Origin: a bacterium
GTDB lineage: Bacteria > SAR324 > JACQKK01
NCBI GenBank assembly: GCA_965249525.1
Contig: OZ252237.1
Coordinates: 1,413,705-1,477,704, forward strand
Direction: 5' to 3'
DNA: 64,000 bases
Shown here one piece after another: positions 1 to 64,000 of this stretch; position 1 is the stretch's first letter, and each line of letters starts with the position of its first letter. The position numbers and the translations under genes are program-made. The notes beneath the pieces were generated by a model. The model was not told the DNA's origin. It made no database searches and worked only from the letters and a program-made list of their open reading frames with translations.

Positions 1-2
1 TC

Positions 3-266
3 TTGGGACTGCGCACAGGGCAATACAAGCAAAGGTTGAGTTACCTGCCGCAGGGAGGAGATGCGCGACAAACATTAAACAGTTCCGCCACCTCAGCTTC
101 TGGCTTATCTCTAGGAATAGAACGCAACCAGTTGATTTTGAAAATAGTCTATGACCAAGCAGACTTTCCCCATAAGGAATACATCAATTCTTCTGAAGGA
201 GACGACTCCCAAGAAGTGTCTATGGAAGGTGCTGGAGTAAGCCTGAGCCTTGGCTTTCGCAACTAG
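3..266 (+). CDS. 3' end of an unidentified ORF running in from upstream of the window; no recognisable motif
   Basis: Open frame from the window edge to a TAG at 264-266. No conserved motif recognised. Confidence 0.2.
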   Translation: MGLRTGQYKQRLSYLPQGGDARQTLNSSATSASGLSLGIERNQLILKIVYDQADFPHKEYINSSEGDDSQEVSMEGAGVSLSLGFRN

Positions 267-320
267 CCTGCCAGCCTGCAAACAAAAGACACCACTACAT
301 CCTCTGGGAGACCCCCCCCC

Positions 321-698
321 TCAACCTATGCGACTTCCCAGGGGCACTGCGCGCTCTGGCTGCAACAACACCAGCCCTTTGCTGGTATACGCACCCAGCA
401 CCAACACCTCAGACATAAAGTCTGCTATTTGACGAGGCGGAAAATTCACCACCGCACATACCAACCGTCCTGTTAAAGTTGGCTTGTCATACAATTCCAC
501 CGCTTGTACACTGGAATGCTTCACTCCCAATGAAGCACCGAAATCAATCCACAGCTTCCATGAGGGCTTACGCGCTTTAGGAAAATCCTCCACCCGCTCA
601 ACCCGACCCATACGAATATCCAGCTGGAAAAAAGCATCCACTCCTGCCTTAGCTGCTGCTGGGGGCATGGGGGGTTGATAGGAAGCATCTTGTGTCAT
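321..698 (-). CDS. tRNA-binding protein (CsaA/YgjH-like, EMAP/Myf-type tRNA-binding domain)
   Basis: 125 aa. The motif GRVERVEDFPKARKPSWKLWIDFG resembles the OB-fold tRNA-binding domain of CsaA/YgjH and the MetRS C-terminus. Confidence 0.65.
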   Translation of the reverse strand: MTQDASYQPPMPPAAAKAGVDAFFQLDIRMGRVERVEDFPKARKPSWKLWIDFGASLGVKHSSVQAVELYDKPTLTGRLVCAVVNFPPRQIADFMSEVLVLGAYTSKGLVLLQPERAVPLGSRIG

Positions 699-962
699 GT
701 CATCTCTCCTGCTGCGTTGCTGCCTTAAGTGAAAAATCCCCCTTTAACCATTCCCCCCCTTTAATCATTCCCCGCATGCTCTTATCATCTTATTCTATTG
801 GTGAGGGAAGGGTTGCCATTCTTTTCTCACTCCCGCAAGCTTGCCAAGCTCTGTCAATTTTGCTAGGCTGGTTTTTTAAAAACAACAGCAAAAAAGCACT
901 TACCTCAAGACATATCGCAGGCTGTTGGCGAACATGTCTTTATCTTTTTTTGAATAACACAC

Positions 963-2087
963 ATGGGTATTTTCCCTTTTTTTCGCCTGGTACTTTTTCA
1001 ATGGAAGTCCCCCCTGGGATTTTCTTCTATGCTTTTCACAGCACTGCTGGTGGGCGGGCTGTTGATGGGTGGCTGCGAAAAAGTTGCCCCCACTGTCCAA
1101 CAGAAAGATCAGGTGCGCTGGAAAATGGCAGGAGCCTTTCCCTCTAGCCTGCCTGTACTGGGAGAAGGGGCTTCCTATTATGTAGAACGGGTGCGCATCA
1201 TCACCCAAGGGCGGGTGGATATTCAGCTGTTTGAACCCAACAAGCTGGTACCACCTCTAGAAATGTTTGATGCTGTCAGCCAAGGTGCAATTGATGCTGC
1301 TTGGTCTGCACCTGGCTACTGGACCGGTAAGATTCCCGCTGCGGCATTTTTTGCAGCAGTGCCTTTTGGTCCTGATGTAACAGAATACCTTGCCTGGGTT
1401 TACCAGGGAGGCGGATTGGAATTGTGGCGTGAACTTTATGGACGCAGCAAAGTGGTGCCTATTCCTTGTGGTATGCTGCCTCCAGAGGCTTCAGGGTGGT
1501 TTCGGCAGCCGATTACTGGGGTGAAGAATTTTCAGGGGATGAAAATTCGTTTTTATGGCCTGGGCGGTGAGGTGATGCAAAAGCTAGGGGCATCTGTACA
1601 ATTGCTGCCTGTGGCAGAAACCTATCCTGCTTTGGAAAGCGGGCTGCTGGATGCTTCAGAATTGTCCATGCCCAGCATAGACGCCCAACTGGGCTTTGCC
1701 CGTGTGGCAAAGAACTATTATTTTCCTGGCTGGCATCAACAGGCATCGTTTTTGGAGTTGTTGATAGCCCAAGACCGCTGGGATGCCTTGCAAAAATCAG
1801 ATCAAGCACTGTTGGAAAGCGTTTGTCGGGATGCCATCGTAGAACATGTGGTGCGCGGAGAGGCGCAGCAGGGCGAAGCCCTGCGCCAATTGGAAAAACA
1901 AGGGGTGACCTTGCAGCGTTGGGATAAAGAAACCATGGCAGCCTTTCGTAAAGCCTGGGAACAAGTACTCGTAGAACAGAGTGCCAAGGACAAAGATTTT
2001 CGCCGTGTCCACCAGTCTTATCAGAAGTTCCGCCAGGGCTATGCACGCTGGGCAAAATTGTCTCGCCTGCGACATGAGGAAAAATAA
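963..2087 (+). CDS. TRAP transporter substrate-binding protein (DctP family), lipoprotein
   Basis: 374 aa. N-terminal signal with lipobox LLMGGC. Followed by DctQ- and DctM-type genes in one orientation. Confidence 0.75.
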   Translation: MGIFPFFRLVLFQWKSPLGFSSMLFTALLVGGLLMGGCEKVAPTVQQKDQVRWKMAGAFPSSLPVLGEGASYYVERVRIITQGRVDIQLFEPNKLVPPLEMFDAVSQGAIDAAWSAPGYWTGKIPAAAFFAAVPFGPDVTEYLAWVYQGGGLELWRELYGRSKVVPIPCGMLPPEASGWFRQPITGVKNFQGMKIRFYGLGGEVMQKLGASVQLLPVAETYPALESGLLDASELSMPSIDAQLGFARVAKNYYFPGWHQQASFLELLIAQDRWDALQKSDQALLESVCRDAIVEHVVRGEAQQGEALRQLEKQGVTLQRWDKETMAAFRKAWEQVLVEQSAKDKDFRRVHQSYQKFRQGYARWAKLSRLRHEEK

Positions 2088-2127
2088 AGAAGCTCCTTGA
2101 ACTAAAAACATTCTCTTCCCCCAGAGA

Positions 2128-2754
2128 TTGATGAATAAGCCTCAGCAGCTGCCCCCCAACCAGGAGTCAATGCCTGGGTGGAAGCAGTTTGCAGTAAAGC
2201 TGGCAGTACAGTTGGAAGCTGGATGTGCTATGGTGGGACGGCTGGCAGCTTGGTTGTTTTTGTTGGTAGCTGCTGTGATTGTGTGGGATGTGGTGATGCG
2301 ACGCTTGTTCGTACAAGGTTCTGTATTGCTGCAAGAATTGGAGTGGCATCTGCATGCCTTGGGTCTTATGTCTTGTTTGGCATGGGCCTATGGTCGTGAT
2401 GAGCACATTCGCATTGATTTGTTCCGTTCTCACATGAGCATGCGCCGACGCAACCAAGTAGAATTATGGGGCTGTTTGCTGCTGCTGCTGCCTTGGAGTA
2501 TGTGGACATCCGTATTGGGCTGGCGTTTTGTGGAAGCCTCATTTGCATTAGGAGAGAGTTCCCATGCACCCGGCGGTTTGGGGATGCGCTGGCTGATTAA
2601 AGCTGCTTTGCCGTTGGGCATGGGTTTATTAAGCCTGCAAGGCTGGGCGAAAGTACTCAAGCTGTTGGTCTTGCCGACTGAAACGCTAAAGGCAAAGTCA
2701 GAACCTCACCTGCCTGCTGCCAGGGCTGCTGCACCTCCATCTTCTTTTGTGTGA
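2128..2754 (+). CDS. TRAP transporter small permease (DctQ-like)
   Basis: 208 aa, four predicted TM segments. Sits between the DctP-like and DctM-like genes and overlaps the dctM start by 8 nt. Confidence 0.7.
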   Translation: MMNKPQQLPPNQESMPGWKQFAVKLAVQLEAGCAMVGRLAAWLFLLVAAVIVWDVVMRRLFVQGSVLLQELEWHLHALGLMSCLAWAYGRDEHIRIDLFRSHMSMRRRNQVELWGCLLLLLPWSMWTSVLGWRFVEASFALGESSHAPGGLGMRWLIKAALPLGMGLLSLQGWAKVLKLLVLPTETLKAKSEPHLPAARAAAPPSSFV

Positions 2755-4123
2755 TGCGCTGCTGATGGCATGGCAAGACTGGCTTCCCTTACTGATGCTG
2801 CCCTTTTTGGCAGCAGGATTGCTAAGCGGTTATCCTGCTGCTTTCGTACTGGCAGGCACAGCCATGCTGGCTGGATTGGGGGGCATAGCAGCAGGAACTT
2901 TTGCAGGTAGAGAATTTTACAATATCGTACTGCGCAGCTGGGGAGTGATCTCTGATCCTTTGCTGGTAGCCATCCCCATGTTTATATTGATGGGGGTAAC
3001 CTTGGAACGTACGGGTCTGGCAGAAGACCTGCTCAAACAATTGTCGCTGCTGCTAAGGCGTGTGCCTGGAGGATTGGCCATAGCGGTGGTGGGCATGGGA
3101 ACAGTGATGGCAGCCGGGACGGGTGTAATTGCGGCATCGGTGGTGATGATGGGATTGGTGGCTTTAAGTCCTATGCTGAAACAGGGCTATCAAAAAGAGC
3201 TTGCCTGCGGGACGATTTGTGCAGCTTCCACCTTGGGTATTTTGGTTCCGCCCAGCATTATGCTGGTGCTTATGGGACATTTGCTGTCGCTGCCTGTGAG
3301 CGATTTGTTTTTGGGGGCGGTATTTCCCGGTCTATTGCTGGCATTATTGTATGCGGGGTATATCTTACTGCGCTGTACCTTTCAGCCTCAGCTGGCACCA
3401 CCAGTCAGCAGCACGGGGGAAAAATGGTCATGGCAGGCACTGGCATCGCTTTTTGCTGCTTTGCTGCCGATGGTGCTGCTGGCAGGTTTGGTGCTGGGCA
3501 GCATCTTTTATGGTTGGGCTACGCCCACAGAGGCTTCTGGGGTGGGGGCAGCAGCTGCGCTTTTGTTGGCGATGATGAGACACAGCCTTTCTTCTCAGGT
3601 GCTGGGTACAATTATTGAACGCAGCGCATTGATTATAGCCAAGGCCTTTGCAGTTATTTTAGGTGCTACGGCTTTTGCCTATGTGTTTCGTTCTTTGGGG
3701 GGCGAATTGGTGATGGAGCGGCTGCTGCTGGGCTTGCCTTTGAATGGCTGGGGCTTGCTGCTGCTGTTGATGGTGTTGATTTTCTTGCTGGGTTTCTTTT
3801 TTGACTGGATAGAAATTGTGCTGATTGTACTGCCGTTATTTGGACCTGTGGCAGGACAGCTGCAATTGGACTTGGGGCTTGATGGACAACAGCAGCTGTT
3901 ATGGTTTGCCATTTTGGCTGCCATTAATCTGCAAACTTCTTTCTTGACGCCTCCCTTTGGGTTTGCCTTGTTCTACTTAAAGGGAAGCGCCCCTGCAGAA
4001 ATATCGGTAGCACACATTTATCGGGGCATCATCCCTTTTGTGCTGCTGCAGCTGCTGGGATTGGCGTTGGTGCTTTTCTTCCCCCAATTGGCTTTGTGGC
4101 TGCCTGGACAGGGAAGACCTTAG
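2747..4123 (+). CDS. TRAP transporter large permease (DctM-like)
   Basis: 458 aa, highly hydrophobic polytopic protein with glycine-rich DctM-like segments. Operon context with DctP/DctQ. Confidence 0.8.
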   Translation: MCDALLMAWQDWLPLLMLPFLAAGLLSGYPAAFVLAGTAMLAGLGGIAAGTFAGREFYNIVLRSWGVISDPLLVAIPMFILMGVTLERTGLAEDLLKQLSLLLRRVPGGLAIAVVGMGTVMAAGTGVIAASVVMMGLVALSPMLKQGYQKELACGTICAASTLGILVPPSIMLVLMGHLLSLPVSDLFLGAVFPGLLLALLYAGYILLRCTFQPQLAPPVSSTGEKWSWQALASLFAALLPMVLLAGLVLGSIFYGWATPTEASGVGAAAALLLAMMRHSLSSQVLGTIIERSALIIAKAFAVILGATAFAYVFRSLGGELVMERLLLGLPLNGWGLLLLLMVLIFLLGFFFDWIEIVLIVLPLFGPVAGQLQLDLGLDGQQQLLWFAILAAINLQTSFLTPPFGFALFYLKGSAPAEISVAHIYRGIIPFVLLQLLGLALVLFFPQLALWLPGQGRP

Positions 4124-4167
4124 GGAACCTGGCTGCAACCAAAGGAAAAGAAACCCTCCCCCGTCAA

Positions 4168-5907
4168 TCACAAGCGCGCAGCGCGCATCATGGCAGCACC
4201 CAAGGCATCCTCTTTTGCTATCTGTTCCAAATCCGCCTGCTGATTATTCAAACGGCGTCTGTGTGCCAACAATCGCTGCGATAATACCTTGCCCAATTGC
4301 ACCCCCTCTTGATCAAACGAATTGATATTCCATAAGAAACCCTGAAATGCCACCTTGTGTTCATAAAACGCTAACAAGGCACCCATGGCATGAGGCGTTA
4401 GGCGATCCGCCAACAACAGCCAACTGGGACGATTGCCAGGAAACACCCGATTGGGATTGCTGTCTCGCTGACCGACAGCCAGTGCCAGCACCTGCGCCAA
4501 TAAATTCGCCAACAGCTTCTGCTGGCTGGACACCCCTTCCATTTCCATATCCTCTTCATACTGAGATTGACGAAAACCAATAAACTCGCAGGGAACAATG
4601 GATTCACTCTGGTGCAGCATCTGGTAGAACGCATGCTGCCCATTGGTGCCCGGCTCCCCCCACACCACCGGGCTAGTAGCATAATCCAGCGCTTCCCCAC
4701 GGCGATTGATACGCTTGCCATTGCTTTCCATATCCAATTGCTGCAAATGCGCAGTAAAGCGAATCAACGCCTCGCTGTAAGGCAGCACCGCCAAACTCTC
4801 CAACCCCAGCAAATTCCGATTCCACACCCCCAGCAAAGCCGCCGTCAAAGGCAAATTGTCTTGCCCAACCGCTGAATACGCATGCAAATCCATATGACGC
4901 GCACCTCGCAAAATCTCCATAAAACGCTGCATCCCCAACCCAAAACCCAAACTGACACCACCCACCATGGAAGTAGCACTATACCGCCCCCCAATATAAT
5001 CAAACATATGGAAGGTCTCTAAGTAGCCCTTGCCTCCATCCATCGGGCTGCCCTGGCCCGTAACACACACAAAATGCTGGGCTGGATCCAAACCCCCTTC
5101 TTCAAAATATCGACGCCCCATCCGTTCATTGGTCAAGGTTTCCATGGTCGCTCCACTCTTGGAAACCACATTCACCAAGGTGCGAGATAAATCCAACCGC
5201 CTCAGGACTCCAATCAAGGCATCGGGGTCTATGTTGGATACATAATGCACCTGCCGTTCTTTCTCCCGAAACGGCTGCAAAGCCAAATAAATCGCCTTAG
5301 GACCTAAATCAGATCCCCCAATACCGATGTTCACCAAATCGGTAAATCGCTGATTGACAGCATTGGATATCACCCCGCTGTCCAATCCCGACAAAAAATC
5401 ATCCAGCTTGCCTAATTGCAGGCGGGCTTCTTGTTCTGCCTGCTGCGTACGAACTATGGGTTCTTGCCAAGGAAAACCCGCACCCGAAAAATCAGCATAG
5501 GGCAAATCATCAAATACCTGGCGACTGACTGTGTGCAGCACCTGACGGCGCTCACTTTCCACCCCCACAATGGCATTCATCACCTCCCCTGACACCATCT
5601 GAGCAAATTGCTGCTGTACCTTGGCCTGTGCTGCAAAAGCATACAATTGCAGCATCACCTGCTGGTCTACCCGCTGCGTACCATACAAAAAATCAAATCC
5701 GCAGGCTTGCAGACGCATCTGTGCAATTCGCTGGGGTGTCAATACCCCAGCATCTGTCAAATCCACTGGCTGGTGCGCCAGCTGTCTTAGCACTTCCCAG
5801 GCAGGCAGTTGCTTTAAACCCCTGTATCCAGACAGTCCCATCTCAGACATGGCTTCCTTAGGTGAATGCTCGCCCTTACTTCCATATACCTCCACATAAC
5901 AACCCAT
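4168..5907 (-). CDS. pgi: glucose-6-phosphate isomerase
   Basis: 579 aa. Conserved PGI motifs: DYIGGRYS, QQLDMESNGK, GEPGTNGQHAFYQ. Confidence 0.9.
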   Translation of the reverse strand: MGCYVEVYGSKGEHSPKEAMSEMGLSGYRGLKQLPAWEVLRQLAHQPVDLTDAGVLTPQRIAQMRLQACGFDFLYGTQRVDQQVMLQLYAFAAQAKVQQQFAQMVSGEVMNAIVGVESERRQVLHTVSRQVFDDLPYADFSGAGFPWQEPIVRTQQAEQEARLQLGKLDDFLSGLDSGVISNAVNQRFTDLVNIGIGGSDLGPKAIYLALQPFREKERQVHYVSNIDPDALIGVLRRLDLSRTLVNVVSKSGATMETLTNERMGRRYFEEGGLDPAQHFVCVTGQGSPMDGGKGYLETFHMFDYIGGRYSATSMVGGVSLGFGLGMQRFMEILRGARHMDLHAYSAVGQDNLPLTAALLGVWNRNLLGLESLAVLPYSEALIRFTAHLQQLDMESNGKRINRRGEALDYATSPVVWGEPGTNGQHAFYQMLHQSESIVPCEFIGFRQSQYEEDMEMEGVSSQQKLLANLLAQVLALAVGQRDSNPNRVFPGNRPSWLLLADRLTPHAMGALLAFYEHKVAFQGFLWNINSFDQEGVQLGKVLSQRLLAHRRRLNNQQADLEQIAKEDALGAAMMRAARL

Positions 5908-6095
5908 GTTAGCATACTCCTCTATAACTGCTGATGCACCTGCCCCAGGATACCAGCTGTTATCAATGCCAAGATTCTTGGCTATTTTGCCAGTAAAGAG
6001 GAATAATAGAATAGAGGCTGCAGCTTGTCTTCAATCAAAAACAGTATCAAAAGTTATATGAAGAATGGTACAAAATGGGTGCATCTTTGCATAAT

Positions 6096-6140
6096 CTTTG
6101 ACACATTGCCTTTGACACATTGCCTTTGACACATTATTCC
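6096..6140. repeat. 15-bp tandem repeat x3 (TTTGACACATTGCCT), each unit containing TTGACA
   Basis: Read directly from the sequence. Lies in the pgi/relA-spoT divergent intergenic region. Confidence 0.9.
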
Positions 6141-6208
6141 TTACAATTGCCTGACACAGCTGTTCTTGTTCCTGACAACATACGCTTTTTCTCTTCAAGG
6201 CAAGCTCC

Positions 6209-8506
6209 ATGAAAACACCCGCAGCCCAGCTAGCCGACATACAGCCCAGTCCGCATTCCAGCAAATCCCTGGCATCTTCCTTACCAAAATTTGCAAGTCC
6301 TGATGCCGCCCCAAGTGGTGCAGCTGAAGATAGCAGCCCGAAACAAAAACCACGCAGCCAGCAATTTTCTCGCCTCAAACAACATGCCCACAACTTAAAG
6401 ACCTTGCGGCAAGACATCTTGCAGCACCACAGCAAGGCCGGTTCTCGCCGCAAAAAGATGCTGCTGCGCGCCTTGATGGACGCCCGCCACGGTCATCGCA
6501 GACAATGGAGGCATTCGGGCGAACCTTACATCCTGCATCCCATGCGGGTAGCCCTAATGACTGCCAAGGCCGGACTGGATGTGGAATCCACCATCGTTGC
6601 TTTGCTGCATGACCTGATTGAAGATACCGAATTTACCAAAGCACAAATGCAGCAAACTTACGGCAATTGGATTGCCGACATGGTGGAAGGACTCACCAAG
6701 GTGTACCAGGTCAATCAAAGCGATGGGGTGCATACGCTGCCGGTGTTTGCCACCTATCGTCGCCTGATTTCACAAACAGTGCGAGATATCCGCACCCTGC
6801 AAGTGAAGTTATTTGACCGCCTAGACAATATGCACGACTTGACACCACTGCCCAGAAACAAACAGCGCAGCATCAGTCGCGAAACTTGGGGCGTGTATGT
6901 GCCTATGGCTGAACGTTTGGGGATGCAAAATTTAGCAGAAGAATTAACCACCCTGGCTTTTTCTCATCTGTATCCGCTGCGATACACAAAAACCCTCGCC
7001 TGGCTGAAAGACAAACAAAAAGAAGAGACCATGAAAACCCAGGCCCTGTGTGGACTGCTGAAAAAAGAACTGCAGCCTGTGCTAAAGAATTTCACCTTTG
7101 TTGCTCTTTATCAGCACATCTCAGAATTTTTCAGCCAAGAACAACTTCCTGCCCGCAGCTTTAAGGGTGTGGAAATTATCGTCCCCAATGCCCAAAGCTG
7201 CTACAAAGCACTAGGACGACTGCACATGCGCTTTCGCGTGGTACCCATTAGCATTCGCGACTATATCAGCAATCCGCTGCCCAACCACTATCAGGGCTTG
7301 CACTCTGAACTGTTCATCGGTGGTGAACAGGTATTTTTCCGCATTGTGTCTTTTCAAATGCGACATATCAACCAACGAGGCATCTTGGAGGGTTGGAAGG
7401 GCAGCAAGCAAGAACTGGCACATTACTACACCAGCTACCTGGAAATGCTGGAACATTACCAAGAAGACAACCTGCGCATGGAAGATGTGCTGCGTTATGC
7501 TCGCATGGACACTCTGCAGGTATTTACCCCCAAAGGCGAATTACGCACTTTGCCAGCGGGGGCCAGCGTTTTGGATTTTGCTTTTGCTATCCATACAGAT
7601 TTGGGACTGCACTGCTGCGGCGCACGTATTGGCGAACGTCGTACAGGTCCATTTGAGATTTTGTCTGATGGAGAAGTGGTGGAAGTTCTCACCCGTACCG
7701 ACAACCTCCCCAGAACCTCCTGGCTGCAGCATGTACGCACTACCCGCGCCAGGCTGGCTATTCGCCGCTGGCTTAATACCTGCGCAGACCGCAATGCACG
7801 CATCCTGGGACGGCAACGCATCCAAGCCATCCTCAAACATGCCCTTCCCCAAGGTCCCACCCTAACAACCCGTCGCAATTTCTTAAAAGCACTACAAGAT
7901 GAAGAACTTGACCTTAGATCCTTCTACTTCCGGGTGGGTGCAGGAAAATTAGATGCCCGTGCCTTCTTCATCAAACACCAACTCTTTCCTCAAACCCAAC
8001 TTAAACCTCTTCAATCAGAAAAAAGCTCCCGCTGGAGAAAATGGTTCCAAAAACCCCACACCATATCACAACCCCAACTCCAACTAGGACACAACCCTGA
8101 AGCCTTAAACTTCATCCACCTGGCTACCTGCTGCCTTCCCCTGCCGGGAGACGATGTAACCGGCTACCAACAAGAACGGCAGCTCACCCTCCATCGCAAT
8201 AATTGCAAACAAGTCCCCGCCATTCCTCCCCAAAACCGCATCAGCGTCTCTTGGCAAAGCTTTGATAACAACCCCACCCCCCTGCTGCGCATCCGAACCT
8301 GGGAAGATAAACCAGGACAACTCTTCTTCATTATCCGCGTGATGCGAGACCTGCAAGTCAACATCAACAGCATCCAGCTAGCCCCCAACAGACCCACGGA
8401 TATTAACTTGCAGTTAGCCCCCATCTCCTTAAAGCAATTCCGCAACGTCATTCAACGCCTGCGCTCCCTCAAACCCGTCAAAGAAGTACGCATGTCTGCC
8501 TTTTAA
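6209..8506 (+). CDS. RelA/SpoT-family bifunctional (p)ppGpp synthetase/hydrolase with a low-complexity N-terminal extension
   Basis: 765 aa. HD hydrolase motif (HPMRVAL...LLHDLIEDT), synthetase-domain region (DYISNPLPNHYQGLHSE), TGS domain (VFTPKGELRTLPAGASVLDFAFAIHTDLG) and a C-terminal ACT-like region. The first ~90 aa are S/P/A/K-rich. Confidence 0.85.
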   Translation: MKTPAAQLADIQPSPHSSKSLASSLPKFASPDAAPSGAAEDSSPKQKPRSQQFSRLKQHAHNLKTLRQDILQHHSKAGSRRKKMLLRALMDARHGHRRQWRHSGEPYILHPMRVALMTAKAGLDVESTIVALLHDLIEDTEFTKAQMQQTYGNWIADMVEGLTKVYQVNQSDGVHTLPVFATYRRLISQTVRDIRTLQVKLFDRLDNMHDLTPLPRNKQRSISRETWGVYVPMAERLGMQNLAEELTTLAFSHLYPLRYTKTLAWLKDKQKEETMKTQALCGLLKKELQPVLKNFTFVALYQHISEFFSQEQLPARSFKGVEIIVPNAQSCYKALGRLHMRFRVVPISIRDYISNPLPNHYQGLHSELFIGGEQVFFRIVSFQMRHINQRGILEGWKGSKQELAHYYTSYLEMLEHYQEDNLRMEDVLRYARMDTLQVFTPKGELRTLPAGASVLDFAFAIHTDLGLHCCGARIGERRTGPFEILSDGEVVEVLTRTDNLPRTSWLQHVRTTRARLAIRRWLNTCADRNARILGRQRIQAILKHALPQGPTLTTRRNFLKALQDEELDLRSFYFRVGAGKLDARAFFIKHQLFPQTQLKPLQSEKSSRWRKWFQKPHTISQPQLQLGHNPEALNFIHLATCCLPLPGDDVTGYQQERQLTLHRNNCKQVPAIPPQNRISVSWQSFDNNPTPLLRIRTWEDKPGQLFFIIRVMRDLQVNINSIQLAPNRPTDINLQLAPISLKQFRNVIQRLRSLKPVKEVRMSAF

Positions 8507-8590
8507 GCACATCCCTCCCCCACGCACAACACCCAACCCCCAGCCACACTTGCTTAAAAACAAGCACCCCCCTCCTAACAATCCCGTCCC

Positions 8591-9202
8591 TTACCAGCGA
8601 TAGCCCCCCAGCAGCATCCAGCCACTCCAATCCACATCCACTGTCCCTTCTTCTGTCAGTCCCCCCAAATCTTTAATGTCGGAAAAGTCATAACGGAAAT
8701 GCACAAATACCTTGGGAAACCGTACAAAGTTGTAACCTGTGGTAATCCCATAGCTGGAACCACTCCCCTCATCTGCATCAGGCAGGGCAGCACTCAGTGA
8801 ATTGTCATACTGCAGTCTGGCTTGACCCAATGTACCTCCAACATAGGCCCTTTGCCAGCGATTCATCCAACGGCGCACTTCCATACCATAGAGAGTGGTG
8901 TTGGCTTCTTCTTGGCCGCTGGTGTCTTCTCTGCCATTCAACAAGTAGGGAACAAATGCCCAATTGGGGTGAAAGGGCAGTTGATAGTCGACTCCATAGA
9001 TGATGCCGCTGGAAGAGAGGCTCAAGCCATTCCCTTTGGCTTGATGATCACCTTGGCCAAACATCAACCCCAAACCAGCATTATTTCTTTGCTGGGCGTA
9101 AAGCAATGGCGCAGACCACAGCATGAAAGCCAAGACCAGTGCAATCTTGACAGGTGTACACCATGAGACAGAACACACAAATGGATACTTAATGATACGC
9201 AT
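8591..9202 (-). CDS. outer-membrane beta-barrel protein (OmpW/OmpA-like small porin family), signal peptide
   Basis: ORF trimmed to the internal Met (MRIIKYP...) because the longer ORF overlaps carB. Signal peptide ends AQQ. Alternating hydrophobic beta-strand pattern and C-terminal aromatic ...GGYRW. Confidence 0.5.
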   Translation of the reverse strand: MRIIKYPFVCSVSWCTPVKIALVLAFMLWSAPLLYAQQRNNAGLGLMFGQGDHQAKGNGLSLSSSGIIYGVDYQLPFHPNWAFVPYLLNGREDTSGQEEANTTLYGMEVRRWMNRWQRAYVGGTLGQARLQYDNSLSAALPDADEGSGSSYGITTGYNFVRFPKVFVHFRYDFSDIKDLGGLTEEGTVDVDWSGWMLLGGYRW

Positions 9203-9234
9203 GATAAATCTCCCTAGATAAAAGAAGGTGGATG

Positions 9235-12200
9235 CTATCCACCAGGAACAGACAAGGCTTGCTGCAATTGAAAAGTTTGAGACAAGGGGGTGTAATGGAG
9301 TTGAGGCTGGGACTTCATACTCCATAAGGCTTCTACCATAGTATGCGCTCCTTCCAAGGTGGTGTAATAAGGAATATGGTAGTTTAACACCATTCTACGC
9401 AAATGATAGGGGTCCAGTCGCTGTTTATCTGAACTGGTGGTGTTAATCACCAAGGCAATCTGATTGCGCGCCAGGTCATCAAACACACTGCCGGGGAATT
9501 GATCACGCATGTGGACTTCACGCACTTGCTGTATGCCCGCCTTCACTAAGCATTGACGGGTGCCGCGGGTGGCCAGCAGCTGGTAGCCCAGCTGTTGAAG
9601 TTTTTTTGCCAGAGGCACCATGCGGGGTTTATCGGCATCGCGCACTCCTATAAATACACTGCCATCGGTGCGCATGGAGGGAAACACCGCCAGCTGCGAT
9701 TTAATAAAGGCCTCAGCAAAGGTGTCGCCCCGACCCATAACTTCGCCCGTAGAAAGCATCTCTGGCCCCAGTATGAGGTCTACCCCCGGCAGCTTAACAA
9801 AGGGAAACACCGTTTCCTTCACAGCATATGGCACCAGTGGTTGGGGACGCTGCAAGTCTTTGGCCAGCTGTCTTCCCAACATCAGGTGGGTGGCAAGCCT
9901 GGCAGCAGGGAATCCCACCGCCTTGCTAACAAAGGGCACCGTACGCGATGCCCGCGGATTGACCTCCAACAAAAATACCTCTTGTTCCTTTACTGCAAAT
10001 TGGACATTCATCAACCCCACCACCTTTAATTCCAAGGCCAGCAGCTCAGACTGCTTGCGAATCTTCTCTTGCAGCTGCTGAGATAAACTATGCGGAGGCA
10101 GCACGCAGGCACTATCCCCAGAATGCACTCCAGCATGTTCAATATGTTCCATCATCCCCACCACCAACGCCTGACTGCCATCCCCCAGCACATCTACATC
10201 CACCTCCACCGCATCTTCCACAAAACTATCCAGCAGCACCGGGTGACGTGGCGATGCCTGCATCGCCTGATTGAAAAAACCCTCCAAATCTGCCCTGTCC
10301 CGCACCACTTCCATGGCACGACCTCCCAACACATAAGATGGACGCACTATCAAGGGATAGCCAATCTCCTGCGCTTTTTGCTGGGCATCTTCTAGTGATG
10401 ATGCCGTTCTATTCTCTGGCTGCAGCAAATTAAGCTTCCTCACCAAATCAGCAAAGCGCTGACGGTCTTCGGTGCGATCAATACTGTCATAGCTGGTACC
10501 CAAAATGGGAACCCCGACTGCTTCCAAATCCCTAGCCAACTTTAAGGGGGTTTGTCCGCCCAGTTGTATAATCACGCCGTCGGGCTTTTCTTGTTCTAAA
10601 ATCTCCAGCACATCTTCTAAGCAAATAGGCTCAAAATAGAGACGATGAGAAACATCATAATCGGTGCTGACGGTTTCTGGATTACAATTGACCATAATGG
10701 CTTTCCAGCCGGCTTCTCTCAGGGCAAATGCAGCATGGACGCAGCAATAATCAAATTCTATACCTTGTCCAATACGGTTGGGTCCGCTGCCTAAAATCAC
10801 TGCCTTGGGACCAGGGAGCGTTATTATTTCATTTTCTTCTTCATAGCAGGAGTAGAAGTAGGGGGTGGCGGCTTGAAATTCAGCTGCGCAAGTATCCACC
10901 TTTTTGAACACTGGTCGCACCCCCAGTTTTTGGCGGTATGCACGCACTTGGCTTTCTTTGACATGCAGCAGTGTCGCCAGTCGGGAATCCGAAAAGCCCC
11001 AGCTTTTCCAACGGCGCATTTTCTCAGCCTGAATGGAAGTCAGGGTGTTTGATGCAATCTGTGATTCTTCTTCTACCAGCTGGCGTATCTGGTTGATAAA
11101 CCAGGGGTCAATGCCGCTGAGTTGTTGAAGCTGAAGATCTGAGAATCCTCGGCGCATGGCTTCTGCCAGACTGAGCAAACGTTGGGAAGTAGGACTGGCC
11201 AATTCCTGCTTGAGACTTTCCTCTGCCTGCGAGGAGTCTGCTGGCAGCGGTGGCGGGATAAGACCATCTTGTTCCAGTTCCAGCGAACGCAGGGCCTTTT
11301 GCAGGCTTTCTTTGAAGATGCGCCCAATGGCCATGACTTCGCCTACGGACTTCATTTGTATACCCAATTGTGGGGCGGCTGCGGGAAATTTTTCAAAAGC
11401 AAAGCGTGGGATTTTGGTGACCACGTAATCAATGGCAGGCTCAAAGCAGGCAGAAGTTTTGCGGGTGATGTCATTAGGGAGTTCATCTAAAGTGAAGCCA
11501 ACCGCCAGTTTGGCAGCAATTTTGGCAATGGGAAAGCCTGTGGCTTTGGACGCCAAAGCACTGGAGCGTGAGACGCGGGGGTTCATTTCAATTACGTGGA
11601 TATCACCATTTTGAGGATTAACAGCAAACTGAACGTTGGAACCCCCAGTATCCACACCGATTTCACGGATGATGGCAATGGAGAGGTCGCGAAGATGCTG
11701 ATATTCTCTATCGGTAAGGGTTTGTGCGGGGGCAACAGTGATGCTGTCGCCAGTGTGCAGTCCCATGGGGTCAAAGTTTTCAATGGAGCAGATAATCACC
11801 ACATTGTCTTTGGAGTCACGCATGACTTCCATTTCAAATTCTTTCCATCCCAGCACAGATTTTTCCACCAGGACTTGTCTAATGGGAGAAGCTGCCAGTG
11901 CCAGTTTTAACAAAGAGGTCAATTCAGCTTCACTGTGGGCAGCCCCGCCGCCAGCACCCCCTAGGGTAAAAGAGGGGCGTACGATAACAGGCATGCCTAT
12001 TTGGCGGGCGCATGCCACACCTTCTTCTACATTGGTTGCAATGGCACTTTGGGGAACACTGACACCGATACGCTGCATGGCAGCATGAAATTGTTTACGG
12101 TCTTCGGCTTTTTTAATGGAATCCACCCCCGCCCCTATTAATTCCAGCTGGTATTTCTCTAAAATTCCCTGCTGATGTAGTTCTAGGGTGAGGTTTAAGG

Positions 12201-12495
12201 CAGTTTGCCCTCCTACGGTGGGCAGCAGGGCATCTGGGCGTTCGCGTGCAATCACGGCTTCCAAAGAGGCAACTGTGAGTGGTTCTACATAGGTGCATTC
12301 GGCCAGCTCAGGGTCTGTCATGATGGTAGCGGGGTTGCTGTTCACCAGTACCACCCGCAGACCTTCTTCTCGCAGGGCGCGGCATGCCTGTGTACCGCTG
12401 TAATCAAACTCACACGCCTGACCTATGACGATAGGACCAGAACCGATAACCAGTATGCTGTTTAAATCTGGGCGCTTGGGCATAGAAGCAAGCAA
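9235..12495 (-). CDS. carB: carbamoyl-phosphate synthase large subunit
   Basis: 1086 aa. Canonical CarB N-terminus [34 protein letters not shown], duplicated ATP-grasp halves and a MGS-like C-terminus. Confidence 0.95.
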
Positions 12496-12553
12496 TGGCG
12501 GGATAAAGGAGAAGATAAAAAATCTATAACAAAAGCACTTTACAACATTTCAC

Positions 12554-13036
12554 CTAAAAAATTGCATCTTTGAAAAAAGCCCTGAGTGCACTTTGATAGA
12601 CCTCTCGCTTAAAAGGAGTAACTTCAGCTATGGCTTGGACAGGCATAACCCAGCGCCAGGCATCAAATTCAGGAAGGGGACGATCGGCAAGTGAGATGTC
12701 TCGTTCATCGTTTGCCAGTCGCACCAGAAACCAGGTTTGTTCTTGTCCGTGGTGACGTGCTTGTGGATTCCGCTGCTGTATCTTTTGTAAGACATCTGGA
12801 GGATAACGATAACGCAGCAATTGTGGCAGCTGCTGTAGAATTTCTACCTGTGTGGCACCGATTTCTTCTTCCAGTTCACGTCGCAAACCACTTTCTGGGG
12901 TTTCTCCTGGTAACAGCCCTCCCTGAGGAAACTGCCAGCGATGTTCCAAAGTATCATCCAGGCGACGAAACATCAGCACACGCAAGTGCTGGCTATTGGT
13001 AATCACAGCACAAACATTGGGACGAAACACCAGCAT
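12554..13036 (-). CDS. rppH: RNA pyrophosphohydrolase (NUDIX, RppH/NudH-like)
   Basis: Nudix box GGLLPGETPESGLRRELEEEIGA. RppH-like C-terminus PEFDAWRWV. Start set at the internal Met MLVFRPNV. Confidence 0.7.
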   Translation of the reverse strand: MLVFRPNVCAVITNSQHLRVLMFRRLDDTLEHRWQFPQGGLLPGETPESGLRRELEEEIGATQVEILQQLPQLLRYRYPPDVLQKIQQRNPQARHHGQEQTWFLVRLANDERDISLADRPLPEFDAWRWVMPVQAIAEVTPFKREVYQSALRAFFKDAIF

Positions 13037-13118
13037 GGAAGCATATAGAAAGAAATAGAAACCAGACGAAGAGAGAGAATAAGCAGGCAGGCACTGTAGC
13101 TTAGGCACTGCAGCTGAG

Positions 13119-13838
13119 TCACTGCATCAGGGCTTGCAGCACTTGCTGGGTAGAGGAAAAATCCTTAAACAACAAGTCAGGCTGGCAATCTTGAAGCTGC
13201 TGAAAGGAATACCTTCCCGTAGCAACAGCCACAGCCACAGCTCCAATGTGGCGTGCGCAAGTGATGTCATTAGGGGTGTCGCCCACCACCAAGGTGTGCT
13301 GGCCTTGGAGTGTCCATCCTAATTCTTGCTTTGCCTTCTTTAATGCCAACGGACCCAGCAAACGACGGTCTTCATGGTCTGCGCCATACACCCCTATCTG
13401 AAATCCATCCAGATTGGCTGCTTCCAGCTTCAGCTGGGCTGCTTGGGAGCAATTGCCTGTGAGCAGTCCCATCACCAGATTTTTTTCTTGCTGCACTGCG
13501 GATAATAACTCTGGCACTTTGGGCAGCACATGCACCCTGACTGAATCCAGCAGCTGTTTTAAGTGCCGTGCGTACACCTCCCAGAATCCATCAATACGCA
13601 CTTCCACCTCATGGCGACTAATCCCCGCCATGGCTAATAGTTCATGACAAATGAGTCGCTCTGTCTTACCGCTGTAATCGTATTGCAAGCCAGCAGTAGA
13701 ACACTGCCATACTTCTTCCAGCGCACCACGCAGGGCTTGATCTCCTATTCCGCGCAGCCGCAGCAGGGTGCCGTCTATATCAAAAAGCACCAATCGCCTA
13801 GCAGACATCTCATCCTTTTTCTCATGAGCAGCACCCAC
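13119..13838 (-). CDS. HAD-superfamily hydrolase (phosphoglycolate phosphatase-like)
   Basis: 239 aa. HAD motif I LVLFDIDGTLL. C-terminal motif VGDTPNDITCARHIGA. Confidence 0.7.
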   Translation of the reverse strand: MGAAHEKKDEMSARRLVLFDIDGTLLRLRGIGDQALRGALEEVWQCSTAGLQYDYSGKTERLICHELLAMAGISRHEVEVRIDGFWEVYARHLKQLLDSVRVHVLPKVPELLSAVQQEKNLVMGLLTGNCSQAAQLKLEAANLDGFQIGVYGADHEDRRLLGPLALKKAKQELGWTLQGQHTLVVGDTPNDITCARHIGAVAVAVATGRYSFQQLQDCQPDLLFKDFSSTQQVLQALMQ

Positions 13839-13845
13839 AAGCTGC

Positions 13846-14607
13846 TTAGACCGCTGAGTGCATCTGCTGCTGCCAGCTTTTCAACGGCTGCATCTGCAAA
13901 CGCGATAGATAAAACAGCACCTGTGCTGCCACCCCAAAAGGGGCTGCCAACGAGGAGAAAATGACTATCAACAGCGGGGAAAAAGGTCCAGGAAACCAGC
14001 TATTCTGTATCAATACCAAAATCAGCGGCAGCAGTTTTACCACAAAGAACAGGCTGGTAAACAAACCCAAGCTGGTGAAAAAATCTGCGCGGGTAAGACT
14101 GGCTGAGCGCGCCAATGCCGCATGCGGCAACGGCGTCTCCCACAACGCAACACATACTGCCAACTGAAACAAAGCTCCCAACAACACCCCCGGGATAATC
14201 ATCAGTATAAAACCCACCACCCCAATAAAACTGGCTGCCAAATAGGTCAGCAACACCCCCACCCAAGGTGCTGCTGCTGCAAACTTCAACAAGCCCACCA
14301 TTCCCAAGGGCGGGGCATCCCCCTTGGACTTCTCCCCTCCCCCTTCCTTACATACCGCAAAGCCCACTGCCAAGGTCAGCAGCATCACCGATACCCCATC
14401 GCTCAACACCGACACCAACAAAGACAATCCCAGTGTACCCGCACCAATCTGTTCTTGCTGAAGATTCAGCAGCAAGGCCATCAACAACACCATCGCCTGC
14501 GACAGCAGCGCCACCCCAAACCACAATGGCAAATGTCTCCCGTACAACTCCCCCGCCAGCTTCAACAATTCAAATAACGACAGCCTTTGCAATCTAGAAA
14601 TATCCAT
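13846..14607 (-). CDS. hypothetical polytopic inner-membrane protein
   Basis: 253 aa, about 6 hydrophobic helices. No recognisable catalytic motif. Confidence 0.4.
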   Translation of the reverse strand: MDISRLQRLSLFELLKLAGELYGRHLPLWFGVALLSQAMVLLMALLLNLQQEQIGAGTLGLSLLVSVLSDGVSVMLLTLAVGFAVCKEGGGEKSKGDAPPLGMVGLLKFAAAAPWVGVLLTYLAASFIGVVGFILMIIPGVLLGALFQLAVCVALWETPLPHAALARSASLTRADFFTSLGLFTSLFFVVKLLPLILVLIQNSWFPGPFSPLLIVIFSSLAAPFGVAAQVLFYLSRLQMQPLKSWQQQMHSAV

Positions 14608-14633
14608 ATGTGTTTCTTAGCACTCCACCAATA

Positions 14634-15107
14634 TCATTTTCCACTGCTGCCAAAGCCTCCTTCGCCCCTTGCCGTCTCATCCAATGAAGCAACACGCTCC
14701 ACCCACACCTCTTCTAAGCGACGCACCAGCAACTGGGCAATCCGCTGCCCCTTCAAAGCTTCAGCCGCTGCAAATGCTTCATCCAGATGACCCAAATAAC
14801 GCAACACCACCAAAATAGCACCCCGATAGGTCGAGTCAATCACTCCCACCCCATTGGCTAAAATAAAATCTTGTTTGCACAAGCCAGAACGCGCCACCAC
14901 TTCACAATAGCACCCCTTTGGAGGCTGCACCGAAAGTCCGCAGTCAAATGCAAACAAACTCGGCCGCCATTGTTCCATTCGCATGGCAGTTAAATCCAAC
15001 CCCGCATCTCCCGCATAGGCACGCTGCAGCTGAGGAACATCTTTCAAATGGTAATGCACCCGCAGACTATTTGAGCGCAAATTTCCTGCTGTTGAATCGC
15101 TTTCCAT
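14634..15107 (-). CDS. dut: dUTP diphosphatase
   Basis: Motifs AGDAGLDL, RSGL, GVIDSTYRG, RGEGGFGSSG. Confidence 0.85.
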   Translation of the reverse strand: MESDSTAGNLRSNSLRVHYHLKDVPQLQRAYAGDAGLDLTAMRMEQWRPSLFAFDCGLSVQPPKGCYCEVVARSGLCKQDFILANGVGVIDSTYRGAILVVLRYLGHLDEAFAAAEALKGQRIAQLLVRRLEEVWVERVASLDETARGEGGFGSSGK

Positions 15108-15161
15108 GGTCTTTTCTTTTATCTGACAGAACATATTTCCCAGGTGTGCAGCATTGGCTGC

Positions 15162-16037
15162 CTATTTTCTCACAGTCAATTTTACTGCTGGGGCATTGGC
15201 AGCCAGCAGAACACCGCAATGCGGGCATTTGAGGGAAGGCTTGCTCGGCTTCTCTTCTCCTTGGCGTCTGTCTTGCTTTTTGTGTGCCATTTTTTCATGT
15301 TCCCGATATCCCTCCAGCTGTTTGATGAAGGTAGCCCCAAACAAACCTGCTGGAAACGCCAGCATCATGACCCCCAGCACCTGAATCATCCCCCCCAGCA
15401 GCCGCCCCAAAGGAGTGATGGGATACATATCTCCATAACCTACTGTGGTCAGGGTGGTAACTGCCCACCAAAATGCAGCTGCAACACTGTTGAACACCTG
15501 CGGCTGGGCACCGCTTTCCACATAGTACATCAAGCTGGCAGAAAAAGAGATCGCAAACAGCCACAACATAACAATCATCCATATTTCTCGTCGCAATTGA
15601 TGCAGCATGTTGTTCATCAGCATAGGCAACACACTGTAGCGCGCCAGCTTAAATACCCGTGCCAGTCGCAATACCCGAATCACCCGCAAATCAATGTTAC
15701 TCGGCAAAAACAGCGGCGCCAGCACCACCAAATCTATCAACATCATGGGATGCAGTATAAACAGCAGCCGTCCTTTCCAACGGCTGCGTATATTGAATGC
15801 CGTACAACACCAGATTCTCAGCAAATACTCCCCCAAGAATATGACCAAAGAGAAAGTCTCCACCCGCTGCAGCCACACCTTGCTTACCCTTTCCTCCGCT
15901 AAACTCTCCAGCATGACAGCCAGAAAATTGACTGCTATCAATCCAATCAAAGACCAATGCACCACCGCTGCCAACGCAATAGGGGAACGGCGATCCTCCA
16001 GCAGCTTGAAGACAAAAATATGCAGCCCAGCAAACAA
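15162..16037 (-). CDS. voltage-gated potassium channel (Kv/KvAP-like, 6TM)
   Basis: 291 aa. S4 voltage sensor with Arg every third residue (RVIRVLRLARVFKLAR). K+ selectivity filter TVGYGD. Confidence 0.8.
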   Translation of the reverse strand: MFAGLHIFVFKLLEDRRSPIALAAVVHWSLIGLIAVNFLAVMLESLAEERVSKVWLQRVETFSLVIFLGEYLLRIWCCTAFNIRSRWKGRLLFILHPMMLIDLVVLAPLFLPSNIDLRVIRVLRLARVFKLARYSVLPMLMNNMLHQLRREIWMIVMLWLFAISFSASLMYYVESGAQPQVFNSVAAAFWWAVTTLTTVGYGDMYPITPLGRLLGGMIQVLGVMMLAFPAGLFGATFIKQLEGYREHEKMAHKKQDRRQGEEKPSKPSLKCPHCGVLLAANAPAVKLTVRK

Positions 16038-16071
16038 GCAAAACTCCTATGCGCTTAGATCAACAGCTACC

Positions 16072-16111
16072 GAGGCAGATAGGCAGACAGGCAGACAGGC
16101 AGACAGGCGGA
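16072..16111. repeat. 8-bp microsatellite (AGGCAGAC) x5
   Basis: Read directly. Lies between the K+ channel start and the gcvPB end. Confidence 0.85.
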
Positions 16112-16204
16112 CAACCTGGCTTTGCTGCCAATGATGAACAGCGATGAACAGCCAAGCAATGAGCATGACGCAGGAGATTGGCAGTCATGAAACAGCAAAG
16201 GGTT

Positions 16205-17710
16205 TCATGGTTTGGAATGGGCATCCCCTTTTTGCCAGCGCAGCACAGGATTGCGTGCTGCAGCAGCTTCATCCATGCGACGACGGGGGGTAAGGTGGGG
16301 GGCATTTCTTACCAACTCGGGGTCTTCTTCGGCTTCAGCCAAGATGGCATGCAAGGATGCTACAAAACGATCCAACTCTGCCTTGGGTTCAGATTCGGTG
16401 GGTTCCACCATCAATGCACCGTGTACAGTGAGGGGAAAGTAGATAGTGGGAGGATGAAAACCGTAGTCCAGCAGCCGTTTGGCGAGATCTAGGGTGGTGA
16501 TGCCGCGCTCTTCCAAACCTTTGTCGGTAAAGACCACCTCATGCATGGTGGGCAGCGTGGTGCTGGGTTGAAGCAATGGCTGCAATTTGTGCCGCAGATA
16601 ATTGGCATTAAGCACCGCCACACGACTCATTTGGGTGAGACCATCCCCGCCCATGGCTTTGATGTAAGACAACGCCCGCAGCAAAATGCCCGTATTACCG
16701 TAAAAAGAAGACACCTTGCCCACACTTTGTGGTTTGTCCCAATTGAAACAGTAGCTGCCATTGGAACGTTCTATGCTGGGAACAGGAAGAAATGGTTCCA
16801 GTTCCTTGGTACAAAAACAAGGACCCGCACCAGGACCGCCGCCGCCGTGAGGGGTGGAGAAGGTTTTGTGGAGGTTGATATGCATCACGTCCATGCCATA
16901 ATCTGCTGGACGCGCCACCCCTACCTGGGCATTCATGTTGGCGCCATCACAATAGATATAGCCGCCTCTGGAATGGACAATATCAGCAATTTTTTTAATT
17001 TCTGGCTCAAAAATACCCAAGGTATTGGGATTGGTCAGCATCAAACCTGCTACATTATCGTTCATTTGATCAAGCAGATGGTTGGTGTCCATGGCGCCTT
17101 GTTCGGTGCTTTTGAGTTCTTTGACTTCAAAGCCAGCTATCACGGCACTGGCGGGGTTGGTACCGTGGGCGCTATCGGGCACCAGCATGATGGGTCTTTT
17201 TTCATTTTTTTCATCCAGGCGGGCGCGAATCAGAAAAACGCCGGTCAATTCCCCCTGCGCACCTGCAGCTGGCTGCAAAGAAACCGAGTGAAACCCTGTC
17301 ATCTCCAATAGTGCCTCTTGCAAAATCCACAGCCCCTCCAGCATGCCCTGGGTCAATTTTTCTGGTGCCAGCGGATGCACCCTCCCCAGCCCAGGCGTAC
17401 GCACAGCCACCTCATTGATGCGCGGATTGTACTTCATGGTACAAGAACCCAATGGATACATGGATGCATCAATGGAGACATTCATCTTGGAAAGGCGGGT
17501 AAAATGCCGCACAGTCTCAAACTCTGACAACTGGGGCAGCCCTGCCAAATTATCCTCACGCAAGGCAGCACCTTTCATGGCTGCTGCCAGCTCCACCTCA
17601 GGTACATCCAAGGGCTTCAATTTCACCCCGCATTCCCCTCCTGCATCGTATTCAAAGCTGAGTGGTTCTTCTTGAATCATCCCCAGCGGTCTGACTTTGT
17701 CGTTGCTCAT
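16205..17710 (-). CDS. gcvPB: glycine dehydrogenase (decarboxylating) subunit 2
   Basis: PLP-dependent GcvPB. N-terminus MSNDKVRPLGMIQEEPLSFEYDAGG. Its ATG overlaps the gcvPA stop (ATGA). Confidence 0.9.
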   Translation of the reverse strand: MSNDKVRPLGMIQEEPLSFEYDAGGECGVKLKPLDVPEVELAAAMKGAALREDNLAGLPQLSEFETVRHFTRLSKMNVSIDASMYPLGSCTMKYNPRINEVAVRTPGLGRVHPLAPEKLTQGMLEGLWILQEALLEMTGFHSVSLQPAAGAQGELTGVFLIRARLDEKNEKRPIMLVPDSAHGTNPASAVIAGFEVKELKSTEQGAMDTNHLLDQMNDNVAGLMLTNPNTLGIFEPEIKKIADIVHSRGGYIYCDGANMNAQVGVARPADYGMDVMHINLHKTFSTPHGGGGPGAGPCFCTKELEPFLPVPSIERSNGSYCFNWDKPQSVGKVSSFYGNTGILLRALSYIKAMGGDGLTQMSRVAVLNANYLRHKLQPLLQPSTTLPTMHEVVFTDKGLEERGITTLDLAKRLLDYGFHPPTIYFPLTVHGALMVEPTESEPKAELDRFVASLHAILAEAEEDPELVRNAPHLTPRRRMDEAAAARNPVLRWQKGDAHSKP

Positions 17711-19062
17711 GAAGCAGCCTCCTTCAATCCAGCAACCAAGGCATCCAATTGGGGCTTGTCTTTCACTTCTGTCACCGCCACCAATAAACGATTGGCATCT
17801 TCTGGGCGCAAACTTCTCAAATCTAAGCCAGGCAATAAATCCCGCTGCAAACAGCGCTCTACCACCGTGGCTGCTGGCAACGGACACTCCAAGGCAACTT
17901 CATTAAACACAGCACCAGAAAACGCCATCTGATAGCTCGGCGCTTCTTGCTTGATGCGCTCCAAGAAATAGTGCATGCGACTGACATTCTGGTGCGCAGT
18001 CTCTAATAAACCAGCACGACCCATCAAGGTGAGATACGCCAGGCATGCCACCATGACCAAATTTTGATTGCTGCAAATATTACTGGTGGCACGCGAACGA
18101 CGAATATGCTGCTCCCGCGCAGCCAAGGTCAACATAAATCCACGGCGGCCATCCGCATCTTTCCCCATCCCTGCCAAACGACCGGGTATCTGACGCACAT
18201 GCTTCTGACGCGCTGCCAAAAACCCCAAATACGGACCCCCAAACAGCTGTGGAATCCCAAAACCCTGCGCCTCACCCGCCACAATGTCCGCTCCGCATGC
18301 CCCCGGCGGCTTTAACACACTTAAACTATGCGGTTCATTCACCACCACCACCAACAGCGCACCCACTGCATGCACCGCCTCCGCCAAAGGCTCAAGATCT
18401 TCCACCACACCATAAAAATTGGGATGTTGAACCACCAGGCAGCTCACCTCATCATTCAGTTCCCCCTTCAGTTTCCCCAAATCCAGCCGACCCGAATCCT
18501 GCTCCAAGGGAACATCCTTCAAGGCTATATTCAAATACCGCAAATATGATGCACTCACCTGCCGATACAACGGATGCAGACTCTCCGCCACCAAGGCAGT
18601 AGAACGATTCTTGCCCAGTCTATCCGCCATCAACAATGCCTCCGCACAGGCAGAAGCGCCATCATATAAAGAGGCATTGGACACCTCCATGCCGCTTAAT
18701 TCGCTCATAAAGGTTTGGAATTCAAATATGGCCTGCAATGTCCCTTGACTGACCTCAGGCTGATACGGCGTATATGAAGTAAAAAACTCACCGCGTGAAA
18801 TAATGCTGTCCGCCACCAATGGCGAAAAATGCTCATAGCTGCCGGCACCCAAAAACGACTGGCAGCGGTTGTAATCGTTCTTGGCAGCCAAGTGCTGAAA
18901 CCATTCCAATTGCTCGGCTTCTGGCATGCCGTCTTCCAGCTTCAACGGGCGCTTTAAGCGCGCCTGTTCTGGGACAGCTTCCAACAGCTGTTCTATGTCG
19001 GCTACTCCCATTTCGTTGAGCATCTGCTGCTGAATCTGTTCACTATTGGGAATAAAACGCAT
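17707..19062 (-). CDS. gcvPA: glycine dehydrogenase (decarboxylating) subunit 1
   Basis: 451 aa. GcvPA-type N-terminal half of the P-protein. Translationally coupled to gcvPB. Confidence 0.9.
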   Translation of the reverse strand: MRFIPNSEQIQQQMLNEMGVADIEQLLEAVPEQARLKRPLKLEDGMPEAEQLEWFQHLAAKNDYNRCQSFLGAGSYEHFSPLVADSIISRGEFFTSYTPYQPEVSQGTLQAIFEFQTFMSELSGMEVSNASLYDGASACAEALLMADRLGKNRSTALVAESLHPLYRQVSASYLRYLNIALKDVPLEQDSGRLDLGKLKGELNDEVSCLVVQHPNFYGVVEDLEPLAEAVHAVGALLVVVVNEPHSLSVLKPPGACGADIVAGEAQGFGIPQLFGGPYLGFLAARQKHVRQIPGRLAGMGKDADGRRGFMLTLAAREQHIRRSRATSNICSNQNLVMVACLAYLTLMGRAGLLETAHQNVSRMHYFLERIKQEAPSYQMAFSGAVFNEVALECPLPAATVVERCLQRDLLPGLDLRSLRPEDANRLLVAVTEVKDKPQLDALVAGLKEAAS

Positions 19063-19260
19063 GGGAACTCTTACAAAAAATTATAGACAGAAATGCCCAC
19101 CCAACGCGGGCGTGCCATTTATCAACAAATCCCTCTTAAAAAACCAACTAGCGTCAAATCCCCGCAAGAATCCATTAACGATAACCTGCATTTGACTTGT
19201 CGGAGAGTTTTCCTCATATACGGAGCTAAGGCAAGTTGCCTGCAATAAGAAGCATCTGAC

Positions 19261-19376
19261 ACAAAGGATTTGATACAACTGGTTTGGCACAAAGGTTTTT
19301 GCATAACGGGTTTGATACAACTGGTTTGATACAACGGGTTTCGCACAACGGGTTTCGCACAAAGGTTTTTGCACTG
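19261..19376. repeat. degenerate 13-14 bp tandem repeats (GGTTTGATACAAC / GGGTTTCGCACAAC / AAAGGTTTTTGCA), 8 units
   Basis: Read directly. gcvPA/methyltransferase divergent region. Confidence 0.8.
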
Positions 19377-19484
19377 ATTAGCCAGAGACTTCTCAAACCC
19401 TCTCAGAAAGTATATACACTATATGTGTGTGTGAGGGCAACCCTATGGGGAGAATTATTGATTTACCCAAAGCCCACCCGTGAA

Positions 19485-19645
19485 GACGCAGCAAGTATGA
19501 AAAACAAACCAAGAAGCAGGCATGGGGACAAAAAGTATATCCAGGCAGCTAAGATGCAGCAGCTGAGACGCAGCAAGTATGAAAAACAAGCCAAGAAGCA
19601 GGCATGGGGACAAAAAGTCCAGGCAGCTAGGATGCAGCAACTAAG
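19485..19645. repeat. approx. 80-bp tandem duplication (2 copies) followed by GATACAGCCACTAA x2
   Basis: The copy GACGCAGCAAGTATGAAAAACAA(A/G)CCAAGAAGCAGGCATGGGGACAAAAAGT...CCAGGCAGCTA(A/G)GATGCAGCA occurs twice. Confidence 0.85.
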
Positions 19646-19719
19646 ATACAGCCACTAAGATACAGCCACTAAGATGAACTGGACAGACACCACATTTTTA
19701 CCAAAGGAATTAAGAAGCC

Positions 19720-20616
19720 ATGACTGCTACTAATCGTCCTCTGGACAGCGAGTTGTTGGTGGATGCGCTGCGAGAAACAGCCAAAGAGGGGACCCTCTCC
19801 TCGCGTGAGGTGGGGCTGGTGTTGGGAGTTTTGATATCACCCAGCGGGCATTTGCATTATGGGTGGTGGGATAAGGGATTGAAAATAAGCATGGAGAATT
19901 TGGCAGAGGCGCAACATCGTTATGCTATGTATTTGCTGGGGAAGCTTCCCAGGGGAGTAAAGCGGGTGTTGGATGTGGGCTGCGGTACCGGAATGCTGGC
20001 AGAGGAGATGGTAAAACGCGGATATGAGGTGGAATGCCTTTCTCCCAGTAAATCGCTGAATGTAGCGGCGAAACATCGTCTGGGCAAAGGTGTTGCGGTA
20101 CACTTAAAAAAGTTTGAGGATTTTTCCAGTCCCACCAAGTGGGATGCGGTGTTGTTCAGTGAGAGTTTTCAATACATTCCCATGCGTGTGGCTTTAGAAC
20201 GGGCACTGGCACTAGCCAAGCCAGGGGGATGGGTGTTGATTTGTGATTTCTTCGGCACCGATGCCAAGCATTCACCGATTAGAGGAGGCCACAAATGGCG
20301 AGCATGCCAAGAAGTGCTTCAATCCATGCCCTTTAAAGTTGAATACGAAGAGGACATCACCGCAAAAACTGCTCCCAGTTTAGATCTGTTGGAAACCTGG
20401 CTTGAGCGCGACATCATTCCCGCCTGGAAAATTGTGGGCATTTACTTGCAAAGTCGTCACCCGTGGCTTTCCAAATTGATGCGCTGGCTGTTGGGGCAGC
20501 ATTTAACCAAGGTGGAAAAACATTATCTTTCTGGCACCTGGAGTGCCAGCAATTTTCAACATTACAAAACCTATCGTTGTTTGCTGCTGCGCACCCCTGC
20601 TGATACCAACGCCTAG
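19720..20616 (+). CDS. class I SAM-dependent methyltransferase
   Basis: SAM-binding motif I VLDVGCGTGMLAEEM. Confidence 0.7.
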   Translation: MTATNRPLDSELLVDALRETAKEGTLSSREVGLVLGVLISPSGHLHYGWWDKGLKISMENLAEAQHRYAMYLLGKLPRGVKRVLDVGCGTGMLAEEMVKRGYEVECLSPSKSLNVAAKHRLGKGVAVHLKKFEDFSSPTKWDAVLFSESFQYIPMRVALERALALAKPGGWVLICDFFGTDAKHSPIRGGHKWRACQEVLQSMPFKVEYEEDITAKTAPSLDLLETWLERDIIPAWKIVGIYLQSRHPWLSKLMRWLLGQHLTKVEKHYLSGTWSASNFQHYKTYRCLLLRTPADTNA

Positions 20617-20757
20617 GGGCGCAAGACCAAGGAACTTGGTGCTGGGTGATGCCAAAGGCTGGCTACAGTTAGCACCCCCTTGCTGTTGGCAGCCTAATTC
20701 CTCTTTGGGAAACAACGCACACAACTTCTGCCTGGCAGCTGACCAGCAGCAAGCACA

Positions 20758-20830
20758 TGCCCCCGCCAGGACTCGAACCCAGAACTGAGCTTTAGGAAAG
20801 CCCTGTTTTGTCCGCTTAAACTACAGGGGC
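20758..20830 (-). tRNA. tRNA-Arg (anticodon CCT)
   Basis: Reverse complement folds as a cloverleaf. Acceptor GCCCCTG/CGGGGGC, anticodon loop TTCCTAA, T-loop TTCGAGT. The T-stem has two G-U pairs. Confidence 0.7.
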
Positions 20831-20924
20831 ATGAACTTTCTCCTTCTTGTCTCTATAAAACTTGCCTGCTACAAACATAACAAGTCAAACCCCTGCCTTT
20901 TAGCACCACCTTCCGCATCCTATA

Positions 20925-21404
20925 GTGTCTTCCAGTCCCCAACAGCCCCCCTCTATTATCCCCGCCACCCAGATAAAAGCCTGGTGTGATGGCTCGTGTT
21001 CTCCCAACCCCGGCATGGGCGGCTGGGGGGTGGTTATCCAGGCAGATGGTCAACAATACGAATTCAGCGGCGCAGCCCATGAAAGCACCAACAACACTAT
21101 GGAACTCACCGCCGCTATTCAAGTTTTACAGCGCACCAACATCGGCTGTGAAATTGACCTCACCACAGACAGCCGCTATCTGGTTGATGGCATAACCCTC
21201 TGGCTGCCAGGCTGGAAAAAGAAACACTGGCACAAAGCCGATGGTAAACCCGTCTTAAACCAAGAACTCTGGCAGAAACTGGACCACCTCTGTCAACAAC
21301 GACAGGTACACTGGCACTGGACAGGGGCACACGCAGGCCACCCTCAAAATGAACGCTGCGACACCCTTGCCAATCAAGCACGCCTGCAACTACCCCTCTT
21401 GTAA
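20925..21404 (+). CDS. rnhA: ribonuclease HI
   Basis: Motifs DGSCSPNPGMGGWG, TNNTMEL, TDSRYL, HAGHPQNERCDTLA. Confidence 0.85.
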   Translation: MSSSPQQPPSIIPATQIKAWCDGSCSPNPGMGGWGVVIQADGQQYEFSGAAHESTNNTMELTAAIQVLQRTNIGCEIDLTTDSRYLVDGITLWLPGWKKKHWHKADGKPVLNQELWQKLDHLCQQRQVHWHWTGAHAGHPQNERCDTLANQARLQLPLL

Positions 21405-21604
21405 ATAACCCCAAAAAAACCTCTTCATATGAGAATCCTGCATAAAAATAACTTGTTTACCAATTTATAAATGTTATGGTAAAGATAATAGTACTTCTCA
21501 ATTAAGAGGGACATGATTTTCATCTCTCTCTTTAAGATTGTTTTGCTCATATCCGTTTAGGATGCAAGTTCCGTTTCATCTTATTTTCTTGGTTACTTAA
21601 AGCA

Positions 21605-22819
21605 ATGAAACCTGCTATTTACATGGACAACCACGCCACCACCCCCATGGACCCCAAGGTGCTGGAGTCCATGATTCCTTATTTCTCTGAATACTTCGGC
21701 AATGCTGCCAGCCGCAACCATAGTTTTGGCTGGAAAGCTGAGGAAGCAGTTGAAGCGGCCAGAGAAAACATTGCCCAATTGATGAAAGCCGAGGCAAAAG
21801 AAATTATCTTTACCAGCGGAGCCACCGAATCTAACAACCTGGCTATTGCTGGCGCAGCCGAATTTTACAAGGAAAAAGGCAACCACATCATCACCAGCCC
21901 CATTGAACATAAAGCAGTACTGGATACTTGCCACATGCTGGCAAACAAAGGCTTTCAAGTAACCTTGCTGGATGTAGATGCTGATGGCTGCATTAACCTC
22001 AACCAACTGAAAGACAGCATCACAGATAACACCATCCTGGTCAGCTTGATGGCTGCCAACAATGAAATCGGCACCACACACCCCTTAAAGGAAATTGGTC
22101 AACTCTGCCGAGAAAAGGGAGTCCTCTTTCACACCGACGCCACCCAAGGTGTGGGACACATGGAAATAGACATAGAAGAGATGTGCATTGACCTGGCCTC
22201 CTTCACCGCACACAAAATCTACGGACCCAAAGGCGTGGGAGCACTTTATATCAGACGACGCAAACCACGTGTACGCCTCTCACCCCTTATCTTTGGCGGT
22301 GGTCATGAGCGCGGCTTGCGTTCAGGCACCCTCAATGTCCCAGGCATTGTAGGCTTTGGAAAAGCTACCCAACTTATTCTCCAACAAGGCGCAACAGAAA
22401 AAGAATATATCTCCTCCCTATGCCTTCGCCTGCATAAAGGCATCAGCAAGGAACTAGACCACATCAAACTGAATGGACACCCCAAACACCGACATCCCGG
22501 CAACCTTAATCTCAGCTTCGCTTATGTGGAGGGAGAAAGTTTGTTAATGGGGATTAGTGATATCGCTGTCTCTTCTGGGTCTGCCTGCACCTCTGCCAGC
22601 TTAGAACCTTCTTATGTACTGCAAGCCTTGGGACTTGGCATAGATCTCGCCCATTCTTCCATCCGTTTCGGCTTAGGACGCTTCTCCAAACAAGAAGAAG
22701 TTGACTATGTGATTAAACGTGTGGTAGAAGAAGTTTCAAGACTACGAGAAATGTCACCCCTTTATGAAATGGCTCAAGAAGGTATTGACCCCAACACCGT
22801 ACAATGGAATGTCCACTAA
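21605..22819 (+). CDS. iscS: cysteine desulfurase
   Basis: 404 aa, class V aminotransferase. The SSGSAC active-site cysteine loop is present. Followed by iscU. Confidence 0.9.
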
Positions 22820-22891
22820 GCCCTTTTATCCGTATTGGAATATCATTTACCCCATCAAAATTTTTCCCCAACCCTTTCATGAGAAAATCCC

Positions 22892-23272
22892 ATGTCATAC
22901 AGTAAAAAAGTTCTAGACCACTACAAAAATCCCCGCAATGTTGGCAGCTTGAACAAAGAAGACTCCAATATCGGCACTGGCATCGTTGGTGCCCCAGAAT
23001 GCGGCGACGTCATGAAGCTGCAAATTAAGGTAGAAGAGGGGCGCATCACAGATGCCCGCTTTAAAACCTTCGGCTGCGGCAGTGCTATTGCCAGTTCCAG
23101 TTTGGCTACCGAGTGGATTCGCGGCAAAACCATAGATGAAGCCCTCACCATCAAAAACACCGATATTGTGGAAGAACTCTCGCTTCCTCCTGTAAAAATT
23201 CACTGCTCGGTGCTAGCTGAGGATGCCATCAAAACCGCCATCGCTGACTACAAGAAAAAATCCCAGTCTTAG
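22892..23272 (+). CDS. iscU: Fe-S cluster assembly scaffold
   Basis: 126 aa. The three conserved Cys (GAPECGD, GCGSAIAS, HCSVLAE) and the LPPVK motif are present. Confidence 0.9.
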   Translation: MSYSKKVLDHYKNPRNVGSLNKEDSNIGTGIVGAPECGDVMKLQIKVEEGRITDARFKTFGCGSAIASSSLATEWIRGKTIDEALTIKNTDIVEELSLPPVKIHCSVLAEDAIKTAIADYKKKSQS

Positions 23273-23292
23273 CCCCACATCCCGACCTAATG

Positions 23293-23420
23293 GCAGCAGT
23301 TCTCTCTCCTATCGTCCAGCAACCGCATGGCAGGTGCTTATTTGGCTATTGCCCAGCAGCCACATCGCCCAGCAGCCGCATCGCCCAGCAAATGACTCAC
23401 CCAGCAGGCAGATCGCCCAT
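23293..23420. repeat. degenerate 14-15 bp tandem repeats (CATCGCCCAGCAGCC-like) in the iscU-hscB spacer
   Basis: Read directly. Occupies the position where iscA usually lies. Confidence 0.75.
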
Positions 23421-23543
23421 ACCTTCTGTCACCAGGCTGATTTAGTCTGCTTTGCTCTTGAGCACCCGAAGCCCTTCTTCCCGTGCCGGCGTCATTCTCC
23501 TTGCATGCCTCCCCACACATCCCTGTCACGGAGACACTTCATC

Positions 23544-24134
23544 ATGTCTCCTGATGGAAAGGATTTCTTCTCCTTACTCGGCATGCCCCGACAATACCCG
23601 CTGGACCGCAAACAGCTGGAGCAAAGCTATCAGCACATGAGTTGGCAGGCTCACCCAGATCTGGCTGATGAAAATCCACCAGCCCAACAAGAAGCCTTGG
23701 CACGCTCCGCCTTGATCAACCAAGCCTACCAAACCCTCAACGATGACACCCAGCGCGCAGAACTGCTGCTGCTGCTGCTGCTGGAAAAACGCTCCCTAAA
23801 ACCTGACCAGCTGCCCCCAGGCTTCCTCAACGAAATGTTCTTGCTGCAAGAACAAGCCAATGAACTGCTGGAAACTGTCCCTGCCCCACAATCCCAAACT
23901 GGAAAATCCCAGGCTGAAAAATCCCAGGCTGAAAAAGACCTCCAAACCCTGCTGCAAGCAACCGAACAACGCCTGCAGGCCCTGCTGAATAAACGCACCC
24001 AACTATTTGCAGCAGCCCAAGCCTCCCAGCCAGCACCACTGGAAACCCTGCAAATCATTCAAGACCATCTCAACTGTGAACGCTACTTCCGCCGTTTGCT
24101 GCAAAGCCTGCGAGGCGAAGAACGCCAGTTGTAG
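23544..24134 (+). CDS. hscB: Fe-S cluster co-chaperone HscB (J-domain)
   Basis: Start set at the internal Met [14 protein letters not shown]-domain with HPD, C-terminal helical domain. Contains internal repeats (KSQAE x2, poly-L). Confidence 0.7.
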
Positions 24135-24142
24135 TCCCTAAT

Positions 24143-26110
24143 GTGTACTGCCAGCAAGTCCATCCACCTATGCCTCCATCTCAATCCACAGCCAGGCAGC
24201 ACGGGGATAAACCTGCCAAGCATACAGATAAAGATACCGCCTCTGACATCGGCGGGGTGATTGGTATTGACCTGGGCACCACCAACAGCTTGGCGGCTGC
24301 GGTATTTCCTCACGGGGCAGAAATCTTGGGCAAAAAGCCTGGAGACGGCATGGTGCCATCTGTACTGTGCCGTCAAGAGGGTGGCTGGGTGGTGGGTCAC
24401 GCTGCTCAGGAATTGGCCAGTGAATATCCTGAACAGACTGTGTTTTCCATCAAACGCTTGATGGGACGCGACCTAGAAGATCTGCGTGAGTATCTGGATC
24501 GCTTGCCTTACCGCATCCAACCTGCCCAACGGGGTTTGGTGCAGGTGGTGATAGGTGAAGAACGCTTCACCCCACAAGAATTGTCGGCAGAGATTTTACG
24601 AGCCGTCAAGCAGCAGGCAGAGGAAGCCTTGGGAAAAGCCGTAAAAAAAGTGGTCATCACCGTGCCTGCTTACTTTGATGATGCCCAACGCCAAGCCACC
24701 CGCGACGCTGGCCGCTTGGCAGGACTAGAAGTGGTGCGAATTCTCAATGAGCCCACCGCAGCTGCCATCGCTTATGGGCTGGATGAGGGCAGCGATGGTC
24801 TGATTGTGGTCTATGACCTGGGCGGCGGCACCTTTGATGTTTCTGTATTGCAGTTAAGCGACAGAGTGTTCCGAGTGCTCTCTACCCACGGAGACACCCA
24901 CTTGGGCGGAGACGATTTTGACAGCCTGCTGGCAGACTGGATCAGCCAGCAATTCCGCCAACAGCATCCCCAAGCCGACTGCACCTCCCCCCTGGCGCGC
25001 CATCTGCTGCGCAAAGTGGCTGAACTCGCCAAAAATGACCTCAGCCATGCCGATTTCACCCGCTGGCAAATAACCCTGCCTGCCTCGCCATCTCCCCTGC
25101 AAGCCCAAGGGAAAATAACTCGCAGCCAGTTTGAAGCCCTTATCACTCCCCTGGTACAACGCACCTTGAACTCTTGCCAACAAGCCCTAGCAGCAGCCCA
25201 GCGTCAAGCCAGCGATGTGGATGAAGTGGTGCTGGTAGGAGGAGTATCCCGCATACCTCTGGTGCGACAGCAGGTGGAGTCCCTCTTTGGAAGACGCCCC
25301 AACATCTCCATTGACCCCGATGCAGCTGTGGCTGTGGGGGCAAGCATTCAAGCACACTTGCTGGCAGGCGGGCGCCGCGACTTCCTGCTGCTGGATGTAC
25401 TCCCCCTCTCCCTGGGCATTGAAACCCTGGGCGGAGCTTTTAACAAACTCATCTCCGCCAACACCACCATCCCTGCACAAGCAGAAGAACTATTCACCAA
25501 TCATGTAGAAAATCAAACTGGGGTGGATATCAACATCTACCAAGGAGAGCGTGAACTGGTGAAAGACTGTCGCAGCTTGGGGCGCTTCCGTCTGCGCGGG
25601 CTGCCTCCCATGCCTGCTGGACTGGCAAAAATCAAGGTCAACTTCCTGGTGGATGCCAACGGCATCCTTACTGTAACCGCTACCGAAGAACGCAGCGGGC
25701 AACAAACCAGCATTGAGGTCATTCCTTCTCACGGTCTTACCCAAGGAGAAATTGACGCTATAATGGAAGCTTCCCTCACCCACGCCCAAGATGATATGCA
25801 GCAGCGCATGATGGTGGATTTTACCAATACGGCGCAATCGGTGCTAAAGGGGCTGGAAAAATCCTGGCCAGAGGCAAAGCGTTTATTCACCACTGCCCAA
25901 TTGAAAAAACTGCAGCAGCACACCGCAGCCGTGCGTACTGCCATGGAAGGCAATGACCCTATGATGCTGCGGCGCAATTTGGATGCATTAGGTGAGTTAA
26001 CGCGACCACTGGCAGATGAAATTTTCAGCCAGGCTGCCCTCCAAGCCTTGCGCTCCCCCAACGCCCTGGCTGATGCTGATGCCGAGGTTGAATCAGAGAA
26101 TTCCTCTTAG
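24143..26110 (+). CDS. hscA: Fe-S cluster chaperone HscA (Hsp70 family)
   Basis: Hsp70 motifs [10 protein letters not shown] and DLGGGTFD. Position after hscB. The start may be at a later Met. Confidence 0.9.
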
Positions 26111-26200
26111 CCCCTGGCTGCTTGGCCCCTGGCTGCTTAGCCCCTGGCTGCTTAGCCCCTGGCTGCTTAGCCCCTGGTTGCTTAGCTCCTGGCTGCTTGG
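26108..26200. repeat. 15-bp tandem repeat x6-7 (GCCCCTGGCTGCTTA)
   Basis: Read directly. hscA-iscX spacer, the position usually held by fdx. Confidence 0.9.
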
Positions 26201-26275
26201 GGGGTTGGCTGTATGATGGATAATGGTGCATACTCTTACCAAGAGTATCACTCTAACCTGTTGTTGTGAGTCACC

Positions 26276-26491
26276 ATGGTTCTAAAATGGACAGATATTG
26301 AAGACATTGGTATTTTGCTGCAAGAGCGTGAACCAGATGTAGACCCGCTCACGGTGCGCTTTACCGATTTGCGCGACAAGGTCTTGTCGCTGCCAGACTT
26401 TGATGACAGCCCAGAGAACCTGAACGAGAAAAAGCTTGAAGCCATTCAAATGGCTTGGTATGAGGAATACCAAGACGCCCAAACAGACTAG
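26276..26491 (+). CDS. iscX: Fe-S assembly protein IscX
   Basis: 71 aa. Resembles E. coli IscX: LKWTD...DPLTVRFTDL...LPDFDDSPENLNEKKLEAIQMAW. Confidence 0.8.
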   Translation: MVLKWTDIEDIGILLQEREPDVDPLTVRFTDLRDKVLSLPDFDDSPENLNEKKLEAIQMAWYEEYQDAQTD

Positions 26492-26615
26492 CTCTGCAGA
26501 CTAGCTCTGTATAAGGTTCATCCTTAAAAAACCTTTTAAGCAGGACATGATGCCCCTGGGTGCATCTCGGGTAAGAACCACAAATTTGCCAAGAGGAAAT
26601 TTACTAGTTCAAGAC

Positions 26616-28115
26616 TTAAAGGGGCTGCCAATGCAGTGCCAATTCAGTCAGGAAGGACACCCCCACACCAGTAGCACCAGAGTTGGGAATGTGACCGATG
26701 TGTTTGACATCCCAGGCAGTACCAGCAATATCCACATGTACCCAGGGGGTTTCATCCACAAAATTTTTCAGGAAAAGCCCTGCGGTAATAGCGCCTCCCC
26801 AGCGTCCACCGATGTTTTGTAAATCGGCGTATTTGCCTTTGAGTTCGCGCTGGTATTCAGGGAAGGAGGGCAGCGGCCAGACACTTTCTCCTGCCCGTTT
26901 GCCAGCTTTTACCACCTGTTCTTGCAGGGTCTCAGAATTGGTGATGGCACCGCTGGCATAGTGTCCCAATGCCACCACACAGGCACCAGTAAGGGTAGCC
27001 AAGTCCACCACAGCATCTGGCTTAAAGGTTTTCACTGTCCAAGCCAGCGCATCGGCTAGAATCAGGCGTCCTTCGGCATCGGTATTGAGAATTTCTACAG
27101 TGGTGCCATTGCAGCAGGTGTGGATATCGCCAGGTTTGGTGGCTTGACCGCCAGGCAGATTTTCTGTGGCAGGCACCACGCCAATCACATTCAAAGCAGG
27201 TTTCAGTTGGGCGATTACCTCCATGGACCCCAAAACCGCAGCAGCCCCGCACATGTCAAACTTCATTTCGTCCATGGTGGGAGAAGGTTTGAGAGAAATG
27301 CCGCCAGAGTCAAAGGTCACACCCTTGCCCACAAAAGCCAGGGTATGCTTGGCTTGGGGATGGCGATATTCCATAGCAATCAGGCGTGGAGGCTGCCTTG
27401 AGCCTTGTGCCACTCCCAGCAGCAGTCCCATTTTTTCTTGCTGCAGCTTTTTCTCATCCATGACCTGTATCTTGAGACCATGATTTTTGGCAATTTTTTG
27501 GGCTTGGTCTGCCAACAGGGAGGGGGTAAGCATATTGCCAGGCTGGTTGCCCAAGTCACGAGCCAGGCAGATGCCGTTGGCACGTATTTGTGCGGTTTGA
27601 ATGGTTTGCGCAGAAGCCAGCTTGAGGGGATCACAGATGGTCAGCTGCTCCAGCTTGGGAGATTTTTTGGGCTTGTCTTTTTGGCGGGGAGGGGGGGGTT
27701 TTTTGTATGCATCAAACAAGTAGCTGCCCAGTACTGCCCCCTCAGCCAGGGCACGGATAGCATCTGCAGCTGGGGCAGGCAGGTTCTCAGGCAGCAGCAG
27801 CACCGCAGAGGAGACCCCTATTTTGCCAAGATGTGCTGCTGCCAAGCCGGCTGAGCGTCGCAATTGTTCATGGCTGGGATTGGCGGGCAAGCCCACCAGC
27901 AAAAGGCGGGGGATCTGTTTGGAATCTACAGGCAGGGCCAGGGTTTCTTCTGGCTTGGCATGAAAGATGCCACTTTCCAGTGCCTGTGCACAGAGTTGCT
28001 TCAACGGAGAAGGAAGCCCTGTGGGCGTCTGGGCAGAAGATGCTTCAGTAATGAAAGCAGCAAAACACTCGGTTCTTTCAGGCAGTGATGAAGCATACGC
28101 CAGGTTGATGGACAT
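26616..28115 (-). CDS. pepA: leucyl aminopeptidase (M17)
   Basis: Motifs VGKGVTFDSGGISLKP and NTDAEGRLILADAL. Confidence 0.9.
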   Translation of the reverse strand: MSINLAYASSLPERTECFAAFITEASSAQTPTGLPSPLKQLCAQALESGIFHAKPEETLALPVDSKQIPRLLLVGLPANPSHEQLRRSAGLAAAHLGKIGVSSAVLLLPENLPAPAADAIRALAEGAVLGSYLFDAYKKPPPPRQKDKPKKSPKLEQLTICDPLKLASAQTIQTAQIRANGICLARDLGNQPGNMLTPSLLADQAQKIAKNHGLKIQVMDEKKLQQEKMGLLLGVAQGSRQPPRLIAMEYRHPQAKHTLAFVGKGVTFDSGGISLKPSPTMDEMKFDMCGAAAVLGSMEVIAQLKPALNVIGVVPATENLPGGQATKPGDIHTCCNGTTVEILNTDAEGRLILADALAWTVKTFKPDAVVDLATLTGACVVALGHYASGAITNSETLQEQVVKAGKRAGESVWPLPSFPEYQRELKGKYADLQNIGGRWGGAITAGLFLKNFVDETPWVHVDIAGTAWDVKHIGHIPNSGATGVGVSFLTELALHWQPL

Positions 28116-28179
28116 GATTTCTCCTTCTTAAAGACCTAAAAGCAAACACTTAAAACACAGAAACGCAGCTGGGAATGTT

Positions 28180-29166
28180 TTAATTTCTGGCGGATGGGGC
28201 GGAGGAATCGGGCGATTGCAGCCTGCGCGGCAAGGCAAAGGAAACATTTTCTTCCACCACTGTGAATTCTTCTATGCGGGGTTGGTTGACACTAGCTAGC
28301 CATTGCACCATTTGCTGCACCACCTCCTCGGGCGCAGAAGCCCCCGCAGTGATTCCCACCACTTGTACTTGTTCTAGCCAAGCGATTTGAATATCGTGAT
28401 GCGATTCCACCAAGTAGGCCGGCACCCCACAGCGAGAAGCCACTTCTACCAAACGATTGGAATTGGAACTATTGCTTGAGCCCATCACAAATATTACATC
28501 GGATTTTTTTGCCAATTCCCGCACAGCATTCTGCCGATTCTGGGTAGCATAACAGATATCTTCTTTACGAGGACCAGTCAGGGCGGGAAATCGCCGCTTG
28601 AGTACTGCCAGAATATCTTGGGTATCGTCCAAAGAGAGCGTGGTCTGGGTAAGAAAAGCCACTTTATCAGGGTCAACGGCTTGCACCTGTTCTGCTTCTG
28701 TTACATTGCCCACCACCACAATATATTCAGGTGCTTCTCCACGGGTCCCCACCACTTCCACATGCTCTTTATGTCCTATCAAAAAAATGGTGCGCCGCTG
28801 AGAAGCATACTGGCGCGCTTCCACATGCACCTTGGTTACCAGGGGACAAGTGGCATCCACCACCTCTAAAGAACGCTGTTTGGCTTGGGTATAGGCCTCG
28901 GGAGGAACACCGTGCGCTGAAAATATCACCCGCGACCCCTCAGGTACTTCTGACAACTCTTCTACAAATACCGCACCCATTCCTTCTAAGCGCTTCACCA
29001 CATGACGATTATGCACAATCGCATGCTTTACATACACAGGCGCCCCAAATCGCTCCAGCGCCAATTCCACAATCCAAATCGCCCGCTCCACCCCCGCACA
29101 AAAGCCTCGCGGATTTGCCAGCAAAATCTTTTCTATCCCTGCCATCCCTGTTGATATGTCACTCAC
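28180..29166 (-). CDS. ispH: 4-hydroxy-3-methylbut-2-enyl diphosphate reductase
   Basis: LytB/IspH. N-terminus ILLANPRGFCAGVERAI and the conserved Cys triad. Confidence 0.9.
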   Translation of the reverse strand: MSDISTGMAGIEKILLANPRGFCAGVERAIWIVELALERFGAPVYVKHAIVHNRHVVKRLEGMGAVFVEELSEVPEGSRVIFSAHGVPPEAYTQAKQRSLEVVDATCPLVTKVHVEARQYASQRRTIFLIGHKEHVEVVGTRGEAPEYIVVVGNVTEAEQVQAVDPDKVAFLTQTTLSLDDTQDILAVLKRRFPALTGPRKEDICYATQNRQNAVRELAKKSDVIFVMGSSNSSNSNRLVEVASRCGVPAYLVESHHDIQIAWLEQVQVVGITAGASAPEEVVQQMVQWLASVNQPRIEEFTVVEENVSFALPRRLQSPDSSAPSARN

Positions 29167-29172
29167 AGCTTG

Positions 29173-29253
29173 TCAATCCTAATTAAATACTTGCCTAATT
29201 AAATACTTGCCTGATTGAATACTTGCCGATTGAATACTTGCCTAATTAAATAC
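29173..29253. repeat. 16-bp tandem repeat x5 (TAATTAAATACTTGCC / TGATTGAATACTTGCC)
   Basis: Read directly. Immediately upstream of the ispH start codon. Confidence 0.9.
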
Positions 29254-29350
29254 TTGCCTGGTCAACTTGATTGCCCACCTTATCACCTGCGATGCTCTCC
29301 GCCCCACAACCATTATTCAGCATACAGGCAAACTCAGCCATCTGCAAAGA

Positions 29351-29857
29351 TCACCTGCGCTGCTCCCTAGCAGACAACAAACTCAAACATTGCAGCACCT
29401 CTTGCAGCATAGGCCACTGGGCAGGCAGGGGAATGCGTCCTGTGGCACCCGCCTTCACTGCACGCACCCGCTCTTCTGTCGCTAAGCCATCATCCAATAA
29501 TACCACTGGGACATTGCGATTTTGTCGATGATTACGCAATCTCTTCATCAAGACCTCCCCATGAGGACCCTCAGCTGTCTTCCACACAGTGAATGCTACA
29601 TCCACCAACCCTTCCCCCAGCATCAGCAGTGCCTGGCTGGCACTGGCAGCCTGGTGCACTTGTGAAGCCCCTGCCTCCATCAGCAATCGTTGTAGACGCA
29701 TGCGACCTCCCATATCGGGAAGCACCACCAAAGCCGACCAAGATTGAGAATGATTCAAATACCCACCTCCGCTATTGAGTTTGTTGCTACGAGGCGTGCC
29801 AGCTGTCGCTGATAGTGGCATAAAGCGCCTGAGAAAAAGCTCTCCGCTGGAGAGCAC
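29351..29857 (-). CDS. single-domain CheY-like receiver protein (degenerate), start uncertain
   Basis: Receiver-like layout: ALVVLPDM...LVDVAF (putative phospho-Asp)...VPVVLLDD...VKAGATGRIPLP. The N-terminal 70 nt overlap plsC, so the true start is probably a later Met. Confidence 0.4.
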   Translation of the reverse strand: MLSSGELFLRRFMPLSATAGTPRSNKLNSGGGYLNHSQSWSALVVLPDMGGRMRLQRLLMEAGASQVHQAASASQALLMLGEGLVDVAFTVWKTAEGPHGEVLMKRLRNHRQNRNVPVVLLDDGLATEERVRAVKAGATGRIPLPAQWPMLQEVLQCLSLLSAREQRR

Positions 29858-30524
29858 TGGAAGTTTGCAGACGCTGGGGAGGATGGATATGCACCTCTAC
29901 TTGTTTCATACGACAACGGCCAACGTGCTCACTACCCACTATGGTCACAGGCAAGGCTGTTAGCCCTTCTTGGGTAATCAAGCGCATGCTGCCTGGTTTA
30001 AAAGGTCTGGGTCCCAACCAGGGACGACGGTTGCGGGTGCCTTCGGGAAAAACCACCAACGCACCTGTTTTTGCTTTGCGCATTTTTTTGGCTTGCTGTC
30101 GTAAGGCGGCAGCGGCGACCTGGGGGTCATCGCGATCCAGGCGCAAGCTGTGGATATTCCGCATCCAGAAATTGAGAGCAGGTATGTAGAACAACTGGCG
30201 CTTAGCTACAAATCCGATGGCAGTCCTTATGCTGAGGACCAAGATGGGAATGTCATAAAGGGACTGATGATTGGCCACCACCACAAAGGGTTCTTGATAG
30301 GGGATGTGCTGCTGCCCTTTGGTAAGAACGCTGCAGCCGTTTTGCCATAGCATCAAGCGCGCCCAAAAAAGCACTATACGTCGGACGATATGTTCCACTT
30401 GGCGGTGTTTTCCCGCTAATCGCATCACCAGAAAGACTGGGAACAACAGACAGGTCAGCAGGTGGATAAAGAAGAATTGAAAGCATAACGCCAGCAAAGC
30501 GCGAAGCCGGATAAACAAAGACAC
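29787..30524 (-). CDS. plsC: 1-acyl-sn-glycerol-3-phosphate acyltransferase
   Basis: Acyltransferase motif HxxxxD (VVANHQSLYD) and FPEGTR. Confidence 0.8.
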   Translation of the reverse strand: MSLFIRLRALLALCFQFFFIHLLTCLLFPVFLVMRLAGKHRQVEHIVRRIVLFWARLMLWQNGCSVLTKGQQHIPYQEPFVVVANHQSLYDIPILVLSIRTAIGFVAKRQLFYIPALNFWMRNIHSLRLDRDDPQVAAAALRQQAKKMRKAKTGALVVFPEGTRNRRPWLGPRPFKPGSMRLITQEGLTALPVTIVGSEHVGRCRMKQVEVHIHPPQRLQTSSALQRRAFSQALYATISDSWHAS

Positions 30525-30549
30525 GAGGAAGAATAATGCAGATGGCAGG

Positions 30550-31254
30550 CTAAGAAGAAGAGCGCAGTTTTTTGTAGAACACCGGAATCAGAGCAAACAA
30601 ACCCAGCAAAGCAAATGCTCCTAACACGGTGCCTGATAAAATATCTGAGGGCTGCTGAATTTCCCCCAAGGCGCGGCCGGCATTCACATACACAAATGAG
30701 CCTGGAATAATACCTACTGCTGTACCCAAAAAGAAGACACTCAGACGCATGGGGGTGAAAGCTGCCGCCAGGTTGATAAGGAAAAAAGGAAAGATGGGCA
30801 CCAGGCGGACAAAAAGCAAAAAATGGAGACCGTTCTTGCTTACACCATCGTTGATGGCTTGCATCAACTTACCCTGGAAACGCTGCTTCACCCAATCACC
30901 TAGCAGAAAGCGTGCAAACAAAAACGCCACCACTGCCCCCGCAGCAGCTGAAGTCACCACCAGCAATAGACCCAATTGCAGTCCGAACAGCAGCCCTCCT
31001 GCCAGTGAAAATAAAGTGGTCAGTGGTAAAGCCAATGCTACCGACACCAAATATATCACTACAAAGACTACTATTGCCAGCAGCGGCTGTTGATCTACTG
31101 CTGCCTGCAGGCGGGCTTGGTTTTCTACCAATGTTTCAAAGCTGAGGCTGCCTTGAGGTACCAAAAGAAACCAGGCTGCCACCGCTGCTGCCACAGCCAG
31201 CAGCAGCACAATTTTTATTATAGATCGCATATTTGTAGACATAAAAATACCCAA
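30550..31254 (-). CDS. DedA/TVP38/TMEM64-family membrane protein
   Basis: 234 aa polytopic protein. DedA-type signature region VPIFPFFLINLAAAF...GTAVGIIPGSFVYVNAG. Confidence 0.7.
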   Translation of the reverse strand: MGIFMSTNMRSIIKIVLLLAVAAAVAAWFLLVPQGSLSFETLVENQARLQAAVDQQPLLAIVVFVVIYLVSVALALPLTTLFSLAGGLLFGLQLGLLLVVTSAAAGAVVAFLFARFLLGDWVKQRFQGKLMQAINDGVSKNGLHFLLFVRLVPIFPFFLINLAAAFTPMRLSVFFLGTAVGIIPGSFVYVNAGRALGEIQQPSDILSGTVLGAFALLGLFALIPVFYKKLRSSS

Positions 31255-31308
31255 GGAAAATAAACATGCAGCTACTGCATTCAGTTTGGTATAGCACTAA
31301 GTTAAGAC

Positions 31309-31638
31309 TTATTCGCTTTGAGAGAAAGCCCGACTGAGATGGGGAGGTTGATGCAGGATGGATTGGTGATAGTATTCTACATAAAAACGGCAGTCTCCCA
31401 CGGGCTGCAGATGAAAAACTTCTTCAGGTCCTATGATGCCAGGCATTTGGGCATCGAGATGGTAAGGAGGTCTGCCATCGTGGAGAATCAATGAGACATT
31501 GCCTTCTTTTACCACCACCCGCAGCCACCGCCTTGGAGAAATAGTTTGGGGCTGCTGCCACAACAGTGGCAGTGTGTACTGGTTGTAGCAAGGTGAAACA
31601 TCTTCCAGAAATACATCCTGAGCAATGCGTGATGCCAT
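31309..31638 (-). CDS. small cupin-like protein (DUF1971/TehB-N-like), hypothetical
   Basis: 109 aa, beta-rich. Weak resemblance to the DUF1971 family. Confidence 0.3.
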   Translation of the reverse strand: MASRIAQDVFLEDVSPCYNQYTLPLLWQQPQTISPRRWLRVVVKEGNVSLILHDGRPPYHLDAQMPGIIGPEEVFHLQPVGDCRFYVEYYHQSILHQPPHLSRAFSQSE

Positions 31639-31782
31639 GAATCCCTTATTTGAAACCTACCAACAAAAACCCATAGTCAAAAAGCACGGAGAAATAAGCC
31701 AATAATGTCTTAGAAAAACAGGCAGCAGAACCCGAAAAGCTACTGTAATATACCAGCAGGATGAATGACAAGCAGCAAAAAT

Positions 31783-32916
31783 TTAAGGGGTTTTATTTTT
31801 GGCATTGGGCTTATTTTTTTTCAAAAGTTCTTGCGGGCTTGCAGGCAGGCGCTCCATATCCCAGCGGCTAAGCCTAAGGGTATGTTGTGCTTGGACTTCA
31901 TTCAGCCTTACTACCTGCTGGCGAATGTTCTCATCGGCATCTTTGCCTGCAGCAGCCGAAAGACCTGCCAAATGCTGGGTGCCATGCACCTTGGACGGAT
32001 TCTCATTGAAGCGCAAATCATAGCTTAGACCATCAGCCAGCTGCAGCTGTAAGCGCATGGAGCGACCAGAACCCAGTCGCCTGGGAGGCGGCATATGTTC
32101 CAATCCCACTAATTCCAGCCTGTCCATAGTTCTCACCAACTCTGATACCACCGCCATATTCAACTCACCCTCTACACCGCTTAAACGCCATGATTCCTGG
32201 GCTGAATCTCGCTCAATTTCTACCAGTAACTGGCCTCCACGCTCCAAACGCAACAAACGCAGGGCATCGCCCAGCCCTCTCATGAACAATCGCTTTTTTA
32301 CCCACGCAAATGAAAAATCATCCAAAGCAAGACTGGTACCTGTTACCCAAGCAACACTCTCATCACCTATGCGCAAATACTGCCCCGCAAATACCCCCGC
32401 ACTCCCCTTGGAACTGCGTTGCTCCCCCACAGTTACTACAAACAAAGGCCTCCCTTGTTTGTCCAGCAACTGTAACTGCTGCCCCAACCATTCAGCCTCC
32501 TCTGCTTTATCCCCTTTGTCTGCCTTCACAGCATCCTCAGACGCTTTCCCCTTCATCAACAAGCGTTCAGGAGGTATCAATCCCAAAGCCTCTAAGGCCT
32601 CTTCCCCTTCACTCACCTGGCGATCCAACTTCAAACGGTTGACAGCCGACAGCAGCATCCGCAGCTTCAACTCATCGGCAGGATAGCCCTGCTGTTCACG
32701 CACCTCCCAACCTTTATCGCTGAGATCCAAATGGATCTGTTCATCTTCTGATAACAGCACCACCTGGTGAAGTTTTTCTAAATCAACCCCCTGCAGCAAA
32801 CCTTTATTTTTCCCTCCCGAAACTGCCCTCCACCGTACCACCGTCTGTACTCCCCAAGCCAACACAGCCAGCAACACCAATACTGTCACGCCCCAGATCA
32901 ACGGTTTCAGCTTCAT
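31783..32916 (-). CDS. DUF4340-like exported protein, partner of the GldG-like ABC auxiliary component
   Basis: 377 aa, N-terminal signal anchor. Terminal gene of the ATPase-permease-GldG cluster, where a DUF4340 protein is typical. Confidence 0.45.
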   Translation of the reverse strand: MKLKPLIWGVTVLVLLAVLAWGVQTVVRWRAVSGGKNKGLLQGVDLEKLHQVVLLSEDEQIHLDLSDKGWEVREQQGYPADELKLRMLLSAVNRLKLDRQVSEGEEALEALGLIPPERLLMKGKASEDAVKADKGDKAEEAEWLGQQLQLLDKQGRPLFVVTVGEQRSSKGSAGVFAGQYLRIGDESVAWVTGTSLALDDFSFAWVKKRLFMRGLGDALRLLRLERGGQLLVEIERDSAQESWRLSGVEGELNMAVVSELVRTMDRLELVGLEHMPPPRRLGSGRSMRLQLQLADGLSYDLRFNENPSKVHGTQHLAGLSAAAGKDADENIRQQVVRLNEVQAQHTLRLSRWDMERLPASPQELLKKNKPNAKNKTP

Positions 32917-33011
32917 GTAAACAACACCTCTGGCTTATTTGATAGACTTTTTAACATAACACAAACCACATCTATGCAGCCCCATTGACGAACAGCAAAC
33001 TTTTCACACAG

Positions 33012-34961
33012 CTAGCTGCGCTTTTTGGTTCCCATTTGTTCGCTCCGACGGGTACGCCGATAGATGAACCAAAATCCAAATCCGCCCACCATAACAGGCA
33101 CCGGTAACAAATTGAAAGCCAACAGCCATACTCCCAGGCGTTCAATATCTTCCCGTAACAGTTTGCGTACTTCACGCAGAGCGCGGCGGGTTTTTTGCTC
33201 TTCTTGTCGGAAACGGTTAATTTCTTTTTCTTGGGCTTTGTCCAACAGAGCGGAGTCACTTTGTGATTCTTGCAGTTGTTTCAGTCGGTCTCGCACTTCT
33301 GCCAAACGGACATTCAGCAGGTTCTCCTGTTCTTGGAAGCGTCGGGCGGCACGCACTTGCAAATTGACCAAGCGCGTAAAGGGGCGCGTTGTTTTGCCCC
33401 GAGAACGGATAGCAATAAGTTCCTGCCCGCCGCTCAGCCATTCCACTGCATTTAAGAAGAAATTGAGGTTGTCATTCAACGGCTGCAAAAACACATTGCC
33501 CAAGAACTGGGCACGTTGGACAGAGTATTCATCAGAGATAAAATCGGTATCTCCCACCAACAGGATAGAAGTTTCTGCTTCTGCCTTGGCACGATGGGGC
33601 GGCAGTTTTGGTGGAGCATCATCCCTTCTGCTGCGTTCGCCGGGACGCAAATCCGGCGGCCCATCTGGGTAGGCAGTTTTAAACTCACCGCTAAGCAAGG
33701 CTGCCAGTACCCGTTTTTTACCATCGGTACGTAATAGACGGGTTTGTGCCAGTGGGTTTTGCAGCCGAAAGGATGCAACTTGTACCCTTCCTGTATTATC
33801 AGATGATTCCAATAACGGCACCAAGCGATGGGAAGACCCTTTCTTGAGGGAAAATGAACCGCTGTGCACCAACAACATGTTTTCTAGCTGGGCAGTAAGC
33901 GGTTCTTCTTTATTCATTTGTTTGGATCCCAGACTGATCCAAAAAGGATAATTAAGTACACCTTGTGGAGTGCGTACGGGCGTACCGAGGGAAACATCGC
34001 CCAAGAGATGGGTAGAGGAGTATTCTACATCCCAGGCATTCAATAGTGGTGACAAGGTGCTGGAGGGCTGGGTGTTAAAACCAGGCTGCCCCGACAAATC
34101 TTTGGTGGAGAGGGGATCCAGCAGCACCATCAGTTTACCGCCTGCCAGCAAATATTGGTCAATGGCATACAGGCTGCGCGGCGACATGCTCTCTGATTTG
34201 GGATGGATCACCAGCATCAGATCCACATCTTGCGGCGCTACCATGAGATCTCCTGCCCTAATGTTTTCTACTTGGTAGTTCTTGGAAAGCTCACTGATAA
34301 AGGCCCATGCTGGTTTATTGAGTGCCGGCAGCCCTGCACCATAATTGACGCCAGCCACAGGCAGGAACGACACCACCATCACCCGAGGCAAACTTTCTCT
34401 GGTCACACGTACGATGGTCTCAGAGATATCGTATTCCAGCGAGCTTTCACGACGCGGGTCTAGAAAAGGAAGCACAGCTTCACGTTGTTGCTGCAAGACC
34501 ACCAACCCAAAGAAAAGTCTGTTGCCTGCGGGTGATTGAGAAGGTGTCAGCCCATAACGCAATGCCCATTCTTCTTCTTGGGTATCTGGCTTGGGATCTA
34601 TCAACTCTACTTTTACCTTGCCTTTGGAATGCGATTGGTAGGTGCGCAGCAACCCGCGTATCCGCCTGGCATGGGTTTGCAGCGGAATAGGAATATTCTC
34701 CAAACTCTGCGAGTGATAAAAACGCAGCGTGATTGGATGCTCCAAATTGGCAAGCAGTTGGCGCGACCCCTCAGATAGGGTGAACACGCGGCCTTCGGTG
34801 ATATCCAATCGCAGCGGTAACACGCTGCTTAGGACATTAAAGGCTACCAATCCTACCAGCAACAGACTGGCTGCTATCAACAGCCTCCAGCGACCGGCTT
34901 TCATGGATGGCAGCCAACGATAGAATAACTTAGAAGAAAAATTCATAACAAACATATCCAC
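33012..34961 (-). CDS. ABC-transporter auxiliary component, GldG-like
   Basis: 649 aa. N-terminal and C-terminal TM anchors with a large periplasmic domain. Follows ABC ATPase and ABC-2 permease genes. Confidence 0.65.
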   Translation of the reverse strand: MDMFVMNFSSKLFYRWLPSMKAGRWRLLIAASLLLVGLVAFNVLSSVLPLRLDITEGRVFTLSEGSRQLLANLEHPITLRFYHSQSLENIPIPLQTHARRIRGLLRTYQSHSKGKVKVELIDPKPDTQEEEWALRYGLTPSQSPAGNRLFFGLVVLQQQREAVLPFLDPRRESSLEYDISETIVRVTRESLPRVMVVSFLPVAGVNYGAGLPALNKPAWAFISELSKNYQVENIRAGDLMVAPQDVDLMLVIHPKSESMSPRSLYAIDQYLLAGGKLMVLLDPLSTKDLSGQPGFNTQPSSTLSPLLNAWDVEYSSTHLLGDVSLGTPVRTPQGVLNYPFWISLGSKQMNKEEPLTAQLENMLLVHSGSFSLKKGSSHRLVPLLESSDNTGRVQVASFRLQNPLAQTRLLRTDGKKRVLAALLSGEFKTAYPDGPPDLRPGERSRRDDAPPKLPPHRAKAEAETSILLVGDTDFISDEYSVQRAQFLGNVFLQPLNDNLNFFLNAVEWLSGGQELIAIRSRGKTTRPFTRLVNLQVRAARRFQEQENLLNVRLAEVRDRLKQLQESQSDSALLDKAQEKEINRFRQEEQKTRRALREVRKLLREDIERLGVWLLAFNLLPVPVMVGGFGFWFIYRRTRRSEQMGTKKRS

Positions 34962-34983
34962 TCAAGATACATCAATAAGCCAG

Positions 34984-35694
34984 CTAACCCCGACGGCGCT
35001 CCAGTACCAATAGGCAACTCAACAACATCACCACAATGATGGAAATGAAGTAGCTCACATCAGCCAAGTCAATCAAACCGCGCTGCATAGAATCAAAATG
35101 CGTGCTAAAGCTGAATGCAGAAATCAAACGTGCAACCCCAGCAGGAAAAATACCCGCCAAAGTCTGATTCAACACACCCAGCCCCAGTATCACCAACAGT
35201 AAACACACCAACACACTGGTGATGAAACTAATCACCTGATTCTTGGTGAGGGTGGAAGTAAAACAGGAAATAGCCAAATAAGCACCTGCCATAAGAAAAC
35301 TACCAAAATAACCTGTTATCATCACGCCGCCATCTGGATCACCCAGAAATAATACGGTGAGTACCATGGGGAAAGTCAACGCTAGTGACAACCCCATGAA
35401 CAGCCAGGCTGCCAAAAATTTGGCCAGCACCACATGACCCAAACCCACAGGCCAAGTAGCCAATAATTCCAAGGTGCCTGCACGTTGCTCCTCAGCCCAC
35501 AAACGCATGCCCACCGCAGGCGCCAACACCAAATACAACCAAGGATGAAAGAAAAAGAATAAATCCAAACTGGCTTGGTTTGAGTTGTAAAAATTGCCCA
35601 AATACCAAGCCATGCCACCCGCACCCAACTGGAAAATTACAATGAACACATACGCCACAGGAGAACGAAAATAAGCCATCCATTCGCGCTTCAT
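34984..35694 (-). CDS. ABC-2 family permease (GldF-like)
   Basis: Start set at MKREWMAYFRSPVAYVFI, the typical N-terminus of GldF/ABC-2 permeases. The longer tracked ORF runs through a 57-bp tandem duplication upstream. Confidence 0.65.
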   Translation of the reverse strand: MKREWMAYFRSPVAYVFIVIFQLGAGGMAWYLGNFYNSNQASLDLFFFFHPWLYLVLAPAVGMRLWAEEQRAGTLELLATWPVGLGHVVLAKFLAAWLFMGLSLALTFPMVLTVLFLGDPDGGVMITGYFGSFLMAGAYLAISCFTSTLTKNQVISFITSVLVCLLLVILGLGVLNQTLAGIFPAGVARLISAFSFSTHFDSMQRGLIDLADVSYFISIIVVMLLSCLLVLERRRG

Positions 35695-35746
35695 TACCGG
35701 CAGCCCCGGCCAAAGGCGCAGCTTATCCAACAACAAACCCCACCCT

Positions 35747-35860
35747 CTCTTAATGTGCTGCAACAAATCCTGGCACTTAGCCATCAGCAAGCCCCACCCT
35801 CTCTTAATGTGCTGCAACAAATCCTGGCCTTTAGCCATCAGCAAGCCCCCCTATCGTCAA
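35747..35860. repeat. 57-bp tandem duplication (2 copies) spanning the ABC ATPase 3' end and the permease upstream region
   Basis: AATGTGCTGCAACAAATCCTGGC(A/C)(C/T)TTAGCCATCAGCAAGCCCC(A)CCCT occurs twice in tandem. One copy encodes the ATPase C-terminus ...GGLADG. Confidence 0.9.
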
Positions 35861-36799
35861 GGCACGAAACACTTCATCCACCCGACCACGCTCGGTATAT
35901 ATTTCCAAAATCTTCACCTGCTGCTTGCGCAGCCAACTCTCCACCGTACTGGAAAAATCTATAGCCGCAGGACGCTGCTTGGGCAGCAAATAATGCCGCC
36001 AACGCCCTTGCCCCAGCACCTCTTCGCTGTGCACTTCAACAACACCAGGCGCAGATCTTAACAAACTCCGCAACGCATCATCCGCTGATGCCGTCACCAC
36101 CGCCAATGCCTGATGAAACCTGGAACGCGCTGCCATTTCCTGCGGCGTACCATTAAAGACAATCCCACCCTCATGAATGACCACTGCTCTATCACAGACC
36201 GCTTCCATTTCTTCCAAAATATGCGTGGACAGCACAATGGTCTTTTCTCTGCCCATCCGCCGAATCACCTCCCGTACATGGTGCTTCTGGTTAGGATCCA
36301 ATCCATCGGTGGGCTCATCTAAAATCATCACCGGCGGATCGTGAATCAATGCCTGTGCAAAACACACCCGCTGGCGATACCCTTTGGACAAGGTTTCTAT
36401 AACGCGATGCCGCATGCCTTCCAGACCAATTAACTCCATTACCTTCTGCACCCGCCGCTGTAAATCCTGACCGATAAAACCACGCACCTCCCCTGCAAAA
36501 TCCAAAAATTCCCCCACGGTCATTTCTCCATACAACGGCGCCCTTTCGGGCAAATAACCTATCAATTTCCGTGCTGCTATAGCCCTATCCACCACATCAT
36601 GACCGCCTACACGCACAGTCCCTGCTGTGGGCAGCAAGAAACCAGTAATCATCCTCATAGTAGTGGACTTGCCTGCCCCATTGGGACCCAAAAATCCCAG
36701 CACTTTTCCAGCCTCTGCTTGGAAACTAATATCGTTCACCGCAGTATACGATCCATAGCGCTTGCAAAGTTTATCAACTTCTATCATGACTCCAACCAC
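35831..36799 (-). CDS. ABC transporter ATP-binding protein (GldA-like)
   Basis: Walker A GPNGAGKST, signature LSKGYRQR, Walker B ILDEPT. Confidence 0.85.
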   Translation of the reverse strand: MVGVMIEVDKLCKRYGSYTAVNDISFQAEAGKVLGFLGPNGAGKSTTMRMITGFLLPTAGTVRVGGHDVVDRAIAARKLIGYLPERAPLYGEMTVGEFLDFAGEVRGFIGQDLQRRVQKVMELIGLEGMRHRVIETLSKGYRQRVCFAQALIHDPPVMILDEPTDGLDPNQKHHVREVIRRMGREKTIVLSTHILEEMEAVCDRAVVIHEGGIVFNGTPQEMAARSRFHQALAVVTASADDALRSLLRSAPGVVEVHSEEVLGQGRWRHYLLPKQRPAAIDFSSTVESWLRKQQVKILEIYTERGRVDEVFRALTIGGLADG

Positions 36800-36956
36800 A
36801 TATATGTCGCAGCATAAACAGGTAAGTATACAACACTTGCCACAGGACTTTGCTGCTTAGCAACCCCTGTCGTGCATAAGCTACTTACAAAGAAAGTTAC
36901 GTCACACAGCCTGCCTGCGTCAAGTTGCCTTTTGCAAGTTGTTTTTATTAATTGTA

Positions 36957-39134
36957 TCAACGCTTGGGAAGATACACCTGATGATAAACAGCGTAAGAGA
37001 GATACACTCGGCGTACATAATTTCTGGTTTCGCCAAAGGGAATATTTTCCACAAATTCATCCAATTCCGTGGGCTGCTGTTTGAGCCAGCGGTTCACACG
37101 ACGAGAACCAGCATTGTAGGCAGCAGCAGCATAAACAGGGCTGCGACCATACTGTTGCAGCAGTTGTCCAAGATAATAGACTCCCAAGGAGATATTGACA
37201 TCTGGGTCAAACAGCTGCTGGGTTTGATATGGCTGTTTCAGCTGCTTGGCTAGCCATCTGCCTGTGGCGGGCATAATTTGCATCAATCCGCGTGCACCTG
37301 CAACTGAGACAGCTTGCGGGTCAAAGCGACTTTCCTCTCTGGCGATAGCCATTACATAGAAAGGATCTACCTGGTATTGCTTGGCTGCGGTTTGGATAAT
37401 TTTCCAATGGGGTCTGGGGAAAGCTTTTCTCCAAAGGGAATTGGACTGGGGGGATTGTTGTCTGAGTTGCGGAAGGTATTGGTGACCGACAAGTTTGATT
37501 AAAGTGAAGCGTCTTTGTAGATAGCCAAGTACCACTGTGATTTCTCGGATGAGACCTGGAGGCCTGGGGTCGGCAACTATCAGCAGGAGGTGACGTCGGG
37601 CGAGGGAGGGTTCATCCATAGCATCCAGCAGAATGGCAGCGGTAATTTGGGGGATTTGCCAGACGGCGTAGAGTTGAGAAAGGGCGGGGGTGATGGGCGA
37701 GGATGATTTTGCTTGCTGCCACACAGCCAGAGGAAACTCCTGTGCCATTTTTTGTTTGGCCATCATGGAGTAAAAGTTATAAGGCCAGCGTTCCAGCAGC
37801 TGCTGCCACACTTCTTGTGCTTGGGTGGTTTTACCTAATTGCTGCAGGCTGCGACCATGCCAGTAAGTAAAGCGTGCTGCAGTGACAGGATGCACTATGG
37901 CAGGATGTTGGGTGGCAATTTGCAGCCAGTCATGGGCGGTTTGCCAATCTTTGTTTTGCCAGGCGCGCCAAATGACATCCCAGTAAGCCACAGCAATCTC
38001 AGCATACTGCGGATGATGTTTTGACAAACGCCGCAGCCAGGTCTGTGCTGGGACGGGCTGTTCCAATCTGCCATAAAGCAGTGTTAATTCTCTTGCCAGA
38101 TTAGGCCATTCCTCCACAGCGTGAGCATCCATGCCCTTCACCAACTTTGCTGCACTGTCGGCATCTTTTAGTCGCAGCAGCAAGCGCGCTTGCCACACGC
38201 TGCCACCTTCCTTGCTCATGGCAAAACGTGCCTCCTTGCTGCTTTGCAGCAGCATCAGCCCTTGGCGTGCCAATTTATGTCCTGCACGCAACCGCCCGCC
38301 ATAATACAAACCACCCAACTCCTTCCGCTGTTCCTTATCAAATCCTTTTAACCAACCCTTGGCATGTGCTTGATCTACCTCTGAAATTAACAAGGTATAC
38401 AATCGCAACCGCAGCAGCCGTTCACCACGCCCCAGCCAGTCCTGAGGTTTAAGCAGCGCTTCACCCCCTGCAGGCAATAACCGCTGGTGCGCATGTGAAC
38501 GCTGTGTAGGATTGCGCCACAATGCCACATTCAGCTGGCGTGCTAAATCTGTGCGTGCCTGCGTGCCTGCCAGTCGCTTTGCTTGCCACAACATGGTTCG
38601 GTCTACTGGCTGGGGAACAAGAGTCTCCAGCCAGACCTCCATATAATCCAGCAATGCTTTACCAGGTTGCAATTGATGCGTTGCCTGCCCACTTTCCTCC
38701 GCCAACAAGAGCTCTGTTAGCCACTGTCGCACCTTGGTACGTACATGGTAGGGCGGTGATACCTGCAGTGCATCCTTCAAGGTACTGCGTGCAGCTTCAT
38801 ATTCTTGCTGTTGATGAAGTAACCGTGCGCCTATCCACAGCCAAAAACCAGACAGCTGCGGCACCCGCTTAGACAGGCTTTGCTGCAAACCCCATGCTTT
38901 CTTATATTCCCCCTGTCCTTCCAAGCACAACAGCTCCCGATAATCCTGCTGCACCTTCCGCAAATGGATAGGCAACAGCTTTCCCGCAAGACGCGCCCGT
39001 TCTGAAAGCTGAGCTGCATGCCTGGCGGTACAGTCCGCACCCCGCACCTCACCACCCCACAAAACCAACAACAAGCACACACACAGACCGCTCTTCAAGC
39101 CTATGCCAACCAAACTATTGAAAGTAATACGCAT
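36957..39134 (-). CDS. slt: soluble lytic murein transglycosylase (Slt70-like)
   Basis: 725 aa. Signal peptide, superhelical N-domain, C-terminal SLT domain with ESRFDPQAVS...GLMQIMP...AAAYNAG. Confidence 0.8.
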   Translation of the reverse strand: MRITFNSLVGIGLKSGLCVCLLLVLWGGEVRGADCTARHAAQLSERARLAGKLLPIHLRKVQQDYRELLCLEGQGEYKKAWGLQQSLSKRVPQLSGFWLWIGARLLHQQQEYEAARSTLKDALQVSPPYHVRTKVRQWLTELLLAEESGQATHQLQPGKALLDYMEVWLETLVPQPVDRTMLWQAKRLAGTQARTDLARQLNVALWRNPTQRSHAHQRLLPAGGEALLKPQDWLGRGERLLRLRLYTLLISEVDQAHAKGWLKGFDKEQRKELGGLYYGGRLRAGHKLARQGLMLLQSSKEARFAMSKEGGSVWQARLLLRLKDADSAAKLVKGMDAHAVEEWPNLARELTLLYGRLEQPVPAQTWLRRLSKHHPQYAEIAVAYWDVIWRAWQNKDWQTAHDWLQIATQHPAIVHPVTAARFTYWHGRSLQQLGKTTQAQEVWQQLLERWPYNFYSMMAKQKMAQEFPLAVWQQAKSSSPITPALSQLYAVWQIPQITAAILLDAMDEPSLARRHLLLIVADPRPPGLIREITVVLGYLQRRFTLIKLVGHQYLPQLRQQSPQSNSLWRKAFPRPHWKIIQTAAKQYQVDPFYVMAIAREESRFDPQAVSVAGARGLMQIMPATGRWLAKQLKQPYQTQQLFDPDVNISLGVYYLGQLLQQYGRSPVYAAAAYNAGSRRVNRWLKQQPTELDEFVENIPFGETRNYVRRVYLSYAVYHQVYLPKR

Positions 39135-39546
39135 CCTTCTTCTCTGGATGATGGTTAATCATGGCCTTGGCCAACGGTGCTATCCGCTGACGCACCCGCT
39201 CACACAGCAACTCTGATGCCCCTTGTTCCCTTAACGCTGCCATGATTAATTCCAGCCACGCATCATATTCAGGTATGCCAATCCGCACATGACGATGCCG
39301 ATAACGCAAAAATGGACGACCATATCTCTCGCTGTACAATTGTGCCCCACCAAAAAATTCCACAAAGTACGCATATTGACGCTCCCGTGTTGCTGTTAAA
39401 TCCTTAGGAAATAACGAACCCAATAACACATGAACCGCTACTTTGTCATAAAAGCACTCAACCCACTCCCGAATACCAGTTTCACCACCCAATGCTTCTA
39501 ATAAAGATGCTGTATCTTCAGAATTCATATCATCTAATGTTATCAT
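39115..39546 (-). CDS. group 2 truncated hemoglobin (GlbO-like)
   Basis: 143 aa. trHb pattern FYDKV...FFGGAQLYSERYGRPFLRYRHRHVRIGIPEYDAWL. Confidence 0.65.
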   Translation of the reverse strand: MITLDDMNSEDTASLLEALGGETGIREWVECFYDKVAVHVLLGSLFPKDLTATRERQYAYFVEFFGGAQLYSERYGRPFLRYRHRHVRIGIPEYDAWLELIMAALREQGASELLCERVRQRIAPLAKAMINHHPEKKDAYYFQ

Positions 39547-39643
39547 AGCCTTGGCAAACTTTTGGCATGCATAACAAGTATCTTGGTGTAGACCCTTGGT
39601 GTAGACCCTTGCCTTCCCTATCCCCTAGCAAATAGTACCACCC

Positions 39644-40579
39644 ATGCCATTCACCTCTGCTACCACGGTTTGCCTGCATCCCTCACAGCAGCCGACCCTG
39701 TTCACCTGTTCACCACCCCTTAGCCTCCAGGCACTGTGGGCAGCAGTCTTGGGCTTTCTGATCTTCTGTCACCTTCCTCTGCCAGTTCAAGCACAACCGA
39801 CCATCCCTGTTAAACTCCCGCAAGTCAGCATTGAACGACTCACCCTCTCTGAAGAACAGGTTGTTCAACCTGAAATACTGCTGCAAGTCTCCCTGCGCAA
39901 TAGAGAAAACCGCACCGTCACAGTGTGGGTTTCCGCACAACTGCAACCCCAGCAAGACTATGGCAATGGCCAAACCTTGAGAAACCACTGGCGAGAAATT
40001 CAACTGGAACCACTCTTGCGTCAAAAAGTGTTCTTACACCTCCCCACACCCCAACAATCCGGCGCCTGGCAGGTGGAGGTGAATATGTTTGATGCCCAAA
40101 GAAAAAACTCCTTATTGTCTGCGGGAGTTAATTATATCATTCCCATTGTTGTTAGCCCCCACGGAATAGAAGATATCTCCCAGGCTATGACACTAGCAGA
40201 ATCGCAGCTGTTTCCCAAAATCCGTACCGATGCAGAACTCCCTGACTTGGTTTTAGAAAAAATAGAAGTTGCACCTACATCCCAATCGGATGGCTTCCGT
40301 TTAAGAGTTCTATTATCTAATCAAGGAGGCCGTCCTGTCCAGCAAATCTTGCTTCATGGGTTGTATGCCAATGCTGAATCGCCCAAGAGCATTAAAACCT
40401 TAAAAGATTTTATAAGAATCCGCCAGCTGTCTGCAGGAGAAAACATCTGGGTGGAGATCAACGCCAACCTTCCTGAATCAGCAGGAACAGTCTTCCGTTT
40501 GGGGCTGCGGGTAGATCCAGATAATCTTATCCCTGAATCCGATGAGCAAAACAATGAGCTTCTGGTGGCACGCCCCTAA
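39644..40579 (+). CDS. secreted hypothetical protein with two CARDB-like beta-sandwich repeats
   Basis: Signal peptide ending VQAQP. Two repeats each resembling the CARDB pattern (PDLVLEKIEVAPTSQSDGFRLRVLLSNQGGRPV). Confidence 0.35.
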   Translation: MPFTSATTVCLHPSQQPTLFTCSPPLSLQALWAAVLGFLIFCHLPLPVQAQPTIPVKLPQVSIERLTLSEEQVVQPEILLQVSLRNRENRTVTVWVSAQLQPQQDYGNGQTLRNHWREIQLEPLLRQKVFLHLPTPQQSGAWQVEVNMFDAQRKNSLLSAGVNYIIPIVVSPHGIEDISQAMTLAESQLFPKIRTDAELPDLVLEKIEVAPTSQSDGFRLRVLLSNQGGRPVQQILLHGLYANAESPKSIKTLKDFIRIRQLSAGENIWVEINANLPESAGTVFRLGLRVDPDNLIPESDEQNNELLVARP

Positions 40580-40641
40580 TGCTTTATGGGTTGCGTGTTA
40601 TAGTCGGTAAACACTCAAAGGAGCGACCAACGCCTTGGGGG

Positions 40642-41637
40642 TTATTTCACCAGATTGAGGGCAACTTCCACCATACGGTTGCAATAGCCCCATTCGTTGT
40701 CATACCAGGAGAGTACTTTTGCCAGGTGACCTCCCACCACCTTGGTAGAGAGGGCATCCAAGATAGAAGAGTGGGGATTGCCTTTGAAATCTATCGATAC
40801 TAGAGGTTCTTCGCAATATTGCAAAATATTTTTCAGCTGACCTTGGGCTGCGACCTTCATGGCAGCATTGATGTCTTGCTTGCTGGCGGGCTTGGTCAGG
40901 GTAACGGTGAGATCCACCACCGAACAGGTGGAGGTAGGCACACGGATAGCAAAGCCGTCCAGCTTTCCTTTGAGTTCTGGCATGACCATGCCAATGGCGC
41001 GCGCTGCCCCAGTGGTGGTGGGAATCATAGAAAGCGCCGCCGCACGTGCCCGTCTTAAATCTGAGTGGGGTTGATCTAGCGTGTGTTGGTCGTTGGTATA
41101 GGCGTGAATGGTGTTCATCAGACCGCTTTCAATCCCCCAATGCTCGTGCAGGACTTTTGCCACAGGCGCCAGGCAGTTGGTGGTGCATGATGCGTTAGAC
41201 AGCACATGGTGATGGTTGGCATCATAGCTGTCCAGGTTCACTCCCTTGACAATGGTCAAGTCCACTTCCTTGGCGGGGGCAGAGATGAGCACCTTGAGTG
41301 CGCCTGCCTGTATATGAGCGGAGGCAGAGGATTTGTCTGCAAAGCGGCCAGTGCATTCCAACATCACTTGTACCCCTTGTTCTTTTAGGGGCAGCTTGGC
41401 GGGCTGCGTCTCTGAAGTAACCAGGATTTTTTTCCCGTCCACTACCAGATGGTTGCCTTCTGTGTGTACCTCTCCATTAAAGACTCCGTAGTTGGAGTCA
41501 TATTTAAGCAGGTGTGCCAGAGTTTCTACTGCGGCTAAGTCGTTAATCAGTTTAATATCAAAACCATTTTCACCATGGGCAGCACGCAGGACATTGCGTC
41601 CTATGCGCCCAAATCCGTTAATACCAATAGCAGTCAT
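40642..41637 (-). CDS. gap: glyceraldehyde-3-phosphate dehydrogenase
   Basis: Start at MTAIGINGFGRIGRNVLRA. Active site SNASCTTNCLAP. Confidence 0.9.
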   Translation of the reverse strand: MTAIGINGFGRIGRNVLRAAHGENGFDIKLINDLAAVETLAHLLKYDSNYGVFNGEVHTEGNHLVVDGKKILVTSETQPAKLPLKEQGVQVMLECTGRFADKSSASAHIQAGALKVLISAPAKEVDLTIVKGVNLDSYDANHHHVLSNASCTTNCLAPVAKVLHEHWGIESGLMNTIHAYTNDQHTLDQPHSDLRRARAAALSMIPTTTGAARAIGMVMPELKGKLDGFAIRVPTSTCSVVDLTVTLTKPASKQDINAAMKVAAQGQLKNILQYCEEPLVSIDFKGNPHSSILDALSTKVVGGHLAKVLSWYDNEWGYCNRMVEVALNLVK

Positions 41638-41794
41638 AAATAGATCTCCAAGGTTATAAAAAATAAACAGACAGGATACAGGACTGCCCACATCCGCCAA
41701 TGGATACCCATGTGGGTGGCAAACTTTGATGTTAACTGGGCAAGGCAAGCATGCAGTGAATATTCATCCATTTGCAATAAGAATTTCACCAGGC

Positions 41795-41900
41795 GTAGCC
41801 CTTGTAGAAATAGCCCTTGTAGAAATAGCCCTTGTAGAAATAGCCCTTGTAGAAATAGCCCCTGTAGAAATAGCCCCTGTAGAAATAGCCCTTGGGAAGT
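41795..41900. repeat. 15-bp tandem repeat x6-7 (TAGAAATAGCCCTTG)
   Basis: Read directly. pgk-gap spacer. Confidence 0.9.
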
Positions 41901-41949
41901 AGCTGCTGCTGGCTGCTGCAAAAGCACCCCTTCAGCAAAAACGCTTGTT

Positions 41950-43146
41950 TTAAGCGGGGGAGACATCGGTCAGTGCGGCCAGTCCTGGAAGGATTTTCCC
42001 CTCTAGAAATTCCAAGCTGGCGCCACCACCGGTAGAGACATGGGTAACTTGCTTAGCCAAGCCCATTTGGCGAATAGCAGCCACGGAATCACCCCCACCC
42101 ACCACAGTGGTGCCATTAGAGATTGCCATGGCTTTGGCAATAGCCAATGTCCCCTCAGCAAAGGCTGGTTGCTCAAACACTCCCATGGGACCGTTCCAGA
42201 GTATCAGTTGGGCGCGTGAGATGCTGTTGGTGTACGCCAAACGGGTGGTGGGACCAATATCCAGCCCCATCATGCCTTGGGGAATATCCACCCCACAGAC
42301 AATAGCTTGCTCGGAGGCCTCCACAGCAGGAGCAACCACATGATCTAGCGGCAACAACAATGACTTCCCCTGTGGGCCGCATTCTGCCAACAATTCCGCA
42401 GCCAAGCCAAGTTGCTCTTCTTCCACCAACGATTTTCCCACGCCCTTGCCTTGTGATTTGAGAAAAGTGTATGCCATAGCTCCACCGATCATCACGGTAT
42501 CCACTTTCGCCAACAAAGCCCGAATGACGCCTATCTTGTCAGACACTTTTGCTCCCCCCAAAATAGCTATGGATAGCTTCTTGCGGCGTTTTTGGAATAT
42601 TCCGTGTAAAAATTGTACTTCCTGCGCAATCAGCAAGCCGCAGGCAGCCTGCTTAAAACAGCGCGGCAGGGCATCGGTAGAGGCATGGGCGCGATGCAAT
42701 ACCCCAAAAGCATCGCTTACGAAAATATCTCCCAATTCTGCCAACTGACGGGCAAATTGTTTATCGTTGGCAGTTTCACCCGCATGAAAACGCAGGTTTT
42801 CTAACAGCAGTACCTGGCCAGGCTGCAAACTTTCCACCGCTTCCTTGGCTTTTGAACCCACTGTGTGAGCACAAAAACCTACCTCTTGCTGCAACAAATC
42901 TCCCAGGGACTCAGCCACCGGTCTCAGCGAGTACTTCTCCACCCGCTCCCCCTTGGGACGCCCCAAATGCGATATCAGCACCAGCCTCCCTTCCTGCTGC
43001 AAAATGTGCCGAATGCTGGGCAGCACACCAACAATGCGGGTGTTATCGCTTACCTGTCCTTTTTCATCCAGCGGGACATTGAAGTCCACCCGCATTAAGA
43101 TCCGTAGACCTTGCATTTCCAATTCTGTTATATAAAGCTTATTCAC
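41950..43146 (-). CDS. pgk: phosphoglycerate kinase
   Basis: 398 aa. N-terminus ...LRILMRVDFNVPLDEKGQVSDNTRI and C-terminal STGGGASLE. Confidence 0.9.
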   Translation of the reverse strand: MNKLYITELEMQGLRILMRVDFNVPLDEKGQVSDNTRIVGVLPSIRHILQQEGRLVLISHLGRPKGERVEKYSLRPVAESLGDLLQQEVGFCAHTVGSKAKEAVESLQPGQVLLLENLRFHAGETANDKQFARQLAELGDIFVSDAFGVLHRAHASTDALPRCFKQAACGLLIAQEVQFLHGIFQKRRKKLSIAILGGAKVSDKIGVIRALLAKVDTVMIGGAMAYTFLKSQGKGVGKSLVEEEQLGLAAELLAECGPQGKSLLLPLDHVVAPAVEASEQAIVCGVDIPQGMMGLDIGPTTRLAYTNSISRAQLILWNGPMGVFEQPAFAEGTLAIAKAMAISNGTTVVGGGDSVAAIRQMGLAKQVTHVSTGGGASLEFLEGKILPGLAALTDVSPA

Positions 43147-43437
43147 AACATTCCTTTCTCGTCCTCATATGGATACCATTACAAAAAAACAGGCAATAAC
43201 ACTGCAATAAAGCTATAATAACGCTTTCAAGGCGGAATCTTTCAAAATCTGATACATCCTCACCGCCTTATCTTTATAGCCCATTGATGGCTTTTACCCC
43301 TCTATCATACCTGCACTATGCCCACAAACCTCCTAGCAGCAAAAAATCCTGTCTCGCTTAAAACATCAGCCAATCTCCTAAAACAAAAGGGGCCCCAGGT
43401 GCCATCCCAGCCGCAGCCCCAATTGTCTCACTTCTTA

Positions 43438-44373
43438 ATGAACAAGCAGTCGTCTGTCCCTTTACACGTACAGCTAAAAGAACAAATCCGTTACGCCATC
43501 CTCAACAACAGCTACCGTCCAGGAGAATTACTGCCCTCCATCCGCGAACTCACAGCACAACTGGGCATTCATCGCAATACAGTACATCGGGTGTATCTGG
43601 AACTTCAAGCCAGCGGATTGTTGATATCACTGCCAGGAAAAGGAGTCTGTGTCAGCGAAAATCTTGCCCATCCCATCTCCCGACCCGAACTGCACCGATT
43701 GGACCAACTGATTGAAGGTTTCTTTGATGAAGCCAACACCCTGGGAATTAATGCCATCACCCTCAGTCGACTGACAGAACAAAAGGCTGCAGACCACGAC
43801 ATCCGTAAGCCCATCGCTGCTTTTGTGGAGTGCACCGAGCACCAATCCCAACAAATGTCAAAAACTCTCTCAGAACATTTGGGCATTCACGTACAACATG
43901 TGCTCTTGGAAAACCTGCGCCTGCATCCAACAGGTTTAAGCACCCACCTAAAACATGTCATCACCAGTGTTTTTCACTATGACGAAGTCACTACCCTCTT
44001 ACATCAGCAGCAACGTCGTATTCATGCCCTTACCTTTCAGCTGCATCCTGCCAGCAAAGAACAACTGAGCATCATAGACGCCAAACTCTCGCTGATTTTC
44101 ATTTGCCATGATGCCAACACAGAAGAAGTCATCGGCAAAGAAATACAAGATGCCTCCCCCGCCAACATCTCTTTTAATTGTGCCAATTTGGAAGCCCCCG
44201 AGCATGCCTTGGAATTGCTAAAAAAATCCCAGGTGGTGGCCATAACCGAGCCTGCCATCCCCTTTTGCATCAAACACTGCACCCCTCAGCAGCAATTGAT
44301 TGAACTGCATTTCTCCTTGGGACATCCCTCAGTGGAAAAGGTGGCTGGTATGCTCTTGTACAAGCCCTTTTAA
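43438..44373 (+). CDS. GntR-family transcriptional regulator with an uncharacterised C-terminal domain
   Basis: N-terminal winged HTH LPSIRELTAQLGIHRNTVHRVYLELQASGLL. Start set at MNKQSSVPLHVQL. Confidence 0.6.
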   Translation: MNKQSSVPLHVQLKEQIRYAILNNSYRPGELLPSIRELTAQLGIHRNTVHRVYLELQASGLLISLPGKGVCVSENLAHPISRPELHRLDQLIEGFFDEANTLGINAITLSRLTEQKAADHDIRKPIAAFVECTEHQSQQMSKTLSEHLGIHVQHVLLENLRLHPTGLSTHLKHVITSVFHYDEVTTLLHQQQRRIHALTFQLHPASKEQLSIIDAKLSLIFICHDANTEEVIGKEIQDASPANISFNCANLEAPEHALELLKKSQVVAITEPAIPFCIKHCTPQQQLIELHFSLGHPSVEKVAGMLLYKPF

Positions 44374-44589
44374 GGAAAAACCCCCGCAGCAAAAACCACA
44401 GCAAAAACCTTGTACAAGCATGCCCCATAGAAAGGCTTTCAAGGACAATTGTGGTATATAAGTAATGAACTGCCGCCAGGGAGTTGCTTTTGCTAGGGTA
44501 TTACAAAGAAATTTTACTACTTAACTGACTGAAACAACATATTATTTGGATTTTACAATCTTTTTGGCTACCAGAACAAAATTTTTTTG

Positions 44590-44625
44590 TTTTTTGCCGT
44601 TCAATAGGTTATAATATTTTGGTTG
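44590..44625 (+). promoter_or_regulatory. putative sigma70-type promoter (TTGTTT-17-TATAAT) and RBS for the Panacea-domain gene
   Basis: TTGTTTTTTGCCGTTCAATAGGTTATAAT gives a perfect -10 hexamer with 17-bp spacing. GGAGAAAAGG lies upstream of ATG 44660. Confidence 0.3.
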
Positions 44626-44626
44626 C

Positions 44627-45121
44627 TTGTTTTATACAAATATATTGGAGAAAAGGCTTATGAGTTACAAAGGATACATTATTGCAAATACCATTCTCAA
44701 AATAGGAGATGACAAGGGCATTCCTATGACGCATTTGAAATTACAAAAGATGCTTTTCTTTATGTGTGGATTTTATTTTGCTACACATGATGATAAGCTG
44801 ATTGATGAAGATTTTGAGGTATGGGATTATGGACCTGTTATTCCAGATGTTTATCATAAATTCAAAAAATTTAAGCATGAATATATTACCAATCTTTATC
44901 AAGATAATGATAACAATATAGAAATAATATCAAGAAAAGATGAGAAATTTTATTCTATTGTAGAAAAATACTATGATAAATACATAGTTTTAGGCGAATG
45001 GGATATGGTGTACAAAACACATGATATTGGTACTCCCTGGGCGGAAGCAAAAAAGAATAAAGAAACAAAAATACAGCATGAAGATATGAGAAAAACTTTT
45101 AAGGATGAAATTGCTAAATGA
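44627..45121 (+). CDS. Panacea-domain (DUF4065, SocA/PanA-like) antitoxin-type protein, inside the AT-rich islet
   Basis: 164 aa. Core LKLQKMLFFMCGFYFA...DEDFEVWDYGPVIPDVYHKFKKF matches the conserved DUF4065 pattern (LKLQKLLY...FEAW.YGPV.P.VY..FK). Codon usage and base composition are strongly AT-biased versus neighbours. An alternative start at MSYKGY (44660) has a GGAGAAAAGG RBS. Confidence 0.65.
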   Translation: MFYTNILEKRLMSYKGYIIANTILKIGDDKGIPMTHLKLQKMLFFMCGFYFATHDDKLIDEDFEVWDYGPVIPDVYHKFKKFKHEYITNLYQDNDNNIEIISRKDEKFYSIVEKYYDKYIVLGEWDMVYKTHDIGTPWAEAKKNKETKIQHEDMRKTFKDEIAK

Positions 45122-45336
45122 AGCCAGAAATTGTATCCCCAAGTGATGCTACTTTAAAAGAAGCTATGGGCACAAAAACATTAGGAATAGTTTATGGTAT
45201 TATAGAATTAAACGCTGAATCACAACAAAGAATGATAGAGACTATTGTTAGTGAAAAAAGAAAAATTTTTATCTTTATGTTAGTTCTATATTCTATTTTA
45301 ATAATTGCCTTTATCTTCTGTTGTTTTTTCAAGTAA
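45118..45336 (+). CDS. small membrane-anchored protein (72 aa), candidate toxin partner of the Panacea-domain gene
   Basis: ATG overlaps the upstream stop (ATGA). Soluble N-terminal ~50 aa, then one C-terminal TM helix IFIFMLVLYSILIIAFIFCCFF ending in K. Same AT-rich composition. Confidence 0.45.
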   Translation: MKPEIVSPSDATLKEAMGTKTLGIVYGIIELNAESQQRMIETIVSEKRKIFIFMLVLYSILIIAFIFCCFFK

Positions 45337-45473
45337 ATGATTGCGATGATGAAATCCTCATTAACCAGGTTCTTGGAATACTTAAGGATTGAAATCAAAC
45401 CATCAATCAAGAAAGGCTAGCGGACTAAATAGCACCCCTCTTGAGGGCTGGATGAAAACAGGCGGAGGATGAG

Positions 45474-46439
45474 GTGTTGACAGGTGCGCTGCGATTGGGG
45501 ACACGAGGCAGTCGGTTGGCTGTGCTGCAGACACGCTGGGTGGCGTCCCGCCTGCGTGATGCCTGGCCCAAGCTGGATTGTGAGATTTGCGTGTTGGAGT
45601 CGGCAGGAGACAAATTTGCAGCCACATCGGTTGCAGCTTTGCACGCAGGACAAGGGGCGGGGGTTTTCCATAGTGCTTTGGAAAAAGCCTTATTAGCCGA
45701 TGAAGTGGATGTGGTGGTGGCATCATGCAAAGATATTGAGTCAGATTCGCCACAGGGATTGCAATGGTGTGCGGTGGGGGAACGAGAAGAAGTACGGGAT
45801 GTGTTGGTAAGTCAGCACAGGGGGCTGGAACAACTGCCCCCAGGGGCATGCTTAGGCACCAGCAGCCTGCGCAGACAAAGTCAGCTGAGCGGCTGGCGAG
45901 GAGATTTATCGTTCGCCCCCTTGAGGGGCAATGTGAATACACGGGTAGAACATGCACTGAAAGCCAGCAGCGAGGCATGCGATGGGGTGGTGGTAGCAGC
46001 AGCAGGAGTACATCGGCTGGGAATGCAGGCGCACATTACCGATTACATTGATTTGGAAATTCTGCTGCCTGCTCCGGCCCAAGGAGCATTGGCATGCCAA
46101 TACCTTGGGGGACGCAAAGATATTTTGCGCATGCTGGCCCCCCTGGGCAGCGAGGTTGTAGAATGCTGTGTAAGGACAGAACGTCGTTTGCTGGCCAACC
46201 TGAGTGGCGGCTGCTTTGCCCCCGTGGGAGCATTTGCCTGGATAGAAAAGCATCAGCTGCAATTGTGGGGGCGGGTGACATCGCTTGATGGTCAGCAAAC
46301 AGCATCTGCCAGGGCTAAGGGAACCTCCGCAGACTGGCAGCTTTTGGCAAACGAAGTGACTCGCCAATTACGCCAGCAAAATGCCTTAGCCATAATGGCT
46401 GATGCCAGAAAGAGCGTATCAGCAGCCCATCAAAATTGA
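45474..46439 (+). CDS. hemC: hydroxymethylbilane synthase (porphobilinogen deaminase)
   Basis: N-terminus LRLGTRGSRLAVLQT. Conserved Cys for the dipyrromethane cofactor near the C-terminal domain. Confidence 0.85.
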   Translation: MLTGALRLGTRGSRLAVLQTRWVASRLRDAWPKLDCEICVLESAGDKFAATSVAALHAGQGAGVFHSALEKALLADEVDVVVASCKDIESDSPQGLQWCAVGEREEVRDVLVSQHRGLEQLPPGACLGTSSLRRQSQLSGWRGDLSFAPLRGNVNTRVEHALKASSEACDGVVVAAAGVHRLGMQAHITDYIDLEILLPAPAQGALACQYLGGRKDILRMLAPLGSEVVECCVRTERRLLANLSGGCFAPVGAFAWIEKHQLQLWGRVTSLDGQQTASARAKGTSADWQLLANEVTRQLRQQNALAIMADARKSVSAAHQN

Positions 46440-46471
46440 TAAACTGCATGGATAAACTGCATTGATAAACT

Positions 46472-47419
46472 TTGAAAGCAGCAGCACAACCAGATGAAAC
46501 TGGAAGAGAAGAGAAACAGTCACAGCAAAATATCTGGCAAACCCCTAGTTGGATGGTAGATAGCCTAAGGAATTTTATGAAGCAGCCCATTTGGAAATTG
46601 CAGCCAATTTTTTATAAGCCATGGTTCAGGCGGGGAGTGGGGTTGATGCTGGCTGTATGGTGTTGGCAAGTCTCAAGCCCTCAGCAGGCACAAGGATATC
46701 TGCCAGATATAGACACGGTCTGGAGTTGGGTGGCAGAGCGTTCGCTAGTGGCAGAACGCGCCATTATAACAGCACATACCACGGTGTTTGGGAAATCCTC
46801 AGGAGAAGATGATTTACAGCAGGAGATACCCTCGCGCAACTGGCAGCAGACTATTTACTGGATAGCAGGAGAGTTTTTAGCAGTGGAAACCAATGCTACC
46901 GATGGAGAACAACTGCATTTGTATTTGCGAGAGGGTGACCAAGAGTGGCAGCAGCGTTTGGGAAGGAAACGCTGGAGTATGCGGGATGTGATGCCGCCAT
47001 ATTTGGATTTACTAGAGAATAGTCCCGAGGCTTGGCAGTCTCATTTGGGTTTTTGGGGGGTAAATCCGCATCAAACACTGTTGGGTAATCATCCACAACT
47101 GGGATATTTGCTGCTGCTAGCAGAAAATGCCCACAAAGCTTTGTGGCTGAATCAAAAGCCTTTTCGGCCGGTGCGGCTAGAGACCAGGATTCAAGGCAAG
47201 CAAGGGGAATATGCTTTAGCGCAACACTATGAAAATTTTCTATTGTTCACCAATAGAAAATTGTTTCTTACACAAACGGCATATTTTCCTTCTCGGGTGA
47301 GTTATACACTGAATGGCATACTGTTTAAGCAATTTCAGGTGCTGAGTTTTAAGGTGAACCCTCCGTTAAAAGATTTTCCTATGCAGCGTCTGCGCCAGGA
47401 GGTCAGAAATGATCGCTAG
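46472..47419 (+). CDS. hypothetical protein (first gene of an overlapping three-gene cluster with PPIase and LpoA-like genes)
   Basis: 315 aa. No recognised motif. Confidence 0.3.
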   Translation: MKAAAQPDETGREEKQSQQNIWQTPSWMVDSLRNFMKQPIWKLQPIFYKPWFRRGVGLMLAVWCWQVSSPQQAQGYLPDIDTVWSWVAERSLVAERAIITAHTTVFGKSSGEDDLQQEIPSRNWQQTIYWIAGEFLAVETNATDGEQLHLYLREGDQEWQQRLGRKRWSMRDVMPPYLDLLENSPEAWQSHLGFWGVNPHQTLLGNHPQLGYLLLLAENAHKALWLNQKPFRPVRLETRIQGKQGEYALAQHYENFLLFTNRKLFLTQTAYFPSRVSYTLNGILFKQFQVLSFKVNPPLKDFPMQRLRQEVRNDR

Positions 47420-48359
47420 GATAGCATTGGGGGGTTTTGCTGCTGGCATACTATGGGCGTGGTTGGTTATCCCCATGTCCCAGCAGACCTGGGCAGCACC
47501 ATTACTGGTAGATCGCATCAAGATAGCAGTCAATAAAAAAGCCATTACCGAAAGAGAGTTTCAGTTATTAAAGCAGGTGCGTGAACGCGAGCTGCGCCAG
47601 CAGCTGCAAGGCAGAGCATTACAAGAACAGCTGCGTAATTTGGGCAAGAATTTACAGCAGGAATTGGTAGAAAGTTTGCTGTTGGAGGATCATGCGGAGC
47701 GGTTGTCGTTATCGGTGAGTAACAGCCAGGTAGAACGACAGATGGAATTGCTGCGCCAAAGGAGTGCAGAAATATTGAAAAAGATGGGCGAAGCACAGGC
47801 ACGCCAGTTGGTGGTGCGGCAATTGTTGAGTCAGCGGGTGGTGAGACAAGAGGTGGCAGCAAAGATATTGGTATCTGAAGAACAGGTAGCAGCTGCCTGC
47901 AAGGAAGATTCTTCAGCAAATTACGAGGTGGATGTAGGACATATTCTGCGCAAAGAGAGCTCCGCAGCACAGCGTAAGCGACTGTTACAACTGCGCCAAC
48001 AGTTGCTGTCAGGCGCCAATTTTGCTGCCCTGGCCCAACGGCATTCAGAAGATCCCTCCGTTAAGCAAAATAAAGGGCGCCTAGGATATGTCCAACGTGG
48101 CCAGTTGGTGCTGCCTTTTGAAGAAGCGGCCTTCGCACTGCGACCAGGCCAAGTAAGTTCGCCTGTGAAAACCAGATTTGGGCTGCATTTGATTATGGTT
48201 TTCAATCGCCGCCAAGCAGGACAACGAGACTGCAACCAGATAACCTTGCAAGAAAGACAACGTCTCAGTCAGCAAATTCGTCAGCACCAACAACAACAAC
48301 GATTGCAAAAACTGTTGCTGGATTTGCGCAACCGCTCCGATGTTCAGGTGCAACAATGA
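47409..48359 (+). CDS. SurA/PpiD-like periplasmic chaperone with parvulin-type PPIase domain
   Basis: N-terminal signal anchor. Parvulin motif RLGYVQRGQLVLPFEEAAFALRPGQVSSPVKTRFGLHLIMV. Confidence 0.65.
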   Translation: MIARIALGGFAAGILWAWLVIPMSQQTWAAPLLVDRIKIAVNKKAITEREFQLLKQVRERELRQQLQGRALQEQLRNLGKNLQQELVESLLLEDHAERLSLSVSNSQVERQMELLRQRSAEILKKMGEAQARQLVVRQLLSQRVVRQEVAAKILVSEEQVAAACKEDSSANYEVDVGHILRKESSAAQRKRLLQLRQQLLSGANFAALAQRHSEDPSVKQNKGRLGYVQRGQLVLPFEEAAFALRPGQVSSPVKTRFGLHLIMVFNRRQAGQRDCNQITLQERQRLSQQIRQHQQQQRLQKLLLDLRNRSDVQVQQ

Positions 48360-50665
48360 CCCTCCATAGCTTTGTTGCACCATTTACTTTTATCATGACC
48401 CCCTCTAAAATGCTCCTGCTGCCTTATTGCCTTATGAAATCTAACGCAGATTGTTCATCATTGCCTGATTCTGATTCATGGGCGTATCCGTCCTGGTATT
48501 GCTGGTGCATCAGCAACAAGCGTTGCCTGGCAGAACTGATTCCATGCTTGCTGGTTACAGCACTCATGCTGGCACTGCCAGCCCTGGTACAAGCACAAAG
48601 CGCTCTCAGCAAACCCTGGCAACTCTCTCCCTTGCCAGATTCCCAGACAATGGAAAGAAAAATGGAAAGAAAAAAGGCACCCCCCTTATCTTCCTCTCCA
48701 TCCCCCCTCACCGCAGAGAATAACCCCAATGGTAATTCTTCCTGCTTAAAGCTGCTGAAAATAGATGCCAACCAACCGCTCTCTGGCACCAGAGAGCCTG
48801 CCAGCACTCCCAAAAAACTACAGTGTGTCCTCAGCATACTGGAAAATACGCAAACACAGCCCAATTGGCTGCATCCTACTGTCCAAGAAGCACTCGCCAG
48901 AGATCTGCTGCGCAGGCCGCCAAAAACAGCATTCGCCCTGGAAGCACTATTTTATCTGCACCAAGCACTCTTCCGCCAAGGGAAGATTTTTGACCCCAGC
49001 CCCCTAGAAAAAGACCGCAATAGACAAAAGCTTCCGCTTTGGCAGCAAGAACGCTGGCTGTTGATGCGAGCAGAAATAGACGCACGCAAAGAAGCATTCA
49101 CCCAAGCTGCAAATTGGCTGCTGAAACTTCAAGAACTTCCCCTGCCTCAATCCCCAGCCATCCAAGAAACCATCCAACACCTGCTCAGTCAACTGGATGA
49201 CCCCCAAACCCTGGAAGCGTTTCTGGCAAACCACCCGCAATTATCATGGCTCAACAAACGAGCCCATAACCTGCGCACCCCCGTTTTACTCAATGCCGGC
49301 AAAACAGAAGAAGCCCAACAAGCGCTGCAAAACATAGAAAAGCGATCTGATCAAGATAAACAACTCGCAAAAAACTGGGCTCGCGAACTCCGCGAACTGC
49401 GCAAAGACATCCAAATTACCCGCATCGGTGTATTGCTCCCTTTTAGCAGCAACAGCCCCCAATTGCGTGAGTTCGCTGCACAACTGCTGGATGGCCTGCG
49501 CATGGCCGTTCAATCACATCCTCAACAACTCCCCTTGTTTGCCCCCAGTCAGCTCTCCTTCATACTGCCACAAGCAGCCAATCACACATTCTCCCAAGGA
49601 CAACCCCTCAACACATCACCTGCCATTGAACTGGTACTGCGCGACTCCGCCAACCAACCCCGCCAGGCATTCCGCTTCGTTAGCGAACTCGCCAGAAAAG
49701 AAAAAGTCATCGCCATCATCGGTCCACTGGCAAAAGTAGAATCCGAAGCAGCTGCCAAAGCTGCTGAAAGCGAAAAGGTGCCCCTGATCGCTTTCTCACC
49801 AACTATGGACATCCCTTCACATGCCGAATTTACCTTCCAAAACAGCCGCTCCACCATAGAAGAAGCCAAAAATCTAGCTGCCTTTGCCACAGAGTATCTG
49901 CAACTCAGACAATTCGCCGTGTTGTATCCAGAAACCACCCAAGGACGCCAAATGCGAGACATCTTCTGGCAAGAAATTTCCTCTCGTGGCGGCCGTATGG
50001 TGGCTGCAGGCAGTTTTCAAACCCTCAGCCAACTTGGCAAACACGCCGCCAGAAAAGGTCTGGGACTTAAAGAACACTTTGAAGCCTTCACCGGCTTCCA
50101 GCGTCCCTTAAATATTACCCAACAAAAACTGCTCAAGGATGCCGGAGATTCGCATCCCGACCCCATTGTGGATTTTGACGCTCTCTTCATCCCTATCGGT
50201 CCCAACGAGGTCAACGACCTGACGCAAATCGCCCGCTACCCGCAAACCGTGGACGCAGAAAATGTACAACTGCTGGGCAACCGCTTTTGGCACCATCCCA
50301 GAATGCTTTCCCTAGAAGGCGGCAGCTTACAAAATGCCATAATCGGGCACACCCTAGACCACAGCCAACAAAACCCCCGCTTCCAAGACTTTTTGCGTTT
50401 GCATCGCCTCATGTTCGGTCACCGTACCCAGTACCAAGCACCCCGCTACTACACCATCACCGCTTACGATACCTTCCGCCATCTACAAGCCTTCTTGGCT
50501 TCCCCGCGCAACCACTCACGATGGCAACTCTCACAAGCCTTGAAAAGCAACCGCGCCTTTCGGGGCGTTGCTGGCTGGATACGATACCAACCCTCCGGCA
50601 AAGCCCAAAGACAAACCTTCTTCCTCAAAATCCAACAAGGCTTTTGGCAGCGCATACTGCCTTAA
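48356..50665 (+). CDS. LpoA-like protein: helical/TPR-like N-region plus type I periplasmic-binding-protein-like C-domain
   Basis: 769 aa. C-terminal half resembles Leu/Ile/Val-binding PBP fold (VIAIIGPLAKVESEAAAKAAESEKVPLIAFSP...). N-terminal start uncertain. Confidence 0.45.
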   Translation: MTLHSFVAPFTFIMTPSKMLLLPYCLMKSNADCSSLPDSDSWAYPSWYCWCISNKRCLAELIPCLLVTALMLALPALVQAQSALSKPWQLSPLPDSQTMERKMERKKAPPLSSSPSPLTAENNPNGNSSCLKLLKIDANQPLSGTREPASTPKKLQCVLSILENTQTQPNWLHPTVQEALARDLLRRPPKTAFALEALFYLHQALFRQGKIFDPSPLEKDRNRQKLPLWQQERWLLMRAEIDARKEAFTQAANWLLKLQELPLPQSPAIQETIQHLLSQLDDPQTLEAFLANHPQLSWLNKRAHNLRTPVLLNAGKTEEAQQALQNIEKRSDQDKQLAKNWARELRELRKDIQITRIGVLLPFSSNSPQLREFAAQLLDGLRMAVQSHPQQLPLFAPSQLSFILPQAANHTFSQGQPLNTSPAIELVLRDSANQPRQAFRFVSELARKEKVIAIIGPLAKVESEAAAKAAESEKVPLIAFSPTMDIPSHAEFTFQNSRSTIEEAKNLAAFATEYLQLRQFAVLYPETTQGRQMRDIFWQEISSRGGRMVAAGSFQTLSQLGKHAARKGLGLKEHFEAFTGFQRPLNITQQKLLKDAGDSHPDPIVDFDALFIPIGPNEVNDLTQIARYPQTVDAENVQLLGNRFWHHPRMLSLEGGSLQNAIIGHTLDHSQQNPRFQDFLRLHRLMFGHRTQYQAPRYYTITAYDTFRHLQAFLASPRNHSRWQLSQALKSNRAFRGVAGWIRYQPSGKAQRQTFFLKIQQGFWQRILP

Positions 50666-50678
50666 CTCCCTGTTAGCG

Positions 50679-50727
50679 TACAAAGTTAGAGTACAAAGTT
50701 AGAGTACAAAGTTAGAGTACAAAGTTG
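50679..50727. repeat. 13-bp tandem repeat x4 (AGAGTACAAAGTT) abutting the 3' end of tRNA-Gln
   Basis: Read directly. Confidence 0.9.
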
Positions 50728-50796
50728 GGGCGGCAGGGATCGAACCTGCGTATGTCGGGATCAAAACCCGATGCCTTACCACTTGGCTACGCCCCA
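50725..50796 (-). tRNA. tRNA-Gln (anticodon TTG)
   Basis: Reverse complement TGGGGCGTAGCCAAGTGGTAAGGCATCGGGTTTTGATCCCGACATACGCAGGTTCGATCCCTGCCGCCCCA is close to E. coli tRNA-Gln. Anticodon loop TTTTGAT. Confidence 0.8.
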
Positions 50797-50896
50797 TTGA
50801 AATGTCTCGCACTGTCATTAGCTTAGCTGTGCTGGCGATTGCAAAACCATCGCCTGCGAGGACATTATCAGGCAATGTAGAAAAGAACAGGGAAGC

Positions 50897-52627
50897 TTGT
50901 CAAGCTATCAGTTGATCACAGCTGATTCTGCCACAACGGGATGGATAGTGATGCGTTATGATTTGCATAGCTTTTTGCTTTATCAAAACAATTCAAGCAG
51001 AATAGGGGTTATGAAAGCTGTATCTACAAAAGGCTACCATTTGTCTTTGGAAGCTATTGCCAAGCACTCCCTGGTGTCTCGAGCAAAGTACGCAGATGGG
51101 GAATGTACTTTGCAAATGCTGCATGTGGATTCTCGGGAAGTGACTGCTGGGAGTGGTTTTTTTGCTTTACAAGGGATGCGTCAGGATGGTCGCAGGTATG
51201 CAGCAGAGGCATTACAGCGCGGAGCATCTGCCCTGTTTTTAGAAGATGAAGAAAGTTACCAACGCTGGCTGCCACAGTTGGGAAAGCTCCAAGGTATTTT
51301 CCTCACCCCACACCCCAGGCGCGCTTTGGCTGCCTTGTCTGCCGAACTCTTTCAGCATCCCTCAAAAAAATTAAAGCTCTTGGGCGTGGTAGGCACCAAT
51401 GGCAAAACCAGTGTCACCTATTTTCTCAGCCATATGCTGACAGCTATGAAAAAACCCTGCGGGGTGGTAGGCACACTAGGGCTGCATGGCCCCTCGTTAA
51501 GCGACAACCCCTCCACCCCAGCTATAGACGCCCCCAACACCTCATCACTGCTTCCCCCTCAACTGACCACCCCTGAAGCACCCCATGCCCAAAGCTTTCT
51601 GGCAGACCTGCTGAGGGAGCATTTCCCCTACGCTGCCATGGAAGTGAGTTCCATCGGCTGGGAACAGCATCGCTGCGACGGACTGAGCTTCGCTGCACTG
51701 GCTTTTACCAATTTGGGAAGAGATCATTTGGATTGGCACGGCAGCATGGAAGCCTACCAACAAGCCAAATTTGCCCCATTCTTGTCTACAGACGCACCAG
51801 CAGTGGTGAATATCGCTGATGCTGCTGGTCAACAGCTGTGCCAAAAGCTCTCAGGCCGCAATATCATCAGCTGGGGCCATGCAGAGGCATCGCTTTCTGT
51901 GGCAAACATGCAGCAAACCTCTTCAGGACATCAGCAGGGCTTGCTTTGTTTCCAAGGTCAAGAAGTGCCATTTTGCTTTCCCCTGCCAGGACAATTTCAA
52001 CTGGAAAACTTTATTGCCACAGCAGGACTGCTGCTGGCTATGGGGGAACCCCTGACAGAAATCGCCCAGGCTGCCCAACACTGCAAGAGCATCCCAGGGC
52101 GCATGCAGCCCATTGCACTGGGTCAGCCATTTGAAGTACTGATAGATTACGCCCATACCCCTGATGCCTTGCAAATTCTGCTGCGCGACACCCGCCCCCT
52201 GGTAAAGCCAGGCGGACAACTGCGACTGCTGTTCGGCTGTGGAGGCGACCGCGACCACGAAAAGCGCCCCCTCATGGGCTCCATTGCTCGTCAAGGTGCA
52301 GACGATATCCTGCTCACCTCAGACAACCCCCGCAGCGAAGACCCCGAACTGATCCTGGCGCAAATCGCACAAGGACTGCAAAACTCTAACGCAGAACACA
52401 TCGTTGACCGCAAAACCGCCATTGCTCGTATCTTAGAACGCGCACGCCCTGGCGATGTGGTACTCATCGCAGGAAAAGGACACGAAACCTTCCAAGAAAT
52501 CAATCACCAACGAAAACCCCTCTCCGATGTCCTCATCGCCCAACAATGGCTGCAGCAGCATGCCGTTGACTCCAATCCTCCCCCCACCATGCAAGAAGCC
52601 CCCCTGCCCTCAGCCGAGCATTCTTAA
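50897..52627 (+). CDS. murE: UDP-N-acetylmuramoyl-L-alanyl-D-glutamate--2,6-diaminopimelate ligase
   Basis: Mur ligase P-loop VVGTNGKTSVT and MurE-type DYAHTPDAL. True start is likely a later Met (MKAVSTKGY). Confidence 0.8.
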   Translation: MSSYQLITADSATTGWIVMRYDLHSFLLYQNNSSRIGVMKAVSTKGYHLSLEAIAKHSLVSRAKYADGECTLQMLHVDSREVTAGSGFFALQGMRQDGRRYAAEALQRGASALFLEDEESYQRWLPQLGKLQGIFLTPHPRRALAALSAELFQHPSKKLKLLGVVGTNGKTSVTYFLSHMLTAMKKPCGVVGTLGLHGPSLSDNPSTPAIDAPNTSSLLPPQLTTPEAPHAQSFLADLLREHFPYAAMEVSSIGWEQHRCDGLSFAALAFTNLGRDHLDWHGSMEAYQQAKFAPFLSTDAPAVVNIADAAGQQLCQKLSGRNIISWGHAEASLSVANMQQTSSGHQQGLLCFQGQEVPFCFPLPGQFQLENFIATAGLLLAMGEPLTEIAQAAQHCKSIPGRMQPIALGQPFEVLIDYAHTPDALQILLRDTRPLVKPGGQLRLLFGCGGDRDHEKRPLMGSIARQGADDILLTSDNPRSEDPELILAQIAQGLQNSNAEHIVDRKTAIARILERARPGDVVLIAGKGHETFQEINHQRKPLSDVLIAQQWLQQHAVDSNPPPTMQEAPLPSAEHS

Positions 52628-52688
52628 CATATTTTTTTCCCCGCCTCCTTCACTGGCTTCCTCCCCTCTTATAGAAAGACGGCTCGCC

Positions 52689-53780
52689 ATGCAACTGCTT
52701 CCACTAGATGCCGAACACCGCAGCCTCGGTGCAAAAATGGGCGAATTCGCAGGCTACCAAATGCCTCTTTACTACTCTCAGCCCATCGCTGAACACCAAG
52801 CCGTTCGCCAGCAAGGCGGGCTGTTTGATATCTCGCACATGGGACAATTCCGCTTCCAAGGAGAACACTGCCAAAACCTCTTGCAGCACGCCCTCACCAA
52901 TGACGTCAGCATCATGCAAGATGGCCAAGCACTCTACTCCCCCATGTGCCGCCAAGATGGAGGCGTGCTGGATGACCTTATCGTTTACCGCCAAAACCCC
53001 ACCACCTGGCGCATGATCGTCAATGGTGCAACCCGCAGCAAAGATTTCCAATGGCTGGAAAAACTGGCATCAGACCATCAAGTACAAATAGAAGATGTCT
53101 CCCCCCATCACTGCTTATTTGCCGTTCAAGGTCCCGCTGTCATGGAAAAACTTGCCCCCCATTGCAGCCAGTCACCGAAACAACTCGCCTACTACACCTG
53201 GATGGATGCCTCCGTGTTTGATATTCCCGTCTTCGTTGCACGCACCGGCTACACCGGCGAGCCAGGCGTAGAAATCTCTGTCCCCAAAGCCCAAGCTGTG
53301 ACACTTTGGCAAAAACTCACCCAACAGCTGGGCATTCAACCCATCGGGCTAGCTGCACGCGACACCCTCCGCCTGGAAGCTGCCATGGCACTCTACGGAC
53401 ACGAACTCTCCGAAGACTGGCATCCCCTAGAATGCGGTATCAGCTGGGCTGTGAAACTAGACAAAGCTGAAGACTTCATCGGAAAACAAACCTTGCTCAA
53501 ACATCGCCAAGAAAATACCCATGACCGCTCCGTCGCCCTGGAACTCACCGAACGCGGCATCGCCAGAGAGCAGTGCAGCGTCCTCCAACAAGGACAACCA
53601 GTAGGCATCGTAACCTCCGGCTCCCTCTCTCCCACCGTAGGTAAATCTATCGCCCTAGCCAAAGTACAAAGAACCGCAGCCAAACAAGGCACCCAGCTGG
53701 CAGTAGAAATCCGCGGCAAACCAATCGCCGCCGTAGTTGTCAAAAAACCCTTTTACCAAAACCCCTCCATCAGAAGCTAA
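52689..53780 (+). CDS. gcvT: aminomethyltransferase (glycine cleavage T protein)
   Basis: Start MQLLPLDAEHRSLGAKMGEFAGYQMPLYY. GcvT-typical layout. Reading-frame coupled just after murE. Confidence 0.85.
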   Translation: MQLLPLDAEHRSLGAKMGEFAGYQMPLYYSQPIAEHQAVRQQGGLFDISHMGQFRFQGEHCQNLLQHALTNDVSIMQDGQALYSPMCRQDGGVLDDLIVYRQNPTTWRMIVNGATRSKDFQWLEKLASDHQVQIEDVSPHHCLFAVQGPAVMEKLAPHCSQSPKQLAYYTWMDASVFDIPVFVARTGYTGEPGVEISVPKAQAVTLWQKLTQQLGIQPIGLAARDTLRLEAAMALYGHELSEDWHPLECGISWAVKLDKAEDFIGKQTLLKHRQENTHDRSVALELTERGIAREQCSVLQQGQPVGIVTSGSLSPTVGKSIALAKVQRTAAKQGTQLAVEIRGKPIAAVVVKKPFYQNPSIRS

Positions 53781-53854
53781 CTTTTGCAGGGGGAATTGGC
53801 TCTCCCCACCTTAAAAAGAACTCCTTTTGATATTGAGAAACCGAGTATAGAGAC

Positions 53855-54649
53855 ATGCCCCAGGCAAGGAAGCAGGAGCAGCAGCGATCCTCTGTATTCA
53901 GTGCAGAGCGTGAACTGGTTACGCCCCATCCTCAGCTGCCCAGCAGGCTGAAGCTGAATAAGCCCTTACAAATGGATGGCAGGGAGTTATTGAAAGATCT
54001 GCCAGCAGACTGCATCACCGCAGTTTTTTTTGACCCCCAGTACCGAGGCATCTTGGACAAAATGCAGTACGGCAATGAGGGACAGCAGCGGGAAAAAGCC
54101 CGTTGTGCTTTAAGGCAAATGAGGAGCGATGATATTATTCAATTTATTCAGGGGATTGAAGCCGTGTTGATTCCCAGTGGACATTTGTTCTTGTGGATAG
54201 ACAAGTTTCATCTCTGTCAGGGGTCGGTTAAGAACTGGATTGAGAAAACCAGCCTGGGGATTGTTGATTTAATTACCTGGGACAAAGGAAGAATAGGCAT
54301 GGGCTACAGAACCCGCAGAAAGAGTGAGTACTTGGTTGTTCTGCAAAAAAGACCGCTGCGGGCAAAGGGGGTTTGGAGTGTACACAATATCCCAGATGTA
54401 CATGAAGAAATCCCAGAAGTGTGGAAAGAAATCCCAGAAATATGGGAAGAAGTCCTAGAAGTATGGGAAGAAAAAGTGAAGCGCAATGGATACCCGCATA
54501 ATAAGCCGATTGGTTTACAAACCAAGTTAATAGAAGCTGTATCCAATCCTAAAGATATTATCGTTGATCCAGCAGCTGGAAGCTTTTCTGTAATGGAAGC
54601 TTGTCGCCAATCTCAGCGCAATTTTCTTGGCTGCGATATACAGGTTTAG
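53855..54649 (+). CDS. solitary beta-class N6-adenine/N4-cytosine DNA methyltransferase
   Basis: 264 aa. Motif IV DPQY (DPPY-like) precedes motif I VDPAAGSFS. The gene carries an internal 21-bp x3 in-frame repeat (EIPEVWKEIPEIWEEVLEVWEE). Confidence 0.65.
   Translation: MPQARKQEQQRSSVFSAERELVTPHPQLPSRLKLNKPLQMDGRELLKDLPADCITAVFFDPQYRGILDKMQYGNEGQQREKARCALRQMRSDDIIQFIQGIEAVLIPSGHLFLWIDKFHLCQGSVKNWIEKTSLGIVDLITWDKGRIGMGYRTRRKSEYLVVLQKRPLRAKGVWSVHNIPDVHEEIPEVWKEIPEIWEEVLEVWEEKVKRNGYPHNKPIGLQTKLIEAVSNPKDIIVDPAAGSFSVMEACRQSQRNFLGCDIQV
54404..54472. repeat. intragenic 21-bp tandem repeat x3 within the DNA methyltransferase gene
   Basis: GAAGAAATCCCAGAAGTGTGG / AAAGAAATCCCAGAAATATGG / GAAGAAGTCCTAGAAGTATGG, read directly. 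Confidence 0.85.
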
Positions 54650-54719
54650 CTATTTTGATTGGCGGGCAAGCCTTCAAGTCAAGCGCAATTTTCTGGGTGC
54701 TGATTTGAACGGCTAAGGG

Positions 54720-55982
54720 CTAGTCGTTTTCTAGTTCTACAAACTGTGTCAGCAATTCTTCATAACGCTGGCGGCGGCGGATAAGTTTGGATTGTCCTTG
54801 ATGTACAAACACTTCTGCTGGCAGCGGGCGCAGATTGTAGTTGCTGCTAAGGGATATACTATAGGCTCCGCAGTCCAAGATGGCTAGGATATCTCCCACT
54901 TTGGCTTGGGTGAGGGAGTGGTTGGTAATCCCTTGGGTGTCTTGGGTGAAGACATCGCCTGATTCGCACAAATTGCCCGCAACAGCTACCTGAATCGCCT
55001 CACCCTCCATGCGAGAAGCATTGACAATCTCATGATAGGCGCCATACAGCACGGGGCGCATCAAATGCCCAAAGCCACTATTGACGCCCACAAAGGTGTG
55101 GGCTGGAGTAGATGAAATGCTGGTAACACTGACCAGCAAGACTCCTGCCTGGGCTGTGATTAAGCGTCCTGGTTCAATTTTCATGCGCAAGGGACGACCA
55201 TACTGGGCAGAAAAGGTGTTAAAGCGCTCACACATTTTCAGGCCCAGTTCTTTTATCGGCAGGTTTTCTTCTTCTGGACGATAGGGGATGCCAAAGCCGC
55301 CGCCGAAATCCACAAAGTCTAATTCTGGAAAATCGGCATACTTTAAAGTGAGTTCCATAGCCCCTAGCATATCTTCTGGATTGAGAATGCCTGTCCCGAT
55401 GTGACAATGCAGACATTTCACCCGCAAATTGTACTGCCTGAGGATCTCGCGTGCCTGGGGAAGCTGGTTGTGATAAATGCCAAATTTTGACTGGGGTCCA
55501 CCGGTAATCACATGGGGATGATGTCCGCTGCCGACATCTGGATTCACGCGAATGCCCACACTGGAATCGGGCTTGAGTTGTCCCAAAGCATGAAGTTCAT
55601 CTAGAGAACCAGCGTTGACCAGCACTCCTTGCGAGATCACCCACTGTAATTCTTCAGCTGTACAATTGCTGCCCGTGAACAATACTTGCTCGGGCAGAAA
55701 GCCGCAGTCCAGTGCCAAACGCACTTCAAAAGGAGAAACTGCATCCGCCCCCATGCCTTCATGGTGCAGCAGTTTTAAGATGGCAGGATTGGAGTTGGCT
55801 TTCAGTGCGTAATGCACATCACAAGGGGCTTGGGCAAAACATTTTTTCAAGGTGCGACATTGGCTGCGCAGCACCTCTTCTTCGTATACATATAAAGGGG
55901 TACCAAATGCTTCTGCCAATGCCTGCACGCAGCATCCGCCCAGATACAACCCATTGTTTTTAACTTCCATGCAGCAAAACAA
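54720..55982 (-). CDS. lysA: diaminopimelate decarboxylase
   Basis: PLP-dependent fold III decarboxylase. N-terminus GTPLYVYEE, motifs YALKAN, GGGFGIPY, CESGD. Confidence 0.85.
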   Translation of the reverse strand: MFCCMEVKNNGLYLGGCCVQALAEAFGTPLYVYEEEVLRSQCRTLKKCFAQAPCDVHYALKANSNPAILKLLHHEGMGADAVSPFEVRLALDCGFLPEQVLFTGSNCTAEELQWVISQGVLVNAGSLDELHALGQLKPDSSVGIRVNPDVGSGHHPHVITGGPQSKFGIYHNQLPQAREILRQYNLRVKCLHCHIGTGILNPEDMLGAMELTLKYADFPELDFVDFGGGFGIPYRPEEENLPIKELGLKMCERFNTFSAQYGRPLRMKIEPGRLITAQAGVLLVSVTSISSTPAHTFVGVNSGFGHLMRPVLYGAYHEIVNASRMEGEAIQVAVAGNLCESGDVFTQDTQGITNHSLTQAKVGDILAILDCGAYSISLSSNYNLRPLPAEVFVHQGQSKLIRRRQRYEELLTQFVELEND

Positions 55983-56149
55983 ATAAGATCAATAAAACAA
56001 GACTGCTTCTATGAAGCCCTTTCACAATACGCCAAGGCACAGACGGTATGCAATCAAACCCACTTTATCCTCCCTCCAGCATACCCCATTTCCCAAAAAG
56101 ATAAATTGGCGTGGGCATTGCACACCCAAACATCAGCAAATGAAACCAG

Positions 56150-56217
56150 GCGAAACAAGGTAAAACCAGGTGAAACAAGATAAAACCAGGCGAAACAAGA
56201 TAAAACCAGGCGAAACC
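56150..56217. repeat. 19-bp tandem repeat x3.5 (AAACCAGGCGAAACAAGAT) immediately upstream of the lipoprotein start
   Basis: Read directly. Confidence 0.9.
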
Positions 56218-56928
56218 ATGATGCACACCACCTCTCACATGAAAATAAAGGGACATTTGGCAGCATCTAGACTGCCCCGCCAAGTCCCAAAGACTGTCAC
56301 ATTGCTCGCCACCACCCTGCTGGCAGCAGGGCTGATACTGGGCTGCACCCCCTCTAATAAACAAACCTCCGTCAGCACTGCCAAAGACAGCACCGTCAGC
56401 CAAATACCAGAAAACATAGAGGATAATCCCACATCGGATGCAGAATCTCCTGATCTCATCCAAGGTGTATTTGGAACAATTGGCGAACCCCCTGACCTCT
56501 CCAAGACAGATCTCCCTGAGATACTCAAACAACCTTCACAGCCCATCGCCTCTTCTGCTGTCCCAGGCATAGATGACCCCGCACTGGCACAGCTTCCCCC
56601 TTTGCGTATCGCCATTGCAGGACCGGCAGACCAAGAAATTCTTAGAATACAAAACTGGCGGCAATTAGAAGCACAAGCGCACGCAGCTATTTACCGCACC
56701 ACAGGTCGCTCCTTGCAGATAGTACACCTGTCTACCGAAATCCACTTCAAAAAATTTACCGAAATCACCTTCCGTCGTGATGAACACCTGCAACAAGCCT
56801 TTGTCCTGGCACAAGCCCTGCCCAATGCCCAACTGGTGCGTCGCATGACCCCCAGTGAAAGCCAACGTTCCCAAGTAGACCTGATGGTACTCCTAGCACC
56901 AGTAGCCACCCAACAACCCTCCCCATAG
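56218..56928 (+). CDS. hypothetical lipoprotein
   Basis: Signal peptide with lipobox LILGCTP. Start placed at MMHTTSHMKIKG, after the upstream 19-bp repeat tract. Confidence 0.4.
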   Translation: MMHTTSHMKIKGHLAASRLPRQVPKTVTLLATTLLAAGLILGCTPSNKQTSVSTAKDSTVSQIPENIEDNPTSDAESPDLIQGVFGTIGEPPDLSKTDLPEILKQPSQPIASSAVPGIDDPALAQLPPLRIAIAGPADQEILRIQNWRQLEAQAHAAIYRTTGRSLQIVHLSTEIHFKKFTEITFRRDEHLQQAFVLAQALPNAQLVRRMTPSESQRSQVDLMVLLAPVATQQPSP

Positions 56929-56955
56929 CCTTGATGCAGCCCTTGAGACCCCTGC

Positions 56956-57861
56956 CTAGGAGACATCTCCCGCAGCAATGGGGGCGGGCAAGGGAGAAAC
57001 GCTGTTTTTTAGCAGTGACTGCACGAATTGGATGGGTTTAACCTGATTCAAGGCATACAAATGAATGCCTGCTACTCCTTCAGCCAACAACTGTTCAGTT
57101 TGCCGGTGCAGGTATTCCAAGCCAAATGCTTCAGAATCCTGGGGTCGGTCTTGGAAACGCTCCAAGCCTGCCCTTAACTTCGGCATAATCTCTACCTTGC
57201 CCAAGCTGGCAAAGCGTTGTACTTGACTGAGCGAAAAAATAGGCAGCAAACCTGCCGCCACAGGCACCCGAACCCCGCTTTTGTAAAGATCATCCCGCCA
57301 ACGGAAGAAATAGTCATTTTGGGTGAAAAATTGCGAGATGATAAAATTTGCCCCTACACGAATTTTGGCAACTTGGTGCTTGAGACTGGTTTGGTAGTCG
57401 GGAGATTCCGCATGGCCTTCTGGATAGCCTGCTACACCGATAGATGCATCTTCATTTTGTGAACGAATCAGACGGACCAAATCTGAGGCATAGGGGAAAT
57501 GTTCTTGGGGAGAGAAATTGGCATCATCCGTGGGGATGTCTCCACGCAAAGCCATATAGTTGCTGATGCCTGCCTTGTCCAATTTGCGCAGCCAGCCGGG
57601 CATCCAAAAACGGCTTTGGGAAACACAAGTAACATGCGCCATAGAACGCTGCCCCAAAGCCAAAAGGACTGCACAAATTTCCAGATTGGAGTAATTCCCA
57701 CTAGCACCCGCACCACAGGTGACACTAATGAAATCTGGCTTGAAATCAACAATACCAGCCAGATTTTGCTTCAGCAGTGCCTGGCCGCGGGGAGTTTTGG
57801 GAGGGTACAACTCCACAGAAAAGACGCATCGCCCTGGCTGAAATAATTGATGAATGCCCAT
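56956..57861 (-). CDS. metF: 5,10-methylenetetrahydrofolate reductase
   Basis: Start MGIHQLF...VELYPPKTP. MTHFR motifs ISVTCGAGAS and HVTCV. Confidence 0.85.
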   Translation of the reverse strand: MGIHQLFQPGRCVFSVELYPPKTPRGQALLKQNLAGIVDFKPDFISVTCGAGASGNYSNLEICAVLLALGQRSMAHVTCVSQSRFWMPGWLRKLDKAGISNYMALRGDIPTDDANFSPQEHFPYASDLVRLIRSQNEDASIGVAGYPEGHAESPDYQTSLKHQVAKIRVGANFIISQFFTQNDYFFRWRDDLYKSGVRVPVAAGLLPIFSLSQVQRFASLGKVEIMPKLRAGLERFQDRPQDSEAFGLEYLHRQTEQLLAEGVAGIHLYALNQVKPIQFVQSLLKNSVSPLPAPIAAGDVS

Positions 57862-58124
57862 GAGATGCTGATTAGAGATGCTGATTGGAGGTGTCTTAAT
57901 AAAGAAATGAAACGAATAAGCACAATGAACAGGCAAGATCTGATGACAGCAGAAGTGCCTTAGCGAGACAGCAATGATGGTGAATCAAAAGCGATACAAG
58001 AGTTTAACAACAAGTGAGTATATGTGCATATATTGATATATTAAAGTTGATAATAGCAACGGGGCAGCCTGAACGCAAGAGAGAATGACTGTCTATTGTA
58101 GGAAATATGGGCAGGCAGGAGATT

Positions 58125-59465
58125 TTATGGAGTTAAAGAGGATGTGGCTTTATTCCAGCCGTTTTTAAATACCAGCAAGGCACAGAGGAGTGCAGCTGCG
58201 ATTTGTGCCAGAAGGGTGGCTTGTGCAGCACCGAGGATGCCGCGCTGCAAGATGAAGGGATAATTGAGGGCAAGGTTGATGAGGAAAGCGACCATAGCGA
58301 TGGAGGCAGCGGAGAGGGTGCGTTCTTGGTGGAGCAGAAAAACCGAACAGATGAGATAGAAGCCATGGGCAGCATGGGCAATCACCAGCCAGGGGACGAC
58401 AGTGCTGGCTTGGGAGAACACCCCAGATGTGAGCCATTTGGTGAGCAGAGGCAGCAGGGCTGCAGCAATGAGAGCCAGCAGCAGGAAAGCTGTACACAAC
58501 AGAAGCAGCGCAGATTTTAATCGCTGCAGCGAGGCTGGATCATGACCAGCCAGCCGTGCCAAGGCCCAAGGATGCCATAAGGACTGCACAGAAGCCGCCA
58601 CAATAAAAAAAGCCAAAGCCACCTGGGTGCCAGCCACGTACACACCCAATGTCTCCAAACCAACCATAGCCTTTAAAAAAAAGCGGTCGGCATATTGAAT
58701 CATATTGAGGGCAAACACTTGCAGCACCAGAGGCAAGCCGTGTTTTAGTCCATGTGAGACATCCCCCAATTTCATGGCAGGACGCAAATATCCTGCCCAA
58801 CGCAGCCACACCAACCCCAACAATACCGGCAAAATAAATGACCCCAACTGAGACAACAACAACCCCCTAGCCTGACCCCCTCCCAACACCACCCACCATA
58901 TCGCCAGCACAGCCAACAACAACCGCTGCCCCAAAGACATCACCGCATAAGAAATCCGACGCCCCCTGGCAATGGCAAACATGCGCAAAATGTGCAGCAC
59001 ATTTTCCAACAGCGCTATTACAATCACCAACTCCAACCAATGCAGCAAAACCCCTCCTGCCGCCAACCCCTCCTCAACCGCACCGCGCAGCAGCCACCCT
59101 CCCACATCAGGCAGCAGCCAAGCCCCGCCTGCTAACAAAAAACCCATCCCAAAACACAGCAGCAGCACCGTGCCCAAATACTCCCCCAAACGCCCCGCAG
59201 GCAAATCAAATGACCGCCGCAGCACCGCACTGTCCAATCCCAAACGCACAAAAGGATGAAACAACCAAGCCACTGCTATAAAAAAGCCATACAGACCATA
59301 CTGCTGCGGCGACACCGTGCGCGTGAACAATGGCAGCAAGCCCAAGGGAATCAGTGCCTGCATCCCGTTGACACCCCCATACCAACACAAATCACGCACA
59401 AAACCAGGCCGCAGCAACTTGCCCCACACCCTCCCCAAGGCCTCCCGCCATGCTGCCATCATCAA
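58125..59465 (-). CDS. polysaccharide/oligosaccharide flippase-family (Wzx/MurJ-like MOP superfamily) membrane protein
   Basis: 446 aa, about 12-14 TM helices. MOP-flippase-like topology. No family-specific motif confirmed. Confidence 0.5.
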   Translation of the reverse strand: MMMAAWREALGRVWGKLLRPGFVRDLCWYGGVNGMQALIPLGLLPLFTRTVSPQQYGLYGFFIAVAWLFHPFVRLGLDSAVLRRSFDLPAGRLGEYLGTVLLLCFGMGFLLAGGAWLLPDVGGWLLRGAVEEGLAAGGVLLHWLELVIVIALLENVLHILRMFAIARGRRISYAVMSLGQRLLLAVLAIWWVVLGGGQARGLLLSQLGSFILPVLLGLVWLRWAGYLRPAMKLGDVSHGLKHGLPLVLQVFALNMIQYADRFFLKAMVGLETLGVYVAGTQVALAFFIVAASVQSLWHPWALARLAGHDPASLQRLKSALLLLCTAFLLLALIAAALLPLLTKWLTSGVFSQASTVVPWLVIAHAAHGFYLICSVFLLHQERTLSAASIAMVAFLINLALNYPFILQRGILGAAQATLLAQIAAALLCALLVFKNGWNKATSSLTP

Positions 59466-59524
59466 CTAATCCATCCAAATGGCATATTCCATATCCACCC
59501 CCACACCAGGTGAACTTCCCCAGG

Positions 59525-60409
59525 CTACTTATGGTGATGATAACTTTGTTCAATCAATTCAAAAACTGCATCCATGTCCTCTTCTTTTTCCAGCTTGACT
59601 TCATAATCACCATTTCCAAAATGTCTTTTGGAATATTTGGTAATCTTATGTGGATCATCTAAGGCACCATTGGGAACATTGAGAACCACCAGGACAGCAG
59701 ATTTTTGTAAAGAGATATTCACAAAATTGGTTACCAGTTTGTAGGTAATATAACTTTTTTTGGGTTCAACTTTAATGGATGAATCAAGTTCAATTATTCT
59801 TTGGCTGATTTCCCCAAACATTTTCTTAATTTTTGGGGGTTTATTGCTGAGGTGATCTTTAATTGTATATTCTTTGGCTGGTTTTTCTTTTTTTTCCTTG
59901 TCAGAAACTTTTTTTGCAGAGGAACTTTCTTGCTGGAATTTTCTATCAAGCCAAAGGATATTGTTTTTGTAAATGACAAATTCCAAAAGCTCTATTTTGA
60001 TATGTGATACTTCATCAGCAGTGTCCCTATCAAATTTATTATAGCTTTTGGCTATGCAAATTATTTTAGGGGCGCTCCAATCAATCTCCTTAATATCCAC
60101 TTTGGCTTGCTGTACCAAAGCCTCAAAATCGGCTTTATGGTCTTTCAACCATCTCAAATAGGAAATGGCTTGATTGATAATACTGCTGTCTTGCTTTTTC
60201 TTATACTCAATAATAACAGGCGTCCCGTCACCCTCAATCCCCAGTGTATCAATGCGTCCATTGGTCGTTTGGTATTCGGAGGCAAGAAAAGTAATATTCA
60301 ATATTTTGCTGAGATTTTTCTCAAAGACATTTTGTATGTATTTCTCAAGCTTAATCTCGGTAGAGGGGATTTTCTTTACAGTGTCATTTTTTTCTATGGA
60401 AAACAGCAT
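59525..60409 (-). CDS. PD-(D/E)xK nuclease-fold protein (NucS/DUF91-like N-domain plus uncharacterised C-domain), inside the AT-rich islet next to tRNA-Ser
   Basis: Start set at MLFSIEKN, because the longer ORF runs into the tRNA. D..E.K core GRIDTLGIEGDGTPVIIEYKK. Lys-rich linker. AT-rich composition unlike its neighbours. Confidence 0.4.
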   Translation of the reverse strand: MLFSIEKNDTVKKIPSTEIKLEKYIQNVFEKNLSKILNITFLASEYQTTNGRIDTLGIEGDGTPVIIEYKKKQDSSIINQAISYLRWLKDHKADFEALVQQAKVDIKEIDWSAPKIICIAKSYNKFDRDTADEVSHIKIELLEFVIYKNNILWLDRKFQQESSSAKKVSDKEKKEKPAKEYTIKDHLSNKPPKIKKMFGEISQRIIELDSSIKVEPKKSYITYKLVTNFVNISLQKSAVLVVLNVPNGALDDPHKITKYSKRHFGNGDYEVKLEKEEDMDAVFELIEQSYHHHK

Positions 60410-60456
60410 ACTATCCCCCCTAAATAAGTTATGAAGATTGCTTGCAGCAGAAAAGG

Positions 60457-60545
60457 CGGAGAGGGCGGGATTCGAACCCGCGGTGCAGATTTCACCACAC
60501 AACAGATTAGCAATCTGCCACTTTCGGCCACTCAGTCACCTCTCC
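60457..60545 (-). tRNA. tRNA-Ser (anticodon GCT)
   Basis: Reverse complement GGAGAGGTGACTGAGTGGCCGAAAGTGGCAGATTGCTAATCTGT...GGTTCGAATCCCGCCCTCTCCG. Long variable arm, anticodon loop TTGCTAA. Confidence 0.8.
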
Positions 60546-60674
60546 ATTGGCCTTAATCTTAAAACAAAACGCCCCCATTCACCAAGTGACAAGAACACCT
60601 TTGTTGGTTTACGAAGGAAATTTTTACCACCAAGCTTCCCGCTAAGCGAACCTGGCATTCCCTTTCCACTCAAG

Positions 60675-60763
60675 CAGAGGGGGGGGGATTCGAACCCCCG
60701 GAGCCCTTTGAAAGGCTCAGCGGTTTTCAAGACCGCCGGTTTCAACCACTCACCCACCCCTCC
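60675..60763 (-). tRNA. tRNA-Ser (anticodon TGA)
   Basis: Reverse complement GGAGGGGTGGGTGAGTGGTTGAAACCGGCGGTCTTGAAAACCGC...GGGGGTTCGAATCCCCC CCCCTCTG. Resembles E. coli serT. Anticodon loop CTTGAAA. Confidence 0.8.
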
Positions 60764-60858
60764 CAGCAAGGTATCGCTATGGCAGCTTGGCTCGTAAGAG
60801 TTGAAGAGGGCACTGCTAAAATGTGTCACAGCCACCAGAGATTGTCAAACTGTTGGGG

Positions 60859-61776
60859 CTATTGGAACAGCATGCTGGAAAGCCTGCGTCGGTATGTTTT
60901 CACCAGTTCGGAGTCTGGAGGCAATAGCTGAAAAATAGCCAGCATGGCTTTTTTGGGGGCTTGCTGGCCATAGTCCGCATGCGATTTCATCAGCTGTAAC
61001 AATTGTTCCAACGCATCTTGGAAGCTGCCTTGCAAGGCTTGCTGGCAGGCTTTTTGATAGGCTTGAACCGCGGCTTTTTCCTCTGCCTTGCCTGCAGGCG
61101 GATGCTGCACCTCTTGCGACAACAGCACCATCCCTTGCAGCAAACCCAGTTGGCTTTTGAGAAAACGGCGACGATCAGATGCCTCCAGGCTGTCCCAATC
61201 TCCCTTGGCAGCAGCCTCAGCAGATGCGCTGGCAGCATCCAAATCTCCCTGATGCAGTGCCTGCAATCCCATGCCAATGTGGGCTGCTGAATTGGCGGCT
61301 TCTTTTTCCAAGGTCTCACGAAACACCAATTCCGCTTGGGCGCGCTCTCCCTGATGCCAGCGCAGCAGGGCTTCATCAACAGTTTGCAGCTGTTCCCCTG
61401 GCGACACCGCAGCACCCAAATGACGTTCCAAAAACTGACGCACCTCGGCTTCGGGCAATGCCCCCATAAAATCACCCAGCAGCTGCCCATGGCGCAGCAA
61501 CTTTACCGCAGGAATACTCTGCACCCCCAACATGGTCGCCAAATTTGGATTCTCTTCAATATTGAGCTTCACCAAATGAAACGCACCCTGGTACTCAGCA
61601 GCCAATTTCTCCAGTATCGGTGTCAGCGTACGACAGGGAGCACACCAAGGCGCCCACAAATCCAGCAAGACCGGCGTACGCACAGATTGTTCCAACACCT
61701 TGGACTGAAAATCCGCCTCGGTTGCTTCATACACCCACTGCTGTGGTGCTGGTTTGTCTTCGCTGAGATTATTCAT
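60859..61776 (-). CDS. thioredoxin-domain protein with C-terminal TPR-like helical domain (YbbN/CnoX-like)
   Basis: Thioredoxin fold with WCAPC active site (LLDLWAPWCAPCRTLTPILEKLAAEY). The 190-aa helical C-terminal extension is A/L/Q-rich. Confidence 0.7.
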   Translation of the reverse strand: MNNLSEDKPAPQQWVYEATEADFQSKVLEQSVRTPVLLDLWAPWCAPCRTLTPILEKLAAEYQGAFHLVKLNIEENPNLATMLGVQSIPAVKLLRHGQLLGDFMGALPEAEVRQFLERHLGAAVSPGEQLQTVDEALLRWHQGERAQAELVFRETLEKEAANSAAHIGMGLQALHQGDLDAASASAEAAAKGDWDSLEASDRRRFLKSQLGLLQGMVLLSQEVQHPPAGKAEEKAAVQAYQKACQQALQGSFQDALEQLLQLMKSHADYGQQAPKKAMLAIFQLLPPDSELVKTYRRRLSSMLFQ

Positions 61777-61995
61777 ATTGGCTTCAAGGGCATCGTTTAG
61801 TTGTATTCAAGCAGCCAAAAGAGTAAAATAAAACACTATGCCGAATCTTATTTCTTGGTTGTCCGTATGTTACTATTCACCACCACATCATGGCTGCCAA
61901 GCGATAGAAATCACCAAATTCATCAGCGTTTCATTTCTTCCATACGGATATATCTTACTTTATCGTGCTGATAGAACAAATGTTATCACCTCTCA

Positions 61996-62046
61996 GTTGA
62001 AAGATACTTCCCCTTAAAGATACTTCCCCTTAAAGATACTTCCCTT
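61996..62046. repeat. 17-bp tandem repeat x3 (TAAAGATACTTCCCCT)
   Basis: Read directly. Upstream of the exonuclease-NUDIX fusion gene. Confidence 0.9.
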
Positions 62047-62146
62047 TTTGTTGGCTGATGTTCCCAACCCACTTCCATTTTTAACCTTTATGCGGCTGAA
62101 ACATTACTCAGAACCTTGCCATTCTTTAACCCTTGGGAAAAACTTG

Positions 62147-63484
62147 ATGGCCTTTGATTTAGAAATGGCCAATTCATTTGTAGGAGAAGCGCCAATCATC
62201 TGCATGGTGGGATTGGGAGTGTATGACGCCAAACAGCAATCACTGTGCTGCACCATCGCCAGCATCAATTCACGCCAGCAAGAAGCCAAGTTGGTGAACT
62301 GGTTTTTGCAGCAACTGCGTGAATTCCAGCTTCAGCAACCCAATGCTTCTTTGCTGTCTTTTTCTGGCACAGACAACGACATCCCCTGGTTAAAGCAGCG
62401 CATCAAGCAATACGGTGTCCCCCTAGAAGCAGCGGCGGCATTGCAAGGCATTGCCCACCTAGATTTAAAATGCGAATTCCAGAAACGCACCCGACGAGAC
62501 CAGATTTCCTTAAAGAGGCTGGAAGAATTGTTTGGCATTGAGCGCCAGGACAAGCTGACTTCTCGTAAAGTGAGTTTTCTGCTGACTGATGTACTGCGCA
62601 AAGACGGCAAAGTACCCATACCAGAGGTGGTACATCGGTATTTGTTTCAGGATGTGGGTTCTTTGCTGCATATTTTTGGTCGCTGGGAGGAAGTATCATT
62701 GGATGATGAGCATTTAGGGGAGCGGGAGTATTTGGAGCGTTTGTTGAGTTTATTTCGGCGTGCCAGACGTGCTTCTCAAGGAAAGCGTGCACCTTTAGAA
62801 GGTGCCTCAGCAGCAACAGTGTGGGATTTTGCCTTGCAGTTACAAGCGTCGATAGAAAAAACGCTCAGCAAGGGAGAATTTTCCAATTTTAGGCTGCCGC
62901 CACTGCCGAGATTGAATTCAACGCACCCTGAAGTAGAACAACTACGAAAACGTTATCAGGCGTTAAAAGAAATTCGTCTGCGAAATGAAGACTCATATTT
63001 GCTGCGTCATGATTTGACTTGCCCTAGGGGAGCATTGGCAGTGGTGCGCGATGCCAACAAGCAAGTACTGATGATAAAGCGCGGGGAGGGATTATCACGG
63101 GCGCCGGGTTGCTGGGGATTGCCAGGGGGTTTGATAGAAGACGGCGAGCTGCCAGGGGCATGCGCCCGACGTGAATTGCAAGAAGAAGCAGGCATCAGCG
63201 GACGTGCTGCTTCTATGCTGGGAGTCACCCGCAGCTACAGTGGAGAATACGACTTGTTTTGGATGGAAGTGGTGCTGGACGACTACCAAGCCGCTCTTCA
63301 ACCTGATGGCAAAGAAGCGTCTGAGGTACGCTGGGTGTCATTAGATTCCTTGGAACATCTGCAGCCGCTTATCCCAGGCGCATTGGCAGATTTACAGCGC
63401 ATGCTAGGCGGAAAAAGATCTTCCAACAACAGGCATGCCAAATCCAGTAAAAAGAAATCCCCACAACCTGTACCTCATGCTTAA
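62147..63484 (+). CDS. fusion protein: RNase H-like 3'-5' exonuclease-type domain (YprB-like) plus C-terminal NUDIX hydrolase domain
   Basis: Start MAFDLEMAN (exonuclease motif I-like FDLE). C-terminal Nudix box GGLIEDGELPGACARRELQEEAGI. Basic tail. Confidence 0.5.
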   Translation: MAFDLEMANSFVGEAPIICMVGLGVYDAKQQSLCCTIASINSRQQEAKLVNWFLQQLREFQLQQPNASLLSFSGTDNDIPWLKQRIKQYGVPLEAAAALQGIAHLDLKCEFQKRTRRDQISLKRLEELFGIERQDKLTSRKVSFLLTDVLRKDGKVPIPEVVHRYLFQDVGSLLHIFGRWEEVSLDDEHLGEREYLERLLSLFRRARRASQGKRAPLEGASAATVWDFALQLQASIEKTLSKGEFSNFRLPPLPRLNSTHPEVEQLRKRYQALKEIRLRNEDSYLLRHDLTCPRGALAVVRDANKQVLMIKRGEGLSRAPGCWGLPGGLIEDGELPGACARRELQEEAGISGRAASMLGVTRSYSGEYDLFWMEVVLDDYQAALQPDGKEASEVRWVSLDSLEHLQPLIPGALADLQRMLGGKRSSNNRHAKSSKKKSPQPVPHA

Positions 63485-63720
63485 AACCCACACAAAATTT
63501 ACTTGTGGTATGTTTGTTATAGGATATAAATTATTGCGTGAGATATGTTTTTTTTAGTACTGCAATAAACATGTCGTTAGGTGTTCTTGTCAGCCAAATG
63601 AAAATACCTTGGGAACATAAAAATCCTTATCAACAAATATTCCATTGAGGTTTGTGCTGGCAATTGCATACGCTTCACAGCAGCTAACTTTGTTTGCTAC
63701 CTATTAACAAAAAGGAACAT

Positions 63721-63954
63721 ATGGGTGATCATCGCGTCTACAAATTAATGAAAGGAAGCGAAATCGTTTACATAGGCTTCACCAACAAGGAATTAGCAGA
63801 GGCTCTTAAGGAACATAGTACAGCAGGCTGGGAGTTTGATTCGAGTGAATGTGTGGGGACTGTACCATCTGAAGAAGTCGCCCGTGATTTATGTGAAGTC
63901 CAGATAAAAGCCTATCAAGCAAAACACGAAGATCTGCCCAAACATAACGAATAA
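63721..63954 (+). CDS. small hypothetical protein, possible GIY-YIG-like N-terminal motif
   Basis: 77 aa from MGDHRVYKL with RBS AAAGGAAC. Motif RVYKLMKGSEIVYIGFTNK loosely resembles GIY...YIG. AT-rich locus at the window edge. Confidence 0.25.
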   Translation: MGDHRVYKLMKGSEIVYIGFTNKELAEALKEHSTAGWEFDSSECVGTVPSEEVARDLCEVQIKAYQAKHEDLPKHNE

Positions 63955-64000
63955 TAGCTGCCGTGGTGCAAGCTTTTTATGCAAGCCTTTCTGGTCTGAC

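Follow-up and report, generated by a model that had tools for sequence, protein, structure and literature searches.

A candidate PanAT-type toxin-antitoxin pair in an acquired AT-rich segment upstream of hemC in a SAR324-like bacterium

In the genome of a SAR324-like bacterium, an AT-rich segment of 1,070 nt between a GntR-family regulator gene and hemC was acquired horizontally, and we found that it holds two genes and nothing else: panA, which encodes a genuine standalone Panacea-domain (DUF4065) protein, and a 72-codon ORF coupled to it. We lean towards the explanation that the pair is a two-gene PanAT-type (type II) toxin-antitoxin (TA) cassette; judged from its sequence, it is most likely an ordinary new member of the PanAT class, and it is presented here as a candidate only. 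Somewhat less than an even chance is given to the stronger claim that the 72-codon ORF encodes a genuine toxin, the smallest PanT in this analysis, made up of one cytoplasmic and one transmembrane helix, unique to its lineage by origin or divergence and neutralized by a bare Panacea domain. The term window refers to the whole 64-kb stretch of DNA that was analyzed, and the features discussed are listed in Table 1.

Table 1. Positions of the acquired segment, its genes and signals, and the flanking genes in the window
Feature	Position	Strand	Basis
Host GntR-family regulator gene (left flank)	43318..44373	+	PF00392; 98% identical protein in the relative L081
Acquired segment	44380..45449		GC content and junction alignment to L081
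Possible promoter TTGTTT-17-TATAAT	44587..44615	+	sequence; 44 nt 5' of the panA ATG; without statistical support
Shine-Dalgarno-like GGAGA	44647..44651	+	8 nt before ATG 44660
panA, presumed antitoxin, 153-aa standalone Panacea (DUF4065) protein	44660..45121	+	PF13274, AF2 fold, motifs
Weak Shine-Dalgarno-like AAGGA	45101..45105	+	in the panA 3' end, 12 nt before the small-ORF ATG
Candidate panT, 72-aa ORFan	45118..45336	+	ATGA overlap, ORF chance, codon score, AF2
Antisense 72-aa shadow ORF	45192..45410	-	TTG start, no Shine-Dalgarno, codon score -0.16
Predicted C-terminal membrane anchor segment IFIFMLVLYSILIIAFIFCCFFK	45265..45333	+	Kyte-Doolittle
Short GC hairpin (ACCCCTC TTGA GAGGG-like)	45434..45448		right insert edge
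Host hemC, porphobilinogen deaminase (right flank)	45474..46439	+	PF01379 + PF03900; junction alignment

The acquired segment and its surroundings

GC content in 300-nt windows fell to 0.27-0.30 over approximately 44450-45400, compared with about 0.50 on either side, which bears out the AT-rich islet of a preliminary description of this DNA. The whole window has a mean GC content of 0.501 (sd 0.045), and just one other stretch of comparable length (59.5-60.4 kb) lies below 0.40. The ends of the insert were set by alignment to a collinear relative, L081, which matched at about 96% DNA identity up to 44379 and again from 45450; the limits of 44390 and 45420 proposed earlier were thus close, and the alignment moves them to 44380 and 45449. 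At this site L081 has 42 unrelated nucleotides (its positions 6982-7023). Since so close a relative carries a mere 42 nt here, the 1.07-kb segment was acquired, and the horizontal origin first proposed from composition is now backed by an empty site as well. The segment has a GC content of 0.31 in a genome of about 50% GC, with a core (44491-45400) of 0.27-0.29 and edges (44380-44490 and 45401-45449) of 0.46-0.49, which are near the host value.

Repeat searches found no direct or inverted repeats flanking the insert at 44380 and 45449, and neither a tRNA near the insert nor an integrase was found. The sole junction feature observed was a possible GGA..AAAA microhomology. The islet DNA had no match among plasmids that could point to a donor, its match in phages, to a Helicobacter rodentium prophage, was confined to 57 nt within the conserved PanA core, and Rfam gave no match inside the islet. 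The empty-site control documents that an uncultured SAR324-like marine lineage recently gained what is probably a TA pair, without integrase, repeats or phage genes.

Both flanking genes, as described earlier, belong to the housekeeping set (Table 1), and hemC has a GGAGG motif and a GTG start 24 nt past the insert end. Two other early claims, that the pair has a dedicated promoter and that it is a self-contained module, need qualification. The promoter boxes are present in the sequence (TTGTTT at 44587-44592, TATAAT at 44610-44615), but statistical support for them was absent: the -35 box fits 3 of 6 bases, the promoter scan did not call TTGTTT-17-TATAAT, promoter-like sites were not enriched in the region (7 found versus 5.0 +/- 2.0 expected), and we estimate the occurrence of a perfect TATAAT within about 280 nt of 27% GC DNA to be roughly a coin-flip. 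The segment does bring its own two genes; however, no + strand terminator was found between them and hemC. The hairpin at the right edge has its T-run on the - strand only, and would therefore not terminate + strand transcription; folding of the 3' region was no better than that of shuffled sequences (z = 0.6). The cassette is probably co-transcribed with hemC.

The Panacea protein and the small downstream ORF

The upstream gene lies in a mechanical ORF of 164 codons with a TTG start (44627-45121), and this was the protein length first assigned to it. We rejected that start because a GGAGA motif precedes ATG 44660 and homologues align from the corresponding Met; the best start gives a protein of 153 aa, the length also found in the database entry (P0002). 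A PF13274 search had been set beforehand as the test on which the Panacea identity would stand or fall, and the SocA_Panacea profile matched residues 28-127 over positions 1-112 of 113 with 53.9 bits (E=4e-14), compared with a gathering score of 25.7. The closest relatives of this PanA share no more than 39% identity. Its AF2 model (pLDDT 91.4, pTM 0.88) comprises seven predicted helices (residues 5-18, 25-42, 62-71, 95-108, 113-121, 126-132 and 140-152) and a beta-hairpin (strands 52-55 and 58-60), and thus agrees with the alpha1-alpha7 plus beta1-beta2 architecture published for the Panacea fold (PMC10440598). Fold matches to the model in BFVD reached TM 0.66-0.71, one of them named Panacea, and neither a sequence search nor Foldseek returned a similar solved structure from the PDB. 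The LKLQK motif, W55..G58-P59 and H121 are kept in an alignment with eight homologues, as is WDYGP; H121 is invariant among the eight, and position 57 is Tyr in seven and Phe in one. In a Bartonella PanA that neutralizes a membrane toxin directly, two residues are essential, Y56 beside beta2 and H120 where alpha5 ends (PMC10440598), and Y57 and H121 correspond to these residues by structural position rather than by direct alignment with the Bartonella protein.

The stop codon of panA (TGA) and the ATG of the small ORF overlap by 4 nt as ATGA, and translation of the small ORF by this coupling is more likely than initiation via the AAGGA motif. When the downstream DNA was shuffled, a 72-codon ORF arose from ATGA in 0.2-0.3% of trials and from any start between -20 and +40 nt in 0.5-0.7%, so that a frame open by chance is unlikely (p ~0.002-0.007). 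The codon score of the ORF was +0.19 overall, to be read against 0.42 +/- 0.18 for true genes and -0.21 +/- 0.19 (maximum 0.23) for 145 open wrong-frame runs. Residues 1-48 scored +0.52, like true genes and over every open wrong-frame run; the transmembrane-coding part, a T-rich tract, scored -0.49. The hydrophilic residues 1-49 (7 K/R and 7 D/E) are predicted to be cytoplasmic, and the single hydrophobic stretch comes after them at residues 50-71, with a Kyte-Doolittle mean over 19 residues of about 3.05 from residue 50; KRK precedes it and a terminal K follows. The predicted topology of KRK, a 22-residue helix and then the end of the chain is what one expects of a proper tail-anchored protein; the AF2 model is a single helix over residues 9-71 (pLDDT 83.6).

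No homologue of the small ORF was found when 1.84 billion representative proteins were scanned in full with HMMER, and a word-index search likewise returned only the query itself. Pfam, NCBIfam, PADLOC and PHROGs assigned no family, the lone hit being a CrgA transmembrane match at E=0.13. In addition, phmmer found no match among all ORFs of 160 PanA loci and 26 membrane-type partners, and BLASTP found no similarity to the 71-aa partner of Helicobacter pylori or to the partner at L086, the closest metagenomic PanA relative. Because the ORF is a singleton, it offers no conservation, dN/dS or co-occurrence evidence. The preliminary description had named the ATGA overlap, the single C-terminal transmembrane helix and the lack of a recognizable family, and all three agree with the present analysis. 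A 27-aa ORF that abuts the stop of the small ORF (45337-45420; TAAATG) was considered as a third gene and rejected, its length being compatible with chance.

Layout among relatives and the weighing of explanations

Among 160 loci of PanA relatives, 127 had a downstream partner within +/-40 nt, on the same strand as PanA, so that a tightly coupled, panA-first arrangement is the rule. About a fifth of these partners (approximately 25 of 127), in at least 10 unrelated clusters, have a charged N-terminal part followed by strongly hydrophobic C-terminal segments, and the partner at L086 belongs to this group. These observations fit the PanAT literature, in which the antitoxin-first order is the commoner one (943 versus 325), 3 of 9 validated PanT toxins are membrane disruptors, and small peptides with transmembrane helices are numerous among the predicted PanTs; small membrane toxins are established PanT partners (PMC8832971, PMC10440598). 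The locus criteria of Kurata 2022 (PMC8832971) are a partner within 100 nt on the same strand in an operon of at most three genes, and an architecture present in at least two species. Here the overlap is -4 nt and the insert holds two genes, yet no terminator precedes hemC; the partner is a singleton, absent beside the 160 PanA relatives, which speaks against a PanAT cassette.

How the pair might work can be outlined from these features. Horizontal transfer would have brought the cassette into the GntR-hemC spacer of 73 nt, and one mRNA would give both proteins through the ATGA coupling. The panT candidate would encode a tail-anchored peptide whose N-terminus faces the cytoplasm and whose C-terminal part forms one transmembrane helix. 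Through its conserved Panacea core (Y57, H121), PanA may grip the peptide at the cytoplasmic N-terminal part and the juxtamembrane helix, and could thereby keep it from inserting or oligomerizing in the inner membrane. Once PanA is lost or inactivated, be it through loss of its gene, through proteolysis or on a phage cue, the unbound peptide would be expected to depolarize or permeabilize the membrane and to stop growth. Toxicity of the peptide, its direct binding by PanA and the trigger are what we infer rather than what we observed.

Several observations weigh against this explanation and at the same time favor a solo or decayed PanA, in which the 72-codon ORF would be no functional toxin gene (but a leftover that codes for nothing, a toxin gene in decay or a gene for a harmless small membrane protein) and PanA would be an orphan antitoxin, an 'anti-addiction' factor or a phage-derived protein of other function. 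About half of DUF4065 proteins lie outside TA-like pairs according to the PanAT literature, the small ORF has no homologue, and its T-rich transmembrane tract has a poor codon score and is overlapped by an antisense ORF of the same length. A solo or decayed PanA is also favored by the 33 of the 160 relatives' loci that have no coupled downstream ORF, and by H. pylori, which carries one of the closest PanA relatives and where the ORF coupled to it through ATGA has 71 aa, looks like a fragment and is not of the membrane type. A further point against a PanAT cassette is size: with 72 aa and one helix, the peptide is much smaller than the validated E. coli PanT (182 aa) and smaller than every membrane-type partner seen here (n=26; 116-372 aa). 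Nevertheless, we regard a solo or decayed PanA as unlikely: 72 open codons from ATGA are improbable in 28% GC DNA (0.002-0.003), the hydrophilic 48 codons score as true genes, the predicted topology is properly tail-anchored, and an insert of a mere 1.07 kb holds nothing else. That the real second gene is instead the - strand ORF at 45192-45410, convergent with panA and with the + strand ORF as its shadow, appears very improbable. The two ORFs are equal in length (72 aa) and overlap by 145 nt, but the codon score of the - strand ORF is typical of open wrong frames (within -0.21 +/- 0.19) and drops to -0.34 in its unique part, its product is of low complexity and K/I-rich, the terminator-like hairpin lies upstream and not downstream of it, and partners of PanA relatives are on the PanA strand; together with its TTG start and missing Shine-Dalgarno sequence, this led us to reject it as a gene.

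Two further explanations concern what the pair does. It could be mainly a phage-defence (abortive-infection) module, which we consider quite improbable as the leading explanation; such a reading addresses biological function and would not conflict with the PanAT mechanism outlined above. Panacea has been hypothesized to act as a sensor, and RosmerTA, a related membrane-depolarizing TA, protects against phage (Ernits et al., PMC10440598). PanA also matched phrog_1281 in PHROGs (6.6e-33), and its relatives occur in 150 phage records, including annotated PanA/PanT in E. coli prophages. However, PADLOC gave no model match other than a weak one to a DarG domain, and the housekeeping flanks do not form a defence island. 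An even smaller probability than that of the - strand gene is left for a SocAB-like type VI system, with PanA as a ClpXP adaptor that delivers its partner for degradation rather than sequestering it. The best NCBIfam match of PanA was indeed the SocA antitoxin model (NF047745, E=2.3e-26), and the Pfam name is SocA_Panacea, but the score of 92.5 bits is far under the equivalog cut-off of 190, the partner is a membrane peptide unlike the soluble SocB-type replication toxin, and the PanAT pairs tested so far in the literature form direct complexes (type II).

Current concepts are unchanged by a PanAT cassette at this site: PanA is already paired with dozens of unrelated, mostly unannotated toxins, small membrane ones included, and the candidate partner is one more singleton in this family. 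Should the peptide prove toxic and PanA restore growth, the Panacea network would gain one more unrelated and unusually small partner, and a compact pair (153 + 72 aa) would become available for structural work on Panacea recognition. A genuine toxin of this size would offer a minimal system for how one antitoxin fold recognizes unrelated membrane toxins, in a TA cassette that sits only 24 nt before hemC, an essential gene of haem biosynthesis.

Comparison with known toxin-antitoxin systems

Small hydrophobic type I toxins are controlled by antisense RNA rather than by an upstream protein gene. Hok, Fst, TisB and AapA1 resemble the peptide as tiny single-helix membrane peptides that are presumed depolarizers. 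The pair differs from type I systems in that the peptide gene is coupled to a protein antitoxin gene and matches no Pfam or Rfam family; an antisense promoter-like site (45158-45130) was no more than expected by chance. The comparison with SocAB gave a subthreshold SocA score and a partner without family match, and that with DarTG gave a weak DarG C-terminal match (positions 175-254 of 329, E ~1e-3) with neither a macrodomain nor DarT.

The PanAT of E. coli STEC O31 and Stx-type prophages (T3; phage PhiR47_1, PV340566.1) also has panA first, and its PanA is 30% identical to the one described here. Its PanT, a validated membrane-depolarizing pore-former, has an acidic N-terminal region and C-terminal transmembrane helices. 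In contrast with the 72-aa ORF, it has 182 aa and two transmembrane segments, lies behind a 22-nt gap and is prophage-borne, whereas no phage genes surround the cassette in the window; BLASTP between the two gave no alignment at E <= 100. Partners of the T4 type (Helicobacter sp. 13S00482-2 type) lie directly downstream of PanA in Helicobacter, Campylobacter, Moraxella and Clostridium (14 examples), and these PanAs are among the closest relatives of the window protein. The T4 partners, however, measure 244-372 aa and combine a long coiled coil with several transmembrane helices, and neither the 14 T4-like nor the other membrane-type partners showed sequence homology to the small ORF.

The PanAT of Bartonella apis/choladocola BBC0122 (PanA WP_077993240.1; PanT T12/D11; PMC8832971, PMC10440598) is similar in having a standalone Panacea protein of about 150 aa, the antitoxin gene first, and a partner that begins with a charged or unstructured part and has its transmembrane region at the C-terminus. 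According to the published model, both the N-terminal part of that toxin and the helix that precedes its transmembrane region are bound by the Panacea core (PMC10440598). The single-helix, 72-residue peptide is not T12, since the global search, rather than a direct alignment, finds no relative of it. What it does have in common with T3, T4 and T12 is a hydrophilic, charged N-terminus followed by a predicted C-terminal transmembrane helix. Because the partners of PanA relatives show the same layout, the pair appears to follow the known design of PanA plus a membrane toxin.

The AT-rich segment between the GntR gene and hemC

The preliminary description had placed an AT-rich islet at 44390-45420, and the GC plot confirmed it: in 300-nt windows, GC fell from ~0.50 to 0.27-0.30 across roughly 44450-45400, the mean of the 64-kb window being 0.501 (sd 0.045), with only one other stretch below 0.40 over a comparable length. 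Since names carried by homologues of the flanking GntR regulator include SAR324 cluster bacterium and Candidatus Lambdaproteobacteria, the host was considered a SAR324-like bacterium.

Features of the segment and its surroundings, with codon log-odds scores
Feature	Position (strand)	Codon score	Remark
pgk			farther upstream of the islet
GntR-family regulator gene			flank of the islet; PF00392
Direct repeat copies	44355-44365, 44409-44419
Insert	44380-45449
AT-rich core of insert	44491-45400
Promoter-like TTGTTT-17-TATAAT	44587-44615
panA	44660-45121 (+)	+0.43	presumed antitoxin gene
Small ORF, whole	45118-45336 (+)	+0.19	candidate panT
Small ORF, residues 1-48		+0.52
Small ORF, transmembrane part		-0.49
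Antisense ORF	45192-45410 (-)	-0.16	TTG start
27-codon ORF	45337-45420
hemC			other flank; PF01379 + PF03900
Second AT-rich islet	59500-60430
Gene in second islet	59528-60409 (-)		~294 aa
tRNA-Ser(gct)	60455-60545
tRNA-Ser(tga)	60674-60764
True 72-codon pieces of training genes		+0.42 +/- 0.18
Open wrong-frame runs >=40 codons		-0.21 +/- 0.19	maximum 0.23

One GntR homologue (P0013, 98% identical) sits on a 48-kb metagenomic contig, L081, which is collinear with the window at ~96% nucleotide identity over ~13 kb and has a GntR-hemC spacer of 73 nt. The alignment stops at window 44379/44380 and restarts at 45449/45450; thus, 1,070 nt in the window replace 42 unrelated nt of L081. GC is 0.27-0.29 in the core of the insert and near that of the host (0.46-0.49) in its outer 110 nt and 49 nt, which may be diverged host spacer. 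Neither direct or inverted repeats at both junctions nor an integrase or neighbouring tRNA was found at the insert. The islet DNA matched no plasmid, and its phage matches were limited to 57 nt within the conserved PanA core, in a Helicobacter rodentium prophage. Because composition and the empty site combine, horizontal gain in the window is far more likely than loss in L081, in agreement with the acquisition originally proposed.

A dedicated promoter and a self-contained module had also been suggested. The promoter-like sequence is indeed present and would give a ~37-nt leader, but its -35 matches 3/6 bases, the promoter scan did not call the site, promoter-like sites were not enriched in the region, and a perfect -10 by chance in this much AT-rich DNA is roughly a coin-flip. 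With no intrinsic terminator on the + strand from the small ORF to hemC, whose GGAGG and GTG start begin 24 nt past the insert, the cassette may be read through from GntR and onward into hemC, and self-containment is not demonstrable.

A perfect, nearly palindromic 11-nt direct repeat (CTTGTACAAGC) spans the GntR gene end and the left insert edge; it was rejected as a target-site duplication because both copies lie on the left side. Two more distant relatives (L082 and L083, GntR 58% identical), compared with window 41950-46439, retain the pgk-GntR pair, followed by fliI, fliH and fliF (flagellar export) rather than hemC; therefore, the GntR-hemC junction is confined to the close lineage of the window. 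Two tRNA-Ser genes directly adjoin a second AT-rich islet (GC 0.32-0.37 versus 0.50). The single gene of this islet encodes a DUF5655 domain (E=1.8e-12) and, below threshold, matches NucS_C/PD-(D/E)xK-like sequences (22.8 bits versus 24); it may be a further acquisition at a tRNA site, of a nuclease-like or defence gene.

The Panacea gene and its coupled ORF

The first gene of the cassette encodes a bona fide Panacea protein. The identity of the 164-aa protein described before stood, but its length, which follows from the longest ORF reading (44627-45121, TTG start), did not: ATG 44660 has GGAGA 8 nt upstream, homologues begin there, and the resulting 153-aa product is the form stored in public databases. 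As anticipated, it matched PF13274 (SocA_Panacea) with near-complete profile coverage, at 53.9 bits against a gathering score of 25.7, and also phrog_1281 (6.6e-33). Its match to the NCBIfam SocA model (92.5 bits), far under the equivalog cut-off of 190, is read as homology. The AlphaFold2 model, although built from only eight aligned sequences (pLDDT 91.4, pTM 0.88), comprised seven helices and a beta-hairpin, the same architecture (alpha1-alpha7, beta1-beta2) as the Panacea of Ernits et al. (PMC10440598). Foldseek found no similar solved structure in PDB; its matches were viral proteins of ~150 aa (TM 0.66-0.71), and one of these bears the name Panacea. Neither terminus carries an additional domain (HTH, PAD1, ZBD, Phd-C), and PanA is a 'standalone Panacea' in the terms of that study, the class whose domain itself neutralises the toxin. 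In the model, Y57 lies just before beta2 and H121 at the alpha5 end, the positions of Y56 and H120 in Bartonella PanA, where mutation abolishes neutralisation of a membrane toxin (PMC10440598). Across 5.8 billion protein clusters, 185,579 species genomes and a metagenome collection, the nearest relatives (Helicobacter pylori, a SAR324 MAG and metagenomic contigs) were 37-39% identical, and PanA is a sequence outlier. Residues 15-103 also resembled weakly the C-terminal non-macrodomain part of DarG (PADLOC, E=0.0012, profile 175-254 of 329; NCBIfam, E=0.0022), which hints that the DarT-binding region of DarG is Panacea-like.

The two-gene ATGA overlap is present as described, the panA stop (TGA 45119-45121) overlapping an ATG (45118-45120) that opens a 72-codon frame. 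Stop codons are common in DNA of such AT-rich composition. When the downstream 328 nt were shuffled, a frame of at least 72 codons from this ATG appeared in 0.18% of mononucleotide and 0.30% of dinucleotide shuffles, and from any start at -20 to +40 nt in 0.5-0.7%. Because the opposite strand holds an ORF of the same length, codon usage was compared by a log-odds model, for which 57 low-GC genes of PanA and its partners (9,217 codons) served as the training set (Table). A low score for the transmembrane part was to be expected, since the training genes encode soluble proteins. By these measures, the + strand small ORF is probably the gene. A 27-codon ORF (MIAMMKSSLTRFLEYLRIEIKPSIKKG) begins at an ATG abutting its TAA (TAAATG); chance could account for an ORF of this length at this composition, and it was not counted as a gene.

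The N-terminal 49 residues of the product are hydrophilic and charge-balanced, with KRK at the end, followed by a 22-residue extremely hydrophobic stretch and a terminal Lys; AlphaFold modelled one unbroken helix over residues 9-71. The positive-inside rule puts the N-terminal part on the predicted cytoplasmic side, which would make the product tail-anchored. Searches of Pfam, NCBIfam, PADLOC and PHROGs gave only a CrgA transmembrane match (E=0.13), a word-index search returned only the query itself, and HMMER, run over all 1.84 billion representative proteins (E <= 0.001), recovered this protein alone, which upholds the claim that it has no recognisable family. Nor was it related to the E. 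coli PanT that has been validated (T3, 182 aa), to the 71-aa ORF after H. pylori PanA, to the partner in the closest metagenomic relative (L086) or to any of the 26 membrane-type partners collected.

Partners of PanA relatives and competing readings

Among the best 80 genomic and best 80 metagenomic loci of PanA relatives, 127 had a coupled partner, a same-strand gene whose start was no more than 40 nt to either side of the PanA stop, often with overlaps of -1, -4, -8, -11 or -14 nt. One soluble family of ~135 aa ending in ...YKH accounted for 79 partners; it matched nothing in Pfam and presumably corresponds to one of the PanT clusters that are large but unannotated. Its C-terminal motif, ...F(I/V)D....YKH, is conserved (loci L006-L165). 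Fourteen partners (244-372 aa, coiled coil plus C-terminal transmembrane helices) have the features described for the validated PanT of Helicobacter, cluster T4 (PMC8832971), and two were YafQ-like RNases. About 12, including that of L086, were proteins of 116-195 aa in which a charged N-terminal half precedes C-terminal transmembrane helices; they formed many small clusters or singletons with no relation to one another. The 72-aa partner is the shortest, and the sole one with a transmembrane helix below 116 aa in this set. The window's layout (panA first, tight coupling, unrelated membrane partner) is therefore normal for this branch. In H. pylori Arg-34UA2 (L024 4010-4641), the gene for one of the closest PanA relatives (39% identical) likewise overlaps the next ORF by ATGA; this ORF, of 71 aa, non-membrane and of no family, may be a piece of a toxin gene that has decayed.

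These results support the cassette as a candidate PanAT-type toxin-antitoxin system. The two genes would be co-translated from one transcript, and PanA would sequester the cytoplasmic part of the peptide; once PanA is depleted or triggered, free peptide would insert into the inner membrane and depolarise or permeabilise it. We consider this mechanism as a whole moderately probable. The main rival, that PanA is effectively solo and the small ORF non-coding, decayed or harmless, is rather unlikely; the absence of relatives of the 72-aa product speaks for it, and the coding signal of the first 48 residues against it. The antisense ORF matches the small ORF in length, but it starts with TTG, lacks a ribosome-binding site and scores negatively; we took it as a shadow, and that it is a real gene is very improbable. 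A SocA-like proteolytic adaptor action of PanA, a protein homologous to but far under the cut-off of that model, seems the least probable. A role in phage defence, compatible with the same mechanism, is distinctly improbable.

Both the kind of system and the partner design are already described. Kurata et al. (2022; PMC8832971) reported 1,268 putative PanAT loci, whose toxins fall into 88 clusters, mostly 'hypothetical', the antitoxin coming first in 943 loci versus 325. Many predicted toxins were small peptides with transmembrane helices, nine pairs were validated (three with membrane-acting toxins), and PanA-PanT complexes were demonstrated. Ernits et al. (2023; PMC10440598) found that neutralisation of a membrane toxin by a standalone Panacea involves contacts with the toxin's unstructured N-terminus and short pre-transmembrane helix, and proposed that Panacea may act as a sensor. 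Two points here are new compared with these systems: the putative toxin is unusually small and unique to its lineage, and the recent acquisition of the cassette by a SAR324-like genome is cleanly documented.

Follow-up and report, generated by a model that had tools for sequence, protein, structure and literature searches.

The Panacea domain was named by Kurata et al. (2022), who validated nine toxins that are neutralised by PanA antitoxins (PMC8832971). Three of the validated PanT toxins, those of E. coli, Bartonella apis and Helicobacter, have predicted transmembrane regions and shut down transcription, translation and replication indiscriminately, which fits a disruption of the membrane; for the E. 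coli and Bartonella proteins, depolarisation and permeabilisation were demonstrated directly (PMC8832971). Small peptides that contain transmembrane helices are numerous among the predicted PanTs, and the systems with membrane PanTs combine a 'noNTD' PanA with the gene order A|T and intergenic distances from -26 to +22, including -4 (PMC8832971). For Bartonella PanT_D11, the standalone Panacea protein was predicted to contact the unstructured N-terminal region of the toxin as well as a short helix ahead of the transmembrane region, and neutralisation is lost when Panacea carries the exchange Y56A or H120E (Ernits et al. 2023; PMC10440598).

Here, we analyse a 64-kb stretch of bacterial DNA (the window), which carries a Panacea gene, panA, and directly downstream an ORF of 72 codons. 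Both genes lie on the same strand, overlap by the 4 nt ATGA and are alone on a small islet, and the PanA protein contains the Panacea/DUF4065 domain (PF13274) that characterises PanAT antitoxins. We interpret the pair as a minimal two-gene PanA/PanT type II toxin-antitoxin system, a reading to which we assign a probability of about 60%. The PanA/PanT class with membrane-targeting toxins is already described; the new locus is best filed as an unusually small, single-pass candidate member without sequence relatives.

Comparison with described toxin-antitoxin systems

The T12/D11 pair of Bartonella apis (choladocola; WP_077993240.1 / WP_077993242.1) resembles our locus in having a standalone 'noNTD' Panacea protein, the order A|T and a short gap (+4), and its toxin, like the 72-aa protein, has a transmembrane region at the C-terminus and a non-membrane region ahead of it. 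The Bartonella toxin depolarises the membrane experimentally; its likeness to the 72-aa protein is one of description, not of sequence alignment. Set against it, the 72-aa protein is single-pass and ends one residue past its helix. The T3 pair of E. coli STEC and Stx phages (WP_000287252.1 / WP_000019185.1) contributes a further validated membrane depolariser, encoded 22 nt behind PanA, whose N-terminus is charged and whose C-terminus is hydrophobic. The architecture of T3 and T12 (D11) thus recurs here, with a charged head, a C-terminal transmembrane segment, a Panacea-only PanA, the order A|T and a gap of -4; it differs in its single helix and its length of 72 aa, compared with 111-182 aa for the smaller partners. 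Homology to T3/T12 (D11) was not found, neither in an exhaustive search nor by BLASTP, the latter carried out against a phage partner with T3 geometry only. In this phage, 1720a-02 (KF030445.1), a PanA of 162 aa is followed after a 22-nt gap by a 182-aa partner, which differs from the 72-aa protein in its acidic head of ~115 residues and in more than one hydrophobic segment at the C-terminal end; BLASTP gave no alignment between the two at E ≤ 100.

The Helicobacter-type PanT shares with the 72-aa protein the downstream, overlapping position next to PanA and the targeting of the membrane, which is a prediction in the case of the 72-aa protein. It comprises a coiled-coil head and C-terminal transmembrane helices, and many similar partners of 220-330 aa occur in genome and viral loci. 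Unlike the 72-aa protein, it is four times longer and multi-pass, and the sequences are unrelated. A C-terminal membrane region is also found in the RosmerTA toxin RmrT_D5 of the Gordonia phage Kita, which depolarises cells and acts in anti-phage defence (PMC10440598); there, the antitoxin is a protein of the ImmA-protease family, whereas it is a Panacea protein here.

SocAB of Caulobacter, a type VI system, includes the founding Panacea-domain antitoxin, SocA. SocA serves as a ClpXP adaptor and SocB is a soluble inhibitor of the replication clamp; the partner at our locus, in contrast, is a predicted membrane peptide. The NCBIfam model SocA_antitoxin matches panA with 92.5 bits, which is below the equivalog cut-off of 190, and the partner matches no family, so that an assignment to type VI SocAB was rejected. 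The 72-aa protein was also considered as a phage holin or lysis protein and this, too, was dismissed, given that it has no PHROG or Pfam match and that the neighbouring genes (GntR-family and hemC-like) are native, with no phage genes present.

Location and polymorphism of the islet

The features of the locus are compiled in Table 1. The islet has a GC content of ~28% and is the sole strongly AT-rich stretch in the window, which otherwise has a GC content of ~0.50. Its AT-rich core (~44500-45400) shows GC values of 0.24-0.35, and those of the flanks are 0.47-0.59. The gene content of the islet is exactly panA and the 72-aa ORF; the neighbours on the two sides are the native GntR-family gene and the native hemC-like gene.

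Table 1. Features of the panA locus in window coordinates.
Feature	Position	Strand	Evidence or remark
Foreign islet, 1,070 bp	44380..45449	.	blastn and junction alignments against L085; composition
Putative sigma-70-type promoter, TTGTTT-17 nt-TATAAT	44587..44615	+	proposed by eye for the two-gene operon
GGAG Shine-Dalgarno-like site	44647..44650	+	9 nt ahead of the panA ATG; sequence
panA	44660..45121	+	standalone Panacea-domain antitoxin, 153 aa from ATG, without extra N-terminal domain
Weak AAGGA Shine-Dalgarno-like site	45101..45105	+	12 nt ahead of the candidate toxin ATG; sequence
Candidate panT, 72-aa ORFan tail-anchored protein	45118..45336	+	ORF translation
Predicted cytosolic head, residues 1-49	45118..45264	+	AlphaFold2 single-sequence model; hydrophobic moment
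Predicted transmembrane segment, residues 50-71	45265..45330	+	Kyte-Doolittle 3.05; model pLDDT 98

A sister strain, L085 (ENA ERZ25069801 contig_16), was reached via the neighbouring PGK protein, which shows 98% protein identity. By blastn, L085 and the window share 96.2-96.5% nucleotide identity on both sides of the islet. In place of positions 44380..45449, L085 has only 42 bp, flanked by the stop of the GntR-family gene on one side and the hemC-like gene on the other. The islet is thus polymorphic in its presence between strains that are 96% identical. A more distant relative, L086 (65% identity in PGK), lacks both the GntR gene and the islet. Since the composition of the islet deviates from its surroundings, gain by this strain is more likely than loss by the relative, and recent horizontal acquisition explains its origin most simply. 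That a two-gene islet is missing from a close relative is as expected for a self-contained mobile toxin-antitoxin module.

With regard to the route of insertion, the islet contains no recombinase or integrase, no tRNA and no convincing terminal or flanking repeats that would explain it; the 9 nt AGAAAGGCT recur as a direct repeat at 44429 and 45410, which is no more than chance would give. The source genome comprises one contig of 1,724,560 bp and has no close relatives in the protein collection, and the hemC-like protein itself forms a singleton cluster.

The Panacea gene

The sequence-only reading had taken the upstream gene for a Panacea gene, which is clearly borne out by the Pfam model SocA_Panacea (PF13274) with 53.9 bits (cut-off 25.7, E = 4e-14), covering profile positions 1-112 of 113. 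The PHROGs family phrog_1281 is matched with E = 6.6e-33. The nearest PanA proteins have only ~30-38% identity. As translation start, ATG 44660 fits the N-termini of the homologues better than TTG 44627. The promoter listed in Table 1 is absent from a strict consensus scan because its -35 hexamer matches at 3/6 positions only.

An AlphaFold2 model of PanA, built from an alignment of eight sequences, has a pLDDT of 91.4 and comprises seven helices and a beta hairpin, the order of which equals the published topology of seven helices and two strands (PMC10440598). Neither a Foldseek comparison of this model with the PDB nor a profile search among PDB sequences yielded a match, so that no solved Panacea structure was found for anchoring the interface. 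PanA carries the tyrosine of a WDYGP motif (Y57) as well as H121. Among the aligned PanA relatives, H121, W55, G58 and P59 are invariant, and the position of Y57 is occupied by Tyr or Phe. We tentatively equate Y57 and H121 with the residues mutated in the Bartonella Panacea protein, whose sequence lies outside this alignment.

The 72-aa protein

The ORF proposed in the sequence-only reading is real in the sense that its translation gives exactly the 72 residues quoted there, and the overlap with the Panacea gene can be read directly from the DNA (ATG at 45118-45120, panA stop codon TGA at 45119-45121). Translation of the candidate toxin more likely depends on the ATGA coupling than on the AAGGA site. 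Downstream of the ORF, neither an intrinsic terminator nor a significant RNA structure was found.

The C-terminal membrane segment claimed for the protein is confirmed by an uninterrupted apolar stretch (residues 50-71, IFIFMLVLYSILIIAFIFCCFF) with a maximum of 3.05 over 19 residues on the Kyte-Doolittle scale. The segment is directly preceded by KRK, and only K72 and the stop codon follow. In the single-sequence AlphaFold2 model (mean pLDDT 83.7), residues 1-8 are disordered and residues 9-71 form one helix. This bears on the soluble head of 48 residues that had been described: a head does precede the membrane segment, but it contains a moderately hydrophobic patch and forms a continuous helix with the segment. 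The patch, residues 21-31, includes a GxxxG motif; residues 33-48 are predicted as an amphipathic juxtamembrane helix (muH ~0.5) that ends in KRK. Seven positive and seven negative charges are distributed over residues 1-49.

Homology searches

In line with the earlier statement that the protein has no obvious family, it matches no model in Pfam, PADLOC or PHROGs, and within NCBIfam there is only a sub-threshold match to CrgA (E = 0.13, 11.9 bits, cut-off 141). An exhaustive phmmer search of 1.84 billion (1.84e9) representatives retrieved the protein itself only, and so did a word-indexed search of 5.8e9 proteins. With tblastn, a single chance-level match of 34 residues (E = 2) was obtained in phages and no significant match in plasmids; degenerate-pattern scans of viral and metagenome contigs found nothing. 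No homologue is encoded next to 164 other PanA genes, and phmmer detected no relative among 4,977 ORFs from the surroundings of other PanA genes. The 72-aa protein is thus a strict ORFan in the databases searched. As no homologue exists in them, conservation, dN/dS and co-occurrence lend no support to the ORF as a coding sequence or to the pair as a unit. The lineage to which the protein belongs has almost no sequenced relatives.

Partners beside PanA relatives

Our survey covered ~80 PanA loci in species-representative genomes and a further 80 on viral contigs, with the flanks examined by script. An ORF of at least 40 aa was counted as a linked partner when the distance from the PanA stop to its start was -40 to +60 nt. 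Such a tightly linked downstream ORF was present at 66 of the 81 genome loci; the other 15 have none by this definition. The majority of the genome partners are soluble proteins of ~110-155 aa from one family for which Pfam has no model, and five larger proteins (194-301 aa) have strongly hydrophobic C-terminal segments. The partner in Helicobacter pylori is an acidic soluble ORF of 58 aa that likewise overlaps by 4 nt. Phages frequently carry PanA relatives. Among the downstream partners on viral contigs, 26 of 67 are membrane proteins, and these fall into two types: coiled-coil proteins of 220-330 aa with C-terminal transmembrane helices, and smaller proteins of 111-172 aa whose head is acidic and whose C-terminal region is hydrophobic. 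The variety of partner families agrees with the published picture of this antitoxin.

The 72-aa ORF hence has the position and orientation typical of PanA partners, among which membrane proteins are common, while the protein itself is unique. With 111-327 aa, all membrane partners found beside PanA relatives exceed it in length, and those of the shorter ones that were inspected have more than one hydrophobic segment each, so that a single-pass membrane partner of 72 aa is without precedent among the loci examined. In terms of the cross-genome pairing on which FlaGs and NetFlax rely, what is conserved is only the position of a partner downstream of PanA, not the pair.

The ORF might encode a real but non-toxic membrane protein, for instance a tether or partner of PanA in sensing or phage defence, or a remnant of a superinfection-exclusion or holin-like protein. 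Such a role would suit the view of the NetFlax authors, according to whom Panacea may be sensory rather than purely neutralising (PMC10440598). It would also suit the match of panA to a phage family (phrog_1281) and the abundance of its relatives in phages, and we infer, rather than observe, the toxicity of the 72-aa protein. We nevertheless consider a non-toxic partner unlikely. All PanA membrane partners tested experimentally in PMC8832971 and PMC10440598 are toxic, Pfam, PHROG and PADLOC provide no match of the 72-aa protein to holins, exclusion proteins or defence components, and the islet holds no third gene that could serve as effector.

Chance or coding

The main sceptical reading takes the ORF for a frame that arose by chance in foreign, T-rich DNA and panA for an orphan ('solo') antitoxin that has lost its toxin or was transferred without it. 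The strict ORFan status would be explained in this way. Furthermore, AT- and T-rich DNA tends towards codons for Phe, Ile and Leu, and the DNA coding for the transmembrane segment consists of 62% T. The Shine-Dalgarno-like site is weak, an antisense ORF of equal length mirrors the candidate, and 15 of the 81 PanA loci are without a tightly linked downstream ORF under our definition.

Several statistics speak against chance. Stop codons are frequent locally because the DNA has only ~28% GC, and an ATG-initiated ORF of at least 72 aa arose in just 22 of 5000 shuffles of positions 45101..45400 (0.44%), both strands counted. A membrane-grade stretch of comparable strength occurs in ≤0.2% of random 72-codon ORFs with the base composition of the islet and in 0.085% of the sequences obtained by shuffling the residues of the protein. 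The membrane-like stretch is thus not explained by the AT-rich composition alone. In addition, the ATGA overlap places the start codon precisely at the panA stop, where PanA partners usually lie and in their usual orientation, and the purine bias at codon position 1 is 0.67, compared with 0.69 in panA. Fitted to the codon usage of panA, the annotated frame reaches a log-likelihood of -4.2, against -54 and -29 for the other two sense frames. One antisense frame, at -3.7, equals the annotated frame in this respect. Taken together, we judge a chance frame to be improbable.

The mirror antisense ORF of 72 aa (45192..45410) was rejected as a gene, its codon fit, taken over the full length of the ORF, being poorer at -14.1. 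We read it as a shadow frame because it starts with TTG, has no Shine-Dalgarno sequence or other ribosome-binding site and is not coupled to another gene.

Between a chance frame and an established toxin lies the idea that the 72-aa protein is a very young or de novo toxin, which arose from T-rich DNA at the 3' end of a mobile panA and was tolerated through binding by Panacea. We regard this as quite unlikely. If it were true, the locus would provide a snapshot of a hyperpromiscuous antitoxin in the act of acquiring new toxins, and the smallest, single-helix substrate on which the recognition of membrane toxins by Panacea could be studied.

Control by protein or by RNA

HokB and TisB, and likewise GhoT of type V, are small helical peptides of a size similar to the 72-aa protein that depolarise the membrane. 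In the type I systems of HokB and TisB and in the case of GhoT, the antitoxin is an RNA or an RNase, whereas a Panacea protein takes this place here. The 72-aa protein could accordingly be imagined as a type I-like hydrophobic peptide that is controlled mainly by an antisense RNA, with panA unrelated to its control. Beyond the likeness in size and hydrophobicity to peptides of the Hok/TisB class, promoter-like hexamers are present on the minus strand within the start of the ORF. Their number is not in excess, with seven promoter-like matches compared to 4.7 +/- 1.8 in shuffles. Within 44300-45500, no Rfam family was found at the gathering threshold or at E ≤ 1, except IS009, whose match (E = 0.18, 17 bits, cut-off 117) is at chance level. 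The ATGA overlap with the gene of a protein antitoxin points to control at the protein level, and the 72-aa protein matches no Pfam toxin family. Regulation by antisense RNA is therefore highly improbable. The sequence-only reading had referred to type I/II systems in one breath; the type II part is retained, as the locus resembles a protein-protein system, and the type I part is dropped, as no antisense RNA family was found.

A model for the PanA/PanT pair

In summary of the evidence for a PanA/PanT pair, the conserved position of partners (66 of 81 loci), the membrane partners on viral contigs (26 of 67) and the existence of validated depolarising PanTs count in its favour, as do the improbable length of the ORF and the improbable hydrophobic stretch. 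The antisense codon score of -3.7, the weak and distant Shine-Dalgarno-like site and the lack of a small single-pass precedent count against it. The earlier proposal that the 72-aa protein is the toxin partner of a Panacea antitoxin is supported by this balance; we infer its translation, its toxicity, its direct binding by PanA, its topology and the trigger of its release.

From the arrangement of the genes and the published PanATs, the following mode of action is conceivable. A single promoter would drive panA and then the candidate toxin gene. Ribosomes that terminate at the TGA would re-initiate at the overlapping ATG, with the antitoxin made first. Given re-initiation at ATGA, the toxin would not be produced without earlier synthesis of PanA. 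Since the transmembrane helix consists of the last 22 residues before K72, it would leave the ribosome only at termination, so that insertion into the membrane is predicted to be post-translational. Before insertion, the standalone PanA may capture the cytosolic head of the toxin, namely its disordered N-terminus and the helix ahead of the membrane segment, and PanA binding may either keep the toxin out of the membrane or block its oligomerisation. When PanA is lost, degraded or triggered, e.g., upon loss of the cassette or phage infection, the toxin would be set free. The KRK motif on the N-terminal side of the helix predicts an N-in/C-out topology. Free toxin would insert in this orientation, oligomerise and dissipate the membrane potential, and growth would stop, as with the validated PanTs. 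It may be speculated that the neighbouring cysteines 68 and 69, close to the outer helix end, stabilise the oligomers. Peptides of the Hok family also carry cysteines towards their periplasmic end. Candidate biological roles of the pair are post-segregational stabilisation of the islet and abortive infection.

Implications for Panacea-neutralised toxins

The pair of PanA and the 72-aa protein does not overturn the current understanding of PanAT systems. The points of lasting interest are a clean insertion polymorphism, a strict ORFan status and a minimal architecture with a single helix. If confirmed, a tail-anchored, single-pass toxin of 72 aa that is an orphan in sequence would join the repertoire neutralised by Panacea, and its short head with one helix would make a convenient model for mapping Panacea recognition. 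The locus also illustrates that a candidate toxin can be without a detectable relative in any sequence database searched. The polymorphism of the islet, found in an uncultured, deep-branching bacterium with a 1.7-Mb genome, suggests that such cassettes move as units of ~1 kb without a recombinase of their own.

Partner genes of other PanA proteins

The nearest relatives of PanA, the 153-aa Panacea-domain candidate antitoxin of the islet, are most commonly accompanied by a soluble protein of about 110-155 aa that is encoded downstream (loci L010-L084). It terminates in a motif resembling GRIIGKLINKVFYIFYID.KG.LYNH and was assigned to no Pfam family, the best match being a sub-threshold hit to DUF5121 (E = 0.035). 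This partner probably represents one of the published, uncharacterised PanT clusters. A different pair is found in Escherichia phage 1720a-02, where PanA is accompanied by a 182-aa membrane protein (AGR48396.1, annotated as hypothetical) and the two genes are arranged with the same geometry as in T3, the validated PanAT system of E. coli. The panA gene of this phage is unannotated in the deposited record.

Fold and possible remote relatives of PanA

The structure of PanA (window 44660-45118) was modelled with confidence (pLDDT 91.4). A Foldseek search of the PDB with this model matched no structure (best E = 5.5), and the PanA family profile matched none of the PDB sequences (best E = 0.17). 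The Panacea fold appears to be without a solved representative in the PDB copies searched. Weak matches were obtained to two models of the DarG antitoxin, PADLOC PDLC02990 (E = 0.0012) and NCBIfam antitoxin_DarG (E = 0.0022). They span PanA residues of about 15-103 and DarG profile positions 175-264, a stretch outside the N-terminal portion of these models, hinting at a remote similarity of PanA to this region of DarG.

Junctions and surroundings of the islet

Features discussed in this part and the partner genes described above are collected in the table.

Coordinates of partner genes, repeats and neighbouring genes (window positions unless a locus is named)
Feature	Position	Strand	Remarks
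Soluble PanA partner, example	L014 3394-3807
panA, Escherichia phage 1720a-02	L087 (KF030445.1) 395-883		162 aa
Last 11 nt of GntR-family gene	44355-44365		CTTGTACAAGC; includes 10-nt palindrome CTTGTACAAG
Second copy of these 11 nt	44409-44419		54 nt downstream, inside window-specific DNA
Right-junction sequence	45435-45445		CCCTCTTGAGG; similar to GntR stop region of L085, CCCTTTTGAGG
hemC-like gene	45474..46439		GTG start; haem biosynthesis
GAPDH gene	40642..41748	-	one flank of repeat spacer
Tandem repeat	41796-41894		15-nt unit TAGCCCTTGTAGAAA; 6.6 copies, 97% matches, near-perfect
PGK gene	41950..43146	-	other flank of repeat spacer

The recurrence of the GntR-gene end was equalled in score by only 9 of 2000 shuffles, the likeness at the right junction by 109 of 2000. 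These repeats may have been left by a microhomology-mediated insertion or by the duplication of a short target, and are not significant enough to claim either.

Between the stop of the 72-aa ORF and the hemC-like start (45337-45474), neither a terminator nor a significant RNA structure was found on the + strand. Transcription from an islet promoter may have read through into the hemC-like gene since the insertion.

When window 45474-48359 was compared with the sister strain (L085; ENA ERZ25069801 contig_16), several genes of the latter were called shorter or split: the hemC-like product has 271 aa instead of 321 aa and the SurA-like product 224 aa instead of 316 aa, and a Mur-ligase gene, beyond the region compared with the window, is divided between two ORFs of 167 and 157 aa. 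Assembly frameshift error, not biology, is the probable cause.

The tandem array lies in the GAPDH-PGK intergenic spacer. Its unit has four exact copies in the window and none in L085, and because of this absence the array may be strain-variable.
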